Assembly: GCA_963808235.1 (NCBI GenBank)
Contig: CAWEEQ010000004.1
Coordinates: forward strand, 3,008,001 to 3,072,000
Reading direction: 5' to 3'
Source of the DNA: an uncultured delta proteobacterium
GTDB taxonomy: Bacteria > Desulfobacterota > Binatia > Binatales > Binataceae
Length of the DNA: 64,000 bases
Below the pieces are notes generated by a model. It was not told the origin of the DNA. It saw only the letters and a list, made by a program, of their open reading frames with translations, and made no database searches. Below are positions 1 to 64,000 of this stretch, one piece after another. Position 1 is the stretch's first letter, and every line of letters begins with the position of its first letter. The position numbers were made by a program, and so were the translations under genes.

Positions 1-607
1 TCAGCGCCGAGAGACTGCAAAAATAAAATAACTCCGGATCGAAGAGTCCGAGCTTCGCTTCCTCGGAGGCGGCGCGCTTGCGAATGACGTACAGCTTGCG
101 ATCAAGCGCCTCGACATCGTTCACGCCCGGGCCGCGCGCGATGAAAACCTGGCGAATTGCGGGGAGCCCGCGCCGTGCGATCTCTCCACACGCCGACTCG
201 ACGATCGGCACGTCGCGCCACCCGAGCAGGCGCTGGCCTTCCTCATTTACGATTCTTTCAAATGCGTCCTCGCAGTCTTTGCGTTTAACTGCGTCCAGCG
301 GCAGAAAAACCTGGCCGACGCCGTATTCGCCGGGAGCTGGAAGTTCAAAGCCGAGCTTCGCCGTTTCGCGCGCGAAAAAGTCGTGCGGAATCTGGAGCAG
401 AATTCCAGCGCCGTCACCGGTACGAGGATCGCATCCGCATGCGCCGCGATGGGTCAGGTTGTCGAGTACCTGCAGCGCCTTCTTGACGATGTCGTTGGAG
501 CGCTCGCCCTTTATATTCACGACGAAGCCAACTCCGCACGCGTCGTGCTCATGCGCGGGATCGTAGAGACCTTGTGCCTTCGGGATGCTTCGATGTTTAT
601 GCATCAT
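1..607 (-). CDS. gltB: Glutamate synthase large subunit, N-terminal part (runs off window)
   Basis: Manual translation MMHKHRSIPKAQGLYDPAHEHDACGVGFVV...HRGACGCDPRTGDGAGIL is the classic GltB amidotransferase N-terminus. Start overlaps the Lrp stop (TAATG). Absent from the ORF track. Confidence 0.95.
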   Translation of the reverse strand, partial: MMHKHRSIPKAQGLYDPAHEHDACGVGFVVNIKGERSNDIVKKALQVLDNLTHRGACGCDPRTGDGAGILLQIPHDFFARETAKLGFELPAPGEYGVGQVFLPLDAVKRKDCEDAFERIVNEEGQRLLGWRDVPIVESACGEIARRGLPAIRQVFIARGPGVNDVEALDRKLYVIRKRAASEEAKLGLFDPELFYFCSLSAL

Positions 608-1167
608 TACCCCCGTCTCAGATCGGGGAGCGCTGATTTCGCCGACGCGTGACGACTCCGCTTGCCGTTGGACGAATTCTCCGCGTCGCCGTTGGCATGC
701 ACCGAGATCAGTCCGCGCTCGGTATGCGTCGAGAGCACGACCATCGTCTCGGTCCGCGACACTCCCTCGATCGAACGGATCGTGCTGATCAACCGTTCGA
801 GCGACGAAGTGTTGTCGGTTTTGATTTTCAGCATCAGCGTGTGCTGCCCGGTGACGTGATGGCATTCGAGTACGTCTTCGAGCATCGCGACGGTCTCTTC
901 GAAGAGCGCAATTGTTTTCGGATGGGAAATCGAAACGCCGATGAACGCGGTCACGTCCTTGCCGAGCCGGCTCGCGTCGACCGACGCGTGGTAGCCGGTG
1001 ATGATCGCGCTGTCCTCGAGTTTCTTGACGCGCTCGTTGACCGACGGCGCGGAGAGGCCGACCTGGTCTCCGAGTTTGACCAACGGGATGCGCCCGTGCT
1101 CCTGCAGGAGGTTAATAATCTGCAGGTCAATAGCGTCGAGTTCGGGGGAATCTCCACCGAATTTCAT
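607..1167 (-). CDS. Lrp/AsnC family transcriptional regulator
   Basis: LDAIDLQIINLLQ..GR..LGDQVGLSAPSVNERVKKLE HTH plus ECHHVTG RAM domain. Confidence 0.95.
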   Translation of the reverse strand: MKFGGDSPELDAIDLQIINLLQEHGRIPLVKLGDQVGLSAPSVNERVKKLEDSAIITGYHASVDASRLGKDVTAFIGVSISHPKTIALFEETVAMLEDVLECHHVTGQHTLMLKIKTDNTSSLERLISTIRSIEGVSRTETMVVLSTHTERGLISVHANGDAENSSNGKRSRHASAKSALPDLRRG

Positions 1168-1193
1168 AAGGTTATCCTCGTGGGGTGACGACG

Positions 1194-1222
1194 AACTTAG
1201 TAGGGAAACAGAATTGTGTCAA
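1194..1222 (-). promoter_or_regulatory. Putative sigma70 promoter for lrp-gltB
   Basis: Minus strand TTGACA-N17-TAAGTT in an AT-rich intergenic region, 27 nt upstream of the lrp ATG. Confidence 0.6.
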
Positions 1223-1443
1223 GTGTTTATAAGGTGATAGCCAAATAAAACAGTTGTTTATGAAAATCCCGTGTCACTCTACCGATGAACTTTAGGCAGG
1301 AAGGCTCCACTGCCATTTACTCGACATGCGAATCGGGTCGGCAAGTTTCTATGGCACTAGTGCGAACGAAAACCAGCCGAACATTAGGAAACGGAGGAAC
1401 GGGGCTATTTTCTGAGCGTATCGTCAAGCCGCGCGCACGAGTG

Positions 1444-2877
1444 TTACGAATGCGGATATGCGTCGCTGCCCATTTCCAGCGCGTCGAGTCCCGACCATTC
1501 CACTTCGACCAGCACGCGGTTGCCGATCGTTCGCTCTATGATCATGAAGAACAGCATCGCGAGGCCGAACACGACGATCAGGTTGACCGTGACGCCAATC
1601 AATTGCGCGAAGAATTGCCCCGGGTCGCCGTAGAGAATGCCGCGCACCGGACCGGCCACGCCGTTCCATCCGTCCCCGTAGGTTCCGTCGGCAAATAGTC
1701 CGAGTGCGAGTGCTCCCCAGATTCCGCACGCGCCGTGCACCGCGATCGCTCCGACCGGATCGTCGATGCGAAGCCGGCGCTCGAGCTCGATCACTGTCCA
1801 GACAACGATGAGGCCGGCGACGACGCCGATCAGTACCGCGGCCGCGGGCGTGACGAATGCGCACGGCGCCGTTATCGCGACTAGTCCGCCGAGCAAGCCG
1901 TTGGATGCCATCGCGATGTCGGGTTTGTTGAATCGATGCCACAGATAGAGCAGCGCTGCGAGTGCGCCGGCCGCCGAGGAGAGCATCGTGTTCACCGCGA
2001 TGATCGCGATACGGGGATCTGACGCGGCCAGAGTCGAGCCGCAGTTGAAGCCGAACCATCCGAAGGCGAGAATCAGCGTTCCGCTCACGGCCATCGGCAG
2101 ATTGTGTCCCGGCAGCGCGCCGATCGCGCCGTCGCGGCGGAACTTTCCGATTCGCGGTCCCACCATGTACGCGCCCGCCAGCGCGGTCACGCCGCCGGTC
2201 ATGTGCACCACTGAAGATCCGGCGAAATCAAGATGGCCATGTCCAAGTCCGAGATTCATGCCGAGCTGAGAGAGCCATCCGCCGCCCCATACCCAGTTTG
2301 CGTAAAGCGGGTACAGAAACATCGACATGAACAGCCCGTAAACGAAGAACGCTTTGAACTTCCATCGCTCCGCCATCGCGCCGGTCGGAATCGTCGCCGC
2401 GGTATCCATGAAGACCAGCGAGAACAGGAACATGCCGAGGCTGCCAGGATCGCGGCTCACATTGAGCAGCGCGAACTTGCTGAAGCCCAGAATCCCGTAG
2501 GAGTGCGACCCGATCGTAATGGAAAGTTCGCGATGCCCGATTGCGCTACTGCCCAGCGAAGGCCAATGCGCGACCCCGCCCATCATGAATGCGTATCCAG
2601 TCAGCCAGAATCCGATGATGCCGATCGGATAGATGATCAGATTCATCGCCATGGTGTTGACCGCGTTCTTCGAGCGGGTGAATCCCGTCTCCACCATCGC
2701 GAATCCGAGCTGCATGAACATCACGAGGAAGCCCGCGACCAGCAGCCATGCGAGGTTGAGCGAGTTGTCCAGCGGCGGCGACGACGCGGCGGTCTGCGCG
2801 CGCGCCGACGACGAAAATAAGATCACCACGGCGAAAGCGGCGGCGCCAAATACGAGATGCGTTCGTCTGGGAATCAT
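1444..2877 (-). CDS. amtB: Ammonium transporter (Amt family), copy 1
   Basis: FMQLGFAMVETG, DFAGSSVVH, WFGFN, DDPVGAIAVHG motifs. The ATG at 2877 overlaps the kinase stop (ATGA), so it is preferred over the ORF-track start at 2943. Confidence 0.95.
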   Translation of the reverse strand: MIPRRTHLVFGAAAFAVVILFSSSARAQTAASSPPLDNSLNLAWLLVAGFLVMFMQLGFAMVETGFTRSKNAVNTMAMNLIIYPIGIIGFWLTGYAFMMGGVAHWPSLGSSAIGHRELSITIGSHSYGILGFSKFALLNVSRDPGSLGMFLFSLVFMDTAATIPTGAMAERWKFKAFFVYGLFMSMFLYPLYANWVWGGGWLSQLGMNLGLGHGHLDFAGSSVVHMTGGVTALAGAYMVGPRIGKFRRDGAIGALPGHNLPMAVSGTLILAFGWFGFNCGSTLAASDPRIAIIAVNTMLSSAAGALAALLYLWHRFNKPDIAMASNGLLGGLVAITAPCAFVTPAAAVLIGVVAGLIVVWTVIELERRLRIDDPVGAIAVHGACGIWGALALGLFADGTYGDGWNGVAGPVRGILYGDPGQFFAQLIGVTVNLIVVFGLAMLFFMIIERTIGNRVLVEVEWSGLDALEMGSDAYPHS

Positions 2878-3890
2878 CTCAACTGACCTCGGTAAGACCG
2901 GCGCGCCGGAGTTGACGCAGCCGGGTAACGGTTGGCGAGCCAAATCAAAAAAATGAAAATTCCGATCAGCGAGCTGAAGAAGAGCCCGTATACAATCCCG
3001 CGCCGCACTCGTTGCATCGCGAGACTGCGCGGATGCAAGTGCTTCGCGCGGCCCTTGGGCACGACCCGCGAGGGATCGCGAAGATCCTCGAGCATTTCCT
3101 GGGCGCTCGCGTAGCGGTCACGCGGTGCGCGCTCGATCGCATGCAGGATGATCTCTTCGAGATGCGGATCGATATCCGGCTTGAATGCGCTCGGCGGCTG
3201 CGGATCCTCCGCGGTCTTCGAGCGCATCACGTTGTACACGTTGGGACCCGAGTAAGGCAGATTGCCGGTCAGCATCTCGTAGAGGATCACGCCGAGCGAA
3301 TAGATGTCGGTGCGAACGTCGCCGCGCCGCCCGCTGACCTGCTCCGGCGCCATGTAGTCCGGGGTTCCGATCGTCGAGGAAAGACCGGACCAGGTGAGCC
3401 GCCGCGCCGATTCGTCGAGCGCGATTCCGAAGTCCATGATTTTCGTCTTGCCCTCGGCCGTGATGAGCACGTTCTCCGGTTTCAAGTCGCGATGCACCAC
3501 GCGCTCGCCGTGCATGTACACGAGCGTCTCGCAAATCTGGCACGCAATATCGAGCGCCTTTGCGGTCGGTAACCCGCCGGCTTCGCGCATCGTGGCGCGC
3601 AGCGAATCACCTTCGATGTACTCCATCGCGATGTACATCCGGCTCTTGCGCCGAGGTTTGAGCACCTTGACGATCCCGGGATGGTTGAGGCGCTGCCCGA
3701 CTTCTTCTTCGCGTTGGAAGCGGCCGTAGAAAACAACGTCGCTCTCGAACTGCATGTAGGGAACTTTTATCGCGACGGTTGCGCCGCCGATCTGATCGAT
3801 AGCCTTGAAGATCGACGCCATTCCGCTGCGCGCGATCACCTCGGTCAGTTTGTACTGATCGAGGCTTTCACCGACGCTGACCTCGCGCAT
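2874..3890 (-). CDS. Hanks-type Ser/Thr protein kinase with C-terminal TM helix
   Basis: VAIK, HRDLKPEN, DFG, GTPDYMAPEQ motifs; hydrophobic GIVYGLFFSSLIGIFIFLIWLA near the C-terminus. Confidence 0.95.
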   Translation of the reverse strand: MREVSVGESLDQYKLTEVIARSGMASIFKAIDQIGGATVAIKVPYMQFESDVVFYGRFQREEEVGQRLNHPGIVKVLKPRRKSRMYIAMEYIEGDSLRATMREAGGLPTAKALDIACQICETLVYMHGERVVHRDLKPENVLITAEGKTKIMDFGIALDESARRLTWSGLSSTIGTPDYMAPEQVSGRRGDVRTDIYSLGVILYEMLTGNLPYSGPNVYNVMRSKTAEDPQPPSAFKPDIDPHLEEIILHAIERAPRDRYASAQEMLEDLRDPSRVVPKGRAKHLHPRSLAMQRVRRGIVYGLFFSSLIGIFIFLIWLANRYPAASTPARRSYRGQLR

Positions 3891-3985
3891 GTTTGGGGCC
3901 GTCCGGGAAGAAGAGGCGGTTAGCGCAGGCTAACATCGCGCGGACTCGGCAGGCAATGCGGACGCGGTCGAAATCCCGCGTCGCT

Positions 3986-4819
3986 TCATCGCCCGAATAG
4001 TCCGCGCAGTCGCTCCCGCCATCCGCCGGTCGACGCCGTATGGCCGGTCGGCGCCGTCATTTTGAAAATCGCGCAAGTCAGGTTGTCCGCGGTTCCGCGC
4101 TGATTTGCTGCCTCGACCAGCTTGCGGCATCCGGTTTCGGCGTCGCAGTCGCGAGTCAGCGCTTCCAGCTGGTCGGGCTCGATCACGTTGTAGAGTCCGT
4201 CGCTGCACAGGATCAGGCGATCGCGTTCGACGAGCGGCATCGAGATCCTATCGATCGAAACGATCAGCTCGTGACCGAGACTTCGCAGCAACATCCCGCG
4301 TTCCGGATGATCCTTGGCCCGCGCCGCGGACATCAGACCCATGCGGACGCGGTCGGCGACCATGGTGTGGTCCTTGGTTATCTGGGTGAGATGGCTGTTG
4401 CGGATCAGATGCAAGCGGCAATCTCCGACGTGCACCGCGGAGAGAATCCCCTTATCGACTGCGACCGCAGTCAGCGTCGTCGCCATCCGGCACAATTCGG
4501 GTACGATCAGCGCCTTGTCATGAATCTCGATATTTGCGCGCTGGACCGCGCGATGGAGCCGCTTCGATGCTCCCCACTCGACCGGGCTTTCGCGAAAAGC
4601 CTCGAGCGTGACATCGATTGCGATGCGGCTCGCAATTTCGCCGCCCTCATATCCGCCAACCCCGTCGGCAATCGCGAATACGGCCGAGTCCGCATTCTCG
4701 ACAAAGTGCCCGCAGGAATCTTCGTTATTGCGTCGCTTGGTACCAATGTCGGATAGCAGCGCCAAATCGAAGGCCTGCTCGATGGAAGGCGGAGCGGCGG
4801 GCAAAGGTTCCATTGTCAA
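3986..4819 (-). CDS. PP2C/PPM-family Ser/Thr phosphatase
   Basis: RRNNED, ADGVGG, TTLT, HVGD, LCSDGL, DNLT motifs. Confidence 0.95.
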   Translation of the reverse strand: MTMEPLPAAPPSIEQAFDLALLSDIGTKRRNNEDSCGHFVENADSAVFAIADGVGGYEGGEIASRIAIDVTLEAFRESPVEWGASKRLHRAVQRANIEIHDKALIVPELCRMATTLTAVAVDKGILSAVHVGDCRLHLIRNSHLTQITKDHTMVADRVRMGLMSAARAKDHPERGMLLRSLGHELIVSIDRISMPLVERDRLILCSDGLYNVIEPDQLEALTRDCDAETGCRKLVEAANQRGTADNLTCAIFKMTAPTGHTASTGGWRERLRGLFGR

Positions 4820-4877
4820 TCAGCTTACCCGGAGATCGCGTGCTCAGGAAAATTCGGTCCACTTTGAAAATGGCCAA

Positions 4878-4907
4878 GGGCGGGCCGCGATCGCTCGCGG
4901 CTCGCCC
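4878..4907 (-). terminator. GC-rich hairpin between APC permease and PP2C genes (weak terminator or mRNA-stabilising stem)
   Basis: gggcgggccgcga-tcgc-tcgcggctcgccc inverted repeat; no strong U-tract. Confidence 0.4.
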
Positions 4908-4944
4908 ATGGAATTATTCGCCAATCCAGCTTGAGTTTCGGGTA

Positions 4945-6612
4945 TCAGGCCGGCTTGGTTACCAGGATAGTTTCCTTCCCACGTCGCTTCGAATTTCGCA
5001 TGAAGTAGATCGCGCCATAGACACCCCAGATTACCGAGAGCGCGACCGCGATTAGTGGCTCCTTCACGCTGCCGAGTCCCTCCAGCGGTCCAATGATGTA
5101 GAAGGCGAGGCACGCGAAGTTCGCGACTGCGCCGAATACCGGTATCACCATGTGCTTGAGGCCGTGGAACTCGTGACGCTCCTGGTAGGCGACGATGCAG
5201 ACGATGTTGGTCAGCCCATAGAGCAGGAACGTTCCGAAGTTCGAGGTCAGCGTCACCAGCAGCAAGCCGTTGGGCAGCGCTGCGAGTGAGGCGTTCGAAC
5301 TCATCCCGATCGCGTACCAGAAGTTATGCGGAAGCGTTGCGATCGTTTTGTCATCGGGAGCCGAGCCGCCCGCGAAATAAAAGAGCGCTGCATAGGCGCC
5401 AATCACTGCCGAGATTGTGGCGAGCACCCAGATCGCGCGATGCGGCGTCAGGTTCTCGCCATGCAGCAAGCCAAAGTGCTCCGGCACTTCCTCGTCACGG
5501 CCCATCGCGTAAGTCACGCGCGCGCCGGTGTTGATGCAGGAGAGCGTGGTGCCGATCAGCGCGAGGAATACCGTCAACGCTTCCATCAGCATGAACGCCT
5601 GGCCGTGGCCGCCCATCAGCGCATTGCCGATGATCACCATCATGTCGCCGAGCGGGGCCGCGGAACCTTTGGCTGCCCCGAGACTGTAGGCGCTGTTCAG
5701 GAAGTAGTTGGCCGCAAAGTATTCGATCAGGTAGCAGAACAAACCCTGAATCGTGAGCGACAGAAGTACTCCGCGAGGAATATCTTTCTTCGGGTTGATC
5801 GCTTCTTCGCCGAGCGCGGTGACGGATTCAAACCCGACCAGCAACAGAATCGCGACCGTCGCCTGCAGCATCACCCAGTCGAAACGATGCGGCAGGATGA
5901 CCGATATTGCGCTCGCGTGCGAGGGATTGTCTCCGCCGAAACCGTACTTGACCGCGGCTGCGACCGTGTTGCCGTTAACATCGAGGCCGAGGCCCATCGA
6001 GCCATGCGGATGCGCCATGCGATAGGCTACCGCCAGCGCCGAGAAGAACAGCAGCGCTACGATCTGGATGCCGTTGATTGCGATGTTGACCATCGTCGAG
6101 CCGTTCACGCCGCGAAACGCGATCCACGCAACTGCGAATGCGAAAATGATCGCGATCAACGCCATGAAGACCGGTCCCGGAATCGACGCGTTGATCGTGT
6201 TGGGCGCGACGTTGCCCACGATGTATCCGATCATGATGCCCATCGTCGCGACCATCACTCCCGGATAAATCCAGTAGTAGAGATGCGACGACCAGCCGAT
6301 CACGAACTTCGCGATACGCGCGAACCTGTAGGCTTTGGTCTTGTTGAGGAACGCCTGCTCGGCGAACAAATACGAACTGCCCGCGCCGGGATACAGCTTG
6401 GCCAGTTCCGAGTACGAGATTGCGGTTGCATACGCGAGCAGCAGCGCGACGAAGATACCGGCCCACATCGCCAGTCCCGACGGGAACGCGTAGCCAGCCT
6501 GCTGGACGAACGTAATCCACAGGAAGGCTCCCGGCGCGATCAGCGCCATCGCGTTGACCGTCACCCCGGTCAGGCCAAGGGTCGGCACCATTTTCTTTTG
6601 TTCTTCAGCCAT
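4945..6612 (-). CDS. APC-family amino acid/amine permease
   Basis: Polytopic hydrophobic protein; YSELAKLYPGAGSSY, GFESVTALGEEAINPKKDIPR, ARVTYAMGRD motifs. Confidence 0.92.
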   Translation of the reverse strand: MAEEQKKMVPTLGLTGVTVNAMALIAPGAFLWITFVQQAGYAFPSGLAMWAGIFVALLLAYATAISYSELAKLYPGAGSSYLFAEQAFLNKTKAYRFARIAKFVIGWSSHLYYWIYPGVMVATMGIMIGYIVGNVAPNTINASIPGPVFMALIAIIFAFAVAWIAFRGVNGSTMVNIAINGIQIVALLFFSALAVAYRMAHPHGSMGLGLDVNGNTVAAAVKYGFGGDNPSHASAISVILPHRFDWVMLQATVAILLLVGFESVTALGEEAINPKKDIPRGVLLSLTIQGLFCYLIEYFAANYFLNSAYSLGAAKGSAAPLGDMMVIIGNALMGGHGQAFMLMEALTVFLALIGTTLSCINTGARVTYAMGRDEEVPEHFGLLHGENLTPHRAIWVLATISAVIGAYAALFYFAGGSAPDDKTIATLPHNFWYAIGMSSNASLAALPNGLLLVTLTSNFGTFLLYGLTNIVCIVAYQERHEFHGLKHMVIPVFGAVANFACLAFYIIGPLEGLGSVKEPLIAVALSVIWGVYGAIYFMRNSKRRGKETILVTKPA

Positions 6613-6738
6613 CTTCCCTCCTCGAATCGCAAAGCGCGGTCGGGACCTGCGCTTTGGGTGCTCCCGTTACGGGCGGGAACCAAAGAGGCGTACAGCACGA
6701 AAAGTGCCATTGAAATTGGCCCGATCAATAGTGAAAAA

Positions 6739-6754
6739 AGCAATGCCAATGCCC
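6739..6754 (-). promoter_or_regulatory. Putative sigma54 (-24/-12) promoter for APC-PP2C-kinase-amt
   Basis: Minus strand GGGCAT-TGGCA-TTGCT (GG-N10-GC), about 130 nt upstream of the APC start. Confidence 0.65.
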
Positions 6755-6832
6755 AAGCGATGGGCATCCGCCTATCAAGTAGTCATCAGCACGCGATGGT
6801 TCGTTCTTTGTGCGACCGATGCCGCGTCGGGC

Positions 6833-7078
6833 TCAGCTAGCTGCGACGATGGCGCGGGCTACCAAGGCTGGAAGTTCGATCGTCATAAAGCAGCTTTCGG
6901 GGAATAGATAGTCTTCGCCGGATTCATCAACCACGCGCACTAGCCGGTGCCCCTCGGCGACCGAGTCGGGAACGACTCTGTAGACCTTGCGGAGTTCAAG
7001 TGATGCCGCGAAACCTCGGTTCCGGACACAGACCACAAAACGAGAATTTCCCGCGCGGTGTTTCAAGATTCCTTTCAA
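6833..7078 (-). CDS. Small conserved hypothetical protein
   Basis: ASLELRKVYRV...RVVDESGEDYLFP resembles a widespread uncharacterised small-protein family (recalled, not searched). Confidence 0.7.
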   Translation of the reverse strand: MKGILKHRAGNSRFVVCVRNRGFAASLELRKVYRVVPDSVAEGHRLVRVVDESGEDYLFPESCFMTIELPALVARAIVAAS

Positions 7079-7148
7079 GATTCCGAGGATAATAGGCGGC
7101 GGGTCACTCCGAAAGACAATACGCCGTCATCACTTTGCGCGATTCATT

Positions 7149-7640
7149 TTAGTTGCCGCATCTCTCCAGCGATTCAAATTGCCAATTGGCCAGTCGATAC
7201 ACCAGGCCGAGCGACTTGAGTTTCATCCCGAGCGACCCGGCCGTTGCCGCCGCGGCTTCCGCGCGGGTGACTATCCCGGCAACGATTGGATCTCCGGAAG
7301 CCGGGTCGAGCACCCGCAGCTCGATCTCGTCAGTATCGGGCAGAGTTGCGAACAGCCGGGAGATCGCGGCGTCGACATCCTGGAGGCATTGCTGCACGAA
7401 TAACTGCGCGGCCCGCTCCGGAGGCACGCCGCGATCCCAGGGATGAATTTTTCTTGCGTGCCATTCGACTTCGAGCCGATTGCGCATCCTCTTGAGCGAA
7501 AGGCCGTCGTTGCGAATTCCCGCCCGACGATTAACCTCGAGCGCCCCGATCACCTTGCGCCGCAGTCGCTGCTGAGCCAGATAGGTTACAAATTTTTTCG
7601 CTGCGCTTATCACAATCCGGTTCCATGCTCGGGCCGGCAC
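7149..7640 (-). CDS. Hypothetical protein
   Basis: 163-aa ORF with natural composition, co-oriented within the nitrogen locus; start uncertain. Confidence 0.6.
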   Translation of the reverse strand: MPARAWNRIVISAAKKFVTYLAQQRLRRKVIGALEVNRRAGIRNDGLSLKRMRNRLEVEWHARKIHPWDRGVPPERAAQLFVQQCLQDVDAAISRLFATLPDTDEIELRVLDPASGDPIVAGIVTRAEAAAATAGSLGMKLKSLGLVYRLANWQFESLERCGN

Positions 7641-7754
7641 GAGTCGTTGGCTGAATACCGACTCGGGCCGGCCCGTCTGCTTCGCGCACTTTAGATGACT
7701 TCCCGCAAAGCCATCGGTGCAGTTAAAAGTTAACCGTTCACTTCGAAGGCGCGA

Positions 7755-9317
7755 TCAGCTTGCCTCCTTCATCTTGATTTTCGGAAGCTTCACGCCGGTG
7801 CGCCGGCCGATTGGTACGTCGTCGATAGTCTTCGGGCACCCGTCGTCACCGTTAACCACATATTCCGGGTACGCCGGGAATCCGTGCTCGTGCAAGTCGA
7901 GTCCTTCAATTTCTCCCTCGGTCGGAATGCGCAGTCTGAAGCTCCACTTGATTGCGTACATAAGGGCCATCGAGACAACGAAGGTCGCGATCGTGATCGA
8001 AAAACTTCCGATCATCTGCGCCTTCAGAACCCCAAAGCCGCCTCCGTAAAAGAGGCCGGTAACAACACTGCTAGTGTCCGCGCCCATCGCGGTCGGCGCG
8101 CCGTACTTGCCGGCAGCGAACAGCCCCAGCGACAGCGTGCCCCAGATTCCCGCGATCATATGCACCGGGACCGCCCCGATAGGATCGTCAATGCGCAGGT
8201 ATTCGAGCAGGTCGATACCCCAGACCACTACGATTCCAGCGCCGATTCCGAGCAGGAACGCGCCCTCGGGATCGACCCAGTAGCAGGGGCAGGTTATCGC
8301 AACCAGTCCGGCCAGGAATCCGTTGACGGTCAGCGCCAGATCCCACTTCTGACCCTTGATGTACGAATAAAAGAGCGATGTCAGGCCCGCCGAGCAGGCT
8401 GCTATCGTCGTGTTGAACGAGACGCGGCCTATGCCTTGTGCATCCATGGCCGAAAGCGTGCTGCCTGGATTGAACCCGTACCATCCGAACCACAGGATGA
8501 GTCCGCCGGTCGCACCGATGATCAAGTCGTGTGGCTTCATCGGTTGACCGCCGTCGCGCTTGAACACGCGTCCGAGCCTGGGTCCGAGTGCGATTGCGCC
8601 CGCCAGAGAGATCGTTCCGCCGATCGTATGGACCACGGTCGATCCCGCGAAATCGTGAAAGTTAACCGGGTTCAGATTCGCCAGCCACCCGTCCGGACCC
8701 CATGCCCAGTGACCGATGATCGGATAGATGAAGCCGGTGACGCCGACGCTGTAGAGCAAGTCGCCGATAAAATCGCAGCGACCGATCATCGCGCCCGAGG
8801 TAACCGTCGAGCAGGTGTCCGCGAATGCATACTGGAATACCCAGTACGCGAGCAGCGGAACGCCGGTGGTGCCGTACGTCGGCGCGAGGCCATGCAGCAT
8901 GAAGCCGGTGGTGCCAATCCATGGCGTTCCCGGACAGAACATGAATGCGAAACCCCACAGCCAGAACGTGACACCGCAGATGCAGGTGTCGGCGATACCT
9001 TCCACCAGGATGTTGACCGTCTCACGTGACCGGGCAAATCCCGACTCCAGCATCACGAATCCAACCTGCATGCAGAAAACCAGGTACGCGGCGACCAGCG
9101 TCCACACCGTATTGATCGCGTTGATATGCGGCGGCGGTAATGCCGGCGCGGTGTCGGCATATGCCGAGGCCGGCAGATACCACTTCGTGATCAGTAACAG
9201 CACCAGTCCGAGCCCGATCATTTTGCCGGCCAATAGCGATCCCGCGTTGCGGCGGACCATCGGGTCACGCCATGCTTCGCGGATCCTCTGCGGTAATCCT
9301 ACTAATCCTGAGTACAT
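7755..9317 (-). CDS. amtB: Ammonium transporter (Amt family), copy 2
   Basis: MQVGFVMLESG, DFAGSTVVH, WYGFNPGS, DDPIGAVPVH, EGLDLHEHG motifs; GGAGGGAG RBS before the ATG at 9317. Confidence 0.95.
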   Translation of the reverse strand: MYSGLVGLPQRIREAWRDPMVRRNAGSLLAGKMIGLGLVLLLITKWYLPASAYADTAPALPPPHINAINTVWTLVAAYLVFCMQVGFVMLESGFARSRETVNILVEGIADTCICGVTFWLWGFAFMFCPGTPWIGTTGFMLHGLAPTYGTTGVPLLAYWVFQYAFADTCSTVTSGAMIGRCDFIGDLLYSVGVTGFIYPIIGHWAWGPDGWLANLNPVNFHDFAGSTVVHTIGGTISLAGAIALGPRLGRVFKRDGGQPMKPHDLIIGATGGLILWFGWYGFNPGSTLSAMDAQGIGRVSFNTTIAACSAGLTSLFYSYIKGQKWDLALTVNGFLAGLVAITCPCYWVDPEGAFLLGIGAGIVVVWGIDLLEYLRIDDPIGAVPVHMIAGIWGTLSLGLFAAGKYGAPTAMGADTSSVVTGLFYGGGFGVLKAQMIGSFSITIATFVVSMALMYAIKWSFRLRIPTEGEIEGLDLHEHGFPAYPEYVVNGDDGCPKTIDDVPIGRRTGVKLPKIKMKEAS

Positions 9318-9405
9318 CAGATCGTCTCCCTCCAAGTTTGATTTTGGCGTTGGCCTGCGCGCCCCAGCCGGCGCGAACGGACGCGGACTTCGCGCCCAGC
9401 AGTGG

Positions 9406-9421
9406 AGCAACTGCGATGCCA
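9406..9421 (-). promoter_or_regulatory. Sigma54 (-24/-12) promoter for amt copy 2
   Basis: Minus strand TGGCAT-CGCAG-TTGCT, near-consensus TGGCAC-N5-TTGCW. Confidence 0.8.
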
Positions 9422-9465
9422 TGCAAATTGCAGCTATTTCAAAACAGGAGATCGTGCACTTTGCA
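9422..9465. promoter_or_regulatory. Two TGCA-N3-TGCA motifs (candidate activator sites)
   Basis: TGCAAATTGCA at 9422-9432 and TGCACTTTGCA at 9455-9465, directly upstream of the sigma54 promoter. Confidence 0.45.
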
Positions 9466-9565
9466 CGATTTGCAGGCATACGGCGACTGCGGAGTCATCA
9501 CTGGAGGAAGTGTCTATACCGCGCGCAAATGGGCAAGGCAGTGAAGCAAAGTGGAAGAGACCAGC

Positions 9566-11095
9566 CTATTTTGCTCGCGAGCGCGGAACACCCAGCGCCA
9601 CCATCAGCAGAGGACTTTTGCCCGCGGCGTGCGGCGCGAAAAATTTTGTCGTGTCGTCGTCATAGAAAGTAAGTCCCGTCGCACCGCGGCCGAGCGAGTA
9701 CGCGGCCAGGTAGGCGCGGCCTCCCAGAATTCCCGCTTCGAGATGAGCTTCGCCGTAGCCGCGATTTCCGAATGCGCCGAGCACGCGCTCGAGGTCCGTC
9801 ATGTAAACGACCAGCGCGCTGCAATCCATTCCGAGCGGCTGCTCGAGGCACAGGTATCCGGCCTCGCCGCGGAAGTTGCCCGGTTTCAGCAGCTCGAATC
9901 CGCGCTCGCGCCGATTGTAGTAGTACGCGCCGGACTCCATCCCGCTCGCCGCGTTGACGATCAGGTAGGTATCGGTCAGGGGCGGAAAGTCGGCGCGCGG
10001 ATGCTCACTCGAGGCGGCCATGATAGTGGCGAGTTCCTCCGCGGTGATCGCGTCCTGGGCAAACGCTCGCGTCGAGCCGCGGCGCAAAATTGTCTCGCCG
10101 AGGCCAATCGCCTCTTCGGGCTCGATCACGTTGAAGCGACGCATCCCGATGGCCGGATGCTCTGGCCTGGGTTCGAGATTTGCGTTTGCGACCAGCCCGA
10201 CCTCGTCGGCGGTCACCAGGCGCGACTCGCGATGTATCTTCACCAGATCGTTGTAGACCACCTCGCTCGCTGAGAGTGGAATCGTTTCAAGTTCGAGCGG
10301 CGAAAGTGCCGGCGACGGTGCGGCCGGCTCTTCCGAACCGCCGAGCGCAATCAGCACGACCATCCCTTCTCGTTCGCCGTCGATTCCGAGCAGCGTCTCG
10401 AGTGCCGGATCCTCGAAAGCGGTAATCACTTCAGCGGAAATTCCGTCCGCCGCGGCTGCGGCAAGCAGATTCGCGAGCATCGTGCCCGCGTCCCAATAGC
10501 AATAGCGATAGGCCCGCGCGCGATACTTCCATTCGCTTCGCCAATAGATCGCGGTGAGCGCAATCACCGCGCTCGCGCGCCCGATCGACGGACGCATCGC
10601 GGCCGCTTTTGCCAGGTACTCGCGCCAGTCCCCGCGCCGAAGACCGGTCATCCGCAAATCCGCGGGCGAAAAGTGATAAAGGCCGGCCTCCAGTCCTTCG
10701 ACCGCAGTCGCGCTCACGTAAATCTCTATCGGGTAGAGCGCGCCGGCCGATGGCGCCGCGCGAAAATGGTAATCCTCGTTGCCGACGCGCTTTTGCCGCG
10801 TGAGTCCGTCGGCGCAGAACAGTATCCGGGTGAGCGCGGCAATATCGACCGGCGCGGACGACTGCGGCGCCGGACTCATCTCAAGCGCGGCCAGAGTGGG
10901 CATCGCCGCCAGGTTCAGATCGCGTGGCAGCGCGACCGATGCGGCGCCGGGATAGATCTTGTACGGGATCGGCTTGTTGTCCCAGTCGAGAATATGCGGC
11001 GACGAACGAACGCTCGTGTAGGAGTGCTTGGTGACCTCGTGAAAAACGCGAGCCGCCTCGATGTATTCGTTGCCCAATTCGATACCTCGCACCAT
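9566..11095 (-). CDS. SagB/ThcOx-like FMN nitroreductase-fold dehydrogenase, tandem domains
   Basis: RAAPSAGALYPIEIY, WKYRARAYRY..DAG; second domain RRGSTR...GATGLTFYDD. Confidence 0.88.
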   Translation of the reverse strand: MVRGIELGNEYIEAARVFHEVTKHSYTSVRSSPHILDWDNKPIPYKIYPGAASVALPRDLNLAAMPTLAALEMSPAPQSSAPVDIAALTRILFCADGLTRQKRVGNEDYHFRAAPSAGALYPIEIYVSATAVEGLEAGLYHFSPADLRMTGLRRGDWREYLAKAAAMRPSIGRASAVIALTAIYWRSEWKYRARAYRYCYWDAGTMLANLLAAAAADGISAEVITAFEDPALETLLGIDGEREGMVVLIALGGSEEPAAPSPALSPLELETIPLSASEVVYNDLVKIHRESRLVTADEVGLVANANLEPRPEHPAIGMRRFNVIEPEEAIGLGETILRRGSTRAFAQDAITAEELATIMAASSEHPRADFPPLTDTYLIVNAASGMESGAYYYNRRERGFELLKPGNFRGEAGYLCLEQPLGMDCSALVVYMTDLERVLGAFGNRGYGEAHLEAGILGGRAYLAAYSLGRGATGLTFYDDDTTKFFAPHAAGKSPLLMVALGVPRSRAK

Positions 11096-11176
11096 ACCGA
11101 TCGTTCAATTGACAAGAGCGCGGTCGGGCGTGCTATACGAAAATTTCCGCGCGCCCGCGCACCAGGAGAGTTTATC

Positions 11177-12103
11177 ATGGCTCGGAAACTGACGCCTTCG
11201 GACGTGAAAGGTTTGTTCGAGAAGCTGAGCAATTGGGGCCGCTGGGGCAAGGACGACGAACGCGGCGCGCTCAACTTCATCACCAACCAGAAACGCGCGG
11301 CCGCGGCCCGGCTCGTGCAAACCGGAGAGACCATCTCGATGGCGCTTCCGCTCGCTACTATTCCGGCAGCCGACAATCCGATGCCAGTGACCCATCTGAT
11401 GGTTCAAGCCGGGACCGACGCGCACGAGCAGGCGCTACCCTATGCCGGCGACTACTTCGCGATCGCGCCGCATGGAATGGCGAATACTCATCTCGACGCG
11501 CTCTGCCATGTGTTCTGGCAAAACAAAATGTACAACGGTTTCGACGCCAAGGAAGTCGGCTCGCACGGCGCGAAAAAGTGCGCTATCGACGTCACTCGCG
11601 CGGGTGTCTTGAGTCGTGGCGTTCTGTTGGATATTCCACGGCTCAAAAAAGTCGAGTGGCTCGAGCCGCGCGATCCGATCTTCCCCGAAGATCTCGACGC
11701 CGCCGAGAAGGCGCAGCGCGTTCGCGTCGAAGAGGGCGACGTCCTGCTGGTCCGCACAGGACGCTCGACGCGACGCAAGTCGAAAGGCGGATGGGATCCG
11801 ATGGGTGTCGGCATGCCGGGGCTCGATGCGAGTTGCTTGCCGTGGCTCCACGAGCGGAAGATCGCGGTTCTTGGCAGTGATGCGGTGAGCGACGTGGTGC
11901 CGAGCGGATACGACGGAATCCTCCTCCCGATTCACGTCGGAACCCTGGTCGCATTGGGTATACATCTGATCGACAACGCGGATTTCGACGCTCTGTCAGA
12001 GACATGTGCGCGCCTTGGACGAAGCGAATTCATGTTCTCGATGAGCACGCTCATCCTGGAACGCGGCACCGCATCGCCGGTCAATCCCCTGGCAATATTC
12101 TGA
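11177..12103 (+). CDS. Cyclase family (kynurenine formamidase-like) metal hydrolase
   Basis: NWGRWGKDDERGALN, THLDALCH, RGVLLD, GDVLLVRTG, SPVNPLAIF; GGAG RBS before the ATG at 11177. Confidence 0.9.
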   Translation: MARKLTPSDVKGLFEKLSNWGRWGKDDERGALNFITNQKRAAAARLVQTGETISMALPLATIPAADNPMPVTHLMVQAGTDAHEQALPYAGDYFAIAPHGMANTHLDALCHVFWQNKMYNGFDAKEVGSHGAKKCAIDVTRAGVLSRGVLLDIPRLKKVEWLEPRDPIFPEDLDAAEKAQRVRVEEGDVLLVRTGRSTRRKSKGGWDPMGVGMPGLDASCLPWLHERKIAVLGSDAVSDVVPSGYDGILLPIHVGTLVALGIHLIDNADFDALSETCARLGRSEFMFSMSTLILERGTASPVNPLAIF

Positions 12104-12121
12104 AACGATCGCGTCAACAGG

Positions 12122-13330
12122 ATGAATATGAAAACGGAAGAATTAGTAATCGATTGCGACGGACACATACTCGAGCCGCCCGACCTCTGGGAGAAATATA
12201 TCGATCCCAGGTATCGCGACCGCGCGATGCGAATCCGGGTCGGCGACGATGGCTTCGAATATCTGGAGATCGATCGCAAGCGCGCGAAGATGACTGCGCC
12301 CGGACTGCTCGGCTCGCTCGGTGGGATGGGCAAGCGGGTCGAGGATGCAAAGAAACTCCGTGAAGCTGCGATGAGTGGCGGCGAGATCAAGCCGGAGCAG
12401 ATGCGGATGATGGCGCCGAAGCCCGAAAACACCTACCTCAAGGGCGCCGCGTTCGGCACCATGAACATGAAGGAGCGCCTCGAGCTGCTCAAGCAGGAAG
12501 GGATGGAAAAAGCCATCCTCTATCCAACGATCGGATTGCTCTGGGAGGCGGAACTCTTCGACGCGGAACTATCGGCGGCGTATTGCCGTGCTTACAACCG
12601 ATGGATCGCGGACTTCTGCCGCGACTCCGGCGGCCGCTTGATCGCGATCGCGCACCTATCGCTCGGCGATCCCGCCGAGGCCGCGCGCGAACTCGAGCGC
12701 GCCGTGAAAGACGGATGCAAAGGCGCATTCGTTTGCCCCTTTACGATCACGCGCGTACCGCACGGCGACAAACGTCATGACGCGGTGTTCGCCGCCGCGC
12801 AGGATCTCGACGTGCCGCTCGCCATTCATCCCACCTTCGAGCCCGCGAGCTTCGGTATCCATCATCGTTACGACAACTTTGGATGGGCCGCGTGGTACTT
12901 CGATCTGTTCGCTGGCCAGGGCGTGCAGCACGCATTTGGCACGTTCTTTCAGTTAGGCGTATTCGATCGTTTTCCGAAGCTGTGCACAGTGGTCCTGGAA
13001 TCGCAGGCCGGATGGATCGGTTACTTCCTGGATCGCGGCGACGCAATTTTTAACGGAACGACGCTCGGCGCGACCGTCCGGCTGAAGGAATCGCCGTCAT
13101 ATTATTTCAAGCGCCAATGTTATATCTCGGCGGATCCCGATGAGCGGACAATCGCCGCGATGATGCAAATCGTCGGCGAGGACAAGTTTTTCTGGGCCAG
13201 CGACTATCCGCATCCCGACCATCCGGGAAACTACCTCGAGGAGTTGAAGGGTATGATCGCGCCCATGAAAGACTCCGGCCGCCGCGCAATCCTCGGCGAA
13301 AACGTAGCCCGCGCCTACAAACTCATGTAA
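12122..13330 (+). CDS. Amidohydrolase_2 family protein
   Basis: IDCDGHILEP, AYNRWIADFC, WASDYPHPD, ILGEN motifs. Confidence 0.9.
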   Translation: MNMKTEELVIDCDGHILEPPDLWEKYIDPRYRDRAMRIRVGDDGFEYLEIDRKRAKMTAPGLLGSLGGMGKRVEDAKKLREAAMSGGEIKPEQMRMMAPKPENTYLKGAAFGTMNMKERLELLKQEGMEKAILYPTIGLLWEAELFDAELSAAYCRAYNRWIADFCRDSGGRLIAIAHLSLGDPAEAARELERAVKDGCKGAFVCPFTITRVPHGDKRHDAVFAAAQDLDVPLAIHPTFEPASFGIHHRYDNFGWAAWYFDLFAGQGVQHAFGTFFQLGVFDRFPKLCTVVLESQAGWIGYFLDRGDAIFNGTTLGATVRLKESPSYYFKRQCYISADPDERTIAAMMQIVGEDKFFWASDYPHPDHPGNYLEELKGMIAPMKDSGRRAILGENVARAYKLM

Positions 13331-13472
13331 GCAAATCTCCCGGCGAGGGGCGCTTTCGGTAAAGGACTTTGGTTGTCGATGGTGATACAAGCATTTTTCC
13401 CGACGCGTTTTCTCAGGGCGATTCGGGCTTTTTCGAGGTAGGGCTCATCGGTCAAGGACAGGAGTTTGAGCG

Positions 13473-13797
13473 TCACCCGCCGACGCGAACAATCTCGCCC
13501 GCCCGGCTCTTGGAAATCGCTTCCAGGGCAGGAGTAAACGAGTGGAAGTAGATCGTTCAGCTTGCTGCTCGATGCGACCAGTACAACGATGCCCAGCCGC
13601 GCGCCCGCAAGATTCTGTTAGAACTGAAGGTTCTGGTCGGCGGTTAAGAAGATTTCGAATCCCGCATTTGCAGCACGGCGCAAGAGCTCTCCGTTCTTGA
13701 GGCCAGCCCAGCCCTGCTGTTGGACGGTACGAACATCGTGCCCAGTTAGCTCACGAGCCAGACGACGCGGAAGCTGCTCATCGAGGAGGACGCGCAC
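13473..13797 (-). pseudogene. DUF5615/PIN-like toxin, interrupted
   Basis: Manual translation VRVLLDEQLPRRL...GWAGLKNGELL...FLTADQNLQF*QNL has an in-frame TAA near 13618, plus a +1 frameshift near 13535. Confidence 0.8.
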
Positions 13798-14017
13798 TCG
13801 CCGTCAGAACCTCATGAGCCGCCTCAAGCGCCGCAATTGCCTGGTCGCGGGAAACCGAAGGGAAGTCGTCCAGGAATTCGTCCAAACTCTGTCCGCCCTC
13901 CAGGTAGTCGATCAGGTTGCGCAAGGGAACGCGGGTCCCCACAAAGACGGGCGTTCCGCCAAGAATTTGCGGGTCGCTGTGCACGACCGGAGTTTGACTG
14001 TTGATGGAGTGTTCCAT
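13778..14017 (-). CDS. DUF433 family antitoxin
   Basis: DPQILGGTPVFVGTRVP...LDEFLDDFPSVSR; lies upstream of the PIN toxin. Confidence 0.92.
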   Translation of the reverse strand: MEHSINSQTPVVHSDPQILGGTPVFVGTRVPLRNLIDYLEGGQSLDEFLDDFPSVSRDQAIAALEAAHEVLTASARPPR

Positions 14018-14098
14018 CTGGGTTGAATTCTAGCGCAAGAATCGTGTCCTTCATAACAAACGTGGCGCGTGCGTACAAACTCAGGTAGGTATTTCCGC

Positions 14099-14581
14099 AT
14101 GCTTACTGGATCGATCAACCACGTCTCGATCACGGTCAGCGATCTGACCGGGGCGATGAAATTTTTCAAGCCGTTTTTGGAATTTCTCGGCTATGGCATC
14201 GGCGATGTCATTCAGGATCCGAACGGGCAGCGCCTGACTGTCAACATTCTTCCGGGACTTCGCGGCGTTGCGGTTAACATCTGGGAAGCAAAGCCCGAGT
14301 TCGCAAAGCATCGCTTCGAAGTCTACGAGGTCGGGCTCCATCACCTGGCCTTCCACGTCGAAAAACGCGAGCAGATCGATCAGGTCCATGAGCTGGTGAA
14401 AAGTCTGGGCGCGGAAATCCTCGACGGCCCCGCAGAGTTCCCATACGGCGGGCCTGACGGCTGGTACGCGGTTTATTTCCTCGGACCGGATCGAATGAAA
14501 TTCGAAGTCGTCCACATACCGGGCGCAGAGAAAGTATTTAAAGAGGTCATGAACGCGTTGGCGCGAGGCTCGTCGCGATAA
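14099..14581 (+). CDS. VOC/glyoxalase family protein
   Basis: INHVSITVSDL, GLHHLAF, YAVYFLGPDRMKFEVVH. Confidence 0.88.
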   Translation: MLTGSINHVSITVSDLTGAMKFFKPFLEFLGYGIGDVIQDPNGQRLTVNILPGLRGVAVNIWEAKPEFAKHRFEVYEVGLHHLAFHVEKREQIDQVHELVKSLGAEILDGPAEFPYGGPDGWYAVYFLGPDRMKFEVVHIPGAEKVFKEVMNALARGSSR

Positions 14582-14661
14582 AGTGTTCTGCTATGCTGCT
14601 GCCCGAGCGCCGAGCCTCTTGTCGGCGATCGGAGTACATCATCGGCTCGCTGGAGGAACCT

Positions 14662-15198
14662 ATGCGCGACCGCTCACGCTCACGAACCGCCATCGCACTG
14701 CGCCTGCTCGCACTTGCGCTCGCATGCGTGGTCGCCGCGTGTAATTCGCAATCGTTCCAGCAAAGCAACGGGCCTTCGATGCCGACGCCGCCGCCCGCTC
14801 CTGTGCAGGCGCCTCCGCCACCGATTAATCCGGCCGACCGTCTCGACGGAAATTGGTTTGCCACTTACCCGGGCGGTCCGCTGCGAGTCGTGATTGGGCT
14901 CGATCCGCTGCAGCGAGGCCGCAACTACGTCGCGACGCTGGTCGATGGCAATAAGGATGTCCCAGCCGGCCAGGTGATGTGGCGAGGCATCCTCGATCCA
15001 AACGTGTCAGGCCTCGTGCTCGCCGATCAGGTGTGCGCCAAGCGCGGCGATAGCGCGGAGCGAACTATCAAGGCGCGACTGCTCGTAGCTGACGTCGATC
15101 ACATGAAGGAAGAACTGGTCAACCCGAAAGATTGCGCAGGGTTCCCGGTTCATTACACACGTGCCGGCGCGTCGGACGCTCCGCAACGCAAAAACTAA
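14662..15198 (+). CDS. Hypothetical lipoprotein with Pro-rich linker
   Basis: GGAGG RBS; signal peptide ending VAAC (lipobox-like); PTPPPAP linker. Confidence 0.7.
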   Translation: MRDRSRSRTAIALRLLALALACVVAACNSQSFQQSNGPSMPTPPPAPVQAPPPPINPADRLDGNWFATYPGGPLRVVIGLDPLQRGRNYVATLVDGNKDVPAGQVMWRGILDPNVSGLVLADQVCAKRGDSAERTIKARLLVADVDHMKEELVNPKDCAGFPVHYTRAGASDAPQRKN

Positions 15199-15221
15199 GC
15201 GCATCGCGCTCGCCGCAAAAG

Positions 15222-15252
15222 AAAAGGCCGTCCCGCTAAGGACGGCCTTTTT
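15222..15252. terminator. Bidirectional rho-independent terminator
   Basis: aaaaggccgtcc-cgctaa-ggacggcctttt between convergent genes. Confidence 0.85.
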
Positions 15253-15279
15253 ACGTTCGCTCGATTACTCGCGCCGTTT

Positions 15280-16473
15280 CTACACCTGCATCCCGGCCTG
15301 CACGATCACCGGCCCGTCGGTCTTTGGAATCTTCGGCTCGCGCTTGCGCTTCATCGCCTTTTCGAGGATCGGCGCGATCCGTTCCGCCTTCTGCTTCGCG
15401 CGAGTTTGTTCGCGCTCCTTGAACTCGGGCAGGATATTTTCCGCAAACAGATTGAGCGACGAGCAGATGTCCTCATGCTTGTTGTTGCCGGCCTGCGAGA
15501 TGAACACCACCTGGTCGACGCCCACCTCCTCGAACTCGCGCAGCCGCGTGCGTATCTCGTCGGGTGAGCCGACGCACGAGTTCGATCCGTCCATCCCGGG
15601 CAAACTGATCGGGTTCGTTTTGAAATTGTTCCAGATGTCCGTCTTGCCCGGCTCGTGCCGCCCGAAGCCGTAATGATGACCCAGCGCGTACGAGAAAAAC
15701 TTCAAACCCTCTTCGCCCATCTGATGCGCGCGCTCCGCGTTCTTGTCGCACATGAAGCCGGTCACGATCGCGATATTCGGATTGATTGCGTATCCGATCG
15801 GCTCGCACTCATTCTCCAGCGTCGTGTAGTAGTCGGTCACCCACTGCCGCGCCTCTTCGGGAGAGACGAACGCGAAAGTAAGCGCGCCGATTCCGAGCTT
15901 CGCCGCCAGATGAATCGTCTCGCGCCGCGAGCACGCGACCCACAAAGGCGGATGCGGCTTCTGCACCGGCTTGGGCACCACGTTGCGCACCGGCATCGAG
16001 AAGTACTTGCCCTCGTGCCCAAGGAACGGATCCTCGACGAACATCCGCGTAATCGCGCCAAGCGATTCCTGCCACATCTCGCGCTTGTCCGCACGCGGTA
16101 TGCGAAATCCGCCCAGCTCCAGCTCCGCCGACGATTCACCAGTGCCGAACTCCACTCGTCCGCCACTGACCAGGTCGAGCGTGGCGATCCGCTCCGCGAC
16201 GCGCGCGGGATGGTTGTACGCCGGCGGTAGCAGCACGATCCCGTGACCAAGCCGAATCCGCTTGGTGCGCTGACTCGCCGCGGCGAGAAAAATTTCCGGC
16301 GCCGACGAATGCGCGTACTCCTCGAGAAAATGATGCTCGACTTCCCACATGTGATCGATTCCGACCTTGTCGGCCAGTTCCACCTGGTCAAGCGCATCCT
16401 GAAAGAGCTTTAGCTCCGCGCCTTCTTTCCACGGACGTGGTAGCTGATGCTCATAAAATGTTCCGAACTTCAT
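15280..16473 (-). CDS. LLM-class (luciferase-like) flavin-dependent oxidoreductase
   Basis: WEVEHHF, RIRLGHG, HPARVAERIATLDLVSGGRVEFGTG, PKPVQKPHPP. Confidence 0.92.
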   Translation of the reverse strand: MKFGTFYEHQLPRPWKEGAELKLFQDALDQVELADKVGIDHMWEVEHHFLEEYAHSSAPEIFLAAASQRTKRIRLGHGIVLLPPAYNHPARVAERIATLDLVSGGRVEFGTGESSAELELGGFRIPRADKREMWQESLGAITRMFVEDPFLGHEGKYFSMPVRNVVPKPVQKPHPPLWVACSRRETIHLAAKLGIGALTFAFVSPEEARQWVTDYYTTLENECEPIGYAINPNIAIVTGFMCDKNAERAHQMGEEGLKFFSYALGHHYGFGRHEPGKTDIWNNFKTNPISLPGMDGSNSCVGSPDEIRTRLREFEEVGVDQVVFISQAGNNKHEDICSSLNLFAENILPEFKEREQTRAKQKAERIAPILEKAMKRKREPKIPKTDGPVIVQAGMQV

Positions 16474-16551
16474 AGCCGCGTCTTCTCCTTTGACTTATTC
16501 ACAATCGATCTCGCTCCGCGTCGATCGCAGTTGCGAGTCTACTTCGCCGCG

Positions 16552-17235
16552 TCACCGCTCGGCGGCGCTCGTGAACAGCGTGCGTTCGACCATATCGATC
16601 ACTTCGCGCTTGCGCCGTTCGATCATCGCTGGTTCGAGCAGGTTCATACTCCACAGCCGCCGGATCATCGCGGCGGTCGTGAAATAGCCAATCGTTATCG
16701 AGTTCAGGCTCCACATAAAATGAAGCGGATCGACTTCGGAACGAAACTCGCCGTCGCGCTGTCCGCGGAAAATAAAATTCACCGCGGTGGAAAACAGCGG
16801 CGGCAGGCGTCGCTTCAGCACCTGGCGCCCCACCCCGCTTTCGTCGGCCATCTCCTTCCACATGATGCGCACGAAATCCGGATGCCCCGCGATAAAATCG
16901 AGCGCGTCGCCAACCGCCCGGCGCATCCGCTCCTGCCGGCTCCCGCGTCCCCACGCGATCGCGTTGGCCGCGTCTTCGAGACTCTCGAACATCTTGTCCA
17001 GCACCGCGAGATAGAGCTGCTGCTTGGAGGGAAAATGATGCAACAGCGAGGGCGCCTTGATTCCGATTCGCTTCGCGATGTCGCGCAGACTCGTCCCGCG
17101 ATAACCGCGCTCCGCAAACAGCGCCTGCGCCACCTGCAGCACTCGCTCGCGAGTGTCCGGCTGCCTGCGGATATCGACGACTTTGCCACTCGCCCGCGAC
17201 GGGATATTTTTCGAAACGCTCCGCACGAAATTCAA
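16552..17235 (-). CDS. TetR/AcrR family regulator
   Basis: LFAERGYRGTSLRDIAKRIGIKAPSLLHHFPSK HTH. Confidence 0.93.
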   Translation of the reverse strand: MNFVRSVSKNIPSRASGKVVDIRRQPDTRERVLQVAQALFAERGYRGTSLRDIAKRIGIKAPSLLHHFPSKQQLYLAVLDKMFESLEDAANAIAWGRGSRQERMRRAVGDALDFIAGHPDFVRIMWKEMADESGVGRQVLKRRLPPLFSTAVNFIFRGQRDGEFRSEVDPLHFMWSLNSITIGYFTTAAMIRRLWSMNLLEPAMIERRKREVIDMVERTLFTSAAER

Positions 17236-17290
17236 ACCTATCTAACGTCTGTTAGGCAGTCAATTGCGCCCCTACCCTTTCCCTCTTTTC

Positions 17291-17466
17291 GTCATCCTGA
17301 GCGGAAGCTGCTGGAGTCGAAGGATCTCCGCGAAGCGATGCTCTTTTTTTGATGTCATTCTGAGCGCAGCGAAGAAACCCGGATCTTTCTCCGCGCAAAA
17401 AAATTCGACTTCACTTTGGGTATGCGAAGCCGAACGCCGAAGAGGTGAGGGGTTAGAGCTTAGGTT
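17291..17466. repeat. REP-like composite repeat (GTCATYCTGAGC...GATCT type)
   Basis: Two GTCAT-type palindromic units; the distal part matches 18936-19070. Confidence 0.75.
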
Positions 17467-17515
17467 GGCCCGCCCGCCACTATCGTAGTAAGTATCGTCC
17501 CACGAGGAACCACCG

Positions 17516-18925
17516 ATGTCCGAACTTTACTGGAAACCAGCCCACGAACTCGCCGCGATGATTCGCAAGCGCGACATCAAGGCAAGCGAGTTGATGGACG
17601 TTACGATCCGGCGAATCGAGCAGACCAACTCCAAGCTCAACGCGTTCTGCGCACTCCGCGCCGACGACGCGCTCGCCGACGCCCGCGCGCTCGATGAGAG
17701 AATCGCCCGCCGCGAGGAAGTCGGCCCGCTCGCCGGCCTCCCGCTCGGTGTCAAAGACCTCGAGGATGCCGCCGGTCTCGTGACCACCTTCGGATGCAAA
17801 CCCTTCAAGAACAACCTCGCCAAGTCCGACTCGATCCAGGTCGAGCGCCTCAAAGCCGCCGGCGCAATCGTGATCGGCAAAACCAACGCGCCCGAGTGGG
17901 GTTACACCGCACACACCAAAAATCTGCTCTTCGGCGTCACTCGTAATCCGTGGAATCTCGAGCGCACGCCCGGCGGCTCGTCGGGTGGCAGCTCGGCTGC
18001 GATCTCCGGCGGCGTGGTTCCGATCGCCACCGGTTCCGACGGCGGCGGCTCGGTGCGAATCCCCGCCTGTTTCACCGGATGCTACGGTCTCAAAACTTCG
18101 TACGGGCGCATCCCGCACAACATGGCGCTCGGGATGCAACAATGGAACGACACTTCCGTGCACGGACCCCTCACCCGCACCGTGCGCGATGCCGCCATCT
18201 TCATGGATGCCGTCGTCGGCTACCATCCGCACGATCAGGACTCGCTGCCGCATCCCGGAATTTCCTACGCCGCGATCCTCGATCGCCTTCCCAAAAAACT
18301 TCGCATCGCTTTTCATCCCGACTTCGGCCAGCTGGTGCAGCGCGACGTGGCGCGCGAAATCGCGAAAGCCGCCGCGGTCTTCAAGGACCTCGGCCACGGC
18401 GTCACCACTATAGACGATCCGGTGCCCGACACCGGCCGCGCATGGATGCAGGTAGGCGCGACCCAGGGCTACGCTTCGCTGCATGAGTACTTCGACAAGT
18501 ATCACGACGATTTCGGGCGCGCATTTATCGCCGGCACTGAGGGCGCGACTCGAGTCACCTGGAAACATTACGGCGCCGCGTATCGCCGCCGCCACGAGTT
18601 CAACCAATGGTGCCAGCGCGTGTTCGAGCGCTTCGATTTGCTCCTATGCCCCGTGCTCCCGATCGAAGCATTCCCCGCCAAGGGCCCGATGCCGACCGAG
18701 ATCAACGGTGAGCCGCTCAAGGACGCACTAGGAGCCGTCGTGTTCACCTATCCCTTCAACCTAAGCGGTCATCCGGGCGCATCAGTACGCGCGGGACTCA
18801 CCGACGCAGGCCTCCCCTGCGGCTTGCAGATCGTCGCCGAGCGTCATCGCGACGACCTGGTCCTGCAAGCCTCCTACGCCTACGAACAAGCCCGCCCCTG
18901 GAACAACAAATGGCCCGAAATTTAG
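17516..18925 (+). CDS. Amidase signature family protein
   Basis: GVKD, GKTN, PGGSSGGS, GSDGGGSVRIPA. Confidence 0.95.
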   Translation: MSELYWKPAHELAAMIRKRDIKASELMDVTIRRIEQTNSKLNAFCALRADDALADARALDERIARREEVGPLAGLPLGVKDLEDAAGLVTTFGCKPFKNNLAKSDSIQVERLKAAGAIVIGKTNAPEWGYTAHTKNLLFGVTRNPWNLERTPGGSSGGSSAAISGGVVPIATGSDGGGSVRIPACFTGCYGLKTSYGRIPHNMALGMQQWNDTSVHGPLTRTVRDAAIFMDAVVGYHPHDQDSLPHPGISYAAILDRLPKKLRIAFHPDFGQLVQRDVAREIAKAAAVFKDLGHGVTTIDDPVPDTGRAWMQVGATQGYASLHEYFDKYHDDFGRAFIAGTEGATRVTWKHYGAAYRRRHEFNQWCQRVFERFDLLLCPVLPIEAFPAKGPMPTEINGEPLKDALGAVVFTYPFNLSGHPGASVRAGLTDAGLPCGLQIVAERHRDDLVLQASYAYEQARPWNNKWPEI

Positions 18926-18935
18926 ATTCTCTATT

Positions 18936-19070
18936 TTTGTGTCATTCTGAGCGGAGCGAAGAATCCCGAATCTTTCTCGGCGCAAAACACGGCTACTTCG
19001 CTGAAGGCACGCGAAGCCGAACAATTGATTTTGTCCCCCTTCCCACTATGGGAAGGGGTTAGGGGTTAGC
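18936..19070. repeat. REP-like composite repeat, direct copy of 17346-17466
   Basis: gtcattctgagcg.agcgaagaa..cc..atctttctc.gcgcaaaa...gcgaagccgaac...aggggttag. Confidence 0.75.
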
Positions 19071-19111
19071 CGGTATCAATCACCACTTACGAAAACAGAA
19101 AGGAGATCACC

Positions 19112-19547
19112 ATGCCCGAGTTCAACGAAAAAGCAATGCAGCGAATTCAACCAGAGACTGATCGTCGAGTTCCGCGCCAACGGCGGCAAGGTCCTTAGCG
19201 GCCCATTCGTAAACGCGCCCCTGCTCTTACTCACCACCACCGGCGCAAAGAGCGGCCGTCCCTTCACCACTCCGCTCGTCTATACCAATGACGGCAATCG
19301 AATCGTAATCATCGCCTCGAAGGGCGGCTTCCCGACCCATCCCGCCTGGTACCACAACCTTAAGGCTCACCCAACGACGACGCTCGAAGTAGGCAAAGAA
19401 AAATTCCAGGCCAAAGCTACTATCACCAAGGATCCCGAACGCCAACGCCTCTTCGACGCCCAGGCCAAAGTGATGCCCAACTTCAACGAATATCAGAAGG
19501 CCACCACGCGTCAGATCCCGGTGATAACTCTGGAACGAATCTCCTAA
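19112..19547 (+). CDS. Deazaflavin (F420)-dependent nitroreductase, DDN family; +1 frameshift near 19140
   Basis: Manual translation EFNQRLIVEFRANGGKV...LLLLTTTGAKSG...IASKGG..HPAWYHNL...YQKATTRQIPV; AAGGAG RBS; missed by the ORF track. Confidence 0.9.
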
Positions 19548-19603
19548 CCTCTCCTTTGTCCGAGGAGAGGTCGGCGCTAGCCAAAGGTAGCGCCGGGTGA
19601 GGT
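19548..19603. repeat. REP-like palindrome (CCTCTCC...GGAGAGG type)
   Basis: cctctcctttgtccgaggagagg...gcgccgggtgagg; related copies at 28661-28830. Confidence 0.65.
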
Positions 19604-19681
19604 GCAATGCCGGGCAACGCACCATGTCAACTCGTCTAGAAGCAGTAGATAGAGGGTCCGTCGTCAGAGGAGTCATAACGA

Positions 19682-20062
19682 ATGCCCGATAGGAGCACGA
19701 TGCCCGATACGATCGATCCCACGATCATAAGTTGCTACCACGCGCACATCTACTACGACGATTCCTCGCGAGAGACCGCCGCGCGTCTGCGCGAAGCCAT
19801 CGAGCGCAACTTCAAAGTCGAGATGGGCCGATGGCGCGACGAGCCAGTAGGCCCCCATCCGCAGTCGATGTACCAGGTGAAATTTAATCCGAGCGAATTC
19901 GCCAAAATTGTACCGTGGCTGATGCTGAATCGCACCGGCCTCAACATCCTCGTCCATCCCGAAACCACCGACGCCTACACCGACCATGCAATAAACGCAC
20001 TATGGTTAGGCGAAAAACTGAAGTTACGCCTCGACATCCTCCGCGGTCTGAAGAGCAGTTAG
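19682..20062 (+). CDS. DOPA 4,5-dioxygenase family protein
   Basis: YHAHIYY, PVGPHP, WLMLNR.GL.ILVHP, DH..ALWLG. Confidence 0.9.
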   Translation: MPDRSTMPDTIDPTIISCYHAHIYYDDSSRETAARLREAIERNFKVEMGRWRDEPVGPHPQSMYQVKFNPSEFAKIVPWLMLNRTGLNILVHPETTDAYTDHAINALWLGEKLKLRLDILRGLKSS

Positions 20063-20072
20063 AGCAGCAGTT

Positions 20073-21139
20073 ATGGCTACCACACCTTACACCAATCTCG
20101 CGCTAGCTAGCGCACTCGATCGCGGCGACACCCTCCCCGCCAATGGTATGTCGATTCCGAGATCTTCCGCGCCGAGAAGGAGCGCATCCTACATCGCTCA
20201 TGGCAATACGTGGGACACACCGGACAAGTAGCTAGCTCCGGCGATTTCTTCACGACCAGCCTGGGTGACAGCCCAATCGTGATCACCCGAAACAACGACG
20301 GCGCCCTTCGCGCATTCGCCAACGTATGCCGTCATCGCGGTAGCGAGGTCGTCCTCGAATGCTCGGGCAATCGCCAAACTCTCCAATGCCACTACCACGG
20401 ATGGACTTACAACCTTGAGGGTTCGTTGCGCACCGCGCCGCGCGAGAATGAGCAGAGCACTTTCGACAAGCAAGCGCTCTCACTCTTGCCGCTCGCGCTC
20501 GAGACCTGGGGACCGCTGATCTTCGTTAACCCTGCCCCCGACGCGAGTCCGTTGAGCACCATCATCGGCGAACTTCCGCAAATCTTCGCCGACGCTGGCG
20601 TCGATCTCGCCCAACTACGGATGCTTCGCCGCGACACTTACGAATTCGCCGCTAACTGGAAAATCGTCGTCGAGAATTTCAACGAATGCTATCACTGTCC
20701 GATCGCCCATCCGAAATTTTCCGAGGTGATCGACACCGAAAGCTATCGCGTCAATACCGATCACGAATACTTCTCGACCTACTACGGCCCCTCTATGCGT
20801 TCGCCTAAGCCGGGCGTCACTTACGCAACTCTGTGGCCCACCGCGATGTTCTCACTCTCGACGAATCCCGCGAGCATGCAGGTGATCTGCGCCATCCCAA
20901 TCGACGCGGAACACACCCGCCAGACCGTCGATTATTTTTTCGCCGAGAATCTAACCGACGAACAAATGCGCGCGAGCGTCGAATTCAGTGACCTCGTGAC
21001 GCGGGAAGACATCGTGCTCTGCGAATCCGTGCAGCGCGGACTCCGCTCCGGCGCGATCAAACACGGCCAGCTGATGCTCTCGCGCGAGCGCGGTATCCAG
21101 CACTTCCAGAAACTCGTCTACCGATTCCTGAGCGCCTAG
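20073..21139 (+). CDS. Rieske oxygenase alpha subunit; frameshift near 20142
   Basis: NVCRHRG...CHYHGW Rieske motif and NWK..ENFNECYHC..AH iron site; the N-terminus (ATG 20073) is in another frame. Confidence 0.9.
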
Positions 21140-21150
21140 ACTCCTCCGCG

Positions 21151-22326
21151 ATGCCGCTCACTCTCGACGACCTCCGCCGCTACGCTGTCGCCAATAGCCT
21201 CTTCAGTCCGACCACCCTCAAACGCGCCCTCCACAAGCTCGGCTTCGTGCAGGCCGATCCGATTCGCGCGCCGGCCCGCGCCCAGGACCTGATCCTGCGT
21301 CATCGCGTCCGCAACTATCGCGCCGGCGATCTCGAACGCCGCTACTCGAAGCTCGGCCTCGAGGAAGACTTCTTCATCAACTATGGCTTCGTGACGAGCT
21401 CCGTCCATGCGCTGATGCATCCGCGGCTCGCTGCGCTGCCCAGGCCCGGTGAGCAATACTCAAATCCATGGCGCTCGGCGCGTTGGCCGGCTGAAAAAAG
21501 AAAGCGCGCGGCGCAACTGCTCGAGTTCATACGCGCGCGCGGCTCAGTGCATCCGCGCGAGGTCGATCTGCATTTCGCGCACGGCTCAGTGCGCAACTAC
21601 TGGGGCGGCTCGTCCAACGCCACCACGCACCTGCTCGACAGCATGCACTACTGCGGGATTCTCCGCGTCGTCCGCCGCGCCGAAGGCATCCGCATCTACG
21701 CGGCACATCAGCATGGGCCCGCACCCGTCGACGACGTCGCACGCCGCGCACGAATCGACGCGCTGCTCGACGTTGCGATCCGCATCTACGCCCCGTTGCC
21801 CGACGCGGGCCTGAGGATCCTTGTGCGCCGGCTTCGTTATGGCGTGCCGCAATGGTACGACGAATTGAAGGGCTGTTTGAGCCGCGCGAAACAGCGCCTG
21901 TCGCACACCCGCATCGACAATGTCGAATGGTACTGGCCGGGAGGCGACAATCCTGCCCGCAGCGCGCCCGACGGTTCCGTCCGCCTGCTCACGCCCTTCG
22001 ATCCCATTGTGTGGGACCGCGACCGCTTCGAGCTCTTATGGGGATGGACCTACCGTTTCGAGGCCTACACGCCAGTGGCTAAGCGCATCCGCGGCTACTA
22101 CGCGCTGCCGATACTCTGGCGCGACCGCGTGATCGGATGGGCCAACGTGTCAGTCAAGAACGGCGAGCTCGAATCTGATTTCGGCTACGTCAAATCGCCG
22201 CCGCGCGATCGCGCCTTCAAGCGCGAACTCGCCGCCGAGCTGGATCGCATGCGCGCCTTCCTGGGCCTCGACACCTGCCCTACGCGCCGAACTGCTTCGA
22301 CACCGCCGCGAACGCATCCTGCGTGA
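21151..22326 (+). CDS. YcaQ/AlkZ-like winged-helix DNA glycosylase (crosslink repair)
   Basis: FVQADPI (QxD motif), LLTPFDP..WDR, YRFEAYTP..KR..GYYALP. Confidence 0.88.
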   Translation: MPLTLDDLRRYAVANSLFSPTTLKRALHKLGFVQADPIRAPARAQDLILRHRVRNYRAGDLERRYSKLGLEEDFFINYGFVTSSVHALMHPRLAALPRPGEQYSNPWRSARWPAEKRKRAAQLLEFIRARGSVHPREVDLHFAHGSVRNYWGGSSNATTHLLDSMHYCGILRVVRRAEGIRIYAAHQHGPAPVDDVARRARIDALLDVAIRIYAPLPDAGLRILVRRLRYGVPQWYDELKGCLSRAKQRLSHTRIDNVEWYWPGGDNPARSAPDGSVRLLTPFDPIVWDRDRFELLWGWTYRFEAYTPVAKRIRGYYALPILWRDRVIGWANVSVKNGELESDFGYVKSPPRDRAFKRELAAELDRMRAFLGLDTCPTRRTASTPPRTHPA

Positions 22327-23521
22327 CGTTCAGCGTCTGCTCGATATCGCGCTCGGTGTGCGCCGCCGAGATAAACCAGTTGTGCCGCGGATGGAAGTAC
22401 ACGCCCGCGCGCGCACACGCCCCGCAAAATACTCGGGCCCGATCGAAGTGGCCGGCATCCTGTTTGAAACTCATGTACGGCAGCGCCGGAGGCCCCGAGT
22501 AAGTCACCTCGAATCCCGCGCTATGCGCCTGCGCGAGCAGACCGGTCCGCAGCTTCTCTCCCATCGCGCGCATCCGCTCGATTCCGCCGCCTGCGGCCAG
22601 CTCCTTGATATTCGCGAGACTCGCCGCCATCGGCACCGCGCTGGTGAAGTACGAACCGGTGAAGAACACTTCCTGCGCCGCCTGCCGCAAACTGTCGCGC
22701 CCCATGCACGCCGACAGCGGATATCCGTTCGCGATCGCCTTGCAGTAGGTCGATAGATCCGGACGCACTCCGAACAGCTCGCCCGACCCGCCCATATGCA
22801 GACGAAAACCGGCGCGAACATCGTCGAGGATGAACACGATCCCGTTGTCGTCGCAGATTTTTCTGACCCCCGCGAAAAATCCTTCTACTGGCAGCTCGGA
22901 GTCGTGTCCCGCGTCGTGCTTGAACGGCGAGAGAATCACACCCGCGACCTTGCCCCGATTCTGCTCGATCGCATGCCGCAGGCTCTCGAGATCGTTGAAG
23001 TGAAAGTAAACGATATTCGCGCGATCCTCAGGCGTCGTCCCGCCGGGTAGCGGAGTGCACCACGCATGCGCGCCATGATACGCGCCCTGGCACATCGCGA
23101 TCTTCGGACGCCCCGTCGCCTGCCGCGCGACCTCCGTCGCCCACGTGCATACGTCGGAGCCGTTCTTCGCGAACACCGCCCAATCCGCAAACGGCGTTAT
23201 CGATACCAGCTGCTCCGCGAGCTCCACCCACAGCGGCCCCGGCGCGTTGAAGCAGTTGCCGAGCTCCGCCTGTCCGCGCGCCGCCTCTTCGACCTTGGGA
23301 TGCCGATGCCCGAGCACGATCGGCCCGTACGAGCACATGTAATCGATATACTCGTTGCCATCGACGTCCCAGATGTGCGAGCCCTCGCCGCGCGCGAAAA
23401 ACGAAGGGTATGCACCTCGCGTCAGGAGCAGTGGCGTCTGATGCCCATAGATTCCGCCCGGAATAACTTTCTTGGCGCGATTCATCAGCGCTTCGCTCTG
23501 TTCAAATGTGTAAGGTTTCAC
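22280..23521 (-). CDS. Class III PLP aminotransferase (GSA-aminomutase-like)
   Basis: WDVDGNEYID, YHG, DDVRAGFR, DLSTYCKAIANG; GTG start at 23521 after GGGAG. Confidence 0.88.
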   Translation of the reverse strand: MKPYTFEQSEALMNRAKKVIPGGIYGHQTPLLLTRGAYPSFFARGEGSHIWDVDGNEYIDYMCSYGPIVLGHRHPKVEEAARGQAELGNCFNAPGPLWVELAEQLVSITPFADWAVFAKNGSDVCTWATEVARQATGRPKIAMCQGAYHGAHAWCTPLPGGTTPEDRANIVYFHFNDLESLRHAIEQNRGKVAGVILSPFKHDAGHDSELPVEGFFAGVRKICDDNGIVFILDDVRAGFRLHMGGSGELFGVRPDLSTYCKAIANGYPLSACMGRDSLRQAAQEVFFTGSYFTSAVPMAASLANIKELAAGGGIERMRAMGEKLRTGLLAQAHSAGFEVTYSGPPALPYMSFKQDAGHFDRARVFCGACARAGVYFHPRHNWFISAAHTERDIEQTLNVTQDAFAAVSKQFGA

Positions 23522-23732
23522 GGCAACTCCCTCGCCCGAACGCAATCGAGGATGCGTCAGGCAAACGCCAGTCTATATCGATGTCAGTGACCGAGAATCC
23601 TATTTTGCGGGGACGAGCGTCAAGCAGGGCAAGTTGGAGACAGATACAAGCGGAGACTATCTGAAAGGTTACGCGCCGGACCCAAGAACTCGAGCCCACA
23701 CCACCTCCCAACTCACTTGGGTCCGGCGCGTT

Positions 23733-24203
23733 TTAGTGACGATAGGAAGTATCGATCGGGCGCTGCGAAACCGGCAGCGCGCCCACCCGCACCAACTCGT
23801 CGCGCAATTTCGCCCGCGACAGCGGCTTGCATAACACCGCCGACGCACCAAGCTCGTAGCTCTCCGCGATATCGCGATCGTAGAGCGAGCTCGTAATCAC
23901 AAACATCGGCACCGACACCAGCGCCTCGTTGGCGCGCGCCGCCTGCAGTACCGAGAATCCACCGTTGTCGGGCAATCGCAAATCTACCAGGAAAAGATCA
24001 GGCCGATCATGCTCGGTAAACTGCGTGATCATCAGCAACGCCTCGTCGGCATTCTGCGCATGCACCAATTCAATCTCGTCGCCGAGCACTTGCTTCACGA
24101 CCGTCAACGCGATGAAGACGTGGTCGGGATTATCCTCGACCAGAAAAATTCTGACCGCTTGGATCATCTGAGTCGGCTCTTTCTGTTCGCTTTCGTCCTT
24201 CAT
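23733..24203 (-). CDS. Single-domain response regulator (receiver only)
   Basis: LVEDN, PDLFLVDLRLP, TSS, KP motifs. Confidence 0.88.
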   Translation of the reverse strand: MKDESEQKEPTQMIQAVRIFLVEDNPDHVFIALTVVKQVLGDEIELVHAQNADEALLMITQFTEHDRPDLFLVDLRLPDNGGFSVLQAARANEALVSVPMFVITSSLYDRDIAESYELGASAVLCKPLSRAKLRDELVRVGALPVSQRPIDTSYRH

Positions 24204-24304
24204 AGTCCCCCTTCACCTGACGATATCCGTGGCTACCGGTTCCGAAAAACGTATCCCAACGATGCCTGGACTAGCCGGGTGAATCCTCCCCCGATTCCTC
24301 TTTA

Positions 24305-24320
24305 TCCAATTGCCGTGCCA
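24305..24320 (-). promoter_or_regulatory. Possible sigma54 promoter (imperfect -12)
   Basis: Minus strand TGGCAC-GGCAA-TTGGA about 100 nt upstream of the receiver gene; GC at -12 replaced by GG. Confidence 0.4.
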
Positions 24321-24626
24321 TTTGTACCGTTAAGGTTCCTCTGGTGACAAGACGAGAGATGGTATGCCTAATCGTCGTAAGATATCCCGAGTGCCGTCGA
24401 GACCTCTGATGACCTGTCAATCGCCGATTTTGACGTTGAACACCGCTCCAATATCGCGCTGCCTCACCTTCGCCCCGAATCCTCAGCCTTCCGAAGTGGC
24501 AATCTTGCTACACTCGTTGCGCAGAATGTGCCATCCAGATACATACTCACCGATACGAACAGTTTGATTGCTACTGCCGAACCGACGACCACTCGCGCCG
24601 TTTCGCAGGCAGAAAGGATCTCACTC

Positions 24627-26411
24627 TTGGGAATCTTGGCGAGCGTTCTCGATTCGAAATTCTTCAAGCACCCGCTCCTCAGTAGGTACACGGCGCTCGT
24701 CAATGAAGACCTGAGCGCTACCTACTCCCGCGACATCCAGAAATGGCTCCTCGTTGCCCCTATCATCGGGATCCTCACCGGCCTCATCACCGCCGGAATC
24801 GCCGTCCTGATCCTCCAGGTAATCTGGGCGGCCCTACTTCCGTACTATCTTGCGCATCATTGGGCAATCGTGGTCGGCGTCGTCGCGGGCTTCTTCGTCA
24901 CCGGGTTGATCATGCAATTCTGCACTGCCGATCCGGACGAGCACTCGACCGAGGAGATCGTCCGCTCCTACCACGAACATCAGGGCGACATCGACATCCA
25001 TCCGTTCTGGTGGAAGTTGCTCGCCGCCATCACCACCGTTGGCTCAGGCGGAAGCGCCGCCCTTGAGGGCCCCGCCATCTACAGCGGTGGCGCGATCGGA
25101 TCCTGGCTATGGACCCGGCTGCGCCGCTTCGGACTCGCCGCGCGCGATCGACGCATCATGCTGATCAGCGGCGCCGCCGCCGGGATGTCCGCGGTCTTCC
25201 GCGCTCCCCTTACCGGCATCGTGTTCGCCCTCGAGATGCCGTACAAAGACGACCTCGCCCACGAGGCGCTGCTCCCATCGCTGATCGCGTCGGTGGTCGC
25301 TTACGCAACCCTGGTGAGCGTCGTCGGCGCGGAGCCGCTGTTCGGTTTCGCCGGCAGCACCACCTTCAGGACCGTCGACGTCGCATGGTCGGCGCTGCTC
25401 GGCGCGGGAATCGGCCTCATCGCGATCGTCTTCGACATCACGTTTCGCCGCGTGCGCACTTTTTTCGTGACCCTGCGGATACCCCATACCCTGAAGCTCA
25501 CCATCGGAGGACTCGGCACCGCGCTATGCGGCCTGCTATTCGTCTCCATCTACGACGGCTCGTTGATTCCGATCGGCCCGAACTACGAGGCGGTGCGCTA
25601 TGTGCTCCGCCATCCGATACCCACCGAGATCCTGCTCGTATTCGCCGCGCTGAAACTGATTGCCACCATTTTCTCACTCGGCTCCGGCGGTGTCAGCGCG
25701 ATGTTCGTCCCCTTGCTCCTGGTCGGCGGATCGATCGGCAACGCATACGCGCAATCCGTCGTCCACGCCCCGACCCATGACTTGTACGCCGCGGTCGGGA
25801 TGGCCGCGTTTATCGCCGCGGGCTACAAGACCCCGCTTACCGCCGTCGTATTCGTCGCCGAGACTACCGGCGGCCATTCGTACATCATCCCGAGTTTGAT
25901 CGGCGCCGCAGTCGCCTACGCAATTTCCGGCGAGGCGTCAGTTTCCGGCGATCAGCATCTTCACGAAACCGCTAAGCTTGCCGATCTCTCCGGGATGACC
26001 GTGCGGGAGGTGATGCGAAAGCACGTCATTTCAGTGCAGGCGGCCACCACGATTCGCGAATTCGTGGCGAGCGTCGCGGTGCATCACCGGCATACTATCT
26101 TTCCGGTCTACGACGGCGACAAAGTTGCCGGAACGATCGAGGTGGCAGATCTAAGCCAGGTCGCACCCGACAATTGGGACACCACCACCGTCGGCAAGGT
26201 GACCGATCGCGGCGCCACCCGGGTCACCGACGACTGCGATCTGAGCGAGGCGCTCAGGTTGCTGGTGCGCGAGGGCGGCAAGCAGATGCTCCTGGTGACC
26301 GGCGATGGCGATGCGCTCGAGGGAATCGTAACCAAAACCGACATCCTGCGCGCCGTCAAACTGGCAGCAGAGTTGCCGGAGGTCGTCGAAGGACGCATCA
26401 CCCGCACCTGA
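24627..26411 (+). CDS. CLC chloride channel family protein with CBS domains
   Basis: GGSAALEGP, GAAAGMSAVFRAPLTG..FALE, PLTAVVFVAE and a C-terminal CBS pair; TTG start chosen from the AAGGA RBS. Confidence 0.9.
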   Translation: MGILASVLDSKFFKHPLLSRYTALVNEDLSATYSRDIQKWLLVAPIIGILTGLITAGIAVLILQVIWAALLPYYLAHHWAIVVGVVAGFFVTGLIMQFCTADPDEHSTEEIVRSYHEHQGDIDIHPFWWKLLAAITTVGSGGSAALEGPAIYSGGAIGSWLWTRLRRFGLAARDRRIMLISGAAAGMSAVFRAPLTGIVFALEMPYKDDLAHEALLPSLIASVVAYATLVSVVGAEPLFGFAGSTTFRTVDVAWSALLGAGIGLIAIVFDITFRRVRTFFVTLRIPHTLKLTIGGLGTALCGLLFVSIYDGSLIPIGPNYEAVRYVLRHPIPTEILLVFAALKLIATIFSLGSGGVSAMFVPLLLVGGSIGNAYAQSVVHAPTHDLYAAVGMAAFIAAGYKTPLTAVVFVAETTGGHSYIIPSLIGAAVAYAISGEASVSGDQHLHETAKLADLSGMTVREVMRKHVISVQAATTIREFVASVAVHHRHTIFPVYDGDKVAGTIEVADLSQVAPDNWDTTTVGKVTDRGATRVTDDCDLSEALRLLVREGGKQMLLVTGDGDALEGIVTKTDILRAVKLAAELPEVVEGRITRT

Positions 26412-26460
26412 CTTGAATCGCGCCGTGCCCGTATCTTGTTCCTCACGGCGCGCAATCTGC

Positions 26461-27516
26461 CTACCTGAACCTCGGCATCACCCGCTCCGCAAACTGCCGC
26501 ATCGAGTCCAGCACCTCGCGATGCCCACTCAAGCCGCCCGTCTCGAACCAGCACACCAGCCGCGAAAATTGGAACTGCTCTTTCAGTTGCGCGATCCGAT
26601 CGATGCAATATTCCGCATCGCCGAAAATCCCCATCATCGAATCGACGGTTGGATACTCAATCGTGCGCAAGCGCTCGCGCACCTTCTGGAATTCCGCCTG
26701 ATGCCCCCGCGCGAGACTCTCCGGCTCCACGATCTCGCCGACCGCGTCGAAGTAGTTGCGCAGGCTCGCCTCGATCGTCGCTCGCACTTGCGCGCGGTCG
26801 CGCCCGACAAACACCATCAGCGCCGCCGCCAGCCAATCGTCGGGCCGCTCATGCCCCGCATCTTTCAGCGCACTCTCGTAAATCTTCAGCCGCTCGGCCA
26901 GCACCGGAATCGGATTCACCGGTCCTCCGGCGAAAATCGGATAACCGTTCCGCCCCGCAAAGGTAAACGTGTCCGCACTGTTGGCCGCCAGCCGAATCGG
27001 CGGATGAGGTATCTGGATCGGCTTCGGCACCACCTCGACGCTATGCGCACCGCCGCCCGCGCCGGAACCTGCGGGAAGCGTGATGCGCTTTTGCGTCCAC
27101 GCCGCCTTGATAGCATCGAGTCCATTCTGAAATAGCTCGCGGCTGTCCGCCATCTCCACGCCATAACCGCGATAGTTCAGCGGGAACGCGCCGCGGCCCG
27201 CGCCGAACTCGACCCGCCCTCCGGACAGCACGTCGAGCGTCGCAACTTCCTCGGCGAGGCGCACCGGATGATGCAACGGCATCAGGTTAACCGCCATCCC
27301 GAGCCGAATTCGCGTCGTGCGCTCCGCAATCGCCGCAAGCAGCATCAACGGCGTAGGCATCACCGAAAAGCGCGGCGCAAAATGCACCTCCGCCAGCCAC
27401 ACCGTATCGAACCCAAGCACATCAGCCTCCGCCGCCTCCGCGATCAACTCGCGATACCGCTGATGCGTGTTCTGCGTAACCGCCTCCGGGAGTTGATAGA
27501 AGATGTCGAACTTCAT
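26461..27516 (-). CDS. LLM-class flavin-dependent oxidoreductase
   Basis: WLAEVHF, HPVRLAEEVATLDVLSGGRVEFGAGRG. Confidence 0.92.
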   Translation of the reverse strand: MKFDIFYQLPEAVTQNTHQRYRELIAEAAEADVLGFDTVWLAEVHFAPRFSVMPTPLMLLAAIAERTTRIRLGMAVNLMPLHHPVRLAEEVATLDVLSGGRVEFGAGRGAFPLNYRGYGVEMADSRELFQNGLDAIKAAWTQKRITLPAGSGAGGGAHSVEVVPKPIQIPHPPIRLAANSADTFTFAGRNGYPIFAGGPVNPIPVLAERLKIYESALKDAGHERPDDWLAAALMVFVGRDRAQVRATIEASLRNYFDAVGEIVEPESLARGHQAEFQKVRERLRTIEYPTVDSMMGIFGDAEYCIDRIAQLKEQFQFSRLVCWFETGGLSGHREVLDSMRQFAERVMPRFR

Positions 27517-27522
27517 CGCTAC

Positions 27523-28629
27523 TCAATAATCCCCCAACACAGCCACGCGCTCGCGATGAAACCCCGGCGATCCAAAATACGACTCGTTGAAGCGCGCCCG
27601 TTTGAACCACAGATGCATATCGTGCTCCCACGTGAACCCAATCCCGCCATGCATCAGCACCGCGCGATCGGTACCGCGACTGTAGATCTCGCACAGCCGC
27701 GCCTTCGCCATCGAGGCCTCGCGCGAGCACTTCCCGTCCGCGCGATAAGCCGCGTACCACAAAAGCGCGCGCGCCGGCTCGAGGTCCGCGACGATCTCCG
27801 CCGCCGCATGCTTCAGCGCCTGGAACGATCCGATCGGCTTGCCGAACTGCTCGCGCACTTTTGAATATTCCACCGCCATCTCGAGTGCGCGCTCAGTGCC
27901 TCCGAGCGAGTCGGCCGCAATAGCAATCGCGCCGACGTCGATCAGTTTCGCGAAGAGATCGCTCCCGCCGCGAAGCAACTCCGCCGGAGCACCTTTCAAT
28001 TCAACGCTCGATATCCGCCGCGTAAGATCGAGATTCTTGAGCGCACGGACCGTCACTCCCGGCGCTTTCGCATCGACGACATACAGAGCAATTTCACCAA
28101 CATCATTTTTGACGACGACGACAATAAAATCGGCAACGTTCGCATACGGCACGAACATCTTGATGCCATCAAGATGAACCAGCCGCCACCCCGTGCCAGT
28201 TTTCTTCGCAACTCCCGCGATATCCGCGGGATCGATACTTCCGGCGCTCTCGACCACCGCAACCGTGCCGATTACCTTTCCCTCCGCGAGCGGAGCGAGC
28301 CATTTCGCATTGAGCTCTTTCGATCCGCCAAGTTTGAGCGCCATTGCCGCCAGCACCGACGAAAATAAAAACGGCCCCGGCATCGCAGCGTAGCCGCCCT
28401 CTTCGAGGATCATCGCCATATCAAGCATCCCGAGCCCCGCACCGCCGAACTCCTCGGGCACAATCAATCCACTCCAACCCAGCTTGGCGATTTGTCCGTA
28501 AAGCTCGCGCGGATACCCGTCGTCGCTAGCCATGATCTTTCTCACGACCTGCGTCGAACATTCCCCATTAAGAAACGCCCGCGCACTTTCCTTGAGCTGA
28601 TGCTGCTCGTCGCTAAGTCCAAAATCCAT
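27523..28629 (-). CDS. Acyl-CoA dehydrogenase family (FadE partner type)
   Basis: REQFGKPIGSFQALKH, HGGIGFTWEH. Confidence 0.92.
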   Translation of the reverse strand: MDFGLSDEQHQLKESARAFLNGECSTQVVRKIMASDDGYPRELYGQIAKLGWSGLIVPEEFGGAGLGMLDMAMILEEGGYAAMPGPFLFSSVLAAMALKLGGSKELNAKWLAPLAEGKVIGTVAVVESAGSIDPADIAGVAKKTGTGWRLVHLDGIKMFVPYANVADFIVVVVKNDVGEIALYVVDAKAPGVTVRALKNLDLTRRISSVELKGAPAELLRGGSDLFAKLIDVGAIAIAADSLGGTERALEMAVEYSKVREQFGKPIGSFQALKHAAAEIVADLEPARALLWYAAYRADGKCSREASMAKARLCEIYSRGTDRAVLMHGGIGFTWEHDMHLWFKRARFNESYFGSPGFHRERVAVLGDY

Positions 28630-28643
28630 GCTTCGTATTCTCC

Positions 28644-28972
28644 GTCCTAAGTCCTAAGTCCCCTCTCCTTGTCCAAGGAGAGGGTTAGGGAGAGGTCTCA
28701 CGCCCAATGCCACACCTAGCCTCGATATCTACACCAGCGAGCAAGCGTAGATGCGACCTCCCGCGTTGCACCTCACCCGCGCTCGCTTCGTTCCTCACTC
28801 GCGCGACCTCTCCTCGGACAAGGAGAGGTGAAGACCCCCGCACCCAACGCAGAACAATCCTCTCCTCACTATCAATTTCTAACAGGCGCTCCGCGCCGCA
28901 TCTTTCTTATTCTCACTAGGTGCAGGGGTCACCCCTGCCGAAGGAAGTGTGAAACCCACCGCGGGTTTCACA
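28644..28972. repeat. Cluster of REP-like palindromes between the two acyl-CoA dehydrogenase genes
   Basis: gtcctaa x2; ccctctccttgtccaaggagaggg; cctctcctcggacaaggagagg; ttctaacaggcgctccgcgccgcatc (inverted copy of the 30.3-30.8 kb unit); gcaggggtcacccctgc; gtgaaaccc..gggtttcac. Confidence 0.75.
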
Positions 28973-29008
28973 TTAAATAAAGTGATTTCCCCTTCCCACT
29001 CTCCCTCT

Positions 29009-30195
29009 CTATCTCGACTTCGGCATCTTCAGCCCGCGCTCTGCGATTATGTTTTTCTGGATATGCGACGTGCCGCCGCCGATCACCAGCCCGAGCGAGA
29101 ACATCCATTCGTATGGCCAGTACGCATGGTCCAGCGCCGATTCCTCGTCGCGCGCGAGCATCGCGTAGTCGCCCATCGCGTCCATCGCCGCCGTCGCGAG
29201 ATCGTGGTTCAGCTCGGTGCCGACCAGCTTGTTGATCATCGCCTCGATCCCCGGATTCCTGCCGCGAATCTGATCGGTAAGCTGACGCAGCGAATGCAAC
29301 CGCATCGCTTCGACGCGCGTCTCCAGCTCCACCAGCCGATTCCGGAAGACCGGGTCTTTGGTGAGCGGTATGCCGCCGCGCTTGATCGATTTGGCCAGCG
29401 CGAGCAGCCGATTAAAGCGTTGCTCGCTGCCGCTGGCGGAGCCGAGCATATTGCGCTCGTGAAAAAGGGTGGCGTTGGCGACGATCCATCCTTCGTTGAG
29501 CTTGGCGACCAGGTTTTTGCGCGGCACCCGGACGTTGTCGAAGAAGACTTCGTTGAATCCCTTGTCGCCGGTCATCTGCACCAGCGGACGGACGGTGATT
29601 CCCGGCGAATGCATATCGATCAGGATGTACGAGATCCCCCGATGCTTCGGCGCTTCGGGATCCGTCCTCACCAAACAGAACATCATGTCCGCGTATTGCG
29701 CGCCGGAGGTCCACACTTTCTGTCCGTTGACGACGAACTCGTCGCCGACGATTTCCGCGCGCGTTTTTAGCGACGCGAGGTCGGAGCCTGCGCCGGGCTC
29801 CGAGTATCCCTGGCACCAGATTTCCTCGGCGGTGAGAATTTTCGGCAGGTAGCGTTTTTTCTGTTCCTCGTCGCCCCACGAGATCAGCGTCGGCCCGAGC
29901 ATCCCGAGCCCCGACCCGCCAACCAGGTACGGCGCCTTGGCCCGCACCAATTCATCATTGACGATCGACTGCCGAACCGGATCCAACTCCTGCCCGCCAT
30001 ATTCTTTCGGCCATGCGAGCGCGACATACCCGGCCTCGTACAATTTCCGCTGCCAAGCTTTGGCCTTCGCGAGCCACTCCTTATCTTCCCGCCCCTCCCG
30101 CCCCGCCGCGAGATCACCCTGAGGCATATTCGCGTCAAGCCACGCCGAACCGAAAGCCGAAACTCTTCTTCTTCAGAATTAAATTGAAGGTCCAT
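29009..30195 (-). CDS. Acyl-CoA dehydrogenase; frameshift near 30140
   Basis: WCQGYSEPGAGSDLASL, NGQKVWTS, FNEVFFDNVRVP, IGGGTSHIQKNII; the MDLQFN N-terminus is in another frame. Confidence 0.92.
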
Positions 30196-30259
30196 AAATG
30201 ATACGCCAGCATAGTCAAAACCGCCCCACCACGAAAAGCGATGCCGGCGCGGCAGAAAA

Positions 30260-30850
30260 GATCCATTTCTCCCGAAACCTCACGAGGTTTCAGCCTTCCC
30301 GTTGTGGGAGACAAAGATGCGGCGCGGAGCCTGCCCTGAGCGAAGCCGAATGGGCGCCTGTTAGAATTTGAATGAGGAGGAAAAGAAAATCCTCACGTCG
30401 CCGCACGCACACGCGTCGGGGCGATGGCTCGTTCACGCTTCTGAGCTATTTTCGTCTTCCAATTTTTGTGTCATTCCAAGCGAAGCCGAGAGCCTGTCCT
30501 GAGCTTCGCCGAAGGGTTTCAGCCTTCCCATTGTGGGAGAAAAAGATGCGGCGCGATGCGCCTGTTAGAAGTTTGAATGAGGAGGAAAAGAAAAATCCTC
30601 ACGTCGCCGCACGCACACGCGCCGGGGCGATGGCTCGTTCACGCTTCTGAGCTATTTTCGTCTTCCAATTTTTGTGTCATTCCGAGCGAAGCCGAGGAAC
30701 CCCGGATCTTTTTCGATGCGCATCACACCACGCCATCCCCAACATCACCGACCCGCCCGCCAAGTCGATCCACTTCCCCCGAAACCTCACGAGGTTTCAG
30801 CCTTCCCGTTGTGGGAGAAAAAGATGCGGCGCGATGCGCCTGTTAGAAGG
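30260..30850. repeat. Tandem multi-hairpin repeat, about 2.5 copies, with nested ~25-nt insertions
   Basis: ggtttcagccttccc.ttgtgggaga.aaagatgcggcgcg..gcgcctgttagaa near 30286, 30515 and 30793; the downstream ~130 nt is duplicated. Confidence 0.9.
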
Positions 30851-31095
30851 TTTCGGGAGGACGGTTCGGTTCCGGTTCCCTCGTCCGTACGGTTCCCTCC
30901 CACGTTCGTCGGGGGAGGGTTAGGGTGGGGGACACCATGTGCGGCGCGATTTGTCCGGTGCGCCGCACATTCTCTACTGCCCCCGCACCGACGCTTTTCC
31001 GTCACCCCGCGCTACCGCCATCAAAAAAAATTGGTGTCGGAGCCCATCTGCGGCGGATTGCTAGGAGATGGCGCGCGCAAAGGCGACGGTACCTT

Positions 31096-31680
31096 TTACT
31101 GCGCGTTGAATAGACTCTCGCCGGACAGCGAGTACAGGTCGAGGGCAGGATTGCCGTCAGCGTCTACCAGCATGTTCGCCGCAACGTCACCTTCGTTGTT
31201 ATGAATGGAAAGCGCAGAGATCACTTGGTCTCGCGGGAGGTTCTCCCGAGGATCGGACGACGCCAGCATCAGCCGGGGTCTCTCGTCTCCGTCATAGAGC
31301 GCGAGCACTGCCGCGCCGTTCAGAGCCGTCGCGTACAGCGCTACCCGAGCCCGTCCGGCACCATCATAAAGGGCCAGCAACGCGCTGTCTGTATCGGTTG
31401 TCCCAAGCTCCGCGCGCTTCTTACCATTGGAATCGCGAAGAACGAAGCGTCGTGCCTCGATTAGCTCATTTGGTTGACTGCTCACGGCGGTGCGCTCTTC
31501 GATCTCTCCGGCCTCTGGCACGTTCCGAAGAGTCGCCTTCGCGCTTACTCCCTTCCTCCCGATCTTGAACTCTAAAGCACGGTCGAGGAATCGGCCCAAG
31601 GGGCGACAAAAGACGAGCATCGTAATCAGCGCTACCCATTGCCATGTTAGAAGTTTCGTGATCTCGGTCGCGATTTGCAT
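31096..31680 (-). CDS. Hypothetical protein with N-terminal TM helix and repeated L.L.D..G..R beta motifs
   Basis: VLRDSNGKKR, ALYDGAGRAR, ALYDGDERPR, LVDADGNP repeats. Confidence 0.7.
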   Translation of the reverse strand: MQIATEITKLLTWQWVALITMLVFCRPLGRFLDRALEFKIGRKGVSAKATLRNVPEAGEIEERTAVSSQPNELIEARRFVLRDSNGKKRAELGTTDTDSALLALYDGAGRARVALYATALNGAAVLALYDGDERPRLMLASSDPRENLPRDQVISALSIHNNEGDVAANMLVDADGNPALDLYSLSGESLFNAQ

Positions 31681-31866
31681 GATCCGCCTCTCAATCGTCA
31701 GCTTCCGCTCGTCTTTTTCCGCCGCGCGCTGTCTTTTCAAACTCTCGTTCGGTATGAGATCGTGCGATGAACATTTGCGCATACGGGTTCAGCCAAGCCG
31801 AGTGAACTCAGACGATCATCGGCATCGTGACCGGCGTTTCGAAAGGTATTGAGGAGAGAGGTTCAC

Positions 31867-32154
31867 TTACTTTCCCTTGAGCCAAGGATCGTCCGTCGCG
31901 ATGCATCTAGCCATCATCCATTCGGCACGTCCCGCCGAATTTCCTTTGCTGTCCTCGATAGCGCTGTTAGCCAAAAGGTTTTGTTGGTTAGCACACTCCC
32001 TTGCTTTGTCGAAACTTCCTTCAACTGACCACTCAGACAGCGGAGGGTTTCTGATCCAAACCACTCTCCCGTCTGAGAGCTGCACGCTGTTCGCAGGTGG
32101 CGCCATCAGATACCAGCCCACCAGCGACAGCGCGGCGGCGTGGCGGAGCTTCAT
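31867..32154 (-). CDS. Small secreted hypothetical protein (MKLRHAAAL..GWYLM.PP...CIATDDP type)
   Basis: Signal-like N-terminus, two Cys, distinctive termini recalled from Binatota paralogue families. Confidence 0.75.
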   Translation of the reverse strand: MKLRHAAALSLVGWYLMAPPANSVQLSDGRVVWIRNPPLSEWSVEGSFDKARECANQQNLLANSAIEDSKGNSAGRAEWMMARCIATDDPWLKGK

Positions 32155-32163
32155 GAGAACCAC

Positions 32164-32349
32164 TCAATCCCGCCGACGCCTTGGCTTCGATCTCACGCGT
32201 TTCTCCGGCGGCACGCTTCGGTCGATGACTCGCTCCCTCGGTTTTCGACGGTGCTTTGGACAATGATAGGCGCCGTACCCATCCTCGGTCCGAGCTGGCT
32301 GCCCGCAAACGCTCCCATCAAGGCGTTTAGCGGTACATGTCTTGTACAT
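32164..32349 (-). CDS. Small basic Zn-finger-like protein
   Basis: C.A....G..C...A........CPKH followed by an Arg/Lys-rich tail; fills the gap between co-oriented genes. Confidence 0.6.
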   Translation of the reverse strand: MYKTCTAKRLDGSVCGQPARTEDGYGAYHCPKHRRKPRERVIDRSVPPEKRVRSKPRRRRD

Positions 32350-32387
32350 GCCCGTGAGTTAGCAGGCCGCAGCGCGACCGACAACGA

Positions 32388-33017
32388 TTAGAACCGCGTC
32401 ATCTCATCTCTCGCCGAGCAAACGTAGTCCAAATGTCCATCGGCCCCGCCGAAAAAATTCTTGAGACCCTCCATTACCTCCCGCAGGTTGCTCAGGTCTA
32501 TGGCGACGTTAGGAAGACGTATGAGCGTTCCGTCTTTTTTTACCGGATATCGGAACGCTTCGGCACGTGTATCAAGGCGGTGAAACTGCTGGATCAATTT
32601 TCCGACCGTCGAAGCACCGACAGCGGCGCTTTTGTTATCAGGGTGGGTAAAGATCGCCTTGCAGCACTTCCAAAGGGGATCGAGATTGTGATCTTTTTTG
32701 ATGGGTAGTGAAACACCATAGCGGGGCCCGTAACTGTTGATAATCCACTGCATATTCATTTCCAGCGCGTGCCGATAGCAAAACAGGATCGGATAAATCA
32801 TGGTATGCCCTTCGTGCAGGTTCTTAAGGCACTTATCCACTAAGACGTGTCCTGCTCGGAAATACCCTCTCAACATTAAAACATGCCGTTCGGCGGGGTA
32901 GTCAGAAAAGGTTATCACATTGTTCCAACTGACCACCTTGCCCAACAACCGGTCGTCTGGGCGCGGCCATCTCTGCTCCAAGCTCGCTGAAATTTTAGCC
33001 ATCATCGAACCCTCCAT
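32388..33017 (-). CDS. Conserved hypothetical protein, HEPN-like helical
   Basis: YPILFCYRHALE...HNL..LW...D...EAFRYP pattern; visibly AT-richer than its flanks. Confidence 0.7.
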   Translation of the reverse strand: MEGSMMAKISASLEQRWPRPDDRLLGKVVSWNNVITFSDYPAERHVLMLRGYFRAGHVLVDKCLKNLHEGHTMIYPILFCYRHALEMNMQWIINSYGPRYGVSLPIKKDHNLDPLWKCCKAIFTHPDNKSAAVGASTVGKLIQQFHRLDTRAEAFRYPVKKDGTLIRLPNVAIDLSNLREVMEGLKNFFGGADGHLDYVCSARDEMTRF

Positions 33018-33100
33018 TTTCCTGCCCCGCCGCGCTGCGCGTCCGACCTCGCATCAGAACCCCATCAAATTGCCAATTCGGAACAACTCTCCCGCCAAAC

Positions 33101-33207
33101 CCTTCTAACAGGACGAAGTCCGCATCCGATGCGCAACGGGAAGCCACGAAACGGAAACCTGCGTGAGGTTTCGCTGTTGCCCGCTGGTCGCTTGCGTTTC
33201 TGTTAAC
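33101..33207. repeat. Diverged inverted copy of the 30.8 kb repeat unit, forming a long imperfect hairpin
   Basis: ccttctaacagg..cgcatc..caacgggaag..gaaacct.cgtgaggtttcg matches the reverse complement of 30780-30850. Confidence 0.6.
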
Positions 33208-33498
33208 CGCTCAATGCCCAGACTGCGCACCAAACGGGTTACTCGACCCACCCACCGTACTCCCCGCACACTCCCCCACCCTCTCTCACCCACCGTCGCA
33301 ATCTCCGGAATACCCGGCTTCATATTCATCTCATCATCGGCGGTAAAAAACACCGCGCCGCATATTTCCGAAATGTAATCCGGCCCGCCGCCGACTTCCA
33401 GAATCCGTGGGTCAACGAAACTGACCCAACCGCCGATCACTGTTTGTCGCACTCAGGACTTGATATCCTCCGGCATCGAAATCGAAGGGGCCAATACG

Positions 33499-33882
33499 AT
33501 GCCAACTACTCGCCGCATTCTGGCAACCGCCGTCGTGATTCTCACGATGGTCGCCGTGGCCTCATCATCCGCCCTCGCCCAATCCTCCGAACCCAAACGC
33601 CGTATCATTCCGGTGACGATCAACAAAGGCGAGAACTACACCATCAGCGGCGTCAAGGAATCCGAGGGCGCCCCCGCCACCAAGGTGGTCGCCAATCCGG
33701 GCGCGCTCGTGGTCCAAAACGCCCCCGGCCGGATCGAATTGGTCGGCGCCGATACCGGCAGTTGGAAAATCGACGTGACTCTCGATACCGGCGAGAAAGT
33801 CACCTACCTGGTGACCGTCAAATCCTCCGGGCTACCTCAAGGCGATCTGAATCCAGGCACCGCCCCACCCTCCATTCCTTAG
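33499..33882 (+). CDS. Secreted small protein, possibly pilus-assembly N-terminal domain-like
   Basis: Signal peptide ending ALA-Q; beta-rich VVANP...IELVG..TG...YLVTV. Confidence 0.65.
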   Translation: MPTTRRILATAVVILTMVAVASSSALAQSSEPKRRIIPVTINKGENYTISGVKESEGAPATKVVANPGALVVQNAPGRIELVGADTGSWKIDVTLDTGEKVTYLVTVKSSGLPQGDLNPGTAPPSIP

Positions 33883-34040
33883 TCACTGCGCCTCAATCAA
33901 CTCCACATCCTTCGGAATAAGTGAAACCCAAAAAAGGAACGAAAATCCAGGCAGCGCACTCTTTCGAAAGGTTCATCTTTCCCCAGACCGAGAGCAAAAT
34001 ACCGTCCTCGGGATTTTGCGATTGAATGGAATGGACACTG

Positions 34041-34062
34041 GGTGCAGGGGTCACCCCTGCCG
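34041..34062. repeat. Short palindrome ggtgcaggggtcacccctgccg
   Basis: Identical to 28919-28940. Confidence 0.7.
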
Positions 34063-34167
34063 CCCCGCGCGCAGCGGTCTGCTCTTGAACTCCCCCCATG
34101 ACAACGGTTGTCACTCCCCTCCCAGATGTCGATTGATGCCTCAATCAGCGCTGTTAGAGTTGGAACG

Positions 34168-35022
34168 ATGGCCACGACGATCACCAGCGAATGTATCAAT
34201 TGCGGAGCTTGCGAGCCCGAATGCCCCAACACGGCCATCTATGCCGGCGGCGTTGCGTGGGAACTTAACGGCGCAACCAGCCCGGCAATCGCGCAGGACA
34301 TCTATTACATCGTTCCGTCGAAATGCACCGAATGCGTCGGCTTCCACGATCACGAAGCCTGCGCCGCAGTATGCCCGGTCGATTGCTGCATCCCCGATCC
34401 AGCCAACCTCGAAACCGAAGGCGTCCTGCTCGCGCGCGCGCGAGAGTTGCATCCCGAAACCACTTTTCCCGATGACGCCCCGTCGCGCTTCCGCAAGGAA
34501 GGCGCTGGCGCAGAAGGGTTGCAGCTCCCGAAAACGGCGAAAGCAGCGCCAAAATGGCAACTAACGGCAAGGCAGCGGAATCCGCACCGAAGATCGCCGT
34601 TTCTTCGCCTAAGCCCGCCGCGCCCGCGGCTCAACCCGCCGCGGCAGTCGCCCAGGAATTCAACCCGATCGCATGGGAAGTCCCGGTCATCTGCAAGGAC
34701 TGCAATCAGCCGTGGACGATTCCGTATCGCCTGTTCGAAGCGGGCGTCGTCTTCCACTGCCCGGTCAATGTTCGGGATCGTTCGTCCCGAAGACCTCGAT
34801 GTATCGCGCGGTGCGCGAAACTTTCGAGGGCTTCTACAATCGGCGCAAAGCTCCGAGCGCGAGGCGTTCGCGCGCAAGCAGGCGAAAGAGGCCGCCGCGT
34901 TCGAAGCCAAGCAAGTCGCCGAGATGGAACAGTTCAAGCAGACGCTCGAACGCCTCGCCCATTCGATGAAGCCCGCCGGCAAACTGGAACGCCCGAAGGG
35001 TCTCGCCTCGATGTTCACTTGA
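34168..35022 (+). CDS. YfhL-like 2x[4Fe-4S] ferredoxin, probably fused to a Zn-ribbon/coiled-coil domain (several frameshifts)
   Basis: CINCGACEPECP and CTECVGF...CAAVCPVDC; alternate frames give CKDC...FHCP.CSGSF and EREAFARKQ... Confidence 0.8.
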   Translation: MATTITSECINCGACEPECPNTAIYAGGVAWELNGATSPAIAQDIYYIVPSKCTECVGFHDHEACAAVCPVDCCIPDPANLETEGVLLARARELHPETTFPDDAPSRFRKEGAGAEGLQLPKTAKAAPKWQLTARQRNPHRRSPFLRLSPPRPRLNPPRQSPRNSTRSHGKSRSSARTAISRGRFRIACSKRASSSTARSMFGIVRPEDLDVSRGARNFRGLLQSAQSSEREAFARKQAKEAAAFEAKQVAEMEQFKQTLERLAHSMKPAGKLERPKGLASMFT

Positions 35023-35033
35023 CGGCTCCGACT

Positions 35034-36270
35034 CTACTTCTCCCCAAGTCCTTCTTCGCGAATCACATACCCGCGACTCAGCAGATGCGCGCGAATCGAG
35101 TCGATATGCTCGGGGCCGCGCGTCTCCAACTCGAGCATCACGCGCGCGCCGCCAATCGCAACGTCGCGCCGGGTGCGATCGTGATCGATCGCGCGAACGT
35201 TCGCGCCCGTCTCTCCGAGCTACTGCGAGCAGCTTGCCGAGTTCGCCAGGTCGATCGCGCAAATCGACGCCGACCCGGAACAAGCGCCCGACTTTTACGA
35301 GTCCATGCCCGATAATCCGATCGAGCAGGTTCATGTCGATATTGCCGCCGCTCAAAACCAGCACCACGCGCTTGCCCTTCAGTTCGTTCTGGATCTTGAG
35401 CGCGCCCGCGAGCGCGGCTGCGCCAGCGCCTTCGGCAAGGAGCTTCAGCCGCTCGAGCAGGAGCAGCACGGCCTCGCCGATTTCGAAGTCATCGACGGTG
35501 ACGACGCGTTTGACCCGTCCGCGCATGATCTCGAATGGCACCGCGCCGATGCGTCCGGTCGGCGAGTCCGTCGGCGATAGTATCGGCGGGACGGCCGATC
35601 GATTCGGGCGCGCCGGCGGCGAGACTCGCGCTCAGTTGCGGCGAGCCCGCGGCTTCGACGCCGATCACTTCCGCCGCGGACGCGCGCGCATGCAAGCGCC
35701 GCCGAGATTCCAGCAATCAGTCCGCCGCCGCCGACCGGGACCATCACCACGTCGGGTGTGATTTCGTCGGCGATCTCCAGCCCGACAGTGCCCTGCCCCG
35801 CGACCACGTAAGGATCGTCGTAAGCGTCGACGAAGATTGCGCCGCGCTCGGTGCAGATCGCGGCGGCGGCGGCACGCGCACCTTGATAATCCGCGCCCTG
35901 TAAGATTACCGATTGGCCGTAGCTTCGGGTCGCGTCTATTTTTGCGATCGCCGCCGCGGTTGGCATCACGATCGTCGCGGTCACGCCGGCGCGAGTCGCC
36001 GCGTATGCGAGCGCTTGTCCATGATTTCCGGCCGACGCCGCGACGACGCCGCGCGATTTTTCCTCGTCGCTGAGCGTGACGATCCGATTGTAGGCGCCGC
36101 GAATTTTGAACGAGCCGGTCTTCTGCACATTCTCGGGCTTGATGCGCACGTCTGCGTCGAGCATCCGCGAGAGCGTTGCGCTGCGTCTCAAGCGGCGTCG
36201 GCCTGATGATTCCGGCGAGACGGCTGCGCGCCTCTTCTATTTGTTCGAGCGACAAGCGCGTGGATGGCAT
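35034..36270 (-). CDS. ilvA: Threonine ammonia-lyase with ACT domain (several frameshifts)
   Basis: KPENVQKTGSFKIRGA, ASAGNHGQ, PVGGGGLI, AEGAGAA, SGGNID, DRPGEL, ETRG.EH spread over several frames. Confidence 0.88.
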
Positions 36271-36279
36271 CGGAAAAAT

Positions 36280-36630
36280 CTAGTGATGAACCGGGGGCGC
36301 AAATTGACGCGCGGTTACCGCCCCGAAAGAGTCGCCGTCGAAATCGATTTGCGTGCAGGCTCCGGTCTTGTAATCGAGATCGAGCAGAAGATTACGGACC
36401 GCGCGCCGCTTGATCGAGTTGATCAGCGCCGCGACGGCTTCGCGATCTTCGGTCGAAATCGCACCGACCTCGGCTGCGTCAAGATGGCTCTGAGAGCAGA
36501 ACTCGCGCGCCTTGTCCTCGCTGCTGAATGCGAGCACTCCGGCCCACGGCGCGCCTTTTTCCTGGAAGACGATCAGCGCACCTGCCGTATCGAGAAGGAG
36601 ATGAATTTCTTTGCCGAGCAAATCACTCAA
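36280..36630 (-). CDS. Hypothetical protein
   Basis: 116-aa ORF in the operon; TTG start overlaps the upstream stop. Confidence 0.7.
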   Translation of the reverse strand: MSDLLGKEIHLLLDTAGALIVFQEKGAPWAGVLAFSSEDKAREFCSQSHLDAAEVGAISTEDREAVAALINSIKRRAVRNLLLDLDYKTGACTQIDFDGDSFGAVTARQFAPPVHH

Positions 36631-36964
36631 GAGTTTTCGACCGTGAGCTTGCCGGTGCGAATCGCGGCCGCGCGCTCGCGGACCAGCGCCGGATAGGTGT
36701 AGTAATGCTCGCCGCTTAAGTGCAGGAACGAATCGATATCGACGTCCTCGAGTTCGAGTTCCGCGATTGCGCTTTCCGCCGCGGCCCTGCTCGACGCTTT
36801 TACGATCGAGTCGTAGAGCGCGCGACCCTGGCTCGACTGGAAATCCTCGCGCGGCGGAAGTGCGTCGTGCGCGAGCTTACCGGCGTGAAATTATCCAGAA
36901 TGAAGCGCAGCGCCTTAAGTTCATGGCGTAAAATGTCGACGGGCTTGATCGATTCGCGCGGCAT
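36627..36964 (-). CDS. Hypothetical protein (frameshift near 36885)
   Basis: Joined manual translation MPRESIKPVDILRHELKALRFILDNF/AGKL...LSGEHYYTYPALVRER...VENS*. Confidence 0.6.
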
Positions 36965-37030
36965 AGGAGCCGAGCATATCGCCGCGAGTTCGCGCGATTC
37001 AATCACGGGCAGGGACGCCCGTGCCACGAA

Positions 37031-37868
37031 TCAGTCGCCTTTGATCAGGCGATGGATGGCGCTCAGATGCCTTTGCGATTCGCGCTTGCGGCCCATCACT
37101 TCATACATCTCGGCCGCGTTGCGATGCGCTTCGACGTTGGCGGGATCGCATTCCAGGGTGCGCAGAAAGCTCCGCAGCGCTTGCTGAGGCTCCTCCTTCC
37201 TTCGATAGAGCAGTCCCGAGCCTCAGATGCACTTCGGCATTGGCCGGGACGATCGCGGCCGCACCGAGCAGATGACGCAACGCACTGCCGAGGTCGCCCT
37301 CTCGTTCGAGCAGAGTTGCAAGGCGGATATGGGCCTCGAAGTTGCCGGGCTCGCGGCCGAGCAGCTCGCCGTAAATCGTTAGTGCGCGGAGCGGATCTTC
37401 GTCGGCGATTTGGCGCGCCTCTTCGAAGCGCTCGCGCACGCGCGCCGGTCCGAAGCGATCTTCGACCTTGCCGCGCCGACAACTGCCTTCGAAATCGAGA
37501 AGCAGCTGTCCGGTCTGCGCTTCGATGAGCACCGGGCCGTCGCGCACGACGATGCGCCCTTCGTCATTGACGAGTTTGAGTGAAGTGACACTGCGGTCGG
37601 GAGCGACGAACTCGCGCACCCGATCGAGGCATCGCTGAACCGGCTCGATATGCTGGCGGGTGCCGAGCAGCTCCTTGGCGAGGCGCATCTCGAGCAGATC
37701 GTTGAATGCGAAGCGATATTTTCGTCCGCCGGAATTGAGCGGCCGGATCAGATTGCGCTTGACCCAGTAACGAATTCGCTCCGGCGTGACCGCGAGGATT
37801 CGCGCAGCTGTGCGCGTGGAAAACGTTTCTCCCCCTCCAACCGCCTCTACCATCTTCAAGCCCAACAC
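37031..37868 (-). CDS. MerR-type HTH plus TPR repeat protein (frameshift near 37215)
   Basis: FSTRTAARILAVTPERIRYWVK...FAFNDL; TPRs EAHIRLA, EVHLRLG, AHRNAA. Confidence 0.8.
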
Positions 37869-37945
37869 CGCCCGAGTATAAGTACTCGCGGCGATACTCT
37901 CAATGCGGGACGGCGGGCTTTCTCAACACCTGTTGAGCGCCGCAG

Positions 37946-38359
37946 CTAGCGGCGGACCTCTTTGAGGGCGCGAATGACGCCGACTACTGCGTTGACGCCG
38001 TTTTTTGCGTTTTCGATTCGCGCGACGGCCTGCTCGTCGGTCATGGCGGGTCCGATGATCGAGAGGCCGACGGGCTTGTCGAACTCGAGCGACAACTCGA
38101 TGCCGGCGCGGGCGATCGCATGCGCGATCACTTCGTCGTGATTAGTCTCGCCCTTGATCACCGCGCCAATCATCACGACGCCTTCGATTTCCTTGCGCTG
38201 CAGCAGGGCCTTCACGACCGGCGCCATGTCGTACACGCCCGGGACGTTGACCACGCGCGCGACTTCGACGCCGAGCGACTCGGCATGGCTGCGCGCCCGC
38301 TGTTCCATCGGGGTGGTTACCTCGGAGTTGAACTCCGAAACTACGAACGCGATTTTCAT
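37946..38359 (-). CDS. ribH: 6,7-dimethyl-8-ribityllumazine synthase, archaeal type
   Basis: [33 protein letters not shown]; ATG overlaps the hisF stop. Confidence 0.9.
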
Positions 38360-39159
38360 CGAGCACGCATCAGGTCGATTGTTACTGCGTCGCGAATCTC
38401 GACGCCGTTGCCTTTGAGGTATGACTTCAGCGCCGGGATCGGATGCTCGCCGTAGTGGACGATCGACGCGACGATCGCTGCGTCGGCAAGCCCGGTCGTG
38501 AAAGCGTCGCGCAGATGCGCCGGCTCTCCGGCGCCGCCGGACGCGATCACGGGGATCGAAACGGCTTCGCTGATGCGGCGCGTGATTTCGAGATCGTAAC
38601 CGAGCTTGGTGCCGTCGCGATCGATCGAGTTGATGCATAGTTCGCCTGCGCCGAGCCGCTCGCCCTCGAGCGACCATGCGAGCGCGTCGCGCCCGGTGGG
38701 CTGGCGTCCGCCGTCGATCACGACTTCGTAACCGGTCGGAATTTCAGGGCGCACGCCGGTTTGCTTCACTTGCATCGAGAGGACGACGCACTGGCTGCCG
38801 AATGCGCGCGCGCCCTCGGAGATCAGTTTCGGATTGCGCACCGCGCCGGAATCGATCGAGACTTTCTCCGCGCCGGCGAGCAGAACGGCGCGCATATCTT
38901 CGAGGGTGCGAAGTCCGCCGCCGACGCTGAACGGAATGAAAATTTCGCGCGCCACCGCGCGGACTACGTCGAGCATGATGCCGCGGCGCTCGTTGCTTGC
39001 GGTGATGTCATAGAAAACGATCTCGTCGGCGCCTTCCTGATAGTAGTAGCGGGCCATCGCGACCGGATCGCCGACGTCGACGTTGGCAAGGAACTGCACG
39101 CCCTTGGTGACTTTGCCGTCGCGCACATCGAGGCACGGGATGATTCGTTTCGCGAGCAT
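38356..39159 (-). CDS. hisF: Imidazole glycerol phosphate synthase cyclase subunit
   Basis: [42 protein letters not shown]. Confidence 0.97.
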
Positions 39160-39161
39160 GG

Positions 39162-39783
39162 TCAGGACTTGAGCCGGCAGAAGTTGTCGAGGAGTTTGAG
39201 TCCCGCGGCGCCGCTCTTTTCAAGATGGAACTGGGTCGCGAGCACGTTGTCGCGCACGATCGCGGCGGTGAAGGGGACGCCGTAGTCGCAGGTCGCAAGG
39301 CGCATCGAGGGGTCGTCGAGAATCGGATAGTAAGAATTGACGAAATAAAAGTGCGTGTTGTCCGGCACGCCGGCGAAGACTGGATGGCGTCGCGCCTGGC
39401 GCACGCGGTTCCATCCGATTTGCGGGACCTTGAGCGGGCGGCCGTCGATTGAGCGCGGATAGCGCGCGACGCGGCCGGCGACGATGCCGAGGCAAGTTCG
39501 CATCGTCCTCTTCGCTGCGATCGAGCAGCACCTGGATGCCGATGCAGATGCCGAGGAACGGCTTGCCGGCGCGGGCGACATCGTTGCGGAGGACGTCGAC
39601 GAGTCCGAGCGCGCGCAGGTTTTCCATGGTCGCGCCGGCGGCGCCGACGCCGGGGAGGATCACGCGATCGGCGGCGACGATTCGCTCGGCGCGATCGGTG
39701 ATTTCACACTCGTGGCCGAGGAATTCGAGGGCGCGCTTGACGCTGGCGAGGTTGCCGGCTTTGTAATCGACGATTGCGATCAT
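39162..39783 (-). CDS. hisH: Imidazole glycerol phosphate synthase glutaminase subunit (frameshift near 39497)
   Basis: [21 protein letters not shown], then [21 protein letters not shown]. Confidence 0.93.
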
Positions 39784-39851
39784 GGGCTCATTCCGAGCCC
39801 CAGATCATAGCGTGAGTCGCATCGGCACCCAAGCATACAGCTCGGTCGAGC

Positions 39852-39893
39852 CTAGCTAACCTAACCCCAACCCCTTCCCTCGAGGGAAGGGGA
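39852..39893. repeat. REP-like ctaacc...ccccttccc..gggaagggg palindrome
   Basis: Reverse-complement relative of 19036-19070. Confidence 0.65.
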
Positions 39894-40012
39894 ACAATTT
39901 TTTTATATGACGTGCAGGAGGCACGCGTGGAGGATTGCCTCACGCATTGAGCGCAGCGCGAGCGCCCGCACCGTTAAGACAGCGGCGCGGCGACGATTGT
40001 CGCGATGTCGAA

Positions 40013-42056
40013 TCAAATCTCGGCGCGGATGTCGTGGTCGTCGGAGAGGACGCGGACGTTTACGTGATGCTCGTCGGAGTCGCCGAGGGAGCCCCAGTGC
40101 ATCGCGAAGTTTTCTAGCTGGACGTCGGAGTTGAAGCGGGCCGACGCGCCCATCACGACTTCGTCGACGCCGAGCAGGTACGCGATGCGCGCGATCGCGT
40201 AGACCTGGTCGTTGGAGACGACGACCAGCGGGGTGACGGCGCGGCCGTGATCCTCGCAGACTTTGACGACTTTGCTGAACAGCTTTTCCTCCGCGGCGCT
40301 GAAGACCTGGCCGCCGTCGCTCGAGGCGAGTCCTTTTTCGGTGCGCACGGTGAGCGCGATCAATTCCGCGTCGTCGCGCTCGGACAGGTAGCGATGGAGA
40401 TGCGCGAGGTTGCCCGGATCGCGAATCGCGATGAGCCGCTTGTGCGTGGCGAACAATCCAAGTCGAATCGGATCGACCTGCTCTTCCTCGACCAGCTCGA
40501 GATTGAACTTCTCGGGCTCCTCGCCGTAGGCATGCTCTTCCTGGCCGTTGATCTTTTCCGAGATCACGAAAACGAGGAACAGCGCGAGCGTGAAGCCGAC
40601 GCCGGAGATCGTCGCGACCTGCTTGGTGAACAGATTGATCACGGCGGTTGCGAACAGGACCAGGAACGTAAGCGCGAGTCCGAGCGGGAAGTCCTTGCCG
40701 CCGGGACGAAACCAGGTGAGGTTCATGCGGCACGCGCCACATGCGATGGTACTTGTCCTTGTAGCGGAGAATCAGCACGGAGAGAGTTTTGAAAACGAAA
40801 CTCCAGATCACACCGAAGGCATACGCTTCGCCCAGGACGAACATGTCGCCGCGCGAGAGCACGATCGTTGCGATCTGCAGGAGCGCGACCATGTTTACGA
40901 TGCGATGGTTGGTGCCGTATTTCTTATGCGGATGACGGAACCAGTCGAGCAGCACGCCGTCTTCGGCGACGCGGGTGAGCACTCCGGTGGAACCGACGAT
41001 TGCGGTATTCACGGCGCCGGCAAGAATCAGGAAGCCGACGAAGACGACGAAAGCGCGCAGCGCAATCCGTGCCCACAGCGGCCCGACCATGAACATCGCG
41101 AGTCCGCCGATCAGATCGTCGCCGTAGTTGGACATGCGGACGCTGTCGGGGATGATCATGACGGCGAAGAACGACACCAGCGAGGTCAGGAGCAGGCTGT
41201 AGATGAAAATGACGAGCCCGGTACGGAGAAGGTTCTTCAACTTGGGCGCCGCGATTTCGCGGTTGATCTGCGCGAGCGACTCCTCACCCGACATCGCGAG
41301 GATCGAATGCCCGAACGCGATCATTATTCCGATTGCGCCGATGGTCCGCGCGCCGGGCAGATGCTTGAGCCATCCGAGCGATTCGTCGGTGAACTTCAAT
41401 TCGAGCGGCGGCATGTGAGCGCCGCGAATCGCGATCGTGAGGCCGCACCATACGATCATCATCACGGCCATCACGGTGGTGACTTGCATGATGCGCATCG
41501 CCTTGCCGCTGGATTCCTCGATGCCGAGAATATTCTGGTGCCAGAAATAAATGGTTATGGCGATGGCGAAGAGCGCGGCGCTGAGATCCGGCGGAAAGAT
41601 AATTCCGATGTGCGCGAGCTTGAGCAGCTCATTGATCAAGCCGATCAGATACTGTCCTGCGGAGACGCCGCTGATCGGGCCGGTCAGGATGTAGTCGAAC
41701 ATGAGCGCGGAGACGGAAATTTTCGCAAGCGTCGAGCCCATCGCCTCTTTCACGACGCGATACACGCCGCCACGCGTGAACATCGAGCACGACTCGACGT
41801 ACACGGCGCGCACTGCGTAGGAGAAGAGCATCACCGCGAGGATGAAATACGGGGCCGAGCGGCCGCAGGCCTGCTCGACGATTCCACCGATGTAGTAGGC
41901 TGTCGACGCGAGATCGCAAAGAACGATCGCGGACGCTCGCCAGAAGGAAATGAAGGCGAGCATTCCGGTAGTAACAACTATAGCTTTGGTCTGTCTTCCG
42001 AAGGTCGCCTGCGGCTGAGTCCGCTCGGCGCCCGCGACTTTTGGAGTAGCGGCCAA
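40013..42056 (-). CDS. APC-superfamily permease with C-terminal USP-like domain, KimA-like (frameshift near 40730)
   Basis: CDLASTAYY, GGVY, SGEES, YAFGV; the C-terminal cytoplasmic domain is in a second frame; TTG start after GGAGG. Confidence 0.85.
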
Positions 42057-42110
42057 GTAAGAGTCCTCCCTGAGCAAGACGCCGAATACGGCGTTGCACG
42101 CAATTCAAAA

Positions 42111-42214
42111 TGCAAAATGCAGACCGCAATAATTTTGCATGGTTCATCGATTCTTCTTGAAGTCGGTACCTGCGGGTCGCAACGGCTTGGGCTTTAATCG
42201 TCGTGCAACCTGCA
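42111..42214. promoter_or_regulatory. Two TGCA-N3-TGCA motifs in the divergent intergenic region
   Basis: TGCAAAATGCA at 42111-42121 and TGCAACCTGCA at 42204-42214. Confidence 0.45.
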
Positions 42215-42303
42215 ATGAATAGGTGGCGGCAAACCTTGGCTAACTCTTGAAGCATCCTGCCGATGGAGCAGAATGAGAATCATGCACGAACACGAGGAAG
42301 AAC

Positions 42304-43634
42304 TTGGCTAACATCCTTGTCGTCGATGACGACCGAAACATTCGCCGCGTTCTTGCCGCGAGCCTCGAATCCGCCAGCCATCAGGTGACGATGGCCGAAA
42401 GCGCCGAGCGCGCGCTCGAGCTGATGGCGGGCGTCGGCGCCGTCAGTGGTCGTGACCGACGTGCGAATGGAAGGGATGGGAGGGCTGAAGCTGCTCGAAT
42501 CGATCAAGCGGCTTAGCCCGGCGCTGCCAGTCGTGATGATGACGGCATACGGCTCGATCCCCGACGCCGTCGACGCGATGCGCCACGGTGCGTACGACTA
42601 TGTCACCAAGCCGTTCACCGCCGACCACATCCTGCGCGTGGTGACGCGGGCGCTCGAAGTGCAGGAACTCCGCACCGAGAATCGCGAGCTGCGCGAGAAG
42701 ATCGAGAGCCTGACCGAGCCGGAGCCATTTCTCACTTACAGTCCGCATTCGCGAAAGCTGGCGGAGACGGCCGCGCAAGTCGCCAACAGCGACGCGACGG
42801 CGCTTATCACCGGCGAGAGCGGCACCGGCAAGAGCATGCTCGCCTCGTACATACATCGCTTGAGCCCGCGCAAGGACGGGCCGTTCGTGCAGGTCGCGTG
42901 CACCACGCTCAGCGAGCATCTGCTCGAAAGCGAACTTTTCGGACACGTGCGCGGTTCGTTTACCGGCGCGATCAAGGATAAGCCGGGGCGGCTCGAGGCG
43001 GCCGAGAACGGCACCGTGCTGCTCGACGAGATCGGCGACCTGACTCCGGTGGTGCAATCGAAGCTGCTGCGGTTCCTGCAGGAGCGGACGTTCGAGCGGG
43101 TCGGCGGCGCGCAGACAATCAAGGTGGACGCGCGGATAATCGCCGCGACCAATCAGCATCTCGAACAACTGGTCAAGGAGAAACGCTTCCGCGAAGATTT
43201 GTACTATCGGCTCAATGTGATCGAGTTGCAGGTGCCCGCGCTGCGCGAACGTCCCGGCGAAATCATGAAACTGGCGGAGCACTTTGCGGCGCAAGCGGCG
43301 CAGACGCATCACAAGCCGGCGCACTCGATCGCGAGCCGAGGCGCGTGAGGCGCTGATCTCCTACTCGTGGCCGGGGAATATTCGCGAACTGAGAAACGTG
43401 ATGGAACGCGCGGTGATCCTGAGCCGCGGCGAGACGATCGATCTGAGCGATCTGCCCGACAAGATTCTCGCGACGCCCGACAAGGTCGACCACAGTCTCA
43501 CGCTGGAGCAAATGGAGCGCAGGCATATCGAGGTAGTGCTCGAACAGGCGATGACGCTCGAAGAGGCGGCGGATATGCTAGGTATCAACGTCGCGACGCT
43601 GTGGCGCAAGCGCCGGAGATACGGACTGGACTAG
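42304..43634 (+). CDS. Sigma54-dependent response regulator (NtrC/AlgB-like); frameshifts near 42440 and 43340
   Basis: ILVVDDD, TDVRM, GESGTGKS, ESELFGH..GSFTGA, LDEIG, FREDLYYRLNV, WPGNIREL, Fis HTH TLWRKR. Confidence 0.93.
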
Positions 43635-43646
43635 AGGAATTTAATC

Positions 43647-44585
43647 ATGGCAACATCGCACTCGCATGCACGATACTTCCCGATAGTCCGCCGGCGCGGC
43701 TTATCGAATGGGCGCGGGCCGCGGAGGACGCGGGCTTCTCCGGCGTTTTCATGACCGAGGCGAACAACGACTCGCTCGCGTGCTCGCTCGCGCTCGGACT
43801 GCATACCAAGCGAATCAAGCTCGGCACCGCGATCACGAATATTTATCTGCGCCATCCGAATCTGCTCGCCAACGAGGCGGCCGCGGTGCAGGAGTTCACT
43901 GGCGGCAGATTCATCCTCGGACTTGGCACGGGGCATCGCGAGAGCAACTCGATGCTCGGGATCGAGATGGGCGAGCCGCTGAAAAAAATGCGCGAGACGG
44001 TAAAGACTCTGCGCGCCGCGCTCGACGGTGGAAAGACGGGGCCTCGCGTCAGCGCGAAGCTGCCGCTTTATCTCGCGGGAGTATCGCGCCCGATGGTGAA
44101 GCTGGCGGGCGAAATCGGCGACGGCGTCATCTTCAATTTTTTTCCGCCGGCGCGGGTCAAGGAAGCGCTCGGAGAGTTGGCGGAGGGCGCGCGGGTTGCG
44201 TCGCGCGATCCCAAACAGATCGAGGCGACACTGTTCGCGACCGCGTTTATTTCCGATGACCTCGAGGCGGCGCGACGTCCTGCGCGCAAGCTGCTATCGC
44301 GATACGGCGCGCTCAAGTTTTACGGCAACATGATGGCGCACGCGGGATTTGAGCGCGAAATCTGGCGCAATCCGCGCGGCCGGACGCGACGCCGACGCAG
44401 CAATGAAGGCGGTCAGCAACGAACTGATCGATGCGACGCTGCTGGTGGGCTCGGAGTCGCGGGTTCGCGAGCGCCTGCACGAGCTATGCGCGCCGGGAAT
44501 CGGCACCGCGATCGTGTTCACGAATCCGGTCAACGAAGATCGCAACGCCGCGGTCATGCGCACGATCCGCGCGCTAAAGCAGTAG
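43647..44585 (+). CDS. LLM-class oxidoreductase, F420 Mer-like (frameshifts)
   Basis: AEDAGF, RIKLGTAI, GGRFILGLGTG, LAGEIGDG. Confidence 0.85.
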
Positions 44586-44598
44586 CGGAATTAGCGCT

Positions 44599-45366
44599 CT
44601 ACGGCATTTCCTCTTCACTGGTTTGCGCGTTGACCGTGCCGCGGGCCAGTGCGACGCGATCGAAGAAGCGGCGGATGCGTCTCGCGTTGATTCCAAGATC
44701 GCCCTTGCCATCACGCGATTTCGAGCGCATCTCGACCAGGCTTTCGCCGTCGGGCGTGGGCCGAATCTGGATCACGATATCATCCTGAAAATGGAACAGC
44801 TTCGAAGTCGAAACGGCTTCGAGAGTGTTCTTCGAGGGATCGGAATAGGTAATCTTCCATGTCGGCGCGGACTGGGCGACCTCTGTCACGCGCTGGAACT
44901 CCGCCGACGGTTCGAGGCGTTCCTTGATCGGTCCGATCGGGCCGTAGCCTGCCAGCTGCTTCGCGGCGTACGTGCCCTTGTCGTATTTCATGTCGCGGCT
45001 GGGGTCCGGCTGCAGCTTTTGCGCGAAGACGAATTCGGGCGGATTGTCGAAGTCGGTGGTGATGTCATTGATTGCAGGGTACTTCATGTGTCCAAGGATC
45101 GTGACGATCATCGGAATCGTGATAGCCAGGCATAATACCGTGCCGAACAGAGCGCGATTGCGTCCGGCGCGGCGCTCAGGCTTGCGGGTCAGGAAGATGG
45201 CGACGATACCCACGATCGAGCCGATGATGCTCAGCAGGAAACCGAACGCGAACAATCCAAAGCCCGTGATCGATGGGACGATGTAGAAGTGCGCGCCGAT
45301 GATTCCTACGGCGATTAGAGTGATTGCGAGCAATCCGTCGAAGAAGGCAAGCCATGCCGCTCCCAT
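44599..45366 (-). CDS. DUF1499 domain membrane protein
   Basis: Three N-terminal TMs; PAINDITTD, F.DDIVI, RSKSRDGKGDLGINARRI. Confidence 0.88.
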   Translation of the reverse strand: MGAAWLAFFDGLLAITLIAVGIIGAHFYIVPSITGFGLFAFGFLLSIIGSIVGIVAIFLTRKPERRAGRNRALFGTVLCLAITIPMIVTILGHMKYPAINDITTDFDNPPEFVFAQKLQPDPSRDMKYDKGTYAAKQLAGYGPIGPIKERLEPSAEFQRVTEVAQSAPTWKITYSDPSKNTLEAVSTSKLFHFQDDIVIQIRPTPDGESLVEMRSKSRDGKGDLGINARRIRRFFDRVALARGTVNAQTSEEEMP

Positions 45367-45414
45367 GTTTTTCTCCTGCAGTTTTTGCGCGGCCGCGTGG
45401 TGGCCGTCGCGCGC

Positions 45415-46212
45415 TTAGTTTTTGATTCCGCGCACTACGAATTGCGGCAACACGAACAAGAACGATCCACTGGCGACTGCATGATCGATATCCTCGAACC
45501 ATCGATCGACTTCGGCCGGCGCGATCTGGCCGGAATCGCGCGCATATCGCGCGAAGCTCGCCTTCAGCATCGGGAGAGAACGTCCCGCGGTGTCTGCGCC
45601 GGCCAGAATCTCCACCTTCACTTCGCCCAGGCCTGCCGAGCGAAAGAGCCGAGGCAGTTGGCGTCCGATCCGGGGCTCCTTGATCGCAAGCGCCTTCGAA
45701 GCGGCCAGGATCCGATCGCTTCGATCGCGTCCGGCGAAACCGATTTCAAGCGCAATCATGTCCCAGTCGCTGTCCACCGCGACGACGATCCCGCCCGATG
45801 CCGTCACACGCGCCATTTCCGCGACAGTATTGGCCGCGGAATCGACATACTCAAGGACATTTTTGCACCAGACCCGGTCGAAGGAGCGGTCGGGAAACGG
45901 GAGCGGAGGAAATGCATGGTGCACAAATTTCGCCGCGAGCTTCGCGTCGCGGGCGCGCGCGGACGATCGCGCGACGAACTCGGCGTTGATATCCACGCCG
46001 GTCACGCTGCCATCAGGGGCAACGCGCCGTGCGAGTTCGAGCGTCGTATGACCTGGACCGGAGCCGACATCGAGCACGCGCAGCCCGGGCTTTAATTCGA
46101 GCGGACGGAGGATCGGCTCCATCGCGGGATGGTAGGCAAGAATCTGGTCGTAGGCGCTATGGCGCTCGGAGTCGATATCGACCCAATGTTGTTTGTAGTA
46201 GGGCTCGGCCAT
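45415..46212 (-). CDS. Class I SAM-dependent methyltransferase
   Basis: VLDVGSGPG, GVD, LPFPDRSFD, DSDWD. Confidence 0.88.
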   Translation of the reverse strand: MAEPYYKQHWVDIDSERHSAYDQILAYHPAMEPILRPLELKPGLRVLDVGSGPGHTTLELARRVAPDGSVTGVDINAEFVARSSARARDAKLAAKFVHHAFPPLPFPDRSFDRVWCKNVLEYVDSAANTVAEMARVTASGGIVVAVDSDWDMIALEIGFAGRDRSDRILAASKALAIKEPRIGRQLPRLFRSAGLGEVKVEILAGADTAGRSLPMLKASFARYARDSGQIAPAEVDRWFEDIDHAVASGSFLFVLPQFVVRGIKN

Positions 46213-47096
46213 GAGATTCGGCGACCAGACGATTTGAGTTCCTTCATCGCGACGCGCAGTCGTTCCGCCGGACCCGCGGTCATCGGCACCAGCGGCAACC
46301 GCAATTCGTTGGCGCATTTGCCCATGAACGAGAGCGCTTGCTTGATCGGGATGGGATTGGTCTCGACGAATAGCGCGCGCATCAGCGGGAGCAAGCGGTA
46401 GTGCATCTCGCGCGCCTTTGCGAAATCACCCGCCAGCGCAGCGCTTGCCAGATCGTGCATCTCGCGCGGCACCGCGTTGCTGCAAGTCGAGATCACGCCC
46501 TTGGCTCCCAGAGCGACCAGCGGCAGCGTGAGCGCGTCGTCGCCGGAGAGGATCGTGATGCTGTCGCCGCATATCTTTAAGATGTCGGACGACTGATCCA
46601 TCGAGCCCGACGCTTCCTTGATGCCGACGATGTTCTTGATCTCGGCGAGCCGGGCAATCGTTTCCGGCGCGATATTCGACGCGGTGCGGCTCGGGATGTT
46701 GTAGAGCAGGATCGGAAGATCGACACTCGCGGCGATCGTCTTGTAGTGCCTGAAGATGCCGTCCTGGGTGGGCTTGTTGTAGTACGGCGACAAAAGCAGC
46801 GCGCCGTCGGCGCCCATCTCGCGCGCGGCAGCAGTCAAGCGAATCGCCTCGGCAGTCGAGTTCGAGCCGGTTCCCGCGACCACCGGCACGCGCTTGCGCG
46901 CCTGCTCGATCGTGATCTTGACCACGCTGTCGTGCTCGGCGTGGCTGAGCGTCGCGGATTCGCCGGTCGAGCCGCAGGGCACCAGGCCATCGATTCCGCT
47001 CTGGATTTGCCATTCGACCAGTTCACGCAGCGCGGGAACATCCACTGCGCCATCGCGAAACGGCGTGATGAGCGCCGTCAGTGCACCTTTGAACAT
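46092..47096 (-). CDS. dapA: 4-hydroxy-tetrahydrodipicolinate synthase (true stop probably near 46225; read-through tail is probably an error)
   Basis: GSTGES, GTGSNST, PYYNKP, LYNIPSRT, IKEASG, NPIPIK. Confidence 0.95.
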   Translation of the reverse strand: MFKGALTALITPFRDGAVDVPALRELVEWQIQSGIDGLVPCGSTGESATLSHAEHDSVVKITIEQARKRVPVVAGTGSNSTAEAIRLTAAAREMGADGALLLSPYYNKPTQDGIFRHYKTIAASVDLPILLYNIPSRTASNIAPETIARLAEIKNIVGIKEASGSMDQSSDILKICGDSITILSGDDALTLPLVALGAKGVISTCSNAVPREMHDLASAALAGDFAKAREMHYRLLPLMRALFVETNPIPIKQALSFMGKCANELRLPLVPMTAGPAERLRVAMKELKSSGRRISWPSPTTNNIGSISTPSAIAPTTRFLPTIPRWSRSSVRSN

Positions 47097-47117
47097 TGTC
47101 CGAGGCCTCCTCCCGAC

Positions 47118-48011
47118 TTATGCGCCGACCGGGATCATCTCGGTATCGCCGAGTTCGATCTCGCCATGAAAACTTTTACCGCGTTGCCGGTCATGAATAC
47201 GTGATTGGCGTCGGGCCCGCTCTCTCGCCATTCGATTTCAAGATTTCCGCCGCGCAGCTCCACGGTCGCGGAGCGCTCGGAATGGTTGGTCAGCACCGCC
47301 GCGACCAGCGGCCGCGCACGCACCGGTGCCACACGCCAGGGTCTCGCCGGAGCCCCGCTCCCAGACGCGCATTCGCATCTGACGGCGCGAAATCGGCAGG
47401 ATAAATTCAGTGTTGACGCGGCGCGGGAAGAACGAATGATTTTCGAATTTGCGGCCGAGCGCCGCGAAATCGCGATCCTGAAGCTTGAACACTCCATCGT
47501 CGGCGACAAATACGACGCAATGCGGATTGCCCATCGAGACCGCGGTGATCGATTCGTGCGCGCCGCCAACCTCGAGCGGGTAGTCGACGATGCGTCCGGT
47601 GGCATTCACCGGGATCTCGCGCCCTTCGAGAATAGGCTCGCCCATATCGACCGTCGCGCCGGTCACCCGGCCGTTTTGCGTCCGCAGCTCGACCGTCTTC
47701 AACCCCGCGTCGGTCTCGACGACCATCGGATTCGCGCGCACGATCCCGCGCTCGAAGGCGAGCCGTGCGAGGCATCGGATTCCGTTGCCGCACATATCGC
47801 CGCGACTTCCGTCCGCGTTGTACATCTCCATTCGGATGTCGGCCCGGTTCGACGGCGCCAACATGATCAACCCATCGCCGCCGATTCCGAAGTGGCGGTC
47901 GGAGAGCCGCTTCGAAAGCGCCGACGGATCGGCGGGCCGCGCCCGCGTAGCGACTACGTAAATGTAGTCGTTGCCCGCGCCGTGCATCTTGGTGAATTCG
48001 AGCGTTGCCAT
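47118..48011 (-). CDS. dapF: Diaminopimelate epimerase (frameshifts near the 3' end)
   Basis: FTKMHGAGND, NADGS..MCGNG, SMGNPH, WERGSGETLACGTGACA. Confidence 0.95.
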
Positions 48012-48033
48012 TTAAATCTATTACGACTTGCGT

Positions 48034-49291
48034 CTACGACTTGAGCGTCACGATATGCTCGCCGCGGATTAGATCTTCGAAACTCTCACGCTCGCGGATC
48101 ACATGCGCATCGGCGCCGTCGACCAGGATCTCCGGCGCGCGCGGGCGGCTGTTGTAGTTCGAGGCCATCACGAACCCATACGCGCCGGCGCTCATCACCG
48201 CGAGCAGGTCACCGGGCTGCGGTTCGGGCATCTCGCGTTCGCGCGCGAAAAAATCGCCGCTCTCGCATACCGGGCCGACCACGTCGACGGTCACAGTCTT
48301 GCCGGGTTTGCGCCGATCGACGGCAGCGATCTCATGGTATGCCTCGTAGAGCACCGGCCGAATCAAATCGTTCATCGCACCATCGATCACCACGAAGCGC
48401 TTGACGTCAGTCTCCTTGTTGTAGAGCACGCGGGTGACGAGCACGCCCGCGTTGCCGACGATCACGCGGCCCGGCTCGGTGATTATTTTGAGCCCGAGGC
48501 CCGCGATCGGTTTCAGCAGCGCCGCGGCGTACTCCGACGGCGGAGGCGGCTGTTCCTGGTAAGGGATTCCCAGCCCGCCGCCGAGATCGAGATATTTGAG
48601 CGCGATACCTTCAGCGCGCAGACGCCCGACGATCGATGCGACTTTATTTCCGGCCTCCGCGAAACGGCGCCATCTCGGTTATCTGCGAGCCGATATGCGT
48701 GCTGAGGCCGACAATTTCGAGACTCGCGAGTGCGCGCGCCTCTGCGTAATAGCCGTCCACTTGCGAGAGCGGCACGCCGAACTTGCTGTCGCGATGGCCG
48801 GTAGAAATGTGCGGATGCGTCCCCGGGTCGAGGTCGGGATTCACGCGCAGACTGACCGGCGCGCGCCGCTTCATCTTTCCGGCGACCTCGGCGACGCGAT
48901 GCAGTTCCGGGCGCGACTCGACATTGATCATCAGGATGCCGGCTTCCAGAGCCGCTGCGATCTCCTCGTCGGTCTTGCCGACGCCTGAGAAGACAATCTT
49001 TCGCGGGTCCGCGCCGACCCGGAGGCATCGCATAAGCTCGCCGACGGAAACGATGTCGAAGCCCGCACCCATCGACGCGAATAATTTCAGGATGCTCAAG
49101 CTCGACAGCGCCTTCATCGCGTAGCAGACCAGGTGGTCGGTGCCGGCAAAGGCTTCGTCGAAGACCCGGTAGTGACGCCGGAGCGTTCGCGCGCTGTAAA
49201 CGTAAAATGGAGTGCCGACTCGCGCGGCCAGATCGGCGAGCCGCACATCCTCGGCGTAGAGTTGATCGTTACGATATTCGAAGTAGTTCAT
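48034..49291 (-). CDS. lysA: Diaminopimelate decarboxylase (frameshifts near 48570-48660)
   Basis: YAMKA, HIGSQ, EPGR, GPVCESGD, GAYG..MASNYN. Confidence 0.95.
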
Positions 49292-49427
49292 GATGCAGCG
49301 GCGTACTCACGCGGGTGGCGTTTTTCGTTGTCCACGCAACACCTGTGCGAGTGGATGAAAGTCGTTTCTATCACAGCGCGGCCCGCCGAATAAACGGGGC
49401 GCGCAGAGCGGAGGCCGCACACAAAAT

Positions 49428-49943
49428 CTAAGGGAGCGGCACTGGCGTCGGCAGCACGAAGTTTTCCGGTTTGGGCGGTGGCTTCGGAGTCTTGCGGACG
49501 ATCGTCACCGTGTTGGAGGGTTCGCTGTGATAACCGTCTGTCGTGTTGGAAATCACCTGATAGCGATACTTGCCGCCAAGCTCGGTCGCGTCATCCGCAT
49601 AGGTGAACGTGTGCTGAACCTGAAAGCGGCCCTGGTCGTCTACGGTGATTTCGCCGATCTTTTCAAATGCTCCATCAGCGCTTGCTCGGGAGACCGTGAA
49701 GCTTCCGAGGTCGCGCATCTTCGCGCCGCCCGCATAAGTCTCGGGGCGACTCCAGGTCAGGCGGATTCCAGTGTCAGAGCTGGAAGCCTCGAGGTTCTGG
49801 ATTTTTTCCGGTCGCGCCAGCTCAGGCGGAATTGGCAGCGACTTGACGCCGCATCCGAGCCACACAAGATTGGCGAGCGCGGCGCAGGTCAATATTGCGA
49901 CGAGCGTCGATGTACTCCGATCCTGATTCAACAGATGGTTCAT
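49428..49943 (-). CDS. Lipoprotein with fibronectin-III-like fold
   Basis: LGCGVK..P.PP lipobox; LTWSRP, YRYQV, SEPSN. Confidence 0.8.
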   Translation of the reverse strand: MNHLLNQDRSTSTLVAILTCAALANLVWLGCGVKSLPIPPELARPEKIQNLEASSSDTGIRLTWSRPETYAGGAKMRDLGSFTVSRASADGAFEKIGEITVDDQGRFQVQHTFTYADDATELGGKYRYQVISNTTDGYHSEPSNTVTIVRKTPKPPPKPENFVLPTPVPLP

Positions 49944-51361
49944 CCGCGGCCAAGCTCCTTCAGGCGCAATTTGACTGCGGAGGGCGCGGGCCCGCCTTCG
50001 ATCGCACGCCGCGCAACGGATTTTTCGGCGCGCAGAATCGCGACAGCGTCAGCGTCGAAAGCGCGCGAATGTCGCCGCAAATCCGATGCGCTCAAATCCT
50101 CGAGCGTCTTGCCCGCCGCGGCAGTCTCGCGGACTATCGCACCGACTATCTCGTGCGCTTCGCGAAACGCAACTCCGTGGGCAACCAAATATTCCGCGAG
50201 GTCCGTCGCGAGCGCAAATCCTCCCGCCGCCGCGCGCATTCGTCTCTTATCGAAGCGGAGCATCGGCCAGAATTTCGCGAGCAGGTCGAGCGCGGGTTTG
50301 AGCGCGTCGACGGCGTCGAAAACGCGCTCCTTGTCTTCCTGCAAGTCGGAATTGTAGGCGAGCGGAAGTCCCTTCAGGACGGTGAGCATCGCGACCAGGT
50401 CGCCGACAACCCTTCCGGTCTTGCCGCGAATCAATTCGAGCAGATCCGGATTTTTCTTCTGCGGCATCATCGAGCTGCCAGTCGAAAATTGATCCGGCAG
50501 CGCGGCGAATCCGAACTCGGCGCTGGTCCACAGGATAATTTCCTCGCTCATGCGCGAAAGATGTACCTGGGTGAGAGCGGCCGCCGACAAGAAATCCACG
50601 ACGAAGTCGCGATCTGACACGGCGTCGATACTGTTGGCAGTAACGGACTTGAAACTGAGAGCGCGCGCAACCATCCGGCGATCGAGCGCAAGTGTGCTCG
50701 CAGCCATCGCGCCGGCGCCGAGCGGCATCACGGCAGTGCGCGCCGCGGCCTGCTCGAAACGCTCGCGGTCCCGCGCAAGCATCTCGACGTAGGCAAGCAG
50801 ATGATGCGCGAGGGTCACTGGCTGCGCGCGCTGCAGATGCGTGTAGCCCGGCATGGTTGTCAGGATGTGCCGCCTTGCGAGCCGGATGAGCGCGGCCCGA
50901 AGTCCGCCGATGAGCGATACCAGCGCAGCTATCTCGTCGCGAAGATAGAGGCGCAGGTCGAGCGCCACCTGATCGTTACGCGAACGAGCGGTGTGCAGCT
51001 TGCGTCCCGGCTCGCCGATGATCGCGATCAATCGGCGCTCGATGGCGAGATGGATATCCTCGTCGGCAATATCGAACTTGAAACGGCCGCCGGCGATCTC
51101 GGCCTCGATTTGCTCGAGTCCTCGCACGATCGCGCGCATCTCGCCAACTTTGATCAACCCTACCTTCGCGAGCATCCGGGCGTGCGCGATCGAGCCGCGG
51201 ATATCGTGCCGATAGAGCCGTCGATCGAAGGGCAGCGACGCGGTGAAGGCCTCGACCTCGGGCAGGCGTCGATGCGTAAAGCGGCCGCGGATCAGACTGC
51301 GCGCCTCGCCGTTAGCATGCGAATAGGCGGAATTTTTGTTTTGACCGCGACGCGCTTTCAC
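49940..51361 (-). CDS. argH: Argininosuccinate lyase
   Basis: LHTARSRNDQ, PGYTHLQRAQP, GSSMMPQKKNPD. Confidence 0.97.
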   Translation of the reverse strand: MKARRGQNKNSAYSHANGEARSLIRGRFTHRRLPEVEAFTASLPFDRRLYRHDIRGSIAHARMLAKVGLIKVGEMRAIVRGLEQIEAEIAGGRFKFDIADEDIHLAIERRLIAIIGEPGRKLHTARSRNDQVALDLRLYLRDEIAALVSLIGGLRAALIRLARRHILTTMPGYTHLQRAQPVTLAHHLLAYVEMLARDRERFEQAAARTAVMPLGAGAMAASTLALDRRMVARALSFKSVTANSIDAVSDRDFVVDFLSAAALTQVHLSRMSEEIILWTSAEFGFAALPDQFSTGSSMMPQKKNPDLLELIRGKTGRVVGDLVAMLTVLKGLPLAYNSDLQEDKERVFDAVDALKPALDLLAKFWPMLRFDKRRMRAAAGGFALATDLAEYLVAHGVAFREAHEIVGAIVRETAAAGKTLEDLSASDLRRHSRAFDADAVAILRAEKSVARRAIEGGPAPSAVKLRLKELGRG

Positions 51362-51389
51362 TTTGATCGGAAGGAATAACTGGCGTGCA

Positions 51390-51566
51390 TCAGTTGGCCG
51401 GCCGCAATTGGCATCCGCATCCGCGCGCCGCGCAACTCATCGAACCGTCGGGATGAGTGATGTGGACGTCCATCTTGTGATGGCAATGATCGCATTCGCC
51501 GGTGCGCGGACGAGGCACCAGCTTCGGCTGCGAGCGCACTGGCTTGAACTGGATTACCTTGCCCAA
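51390..51566 (-). CDS. Small Cys/His-rich protein (58 aa)
   Basis: GAGG RBS and TTG start; MGKVIQFK...CDHCHH....H...C....C.C; fills the argG-argH gap. Confidence 0.6.
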   Translation of the reverse strand: MGKVIQFKPVRSQPKLVPRPRTGECDHCHHKMDVHITHPDGSMSCAARGCGCQLRPAN

Positions 51567-51600
51567 CTCGATGCGTTCCTCGGATGGTCCGTCTTGACGA

Positions 51601-52834
51601 TCATATCTTCGAGCTTGCCTTCGAGCTCGCGCGCGCGAGCGCCCGAAGCCGCAAGCCCGCAAGGCGGATAAATCCCTCCGCATCGGCTTGATCGTAGCCG
51701 CCGGCCTCTTCGAAACTCGCGATCTTAGGATCGTACAACGAGTTCGGCGACTTGCGGCCCGCGATCGAGACTCCGCCCTTGAACAGTTTCAACCGCGCCA
51801 CTCCGTTGACGTTTTTCTGCGTATCGTCCACCAACGCCTGCAGCGCCTCACGCTCGGGCGCAAACCAGTATCCGTAATACACCATTTCCGCGTAGCGCGG
51901 GATAAGCGAGTCGCGCAGATGCATCACCTCACGGTCGAGGGTCAATTGTTCGACCGCACGATGCCCATGGAACAGAATGGTCACGCCGGGGGTCTCGTAC
52001 ACGCCGCGCGACTTTATTCCGACGTATCGATTCTCGACCAAATCTGCGCGACCGATCCCATGCCGGCCCGCGATTTCGTTGGCGCGCTGGATGACTTGCG
52101 CGGGCAGCAGCTTCTCACCGTTAATCGAAACGGGATTACCGCCCGCATATTCGATTTCCACGTACTCAGGCTTGTTCGGCGCGTCTTCAGGCGAGACGGT
52201 CAGCCGGAACATGTCGTCGTAAGGCTCGCGCCACGGATCCTCCAGGATGCCGCCCTCGTAGCTGACGTGGACCATGTTGCGATCCATCGAGTAGGGCTTC
52301 TCGGCGGTGACCGTGATGGGAATTTTCTTTTCGTTGGCGTACGCGACCATGTCAGCGCGACCCTTGAACGGCCAATCCAGGCGACGCCACGGCGCGACGA
52401 TCTTCAGATCCGGCGCGCAGCCGCGCGAACGTCAACTCGTATCGCACCTGGTCGTTGCCCTTGCCGGTAGCTCCGTGGGCGACGGCGTCGGCGCCTTCCT
52501 CGCGCGCTATCTCGATCTGCTTCTTCGCGATCACCGGCCGCGCGATCGAAGTGCCGAGCAGGTAATATCCTTCGTAAACCGCGTTCGCGCGCATCATTGG
52601 AAATACGAAGTCGCGGGCAAATTCCTCGCGCAGATCGACGAGATGAAATTTGCTCGCTCCGGTCTTGAGCGCTCTCTCTTCGAGTCCGTCGGTCTCGTCG
52701 CCGCCCTGGCCGACTTCGGCGCAGTAAGCAATCACCTCGCATCCGAAGTGGTCCTTGATCCAACGAAGGATCACAGAAGTGTCGAGGCCTCCCGAATAGG
52801 CGAGCACCAGTTTTTTAATTTTCTCAGTTGCCAC
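51601..52834 (-). CDS. argG: Argininosuccinate synthase (frameshifts near 52360-52425)
   Basis: [44 protein letters not shown]. Confidence 0.96.
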
Positions 52835-52851
52835 GATTTAGTTCTCTGCCG

Positions 52852-53811
52852 TCACGCCTCGCTCGGCGCGATTCGCAAAATTTCGGGCCGGATCAGCCAG
52901 ACCATTACGGCCTTCTGCGCATGCAGACGATTTTCCGCCTGGTCGAGCACGACCGAGCGCGGACCGTCGATTACGTCGTCGGTAATTTCCTCGCCGCGAT
53001 GCGCCGGCAGGCAATGCATTACGATGGCACTCTTGCGCGCGTGCTTCATAAGAGCGTCGTTCACCTGGAAGCCCTTGAAGTCGCGACGCCGCTGCGCCGC
53101 TTCTTTTTCCCGACCCATCGAGGTCCACGTGTCGGTGTAGACGACGTCCGCGTCCTTCACTGCGGCGGCCGGATCGTCGCTCAGCGTGCCGATCTCTTCA
53201 TCGCGCAGTCGCTTCACAAATTCCTTTGCCGGCTCATAGCCCTTCGGACATGCGAGGCGAAGTTCGAATCCCGCAAGGGCCGCCGCTTCGATCCAGCTTT
53301 GCGCGAGATTGAATCCGTCGCCAACAAACGCAACTCGAATCTTACTAAGATCACGGCCGAAGCGCTCCTGCAAAGTCATCAGGTCGGCGAGTAGCTGGCA
53401 GGGATGAAGCAAATCGGTGAGCCCGTTGATGACCGGCACCGTCGCTTCGCGCGCGAGTTCGACGGCGGTCTCGTGGGAGAAGGTGCGAATCATAATCAAA
53501 TCGACCGAGCGCGAAATGTTGCGCGCGACATCCTTGACCGATTCGCGCTCGCCGATACCAATATCGTTCGGCGCGAGATAAATCGCGTGCCCGCCGAGCT
53601 GGGCCATCCCGGTTTCGAAGGTAATCCGCGTCCTTAACGAGGGCTTTTGGAAAACCATCGCGAGCGTCCGTCCGCGCAAATAAGGATGGTCGAGCCCGAT
53701 TTTCAGTTCGGCCTTGAGGCGCGCACCGAGAGCGAGCAGGCCGCCCAGCTCCGCCGCGCTGAGCGAGCTGAGTTCGAGAAAATCGCGCTTTGTCTGAAGT
53801 GAGGCGTTCAC
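52852..53811 (-). CDS. argF: Ornithine carbamoyltransferase
   Basis: FQKPSLRTR, HPCQ, SMG, HCLP, QAENR; GTG start overlaps the argD stop. Confidence 0.96.
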   Translation of the reverse strand: MNASLQTKRDFLELSSLSAAELGGLLALGARLKAELKIGLDHPYLRGRTLAMVFQKPSLRTRITFETGMAQLGGHAIYLAPNDIGIGERESVKDVARNISRSVDLIMIRTFSHETAVELAREATVPVINGLTDLLHPCQLLADLMTLQERFGRDLSKIRVAFVGDGFNLAQSWIEAAALAGFELRLACPKGYEPAKEFVKRLRDEEIGTLSDDPAAAVKDADVVYTDTWTSMGREKEAAQRRRDFKGFQVNDALMKHARKSAIVMHCLPAHRGEEITDDVIDGPRSVVLDQAENRLHAQKAVMVWLIRPEILRIAPSEA

Positions 53812-55019
53812 GTGCGATTCATCGGGTCGGCGGGCGCGGACTTGAGAGCTTTTTCGATTATGTCGAGCCCAGCGTCCGCCTCTTCGCGGGTCAGGTTCAG
53901 CGGCGGCAACAGCCTCAGCACATTGCCCGCGGTGCCGTTGACCAGCAGGCGATCCTTCAGGCACGCATCGACGATCGGACGCGCGTCGTGCTTGAGCACC
54001 AAGCCGATGATCATCCCGAGACCGCGTACCTCGAGGATTCGATCGCACGATTTCGCGAACTTGCCGAGCCGCTCGAGGATATAGGCTCCGACGCTCGAGG
54101 CGTTCTCGAGCACGCCGTCCTGATCGATCGCGTCCAGCATTCCCAACGCTGCCGCACACGCGACCGGGTTGCCGCCGAACGTGCTCCCGTGACTCCCGGG
54201 CGTGAAACTTGACGCGATCTCCACCCGTGCGATCATCGCGCCAATCGGAATTCCACCGCCGAGCGATTTGGCCAGCGTCACGATGTCGGGTTTGATGCCG
54301 ACGTGCTCGTACGCGAAGAATTTTCCGGTGCGTCCCATTCCAGTCTGGATTTCGTCCAGGATCAGCAGCATCTTGTTGCGATCGCAGAAATCGCGCATCC
54401 GCTTGAGGTAATCGGGCCGAGACACGACCACACCACCTTCGCCCTGAATTGGCTCGACCAAAACCGCGACGGTTTCGTCCCGGCGCGCGCGATCGAGCGC
54501 CGCAATGTCGTCGAACGGAACCAGTCGAAAGCCGGGCATCAGCGGCTGAAACCCCTGGTGATACTTCTCCTGCCCGGTCGCGCTCAGGGTTGCCAGCGTG
54601 CGCCCGTGGAACGATCCCAGCGTCGCCAAGATCTCGAAGCGGCCGCCGCCTGCATTGCTGCCCCATCGACGCGCCAGCTTGATTGCGGCCTCGTTCGCTT
54701 CGGCGCCCGAATTGCCCAGAAAAACTTTGCCGCCACCGAATCGATTCGCGAGGCGCTCCACCAGCCGCGCGGTCGCTTCGGTGTGAAAGACGTTGGAGAC
54801 GTGAGTGAGCTTTTCGGCCTGCTCCTTGATCGCGCGCACGACGCGCGGATATCCATGACCGAGACTCGTGACCGCGAGTCCGCAGAAGAAATCCAGGTAG
54901 CGATTCCCGTCCGCATCGTACAGATACGCGCCGTGACCGCGCACGAACGCGAGCGGCAGGCATCCATAAACATCGACCATATTTCGATGCGTGAGTTCTA
55001 CTATTTCCGCATTGTTCAT
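53808..55019 (-). CDS. argD: Acetylornithine aminotransferase
   Basis: NSGAEANE, FHGRT, EPIQGEGG, DEIQTG.GRTG, LAKSLGGG, HGSTFGGNP. Confidence 0.96.
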   Translation of the reverse strand: MNNAEIVELTHRNMVDVYGCLPLAFVRGHGAYLYDADGNRYLDFFCGLAVTSLGHGYPRVVRAIKEQAEKLTHVSNVFHTEATARLVERLANRFGGGKVFLGNSGAEANEAAIKLARRWGSNAGGGRFEILATLGSFHGRTLATLSATGQEKYHQGFQPLMPGFRLVPFDDIAALDRARRDETVAVLVEPIQGEGGVVVSRPDYLKRMRDFCDRNKMLLILDEIQTGMGRTGKFFAYEHVGIKPDIVTLAKSLGGGIPIGAMIARVEIASSFTPGSHGSTFGGNPVACAAALGMLDAIDQDGVLENASSVGAYILERLGKFAKSCDRILEVRGLGMIIGLVLKHDARPIVDACLKDRLLVNGTAGNVLRLLPPLNLTREEADAGLDIIEKALKSAPADPMNRT

Positions 55020-55040
55020 CTGAGTACGCTGTTCGTTCCG

Positions 55041-55988
55041 CTAACTGCCCGACTTCCGTCCGCCCTGGGCGCGGCGCGGTGAGTTCGCAAGCTCCGATAC
55101 CTTGGCGCGGCGACGGACGACTTCGGTGCCGATTCCCGCGCGGGTGAAAATTTCGAGCAGCACCGCATGCTTCACGCGCCCGTCGATTATGTGCGTCTTC
55201 GCGACGCCCTTTTGCAGCGCCTCGACGCAGCACTCGACTTTCGGAATCATCCCTTCGTGAATCACGCCGCGCGCGATTAGCCGTTTGGCCTCGGCCGCGT
55301 CGAGTGTCGAGAGCAGCTTGCCGTCCTTGTCCTTCACGCCTTCGACGTCGCTCAGCAGGATCAGTTTTTCAGCCTTGAGCGCGGCCGCGATTTCGCCGGC
55401 GGCCACGTCGGCATTGATATTGTAAGTCTGCCCGTCGCGTCCGAAACCGGTCGGCGCGATCACCGGGATGAAGTTGTTGGCCTCCAGCGTGCGGAGCAAC
55501 TCCGGATTCACCCGATCCACTTCGCCCACCAATCCGATATCTACGCTCGAGCGCTTGCCGTTGTCATCGGTCACGACCATCCGCATCTTGCGCGATCTGA
55601 TCAGGTCGCCGTCCTTGCCCGACAGTCCGACCGCGCGGCCGCCCTGGCGCGAAATCGTCGCGACCAGGTCCTTGTTGATTCTTTGCAGAACCATCTCGGC
55701 CGCTTCCATCGTCGCCGGATCGGTCACCCGCATCCCGCGCACGAAGCGCGATTTCAATCCGAGCTTGCCGATAAGCTCGGTAATCTGAGGGCCGCCGCCA
55801 TGCACGATGACCGGATTGATCCCGACCAGGTCGAGCAAGACGACTTCCTGCGCGAAGCTTTCGCGCAGTTCCTCGGTCAGCATCGCAGCGCCGCCGTACT
55901 TGATTACGAACGTCTTGCCACGAAAGCGCCTGATATACGGCAGCGCCTCGATAAGCACGTCGGCCCGCTGGTGGACGGTTTCTTTCAC
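55041..55988 (-). CDS. argB: Acetylglutamate kinase
   Basis: EALPYI, IKYGG, VHGGGPQI, NINAD, GMIPKV. Confidence 0.97.
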   Translation of the reverse strand: MKETVHQRADVLIEALPYIRRFRGKTFVIKYGGAAMLTEELRESFAQEVVLLDLVGINPVIVHGGGPQITELIGKLGLKSRFVRGMRVTDPATMEAAEMVLQRINKDLVATISRQGGRAVGLSGKDGDLIRSRKMRMVVTDDNGKRSSVDIGLVGEVDRVNPELLRTLEANNFIPVIAPTGFGRDGQTYNINADVAAGEIAAALKAEKLILLSDVEGVKDKDGKLLSTLDAAEAKRLIARGVIHEGMIPKVECCVEALQKGVAKTHIIDGRVKHAVLLEIFTRAGIGTEVVRRRAKVSELANSPRRAQGGRKSGS

Positions 55989-56094
55989 GCGGATGCTAAA
56001 TCCCTCCGAAACATGAAATCAAAACAGTATTGCGCGCGCGGCGCAATCGGTCGCGGGCGCGGTCTTTAACGCAACGATAACGGGCGAATTGCTG

Positions 56095-57465
56095 CTACAG
56101 GATATATCGCGACAGATCCTCGTCCTTGACGATTGAATCGAGGCGGCCGTGAACGTATCCGGCGTCGATCGTGAGATCGCGCTCCTGCAGTTCCGGCGCG
56201 CTGAACGACAATTCCTCGAGCAGCCGCTCGAGCACCGTGTGCAAACGGCGCGCGCCGATATTCTCCGAGCGGGAATTAACCTTCGCTGCGATCTCCGCCA
56301 GCGCCGCCACCCCATCCTCGGTGAAACGCAGATGCACCCCCTCGGTCTCCATCAGCGCGACGTACTGGCGGGTGAGCGCGTTCTCCGGCTCGGTGAGAAT
56401 CCGGATGAAATCGTCGCGGGTCAGCGCCTTCAATTCCACCCGAATCGGAAAGCGTCCCTGAAACTCGGGAATAAGATCCGACGGCTTGGAGGTGTGAAAC
56501 GCGCCCGACGCGACGAACAAAATATGATCGGTCTTGACCGCGCCGTATTTCGTGTTCACCGTCGAGCCCTCGACTATCGGCAGCAGGTCGCGCTGCACGC
56601 CTTCGCGCGAGACGTCGGGACCACGCGTCTCGCTGCCGGCAATCTTGTCGATCTCGTCGATAAACACGATTCCCGACTGTTCCGCGCGATGGATCGCTTC
56701 GTGCGCGACTGTTTCCATGTCAACCAGCCGCGCCGCTTCTTCGGCCGTGAGCAGTTCCATCGCCTCGGGAATTTTCACTTTGCGCGTGCGCGTCTTCTTC
56801 GGCATGAGCTGATTCATCAGCTCCTTCATGTTGAGGCCCATCTCCTCCATCCCCTGCGGAGTGAAGACCTCGATATTCGGAGTCGCGTTCGCACTGACTT
56901 CCAGCTCGACTTCCCGATCGTCAAGATGACCGTCGACGAGCAGCTTGCGCAGCTTCTCGCGCGTGTCCTTGTGCGAATCGTTGCCGGCGACCTCGATATG
57001 CCCCTCGGGCGTAATTCCGGCCGGCCGCCGCACCTTGGTCGGCGGTGGGAACAATAGATCGAGCAAGCGCTCTTCGGCATTCTCGCGCGCCTTCACCGCG
57101 ACTCGATCGCGCGCTTCCTCGCGCACGATTTTCACCGAGCATTCCGCAAGGTCGCGGATCATCGACTCGACGTCGCGGCCGACGTAGCCAACCTCGGTGT
57201 AGCGCGAGGCCTCCACCTTGACGAACGGCGCCTGCGCGAGCCTTGCGAGGCGCCGCGCGATCTCGGTCTTGCCGACTCCGGTCGGTCCGATCATCAGGAT
57301 ATTTTTCGGCGCGATTTCGTCGCGCAACTCGGGCGCGACGTTCTGCCGGCGCCATCGGTTGCGCAAGGCGATCGCGACCGCGCGCTTGGCATCGTGCTGT
57401 CCGACGATGTAGCGATCGAGCTCCGAGACGATCTCGCGCGGAGTCATAACCTGTGGAACTGGCAT
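56095..57465 (-). CDS. hslU: HslUV protease ATPase subunit
   Basis: [35 protein letters not shown]. Confidence 0.97.
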
Positions 57466-57493
57466 TTGGTGGGAGACTTCCTTGCGCGGCTGG

Positions 57494-58063
57494 CTACAGT
57501 TCCTCGAATACAAATTGATCGTTGGTATATACGCAAACTTCCGACGCGATCTTCATGGCGGCTTCCGCGATCTCGCGCGCTGACATCGTGGTACTGTTGT
57601 GCCGCACCAGCGCGCGCGCCGCAGAGAGCGCATAATTTCCGCCCGACCCGATCGCCAGGATCCCGTCGTCGGCTTCCAGCACGTCGCCAACACCCGAAAT
57701 CAGCAGCGAGCTCTCCTTGTCCGCGACCACCAGCATAGCTTCCAGCCGGCGCAGGATCCGATCCGTACGCCAGTCCTTCGCGAGCTCAACCGCCGCGCGG
57801 CGGAGCACTCCGTTGTACTCCTGCAGCTTCGATTCGAACTTGTCGAACAGGGTCAGCGCGTCCGCCGTCGAGCCGGCAAAACCCGCGAGCACGCGATCCT
57901 GATGAAGCCGGCGCACCTTCTTCGCCTTCGACTTCATGATCGTCTGTCCGACGCTCACCTGCCCGTCGCCCGCCATCACGACATGCCCCTGATGGCGCAC
58001 GCTCAGAATCGTGGTATGGCGAACTTTGGTTTCGTTGTCGGGCTCAAGCCCGTGGATGCGCAC
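57494..58063 (-). CDS. hslV: HslUV protease peptidase subunit
   Basis: [23 protein letters not shown]. Confidence 0.97.
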
Positions 58064-58964
58064 GTTTGTAAACCTCTTTCAAATGATTCACGCTCACATG
58101 AGTATAGCGCTGCGTGGTCGCGAGACTCGCATGACCGAGCATCTCCTGGATCGACCGCAAATCGGCTCCATTGCCAAGCATATGCGTTGCAAAACAATGG
58201 CGCAGCCCGTGCGGCGTGATTCCCGCGCTAAGCCCCGCCGCGGCGATCCGCCGCTGAAGTATCATCTCGACGCTGCGAGTCGTCAGCCTGCCGCCGCGAA
58301 GATTGACGATCACCGGCCCGTCAGGCTCCCATGCAATCGGCATCGCGCGCCGCCATGCCATAAGCGCGTCAAGCGCCGGCTCGCCTACCGGCACCAGCCG
58401 ATCCTTGTTGCCCTTGCCCGATCGCACCATCACCATCCCGAGCTCTTCGTCGATATCTCGCCAGTTGAGCCCGACCAATTCGCTAACCCGCAGGCCAGTC
58501 GAGTAGAGCGTCTCGAAAATCGCACGATCGCGAGCCGCAGCGGCAGAGGTGTCTTCAGGAGCGACTTCGATCAGCCGGCGCACCTCATCCTGCTGTAATA
58601 TCGAAGGCAATCGCCGCTCGTTCTTTGGCGATCGGATCGATCGCGCAGGACTCGGCTCGCCCATCGTCGTTTCGCGGTAGCGAAAAAATGCCTTGATCGC
58701 GCTTAATCTGCGCTGGACGGTGGTGCGCTTGGCGGTCTTCATAAGTTCGGCCAGGTAGCTACGGATATGGTCCGCGGTGACGTGTGCGAGATCGATCTCA
58801 TCGACCTGCCGACCCACAATCGCAGCTCGCTCGAGCAGGAACGTCCGGAATGCGAGCAGGTCGCGGCGGTAGCTGATAACCGTATTCTCCGCGGCCCGCG
58901 ACGCCTTTCTGAGCGTCGCGCCAAATGCCTCCACCGCCGGCCCCATCGTCTCGCGCATACCCAC
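58044..58964 (-). CDS. xerC: Tyrosine recombinase XerC
   Basis: [27 protein letters not shown]....TQRYTH; upstream of hslV. Confidence 0.92.
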
Positions 58965-59094
58965 CTGAGCGGCTATGCTATCAGCGTCGATTGTGCCGAA
59001 AAAGCATGGTTCTGAAGCTCCCAGTGCTCTTAGTGACCCGCCCGTGCTTATTGCTTTCCTCGTTCGTCAATAGGGACTCGGGTCAGGATGTTTC

Positions 59095-59388
59095 GTGATG
59101 AACTGCTGGCATTGCGGCCGCACGATCGAGGTGATCGCGGGGAAAGATCGCGTCGGTTTTCGCGACGATTGTCCGGGATGCAATCGCGCGCTTCACGTAT
59201 GCCTCAACTGCGCGCTTTACGACACCAGTTACAACAACGCTTGCCGCGAGCCGATGGCCGAGCGAGTCGTCGACAAGGACCGCTTCAACTTCTGCGAATA
59301 TTTCACTCCCGGCGACAATAAAAAGCCCGCGCCGTCCGCGAAGTCTGGCGCGCAAAGTAAGCTCGAGGATCTTTTCAAAAAAAAGTGA
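59095..59388 (+). CDS. Cys-rich zinc-binding hypothetical protein
   Basis: CWHC, CPGC, CLNC, C, C pattern. Confidence 0.8.
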   Translation: MMNCWHCGRTIEVIAGKDRVGFRDDCPGCNRALHVCLNCALYDTSYNNACREPMAERVVDKDRFNFCEYFTPGDNKKPAPSAKSGAQSKLEDLFKKK

Positions 59389-59813
59389 TGACATCGTCTC
59401 CCAACTGGCATGCGCGCGAAAAAATCTACGCTGTGGCCGTCCTGGTCTCAGCGCTCGCGCTAGGATGCCATCCCGCCAACAGCGCGCGCGGCGTCGTGGA
59501 CGATTTCATCGACCAATACTATGTCGCGATCAACCTGAAGGCGGCGGAGCCCTTCTGCACCGGATTGGCACTCGACAAAATTCATCAGGAAATGAAGCTG
59601 ACCGCCGGGCAGAAAATCGACGCCAACACGCGCAAGCCCGTCGTACACTACCGGCTCAAGGCCGAGCGCGACGGTACTGACCACATCGAATTTCTTTTTC
59701 GCGCTACAATAGATGTGCCCGACGGCGGCACTTTCGAGCGCAACTGGATGATCACTGCGCGCAAGGAATCCGCCGCGTGGAAGGTTTCGAATTTCGGTGA
59801 GTACGAGCAATAG
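59385..59813 (+). CDS. Hypothetical lipoprotein
   Basis: LALGC lipobox; coupled to neighbouring genes. Confidence 0.7.
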   Translation: MMTSSPNWHAREKIYAVAVLVSALALGCHPANSARGVVDDFIDQYYVAINLKAAEPFCTGLALDKIHQEMKLTAGQKIDANTRKPVVHYRLKAERDGTDHIEFLFRATIDVPDGGTFERNWMITARKESAAWKVSNFGEYEQ

Positions 59814-61209
59814 CGCGACAATTGTCCTCGCCGCCGGGCTCGGCACGCGGATGCGCTCGCGCCGCGCCAAGGTTCTGCACGAACTCGGCGGAGAACCGAT
59901 CATCGTACGATTGTTGCGACAAATCGGCGCCAGTCAGGAAACACCGATCGTGATCGTAGTCGGCTACCAGGCGCGCGAGGTCGAGTCGGTTGTGCGCAAC
60001 AGTTTCCCGGATTCCCAAGTTCGATTCGCATTGCAGAGCGAGCAGCGCGGAACCGGCGACGCGCTCCGCGTCGGCCTCCAGAGCCTACCTGCCGACTTCG
60101 ACGGTGGCGCGATGGTCCTCTACGGCGACGTGCCGAGGGTCTCGGATGCGACGCTGCGAGAGTTCTCGAGCGCTATCGATCGCGGCGGCGATTCCGGCTT
60201 TGGATTCATCAGCGTGAAGCTCCCTGATGGGAGTGCCTACGGGCGCGTAATTCGCCACGCGTCCGGACAAGTCGAAGCGATCGTCGAGGCGCGCGACGCG
60301 TCTGTCGCCGAGCTGGCGATCCGGGAAATCAATACTGGCACCTATTACTTTCCGCGCGTCTCGAATCTGCGCGAACTGTTTGCCGAACTGAAACCCAACA
60401 ACGCGCAGGGCGAATATTATTTGACCGATTTGGTCGCGATCGCGCGCCGTCGCGGCCTCAAAGTCGAGGCGTGGATCGCAAAGGACCCGGCCGAGTTCGC
60501 GAACATCAACTCACGCGAGGAGCTGGCAGAAATGGAAGCGCAAATTCGAGCGGCAGTTAACCGCAAACTGATGGAAGCGGGCGTGACGCTCGTCGATCCC
60601 GCGACCGCCTACATCTCCGAGCAAGCCGAGATCGCGCCCGACTGCGTGATCGGCCCGGGCGTGCAGATTCTTGGGACGTGCAAGCTCGGCGAAGGCGTCC
60701 GCATCGACGGCACCGCATGGCTCAGCAACGTGACGATCGGTCCGCGATGCCATCTGAAACTCGGCGTCCGCGCCGAAGATTGCGTGATTGGCGAGGACTC
60801 CGAAATCGGCCCCTTCGCCAATCTGCGCGCCGGCACTGAGCTCGCGGGCCACAATCGAATCGGCAATTTCGTCGAGACCAAGAAAGCGCGCATCGGCCGC
60901 GGCACCAAGGCGAGCCATCTGAGCTATCTGGGCGACGCAACCATCGGCGCCGATACCAACGTCGGATGCGGCGTTATCACGGTAAACTACGACGGCTACG
61001 AAAAGCATCAAACCGTGATCGGCGATCGATGCATGGTCGGCTGCGACACCCAGTTAGTCGCACCGGTCAAAGTAGGCAACGACGTATACGTAGCATCAGG
61101 AACGACCATAGTGCGCGAGGTCCCCGACGGCGCACTCGTGATGTCGCACCACCCGCAGCGAGAAAAATCGGGCTGGATGGCCACCTGGCGCAAACGTCAC
61201 GGCGAGTAG
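59797..61209 (+). CDS. glmU: Bifunctional UDP-GlcNAc pyrophosphorylase / GlcN-1-P acetyltransferase
   Basis: LAAGLGTRM, GTG, YGDVP, EYYLTD, GNFVE, HLSYLGDA, NYDG. Confidence 0.97.
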   Translation: MSTSNSATIVLAAGLGTRMRSRRAKVLHELGGEPIIVRLLRQIGASQETPIVIVVGYQAREVESVVRNSFPDSQVRFALQSEQRGTGDALRVGLQSLPADFDGGAMVLYGDVPRVSDATLREFSSAIDRGGDSGFGFISVKLPDGSAYGRVIRHASGQVEAIVEARDASVAELAIREINTGTYYFPRVSNLRELFAELKPNNAQGEYYLTDLVAIARRRGLKVEAWIAKDPAEFANINSREELAEMEAQIRAAVNRKLMEAGVTLVDPATAYISEQAEIAPDCVIGPGVQILGTCKLGEGVRIDGTAWLSNVTIGPRCHLKLGVRAEDCVIGEDSEIGPFANLRAGTELAGHNRIGNFVETKKARIGRGTKASHLSYLGDATIGADTNVGCGVITVNYDGYEKHQTVIGDRCMVGCDTQLVAPVKVGNDVYVASGTTIVREVPDGALVMSHHPQREKSGWMATWRKRHGE

Positions 61210-61218
61210 GGCTCCACT

Positions 61219-62115
61219 GTGACGATGCCCAACCTAACCGGCGCGCGCACGCGCTATGCCCGAAAAATTCGGCGCAAGGCGCATTTGCGCTCGAAGCTGC
61301 TCGTGCGCGCGTTTGCCGAAACGCCGCGCGAGGATTACCTCGGCCCGCCGCCGTGGAAACTCATTACCCGCAAGGGCTATCGCGTCCCGCGCAAATCTCA
61401 TCCTCGGCGCCTGTACGACGACGTGCTGGTCGGCATCATCCCCGAACGATTGCTGAACAACGGCCAGCCGAGTGGTCTTGCGATGTGGTTCGACGCGCTC
61501 GATCTCAAACGCAACGAGCGGGTCGTGCATATCGGATGCGGCACCGGATATTACACCGCGATCCTCGCAAGCGTCGTCGGCGCCGGCGGTCACGTGCGCG
61601 CATTCGAGATCGACGCGGAGCTGGCGCCGCGCGCGACTCGCAACCTGGCCCATCTGCGCCACGTCGAAGTGATCCAGGGTGACGGAAGCACCCTCGACCC
61701 CGGTCCGGCCGACGCGATTTTCGTAAACGCAGGCGCCAACTACCCGGCCTCAATTTGGCTCGACTCGCTTCCCGTCGACGGCCGCCTGATGTTCCCGCTG
61801 ATCAGTACGGCCAAAATATTGCATCCGATAGTCAACCCGTGGCGGTCGCGACGTTACCCGCACTTCTACCCGTATGGATTGGGCGGCATGATGATGCTGA
61901 TCACGCGCGAGGCATCGCGCTTGAGCGTCCGCGCAATTTCCTCGGTCGGTATCTTTCCGTGTATCGGCGCGATCGAGCGCGAGGCTGACAAGCGCGCCGC
62001 CGCTGCGCTCGCGCGCACAGACTATGACTCGTTATCGACGCTGCGACGCGATTCGCATCCGCAAGACGATAGTTGCTGGCTGCACGGCGACGGCTTCTGC
62101 TTTTCGACTTTTTAA
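61219..62115 (+). CDS. Protein-L-isoaspartate O-methyltransferase-like protein
   Basis: PRE.YL, NNGQP, HIGCGTGYYTAIL, D.IFVNAG, GRL.FP. Confidence 0.85.
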   Translation: MTMPNLTGARTRYARKIRRKAHLRSKLLVRAFAETPREDYLGPPPWKLITRKGYRVPRKSHPRRLYDDVLVGIIPERLLNNGQPSGLAMWFDALDLKRNERVVHIGCGTGYYTAILASVVGAGGHVRAFEIDAELAPRATRNLAHLRHVEVIQGDGSTLDPGPADAIFVNAGANYPASIWLDSLPVDGRLMFPLISTAKILHPIVNPWRSRRYPHFYPYGLGGMMMLITREASRLSVRAISSVGIFPCIGAIEREADKRAAAALARTDYDSLSTLRRDSHPQDDSCWLHGDGFCFSTF

Positions 62116-62195
62116 CTTATTAGCTTTCCAAAGCTCCACCGTCGGGGAGGTTTGCAAACCGCGTGGTCCGGGTGCGAGTCTGAACCCGCCTTAAA

Positions 62196-63575
62196 ATGGA
62201 TATTTCGAATAAGCAGGCGACTGTGCCAAGCAACTGGTTACGTCGTCTGCAGGCCGGCGTGTGCACCTCGCTGGTGTTGGCTCTGTTACTCCTGCTCAAT
62301 CCATTCTTCAGCGCCTGGCAGTACGCCACACGCAGTCCCGGGATCGACTACTTCATGTTGTGGAGTGTGCCCCACGTCCTGAAGATGCGAGCTGTTGCGA
62401 ATATCTACGCGCCAGACAGTCAACGGGACATGGCTTCGGTTTTGATCAGCGAAAGCTCGTCGCCGCAGGTGTCTGAGGTGCAACGAAAGGCGACCGCGAT
62501 CAACATGCAACTTTATGAAAACCGACTGCCTGTCGTCGGGTCGCCTCTCGTCCTTGCACTCGTCGGTCTGACTGCCAGCGGTGCCTACGACAAGGATCTA
62601 ATTCGTTTCGCGATCACGTCATGGCTCTGCTTTATCCTGGCGACAGTTATCTTCTGCCGGCTACTCCGGTTCTCACCGGTGTCAACGCTCTTAGCCGTTG
62701 TGCTTTTCACTACGAGCTTCGAGCCGCTGCTCTCCGATATGAGGGTCGCCAACCTCAACCAGATTCAGCTCTTGCCGCTGGCGTGCTTCCTTCTCTTCAT
62801 CACGCGATCGTGGGGAGTGCTCGCAGGCCTGTCGCTGGGTATCGGCGCAATGCTCAAGCCCAACGTGGCGATCGTTGCGTTCCTGAGCATGCTCGTCATG
62901 CTGACGGATCGGGACTATCGGAGGCTGACTCGCATGCTGGTGGGCATGTGTCTGGCGGCGTTGCTATCGGTGTCGATCTCGGTGAGTTATTTCGGCCTGC
63001 CGGCCATGTGGTGGGATTTCATCCGGAGTCTTTCGGGTACTCTGGCCATATCGTACCCGATGGAAAACGGGAACTACGGTCTGGCGGTCCTGCTGTCTCG
63101 AACGATCCATCGGGAGACGTCCGCATACATCCTGGTCATCCTGATGGCCATCGTAAGCGTGGTGATCTTCAAGACCGGATCGAAACGCGCGCGGGACCTG
63201 GCTCCGCCACCTTCGCGCCGCTCCGATGAATCATCGCGATCGATGCATCGGATGTTTGTGGTCGTCGGTCTTGGATGTGCGGTCATGCTGATGTCCAGTC
63301 ACTTGGCATGGCTGCACTACTATGTCCTGTTAATTCCTCTGGAGTTGTATCTGATCAGACCACCGGCCTTGAGCGACCGACCGCAGCAGCGGCTCATCGT
63401 CAGCATATTCGCGGCGACAAGCTTTTGTTTGCTCTCTTCGGTAGGGCAGTACCTGTGCGCTGATCCGCTACAAGCGTCGATCGCGGTCAACGCAGCGACG
63501 GCACTCATGTTGATCCTTACGCTCTGCGAAACGTGGTGGCCACCGGAACTCGAGCAAGTCAAGAATATCGCGTAA
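62196..63575 (+). CDS. GT87/DUF2029-like membrane glycosyltransferase
   Basis: Polytopic protein; IDYF, ANLNQ, MLKP, W.HYYVLL motifs. Confidence 0.7.
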   Translation: MDISNKQATVPSNWLRRLQAGVCTSLVLALLLLLNPFFSAWQYATRSPGIDYFMLWSVPHVLKMRAVANIYAPDSQRDMASVLISESSSPQVSEVQRKATAINMQLYENRLPVVGSPLVLALVGLTASGAYDKDLIRFAITSWLCFILATVIFCRLLRFSPVSTLLAVVLFTTSFEPLLSDMRVANLNQIQLLPLACFLLFITRSWGVLAGLSLGIGAMLKPNVAIVAFLSMLVMLTDRDYRRLTRMLVGMCLAALLSVSISVSYFGLPAMWWDFIRSLSGTLAISYPMENGNYGLAVLLSRTIHRETSAYILVILMAIVSVVIFKTGSKRARDLAPPPSRRSDESSRSMHRMFVVVGLGCAVMLMSSHLAWLHYYVLLIPLELYLIRPPALSDRPQQRLIVSIFAATSFCLLSSVGQYLCADPLQASIAVNAATALMLILTLCETWWPPELEQVKNIA

Positions 63576-63619
63576 GTGCGCTGAAAATGCCTCCCTGTTT
63601 TGAGCAGAGGGGGTGCAGG

Positions 63620-64000
63620 TTAGCGCGGCTTCAAACGGTAGAGCTCCACTTCGGGATAGTTCGCGATCGTTTTGGTGAAGTAACGATCGATCTCGGCGAA
63701 CTCCCCCTTAAGCACATTATCCCAATAGCGGGTCATCGGCTTCACTACCAGCACATACACCGGGCGTCCTTTCTGATCCTCTTCTGCGAGCTTGCGCGCT
63801 TCCGCCAAGTCGAATACGCCGCCGGGAAAAAGTATCGGCGGTATCGGTTCGGTCGATCCTTCGACCTTTTTGTTGTAGAGATAGTACAGATGGTACTGGG
63901 TTATCGGTTCCTCCGGGTCAGTAAGACTGTTGAGGCCGACAAATTCGGTTCGTTCTCCACCCGCAAAAAGCTCGATCCATTGTAGCGAAATATCGCTGAC
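63620..64000 (-). CDS. Hypothetical protein, C-terminal part (runs off window)
   Basis: Open frame of 127 codons from the window edge to the stop at 63620. Confidence 0.6.
   Translation of the reverse strand, partial: VSDISLQWIELFAGGERTEFVGLNSLTDPEEPITQYHLYYLYNKKVEGSTEPIPPILFPGGVFDLAEARKLAEEDQKGRPVYVLVVKPMTRYWDNVLKGEFAEIDRYFTKTIANYPEVELYRLKPR

Follow-up and report, generated by a model that had tools for sequence, protein, structure and literature searches.

Why should a protein kinase and a protein phosphatase be encoded between two transporter genes? In the 64,000-nt stretch of DNA analysed here (the window), ORF calls and Pfam assignments define a minus-strand operon of four co-oriented genes in the order APC permease, PP2C phosphatase, Hanks-type kinase and ammonium transporter Amt1 (Table 1). 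The operon belongs to a soil bacterium. The explanation that we favour, with somewhat less than even confidence, is that kinase and PP2C form a reversible phospho-switch that would gate uptake through both the APC permease and Amt1. With the same reserve, the operon as a whole would be a sigma54-driven nitrogen-limitation unit of two uptake proteins and a dedicated kinase/phosphatase pair.

Organization of the operon

The four co-oriented genes at 1444-6754 and their family assignments bear out a preliminary description of the locus, as do the lrp and gltB genes that it placed directly after the operon, its ATGA overlap of kinase stop and amt start, and its account of a kinase with one C-terminal membrane helix and nearly no extracellular domain (19 residues follow the helix). 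Its sigma54-like promoter stands in part: a site of this kind does precede the APC gene, but the better conserved one is TGGCACTTTTCGTGCT and not GGGCATTGGCATTGCT, the site that had been named. Whereas GGGCATTGGCATTGCT is shared with the three closest relatives alone (L007, L008, L029), 48 of 50 family loci have an equivalent of TGGCACTTTTCGTGCT within 300 bp 5' of their APC gene; in random 306-bp windows the background is 2.3%. With at most one mismatch, the sigma54 consensus is matched four times in the whole window against 1.25 expected, and two of these matches, in the correct orientation, closely precede the APC gene and Amt2. The genome also contains rpoN. Amt2, a paralogue with 40% identity to Amt1 and a long C-terminal tail, has its sigma54-like site at 9406-9421 and is probably a separate transcription unit.

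The catalytic residues of the kinase are intact: K42, D135, N140 and D153, together with T166 of the activation loop, are invariant in an alignment of 74 sequences (A1). The C-terminal membrane helix is an architecture common to 78 kinase orthologues. Amt1 scores above the cut-off of TIGR00836 (383.6 bits) and has a signal-peptide-like N-terminal segment and a short C-terminus. The APC permease scores far below every NCBIfam equivalog cut-off; on the strength of its alignment (A2, 44 sequences, mean column identity 57%), it is a distinct, highly conserved subfamily.

Table 1. Coordinates of genes and sites at the locus
Feature	Position	Strand	Details
gltB, 5' part	2 to ~607	-	after lrp
lrp, Lrp/AsnC-family regulator	607-1167	-	downstream of Amt1
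Amt1, ammonium-transporter family	1444-2877	-	477 aa; PF00909 E 9.5e-110
Ser471 codon of Amt1	1465-1467	-	C-terminal motif EMG[S/T][D/E]AYP
Hanks-type Ser/Thr kinase	2874-3890	-	338 aa; PF00069 E 3.8e-48
ATGA overlap, kinase stop/Amt1 start	2874-2877	-	TGA 2874-2876, ATG 2875-2877
Single C-terminal membrane helix of kinase	2934-2999	-	residues 298-319
PP2C/PPM Ser/Thr phosphatase	3986-4819	-	277 aa; PF13672 E 2.6e-15, PF00481 E 1.5e-9
APC-superfamily permease	4945-6612	-	555 aa; PF00324 E 4.7e-10
Ser541 codon of APC permease	4990-4992	-	cytoplasmic C-terminal tail; motif YF.R.S(K/R)(K/R).G(K/R)
Sigma54-type promoter TGGCACTTTTCGTGCT	6694-6709	-	97 nt 5' of APC start codon; phylogenetically conserved
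Second, upstream sigma54-like site GGGCATTGGCATTGCT	6739-6754	-	site named in the preliminary description
Amt2, second Amt paralogue	7755-9317	-	PF00909; start 9317 chosen from its translation

Conservation within the family and across phyla

Conservation of gene order had been set beforehand as the test that could refute a phospho-switch, and the linkage is conserved. Among 60 loci from Binataceae-like genomes (the family set), 56 have Amt1 directly downstream of the kinase; upstream of it, PP2C is found in 55 and the APC gene in 50. The overlap, as ATGA or GTGA, is kept in 47/55 family loci and in 24/42 cross-phylum loci, the window counted in. Because kinase and Amt1 share stop and start bases, translational coupling is implied.

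Of 120 other family genomes, 97 encode an orthologue of the kinase; with five unpublished genomes left aside, the count is 92 of 115. Nine published family genomes that lack it, each at least 92% complete, contain no Amt1-type protein (best match 45-54% identity, or no match); the nearest Amt in these genomes ends in a canonical C-terminus, and a PII gene falls within the 1.5-kb flank downstream of it in 6 of 7 loci. Two near-complete genomes, G257 and G214, retain kinase and Amt1, and PP2C and APC orthologues are absent from them genome-wide, so that the parts of a reversible switch are not encoded together in every genome. Kinase-Amt1 makes up the smallest unit, and APC and PP2C form a second sub-module whose two genes can disappear together.

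The synteny of APC gene, PP2C and kinase also recurs in other genomes: orthologues of the kinase in at least eight other phyla retain both adjoining genes. Anaeromyxobacter oryzae, A. oryzisoli and Geomonas sp. are carriers in culture. Of the best 80 cross-phylum loci, 54 have at least 5 kb on each side; in these, PP2C adjoins the kinase in 43, and the locus contains an APC gene in 42, an Amt in 40, and one or the other in 47. PP2C and kinase form one polypeptide of ~600 aa in 32 of the best 80 loci, and among the best 120 longer homologues we counted ~90 such fusions. We found no credible kinase-Amt fusion, the three candidates resembling frameshift artefacts; this weighs against the phospho-switch. 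Recurring neighbours are genes of nitrogen assimilation, namely PII, glnA, gltB, BBP2 porins and further amt genes.

In another view, kinase and phosphatase would be a nitrogen-regulated pair that merely shares an operon with the transporters and acts on substrates elsewhere, for example GOGAT, GS, Lrp or an NtrC-type activator. The lrp/gltB genes after the operon in family loci (lrp in 47/60) and glnA in some loci agree with this, and an actinobacterial kinase, PknG, acts on glutamate metabolism by way of GarA. Yet mere co-regulation leaves unexplained a four-base overlap kept over 68-87% kinase identity, the conserved membrane anchor, and the joint loss of kinase and Amt1 type, as well as a linkage to APC or Amt that recurs across unrelated phyla without lrp and gltB alongside. 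We regard it as improbable.

Candidate sites and the proposed switch

Each transporter has a candidate phospho-acceptor. In the APC permease it is Ser541, nearly invariant across phyla (at least 90% in A2). In Amt1 it is Ser471: Ser and Thr interchange at this position in 54/55 family loci and occupy it in 33/41 cross-phylum loci, but in none of 26 Amts that are not directly downstream of a kinase, as we read the alignment. The conserved Ser/Thr could instead be structural and, because the Amt1 clade is one lineage, its conservation amounts to few independent events. The phospho-Thr of plant AMT1 lies in the motif GxDxTxHG; its equivalent is Leu in Amt1 (GLDALEMG) and His in Amt2 (GLDLHEHG), as the preliminary description had it. 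Ser471 presumably lies four residues past this position, thus near the plant site and not at it, and the Leu weighs against the phospho-switch.

We infer a physical association in which the kinase, anchored by its C-terminal helix beside the transporters and produced along with Amt1 by means of the ATGA coupling, would phosphorylate their cytoplasmic faces, with Ser471 in the C-terminal region of Amt1 and Ser541 in the APC tail as putative sites. PP2C would remove the phosphates, so that uptake would be gated post-translationally; these substrates, and the direction of control, are likewise our conjecture. We favour this mechanism because linkage to Amt1, PP2C and APC and the overlap are kept within the family, because APC/Amt/PP2C linkage and PP2C-kinase fusions recur across phyla in company with nitrogen-assimilation genes, because genomes without the kinase also lack the Amt1 type, and because the Ser471 and Ser541 positions and the kinase catalytic residues are conserved. 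There is precedent as well in plant AMT1;1 and fungal Mep2, both gated by C-terminal phosphorylation (PMC13745463, PMC4852598).

The kinase has no sensing domain of its own that could supply its input, which weighs against a phospho-gate. Moreover, a catalytic kinase needs no stoichiometric co-production, so the ATGA overlap fits a stable complex and, equally, a sensor-transducer pair. Amt1, perhaps with the APC permease, might be the receptor (a transceptor), which the anchored kinase would serve in trans as a transducer. On ammonium binding or flux, the cytoplasmic face of Amt1 would change and toggle the kinase, which would then phosphorylate other targets; receptor and enzyme, joined in the sensor Amts Ks-Amt5 and Sd-Amt1, would here be split. 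Translational coupling and membrane anchor suggest a 1:1 kinase-Amt1 complex, and G257 and G214, which lack PP2C and APC, keep the pair. By sequence, the solved structures closest to Amt1 belong to sensor proteins, 6eu6 at E 5.3e-66 and 8qj3 at E 5.8e-59, with AmtB behind them at E 6e-48, and reuse of Amt modules as receptors is described in two reports (PMC11152129, PMC10433425). However, no transducer is fused to Amt1 and a natural kinase-Amt fusion was not found, the cluster encodes no downstream target, and the FHA genes of the genome adjoin other kinases. Amt1 also has the pore motifs that a transporter should have. Finally, the published N1/N2 receptor signature, QX6EX15NX2D[F/T]...TX2[S/T] (PMC11152129), is matched by none of 41 kinase-linked Amts, Amt1 having N-L-I-I-Y where N-X2-D-[F/T] is demanded. 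We consider a receptor role unlikely, though it has real weight.

Relation to PII

The preliminary description was right that no PII gene lies beside either amt; the window contains none. Nor does one adjoin the third amt, on contig C1, so that no PII gene is next to any of the three. As a defining feature, however, the lack of GlnK does not hold. The single full PII gene of the genome (C4:3231224-3231541, ~159 kb beyond the window end) encodes a canonical protein with Tyr51 and Ala49; 10 of the 60 family loci open with a PII gene, always first, before the APC gene; and 3 of 5 kinase-positive genomes have a separate amt-PII pair. In loci L071, L079, L081 and L084, a PII gene in turn comes after the amt that is linked to the kinase. 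Loci labelled Nitrospirota, Geomonas and Baltobacteraceae show this gene order, and PII control and the kinase are thus not alternatives in general.

PII might even be the substrate. Kinase and PP2C would then modify Ser/Thr49 of its T-loop, much as in the cyanobacterial PII-P/PphA system, and would affect the transporters only through PII. A PII gene is present in 20 of the best 80 cross-phylum loci as well as in the 10 family loci, and Ser/Thr49 in 10/10 operon-linked family PII proteins and 15/27 linked PII proteins across phyla; in cyanobacteria, the phosphatase that acts on PII is a PP2C, and no kinase for PII has so far been identified (PMC4285133, PMC11863333). Against this, the PII protein of this genome has Ala49, its GlnD-like and GlnE-like genes make the ordinary uridylylation route available, and 50/60 family loci have no PII gene. 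Adjacency of PII and amt is expected in any case, Ser49 also occurs in unphosphorylated PII proteins (PMC4285133), and none of the best 80 loci comes from a cyanobacterial-labelled record. We judge PII an improbable substrate.

Comparison with known systems

Our literature search found no description of a kinase-phosphatase-ammonium transporter module. In AmtB-GlnK, too, amt and a regulator gene form a tight pair under nitrogen control, and the regulator presumably sits close to the membrane on the cytoplasmic face of the transporter. That system couples PII downstream of amt, whereas the present module couples a Hanks kinase upstream of it; PII adjoins none of the amt genes here, although other lineages have both together.

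The cyanobacterial PII-P/PphA system likewise employs a PP2C in nitrogen signalling, and module-linked PII is often Ser49, unlike the Ala49 protein of this genome; cyanobacterial members are absent from the best 80 loci. Ks-Amt5 (a histidine kinase fusion) and Sd-Amt1 (a HAMP-diguanylate cyclase fusion) share with the module an Amt coupled to a signalling enzyme and are the closest solved sequences to Amt1. Here, by contrast, the enzyme is a separate polypeptide of another class, and Amt1 departs from the receptor signature (PMC11152129).

In Stk1/Stp1 (PknB/PstP-type) pairs a Hanks kinase also adjoins a PP2C, and these families are the best NCBIfam models for both proteins. The module scores below both equivalog cut-offs (kinase against Stk1/PknB-type, 293 against 450; PP2C against Stp1/IreP, 210.7 against 230 bits), and no PASTA or other extracellular domain was found in its kinase. 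Its context is nitrogen uptake and not cell wall or division, and the pair is often fused.

Yeast Npr1 serves both an Amt (Mep2) and the APC permease Gap1, and members of both transporter families also meet in the present operon, next to a kinase and a phosphatase. In plant AMT1-CIPK23/CPK32 and fungal Mep2-Npr1, phosphorylation of C-terminal Ser/Thr of the Amt gates transport (PMC13745463, PMC4852598). The kinase of the module differs in being a membrane-anchored bacterial Hanks kinase of unrelated architecture, and Amt1 has Leu at the plant phospho-Thr position. The retention of the module over many phyla suggests that bacteria, like plants and fungi, can place ammonium uptake under phospho-control.

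Gene organization and promoter

Translation and Pfam searches confirm the four-gene module of the preliminary description (APC permease, PP2C phosphatase, Hanks-type kinase and Amt1) and place it on the minus strand. They also confirm the ATGA shared by the kinase stop and the Amt1 start, the lrp and gltB genes downstream of Amt1, and a kinase with one C-terminal membrane helix (residues 298-319) and hardly any outer part, only 19 residues following the helix.

Features of the locus, in window coordinates
Feature	Position	Strand	Remarks
Tandem nitroreductase/SagB-like gene	9566-11095	-	509 aa, two nitroreductase-family stretches
Sigma54-like site before Amt2	9406-9421	-	TGGCATCGCAGTTGCT, about 90 nt 5' of the likely start at 9317
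Amt2	7755 to about 9317	-	Translation, Pfam
ORF of 163 aa	7149-7640	-	No Pfam or NCBIfam match
ORF of 81 aa	6833-7078	-	No Pfam or NCBIfam match; between Amt2 and permease
Conserved sigma54-like site before permease	6694-6709		10 of 11 specified consensus positions matched, core included
APC permease	4945-6612	-	Pfam
PP2C	3986-4819	-	Pfam
Hanks kinase	2874-3890	-	Pfam
Amt1	1444-2877	-	Pfam
lrp	607-1167	-	Followed by the start of gltB

Two sigma54-like sites likewise precede the permease gene, in line with the proposed promoter. When one mismatch to the consensus (TGGCAC-N5-TTGCW with a GG-N10-GC core) is allowed, the whole window holds 4 matches against 1.25 expected, and two of the four stand before the permease gene and before Amt2. 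A sigma54-like site stands no more than 300 bp from the start of the permease gene in 48/50 family loci compared with 2.3% of random windows, and in 28/46 loci across phyla compared with a background of 4.5%; rpoN was found in the genome under study. Rfam returned no match in positions 1-12000 at E up to 1, and hence no known leader or riboswitch, and a terminator and sigma70 scan of 500-9800 gave no signal above shuffled expectation. The 163-aa ORF, which occupies the place where some relatives have a PII gene, was seen again in few of them (loci L008, 67%, and L029, 88%; also L094 and L129), and the nitroreductase/SagB-like gene is found upstream of the module in 35/60 family loci.

Conservation within the family and across phyla

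The kinase is present, at E up to 1e-70, in 97 of 120 other genomes of the Binataceae-like family, or 92 of 115 without five genomes flagged as unpublished, all of which have the kinase and which enter the raw count only, their sequences being unused. A sample of 150 further genomes of the phylum yielded no orthologue at this threshold, which makes the module a patchily distributed feature and not a phylum trait. We examined 60 family loci, none from the flagged genomes and many from the same species as the cross-phylum loci, so that the two sets are not independent. Amt1 lies directly downstream of the kinase in 56 of the 60, PP2C upstream in 55, the APC permease upstream in 50 and lrp downstream in 47, and the kinase stop overlaps the Amt1 start as ATGA or GTGA in 47/55.

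Genomes without the kinase give a second view of this association. Of the family genomes lacking the kinase, ten with a completeness of 91% or more were searched with Amt1; one of these (G209) is unpublished and was left out, leaving nine. In seven of the nine the best Amt1 match reaches only 45-54% identity, as against 68-91% in kinase-linked orthologues, and in the other two nothing matches at E up to 1e-60. The nearest Amt in those seven loci carries the canonical acidic C-terminal motif and a long tail, and in 6/7 a PII gene follows within 1.5 kb downstream; a separate amt-PII pair also occurs in three of five kinase-positive genomes. Thus the kinase is accompanied by the Amt1 type and PII by a different Amt type, and one genome can contain both. 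In two near-complete family genomes (G257 and G214) the locus consists of nitroreductase, kinase and Amt1 only, and neither a permease nor a PP2C orthologue was found anywhere in either genome, which identifies kinase-Amt1 as the minimal unit and indicates that APC and PP2C were lost as a pair.

A kinase scan of one genome per species returned at least 593 relatives, of which the best 80 loci, most of them matching over the full length and with 44-85% identity, were analysed, with neighbours counted by tblastn with the window proteins. Record labels among these best 80 include Binataceae and 'delta proteobacterium' (the closest), Polyangia, Anaeromyxobacter, Geomonas, Planctomycetota, Verrucomicrobiota, Acidobacteria, Nitrospirota, Gemmatimonadales, Baltobacteraceae and Roseiarcus.

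Neighbours of the kinase in the best 80 cross-phylum loci and in the subset with at least 5 kb on both sides
Neighbour	All loci	Flanked loci
PP2C directly upstream or fused	57/80	43/54
APC permease in locus	56/80	42/54
Amt in locus	54/80	40/54
Amt directly downstream of kinase, same strand	41/80	
APC or Amt in locus	65/80	47/54
PII in locus	20/80	16/54
None of APC, Amt, PII in locus	15/80	7/54

The expectation that the kinase would recur with amt, APC and PP2C thus stands, but the accompanying absence of PII does not: in addition to the cross-phylum loci counted in the table, 10/60 family loci have PII within 9 kb, always as the first gene before APC and never directly after Amt1. The ATGA/GTGA overlap recurs in 24/42 cross-phylum loci (window included), four Myxococcota-like loci among them. 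Further recurrent neighbours are BBP2/OmpL-type porins, glnA, gltB, other permeases and, between kinase and amt, a small membrane protein resembling YnfA. The BBP2/OmpL-like porin gene (PF07642) stands between APC and PP2C in L014, L015, L017-L019 and L021, and upstream of APC in L058, L074, L081, L083 and L084; its repeated presence in or beside the module suggests a complete outer-to-inner-membrane uptake route.

Kinase, phosphatase and permease

The kinase is a Hanks-type Ser/Thr kinase (PF00069, E 3.8e-48) in which K42, D135, N140, D153, T166 (the activation-loop Thr) and T176 are invariant among 74 aligned sequences. The juxtamembrane motif V..TGR..RL and the membrane helix are also kept in this alignment, and the short outer tail is conserved in Binataceae as NRYPA.P....RSYRGQ.K. 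Against the Stk1/PknB PASTA model (NF033483) it scores 293.3 bits with the kinase domain alone, under the cut-off of 450. The phosphatase belongs to the PP2C families (PF13672, 57 bits against a gathering threshold of 24; PF00481, 38.3 against 20.3) and stays below the Stp1/IreP equivalog cut-off (210.7 against 230).

PP2C and kinase form one ORF of about 600 aa, in the order PP2C, kinase, membrane helix, in 32/80 cross-phylum loci, and in our own count fusions of this kind make up about 90 of the 120 best longer homologues; RefSeq names one of them 'bifunctional protein-serine/threonine kinase/phosphatase' and the permease 'APC family permease'. On the basis of linkage, fusions, overlap and co-occurrence, we consider it very probable that the kinase/PP2C pair has a functional link to nitrogen uptake. 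Plain co-regulation of the pair with the transporters fits these data worst, and we rank it the least probable of the explanations.

In family loci L110, L117 and L130, two tandem PP2C genes lie between permease and kinase, and the first gene encodes a Ser49 PII. Three public proteins (P0015-P0017), the top 'longer' matches, contain both kinase and Amt domains and were rejected as fusions: they look like gene predictions carried across uncorrected assembly frameshifts at the ATGA junction and inside amt, with out-of-frame-looking sequence in place of the kinase membrane segment in 3/3 and later loss of the Amt frame in two. Predictions of this type are a trap when mining domain fusions. A further apparent kinase-Amt fusion, at L035, was ruled out by the presence of the stop codon.

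The permease is a member of the APC superfamily (PF00324, 39.2 bits against a gathering threshold of 24.6) and falls far under the cut-offs of all NCBIfam subfamily models (e.g. TIGR00909, 85.8 against 556.8). Its best solved relatives match only at E 8e-9, and the protein atlas offers generic 'APC family permease' clusters only. Conservation in the subfamily is unusually high: across 44 sequences drawn from many phyla the mean column identity is 57%, and a near-invariant Ser541 lies within a basic C-terminal tail motif. Complex prediction for permease and kinase from the two alignments scored 0.01 and 0.01 against a mark of 0.32, evidence neither way.

Amt1 as a possible target or input of the kinase

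Amt1 matches PF00909 over its full length (profile positions 1-399 of 399, E 9.5e-110) and exceeds the TIGR00836 cut-off (383.6 against 343.3 bits). Its translation contains DFAGSSVVH, AVHGACGIWG and GWFGFNCGS, which we take to correspond to D160, H168, H318, F215 and S219 of AmtB (twin His, Phe gate, binding-site Ser/Trp). The Amt1 clade of Binatia and Myxococcota ends in NRV..EVEW.GLD..EMG[S/T][D/E]AYP. The Ser/Thr of EMG[S/T] is found in 54/55 family and 33/41 cross-phylum loci, compared, in our own reading of the alignment, with 0/26 Amts that are not directly downstream of a kinase; other Amts of the same alignment have an acidic residue there, as presumably does AmtB, like canonical Amts. 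The most likely reading, which we adopt tentatively, is that phosphorylation of the co-encoded transporters is governed by kinase and PP2C, for which Amt1 Ser471 and permease Ser541 are concrete candidate sites.

A serious rival, to which we give distinctly less weight, would make Amt1 the input for the sensor-less kinase. In sequence, the solved sensor Amts 6eu6 and 8qj3 are closer relatives of Amt1 than AmtB is. The N1/N2 signature of receptor Amts, given in PMC11152129 as QX6EX15NX2D[F/T]X54-60TX2[S/T], matches 0/41 kinase-linked Amts; Amt1 itself has the Q, E and N, with D-[F/T] replaced by I-Y. An Amt1 input may well combine with feedback gating of the kind proposed for plant AMT1.

Compared with 6eu6, its closest solved relative, Amt1 carries about 24 extra residues (about 101-124) following the second membrane helix. 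By AmtB topology this insertion presumably lies on the outer face, and it could touch the conserved outer tail of the kinase. The N-terminal motif of Amt2 is nearer to the receptor signature than that of Amt1 (Q, E, then G-I-A-D-T, with Gly for Asn), and its C-terminal tail is ~40 aa long. An Amt2 orthologue in L026 is followed by a PII gene; Amt2 in the window is not.

PII in trans and as a possible substrate

The preliminary description had found no PII gene next to either amt and had described the operon as having no GlnK. The first point holds for all three amt genes of the genome, and the window has no PF00543 match. Extended to the genome, the second fails: the genome encodes one full PII about 159 kb past the window, plus GlnD-like and GlnE-like ORFs, and ordinary PII machinery is therefore available in trans. 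Two short PII-like fragments (C4:3231637-3231744, L002, and C2:218659-218748, L003) each match the first 30-36 family-model positions only; the one directly upstream of the full PII gene could be the remnant of a tandem PII gene.

That PII is itself the substrate of kinase and PP2C is an attractive idea. Position 49 is Ser or Thr in 10/10 PII proteins linked to the operon in family relatives, and the kinase of cyanobacterial PII is still unknown according to PMC4285133 and PMC11863333. Against it, the T-loop of the full PII in the genome under study (YRGAEY, with Tyr51) has Ala49, and we consider this reading improbable.

Implications and comparison with known systems

In the textbook view, bacterial ammonium uptake is controlled by PII/GlnK plugging AmtB, and Amt phosphorylation is regarded as a plant and fungal solution. 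Here a kinase-phosphatase module is locked to amt throughout a soil bacterial family and recurs with APC permease, amt and PII genes in Myxococcota, Verrucomicrobiota, Planctomycetota, Acidobacteriota, Nitrospirota, Gemmatimonadota and others, including the cultured carriers Anaeromyxobacter oryzae, A. oryzisoli and Geomonas sp. Red32. Taken together, these observations point to a second, phosphorylation-based control layer on bacterial nitrogen uptake or sensing.

A more elaborate scheme, which we think unlikely in its entirety, would join kinase and Amt1 in a stoichiometric complex in the membrane: Amt would report external ammonium or flux to the sensor-less anchored kinase, PP2C would act as reset, and the kinase would in turn act back on the transporters and on operon-linked Ser49 PII in loci that have it. 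If true, this would be a previously unrecognised, widespread bacterial route of ammonium sensing by Ser/Thr phosphorylation and would supply a first candidate family for a PII T-loop kinase. PII Ser49 is listed with the Amt1 and permease serines as a candidate site, and if PII is a target, the module is relevant to the search for the PII kinase, long an open question.

A search of the main text of openly accessible articles yielded no description of the module or of a Ser/Thr kinase linked to a bacterial amt or to this permease, and the sole kinase mentioned in a review of prokaryotic Amts is the histidine kinase of Ks-Amt5. The family of each part is known; what appears to be new, within that search, is the way the parts are combined and conserved, and the fusion of PP2C to a membrane-anchored kinase in the setting of nitrogen uptake.

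In the AmtB-GlnK system a PII gene is adjacent to amt, which is not so in the window, and the PII Ser49 phosphorylation system pairs a PP2C with a PII bearing the serine that is Ala in the genome under study. Stk1/PknB kinases carry extracellular PASTA repeats, whereas the kinase here all but ends with its membrane helix. Ks-Amt5 and Sd-Amt1 have a transducer domain fused to Amt, whereas Amt1 stops 10 residues past the GLD motif and has no transducer. We used the plant AMT1 motif to place what we take to be the T460-equivalent position, and the alignment shows Leu there in Amt1 and His in Amt2, as the preliminary description had cautioned. Both therefore lack the Thr of the plant AMT1 C-terminal phospho-switch, in which T460 has its role according to PMC13745463.
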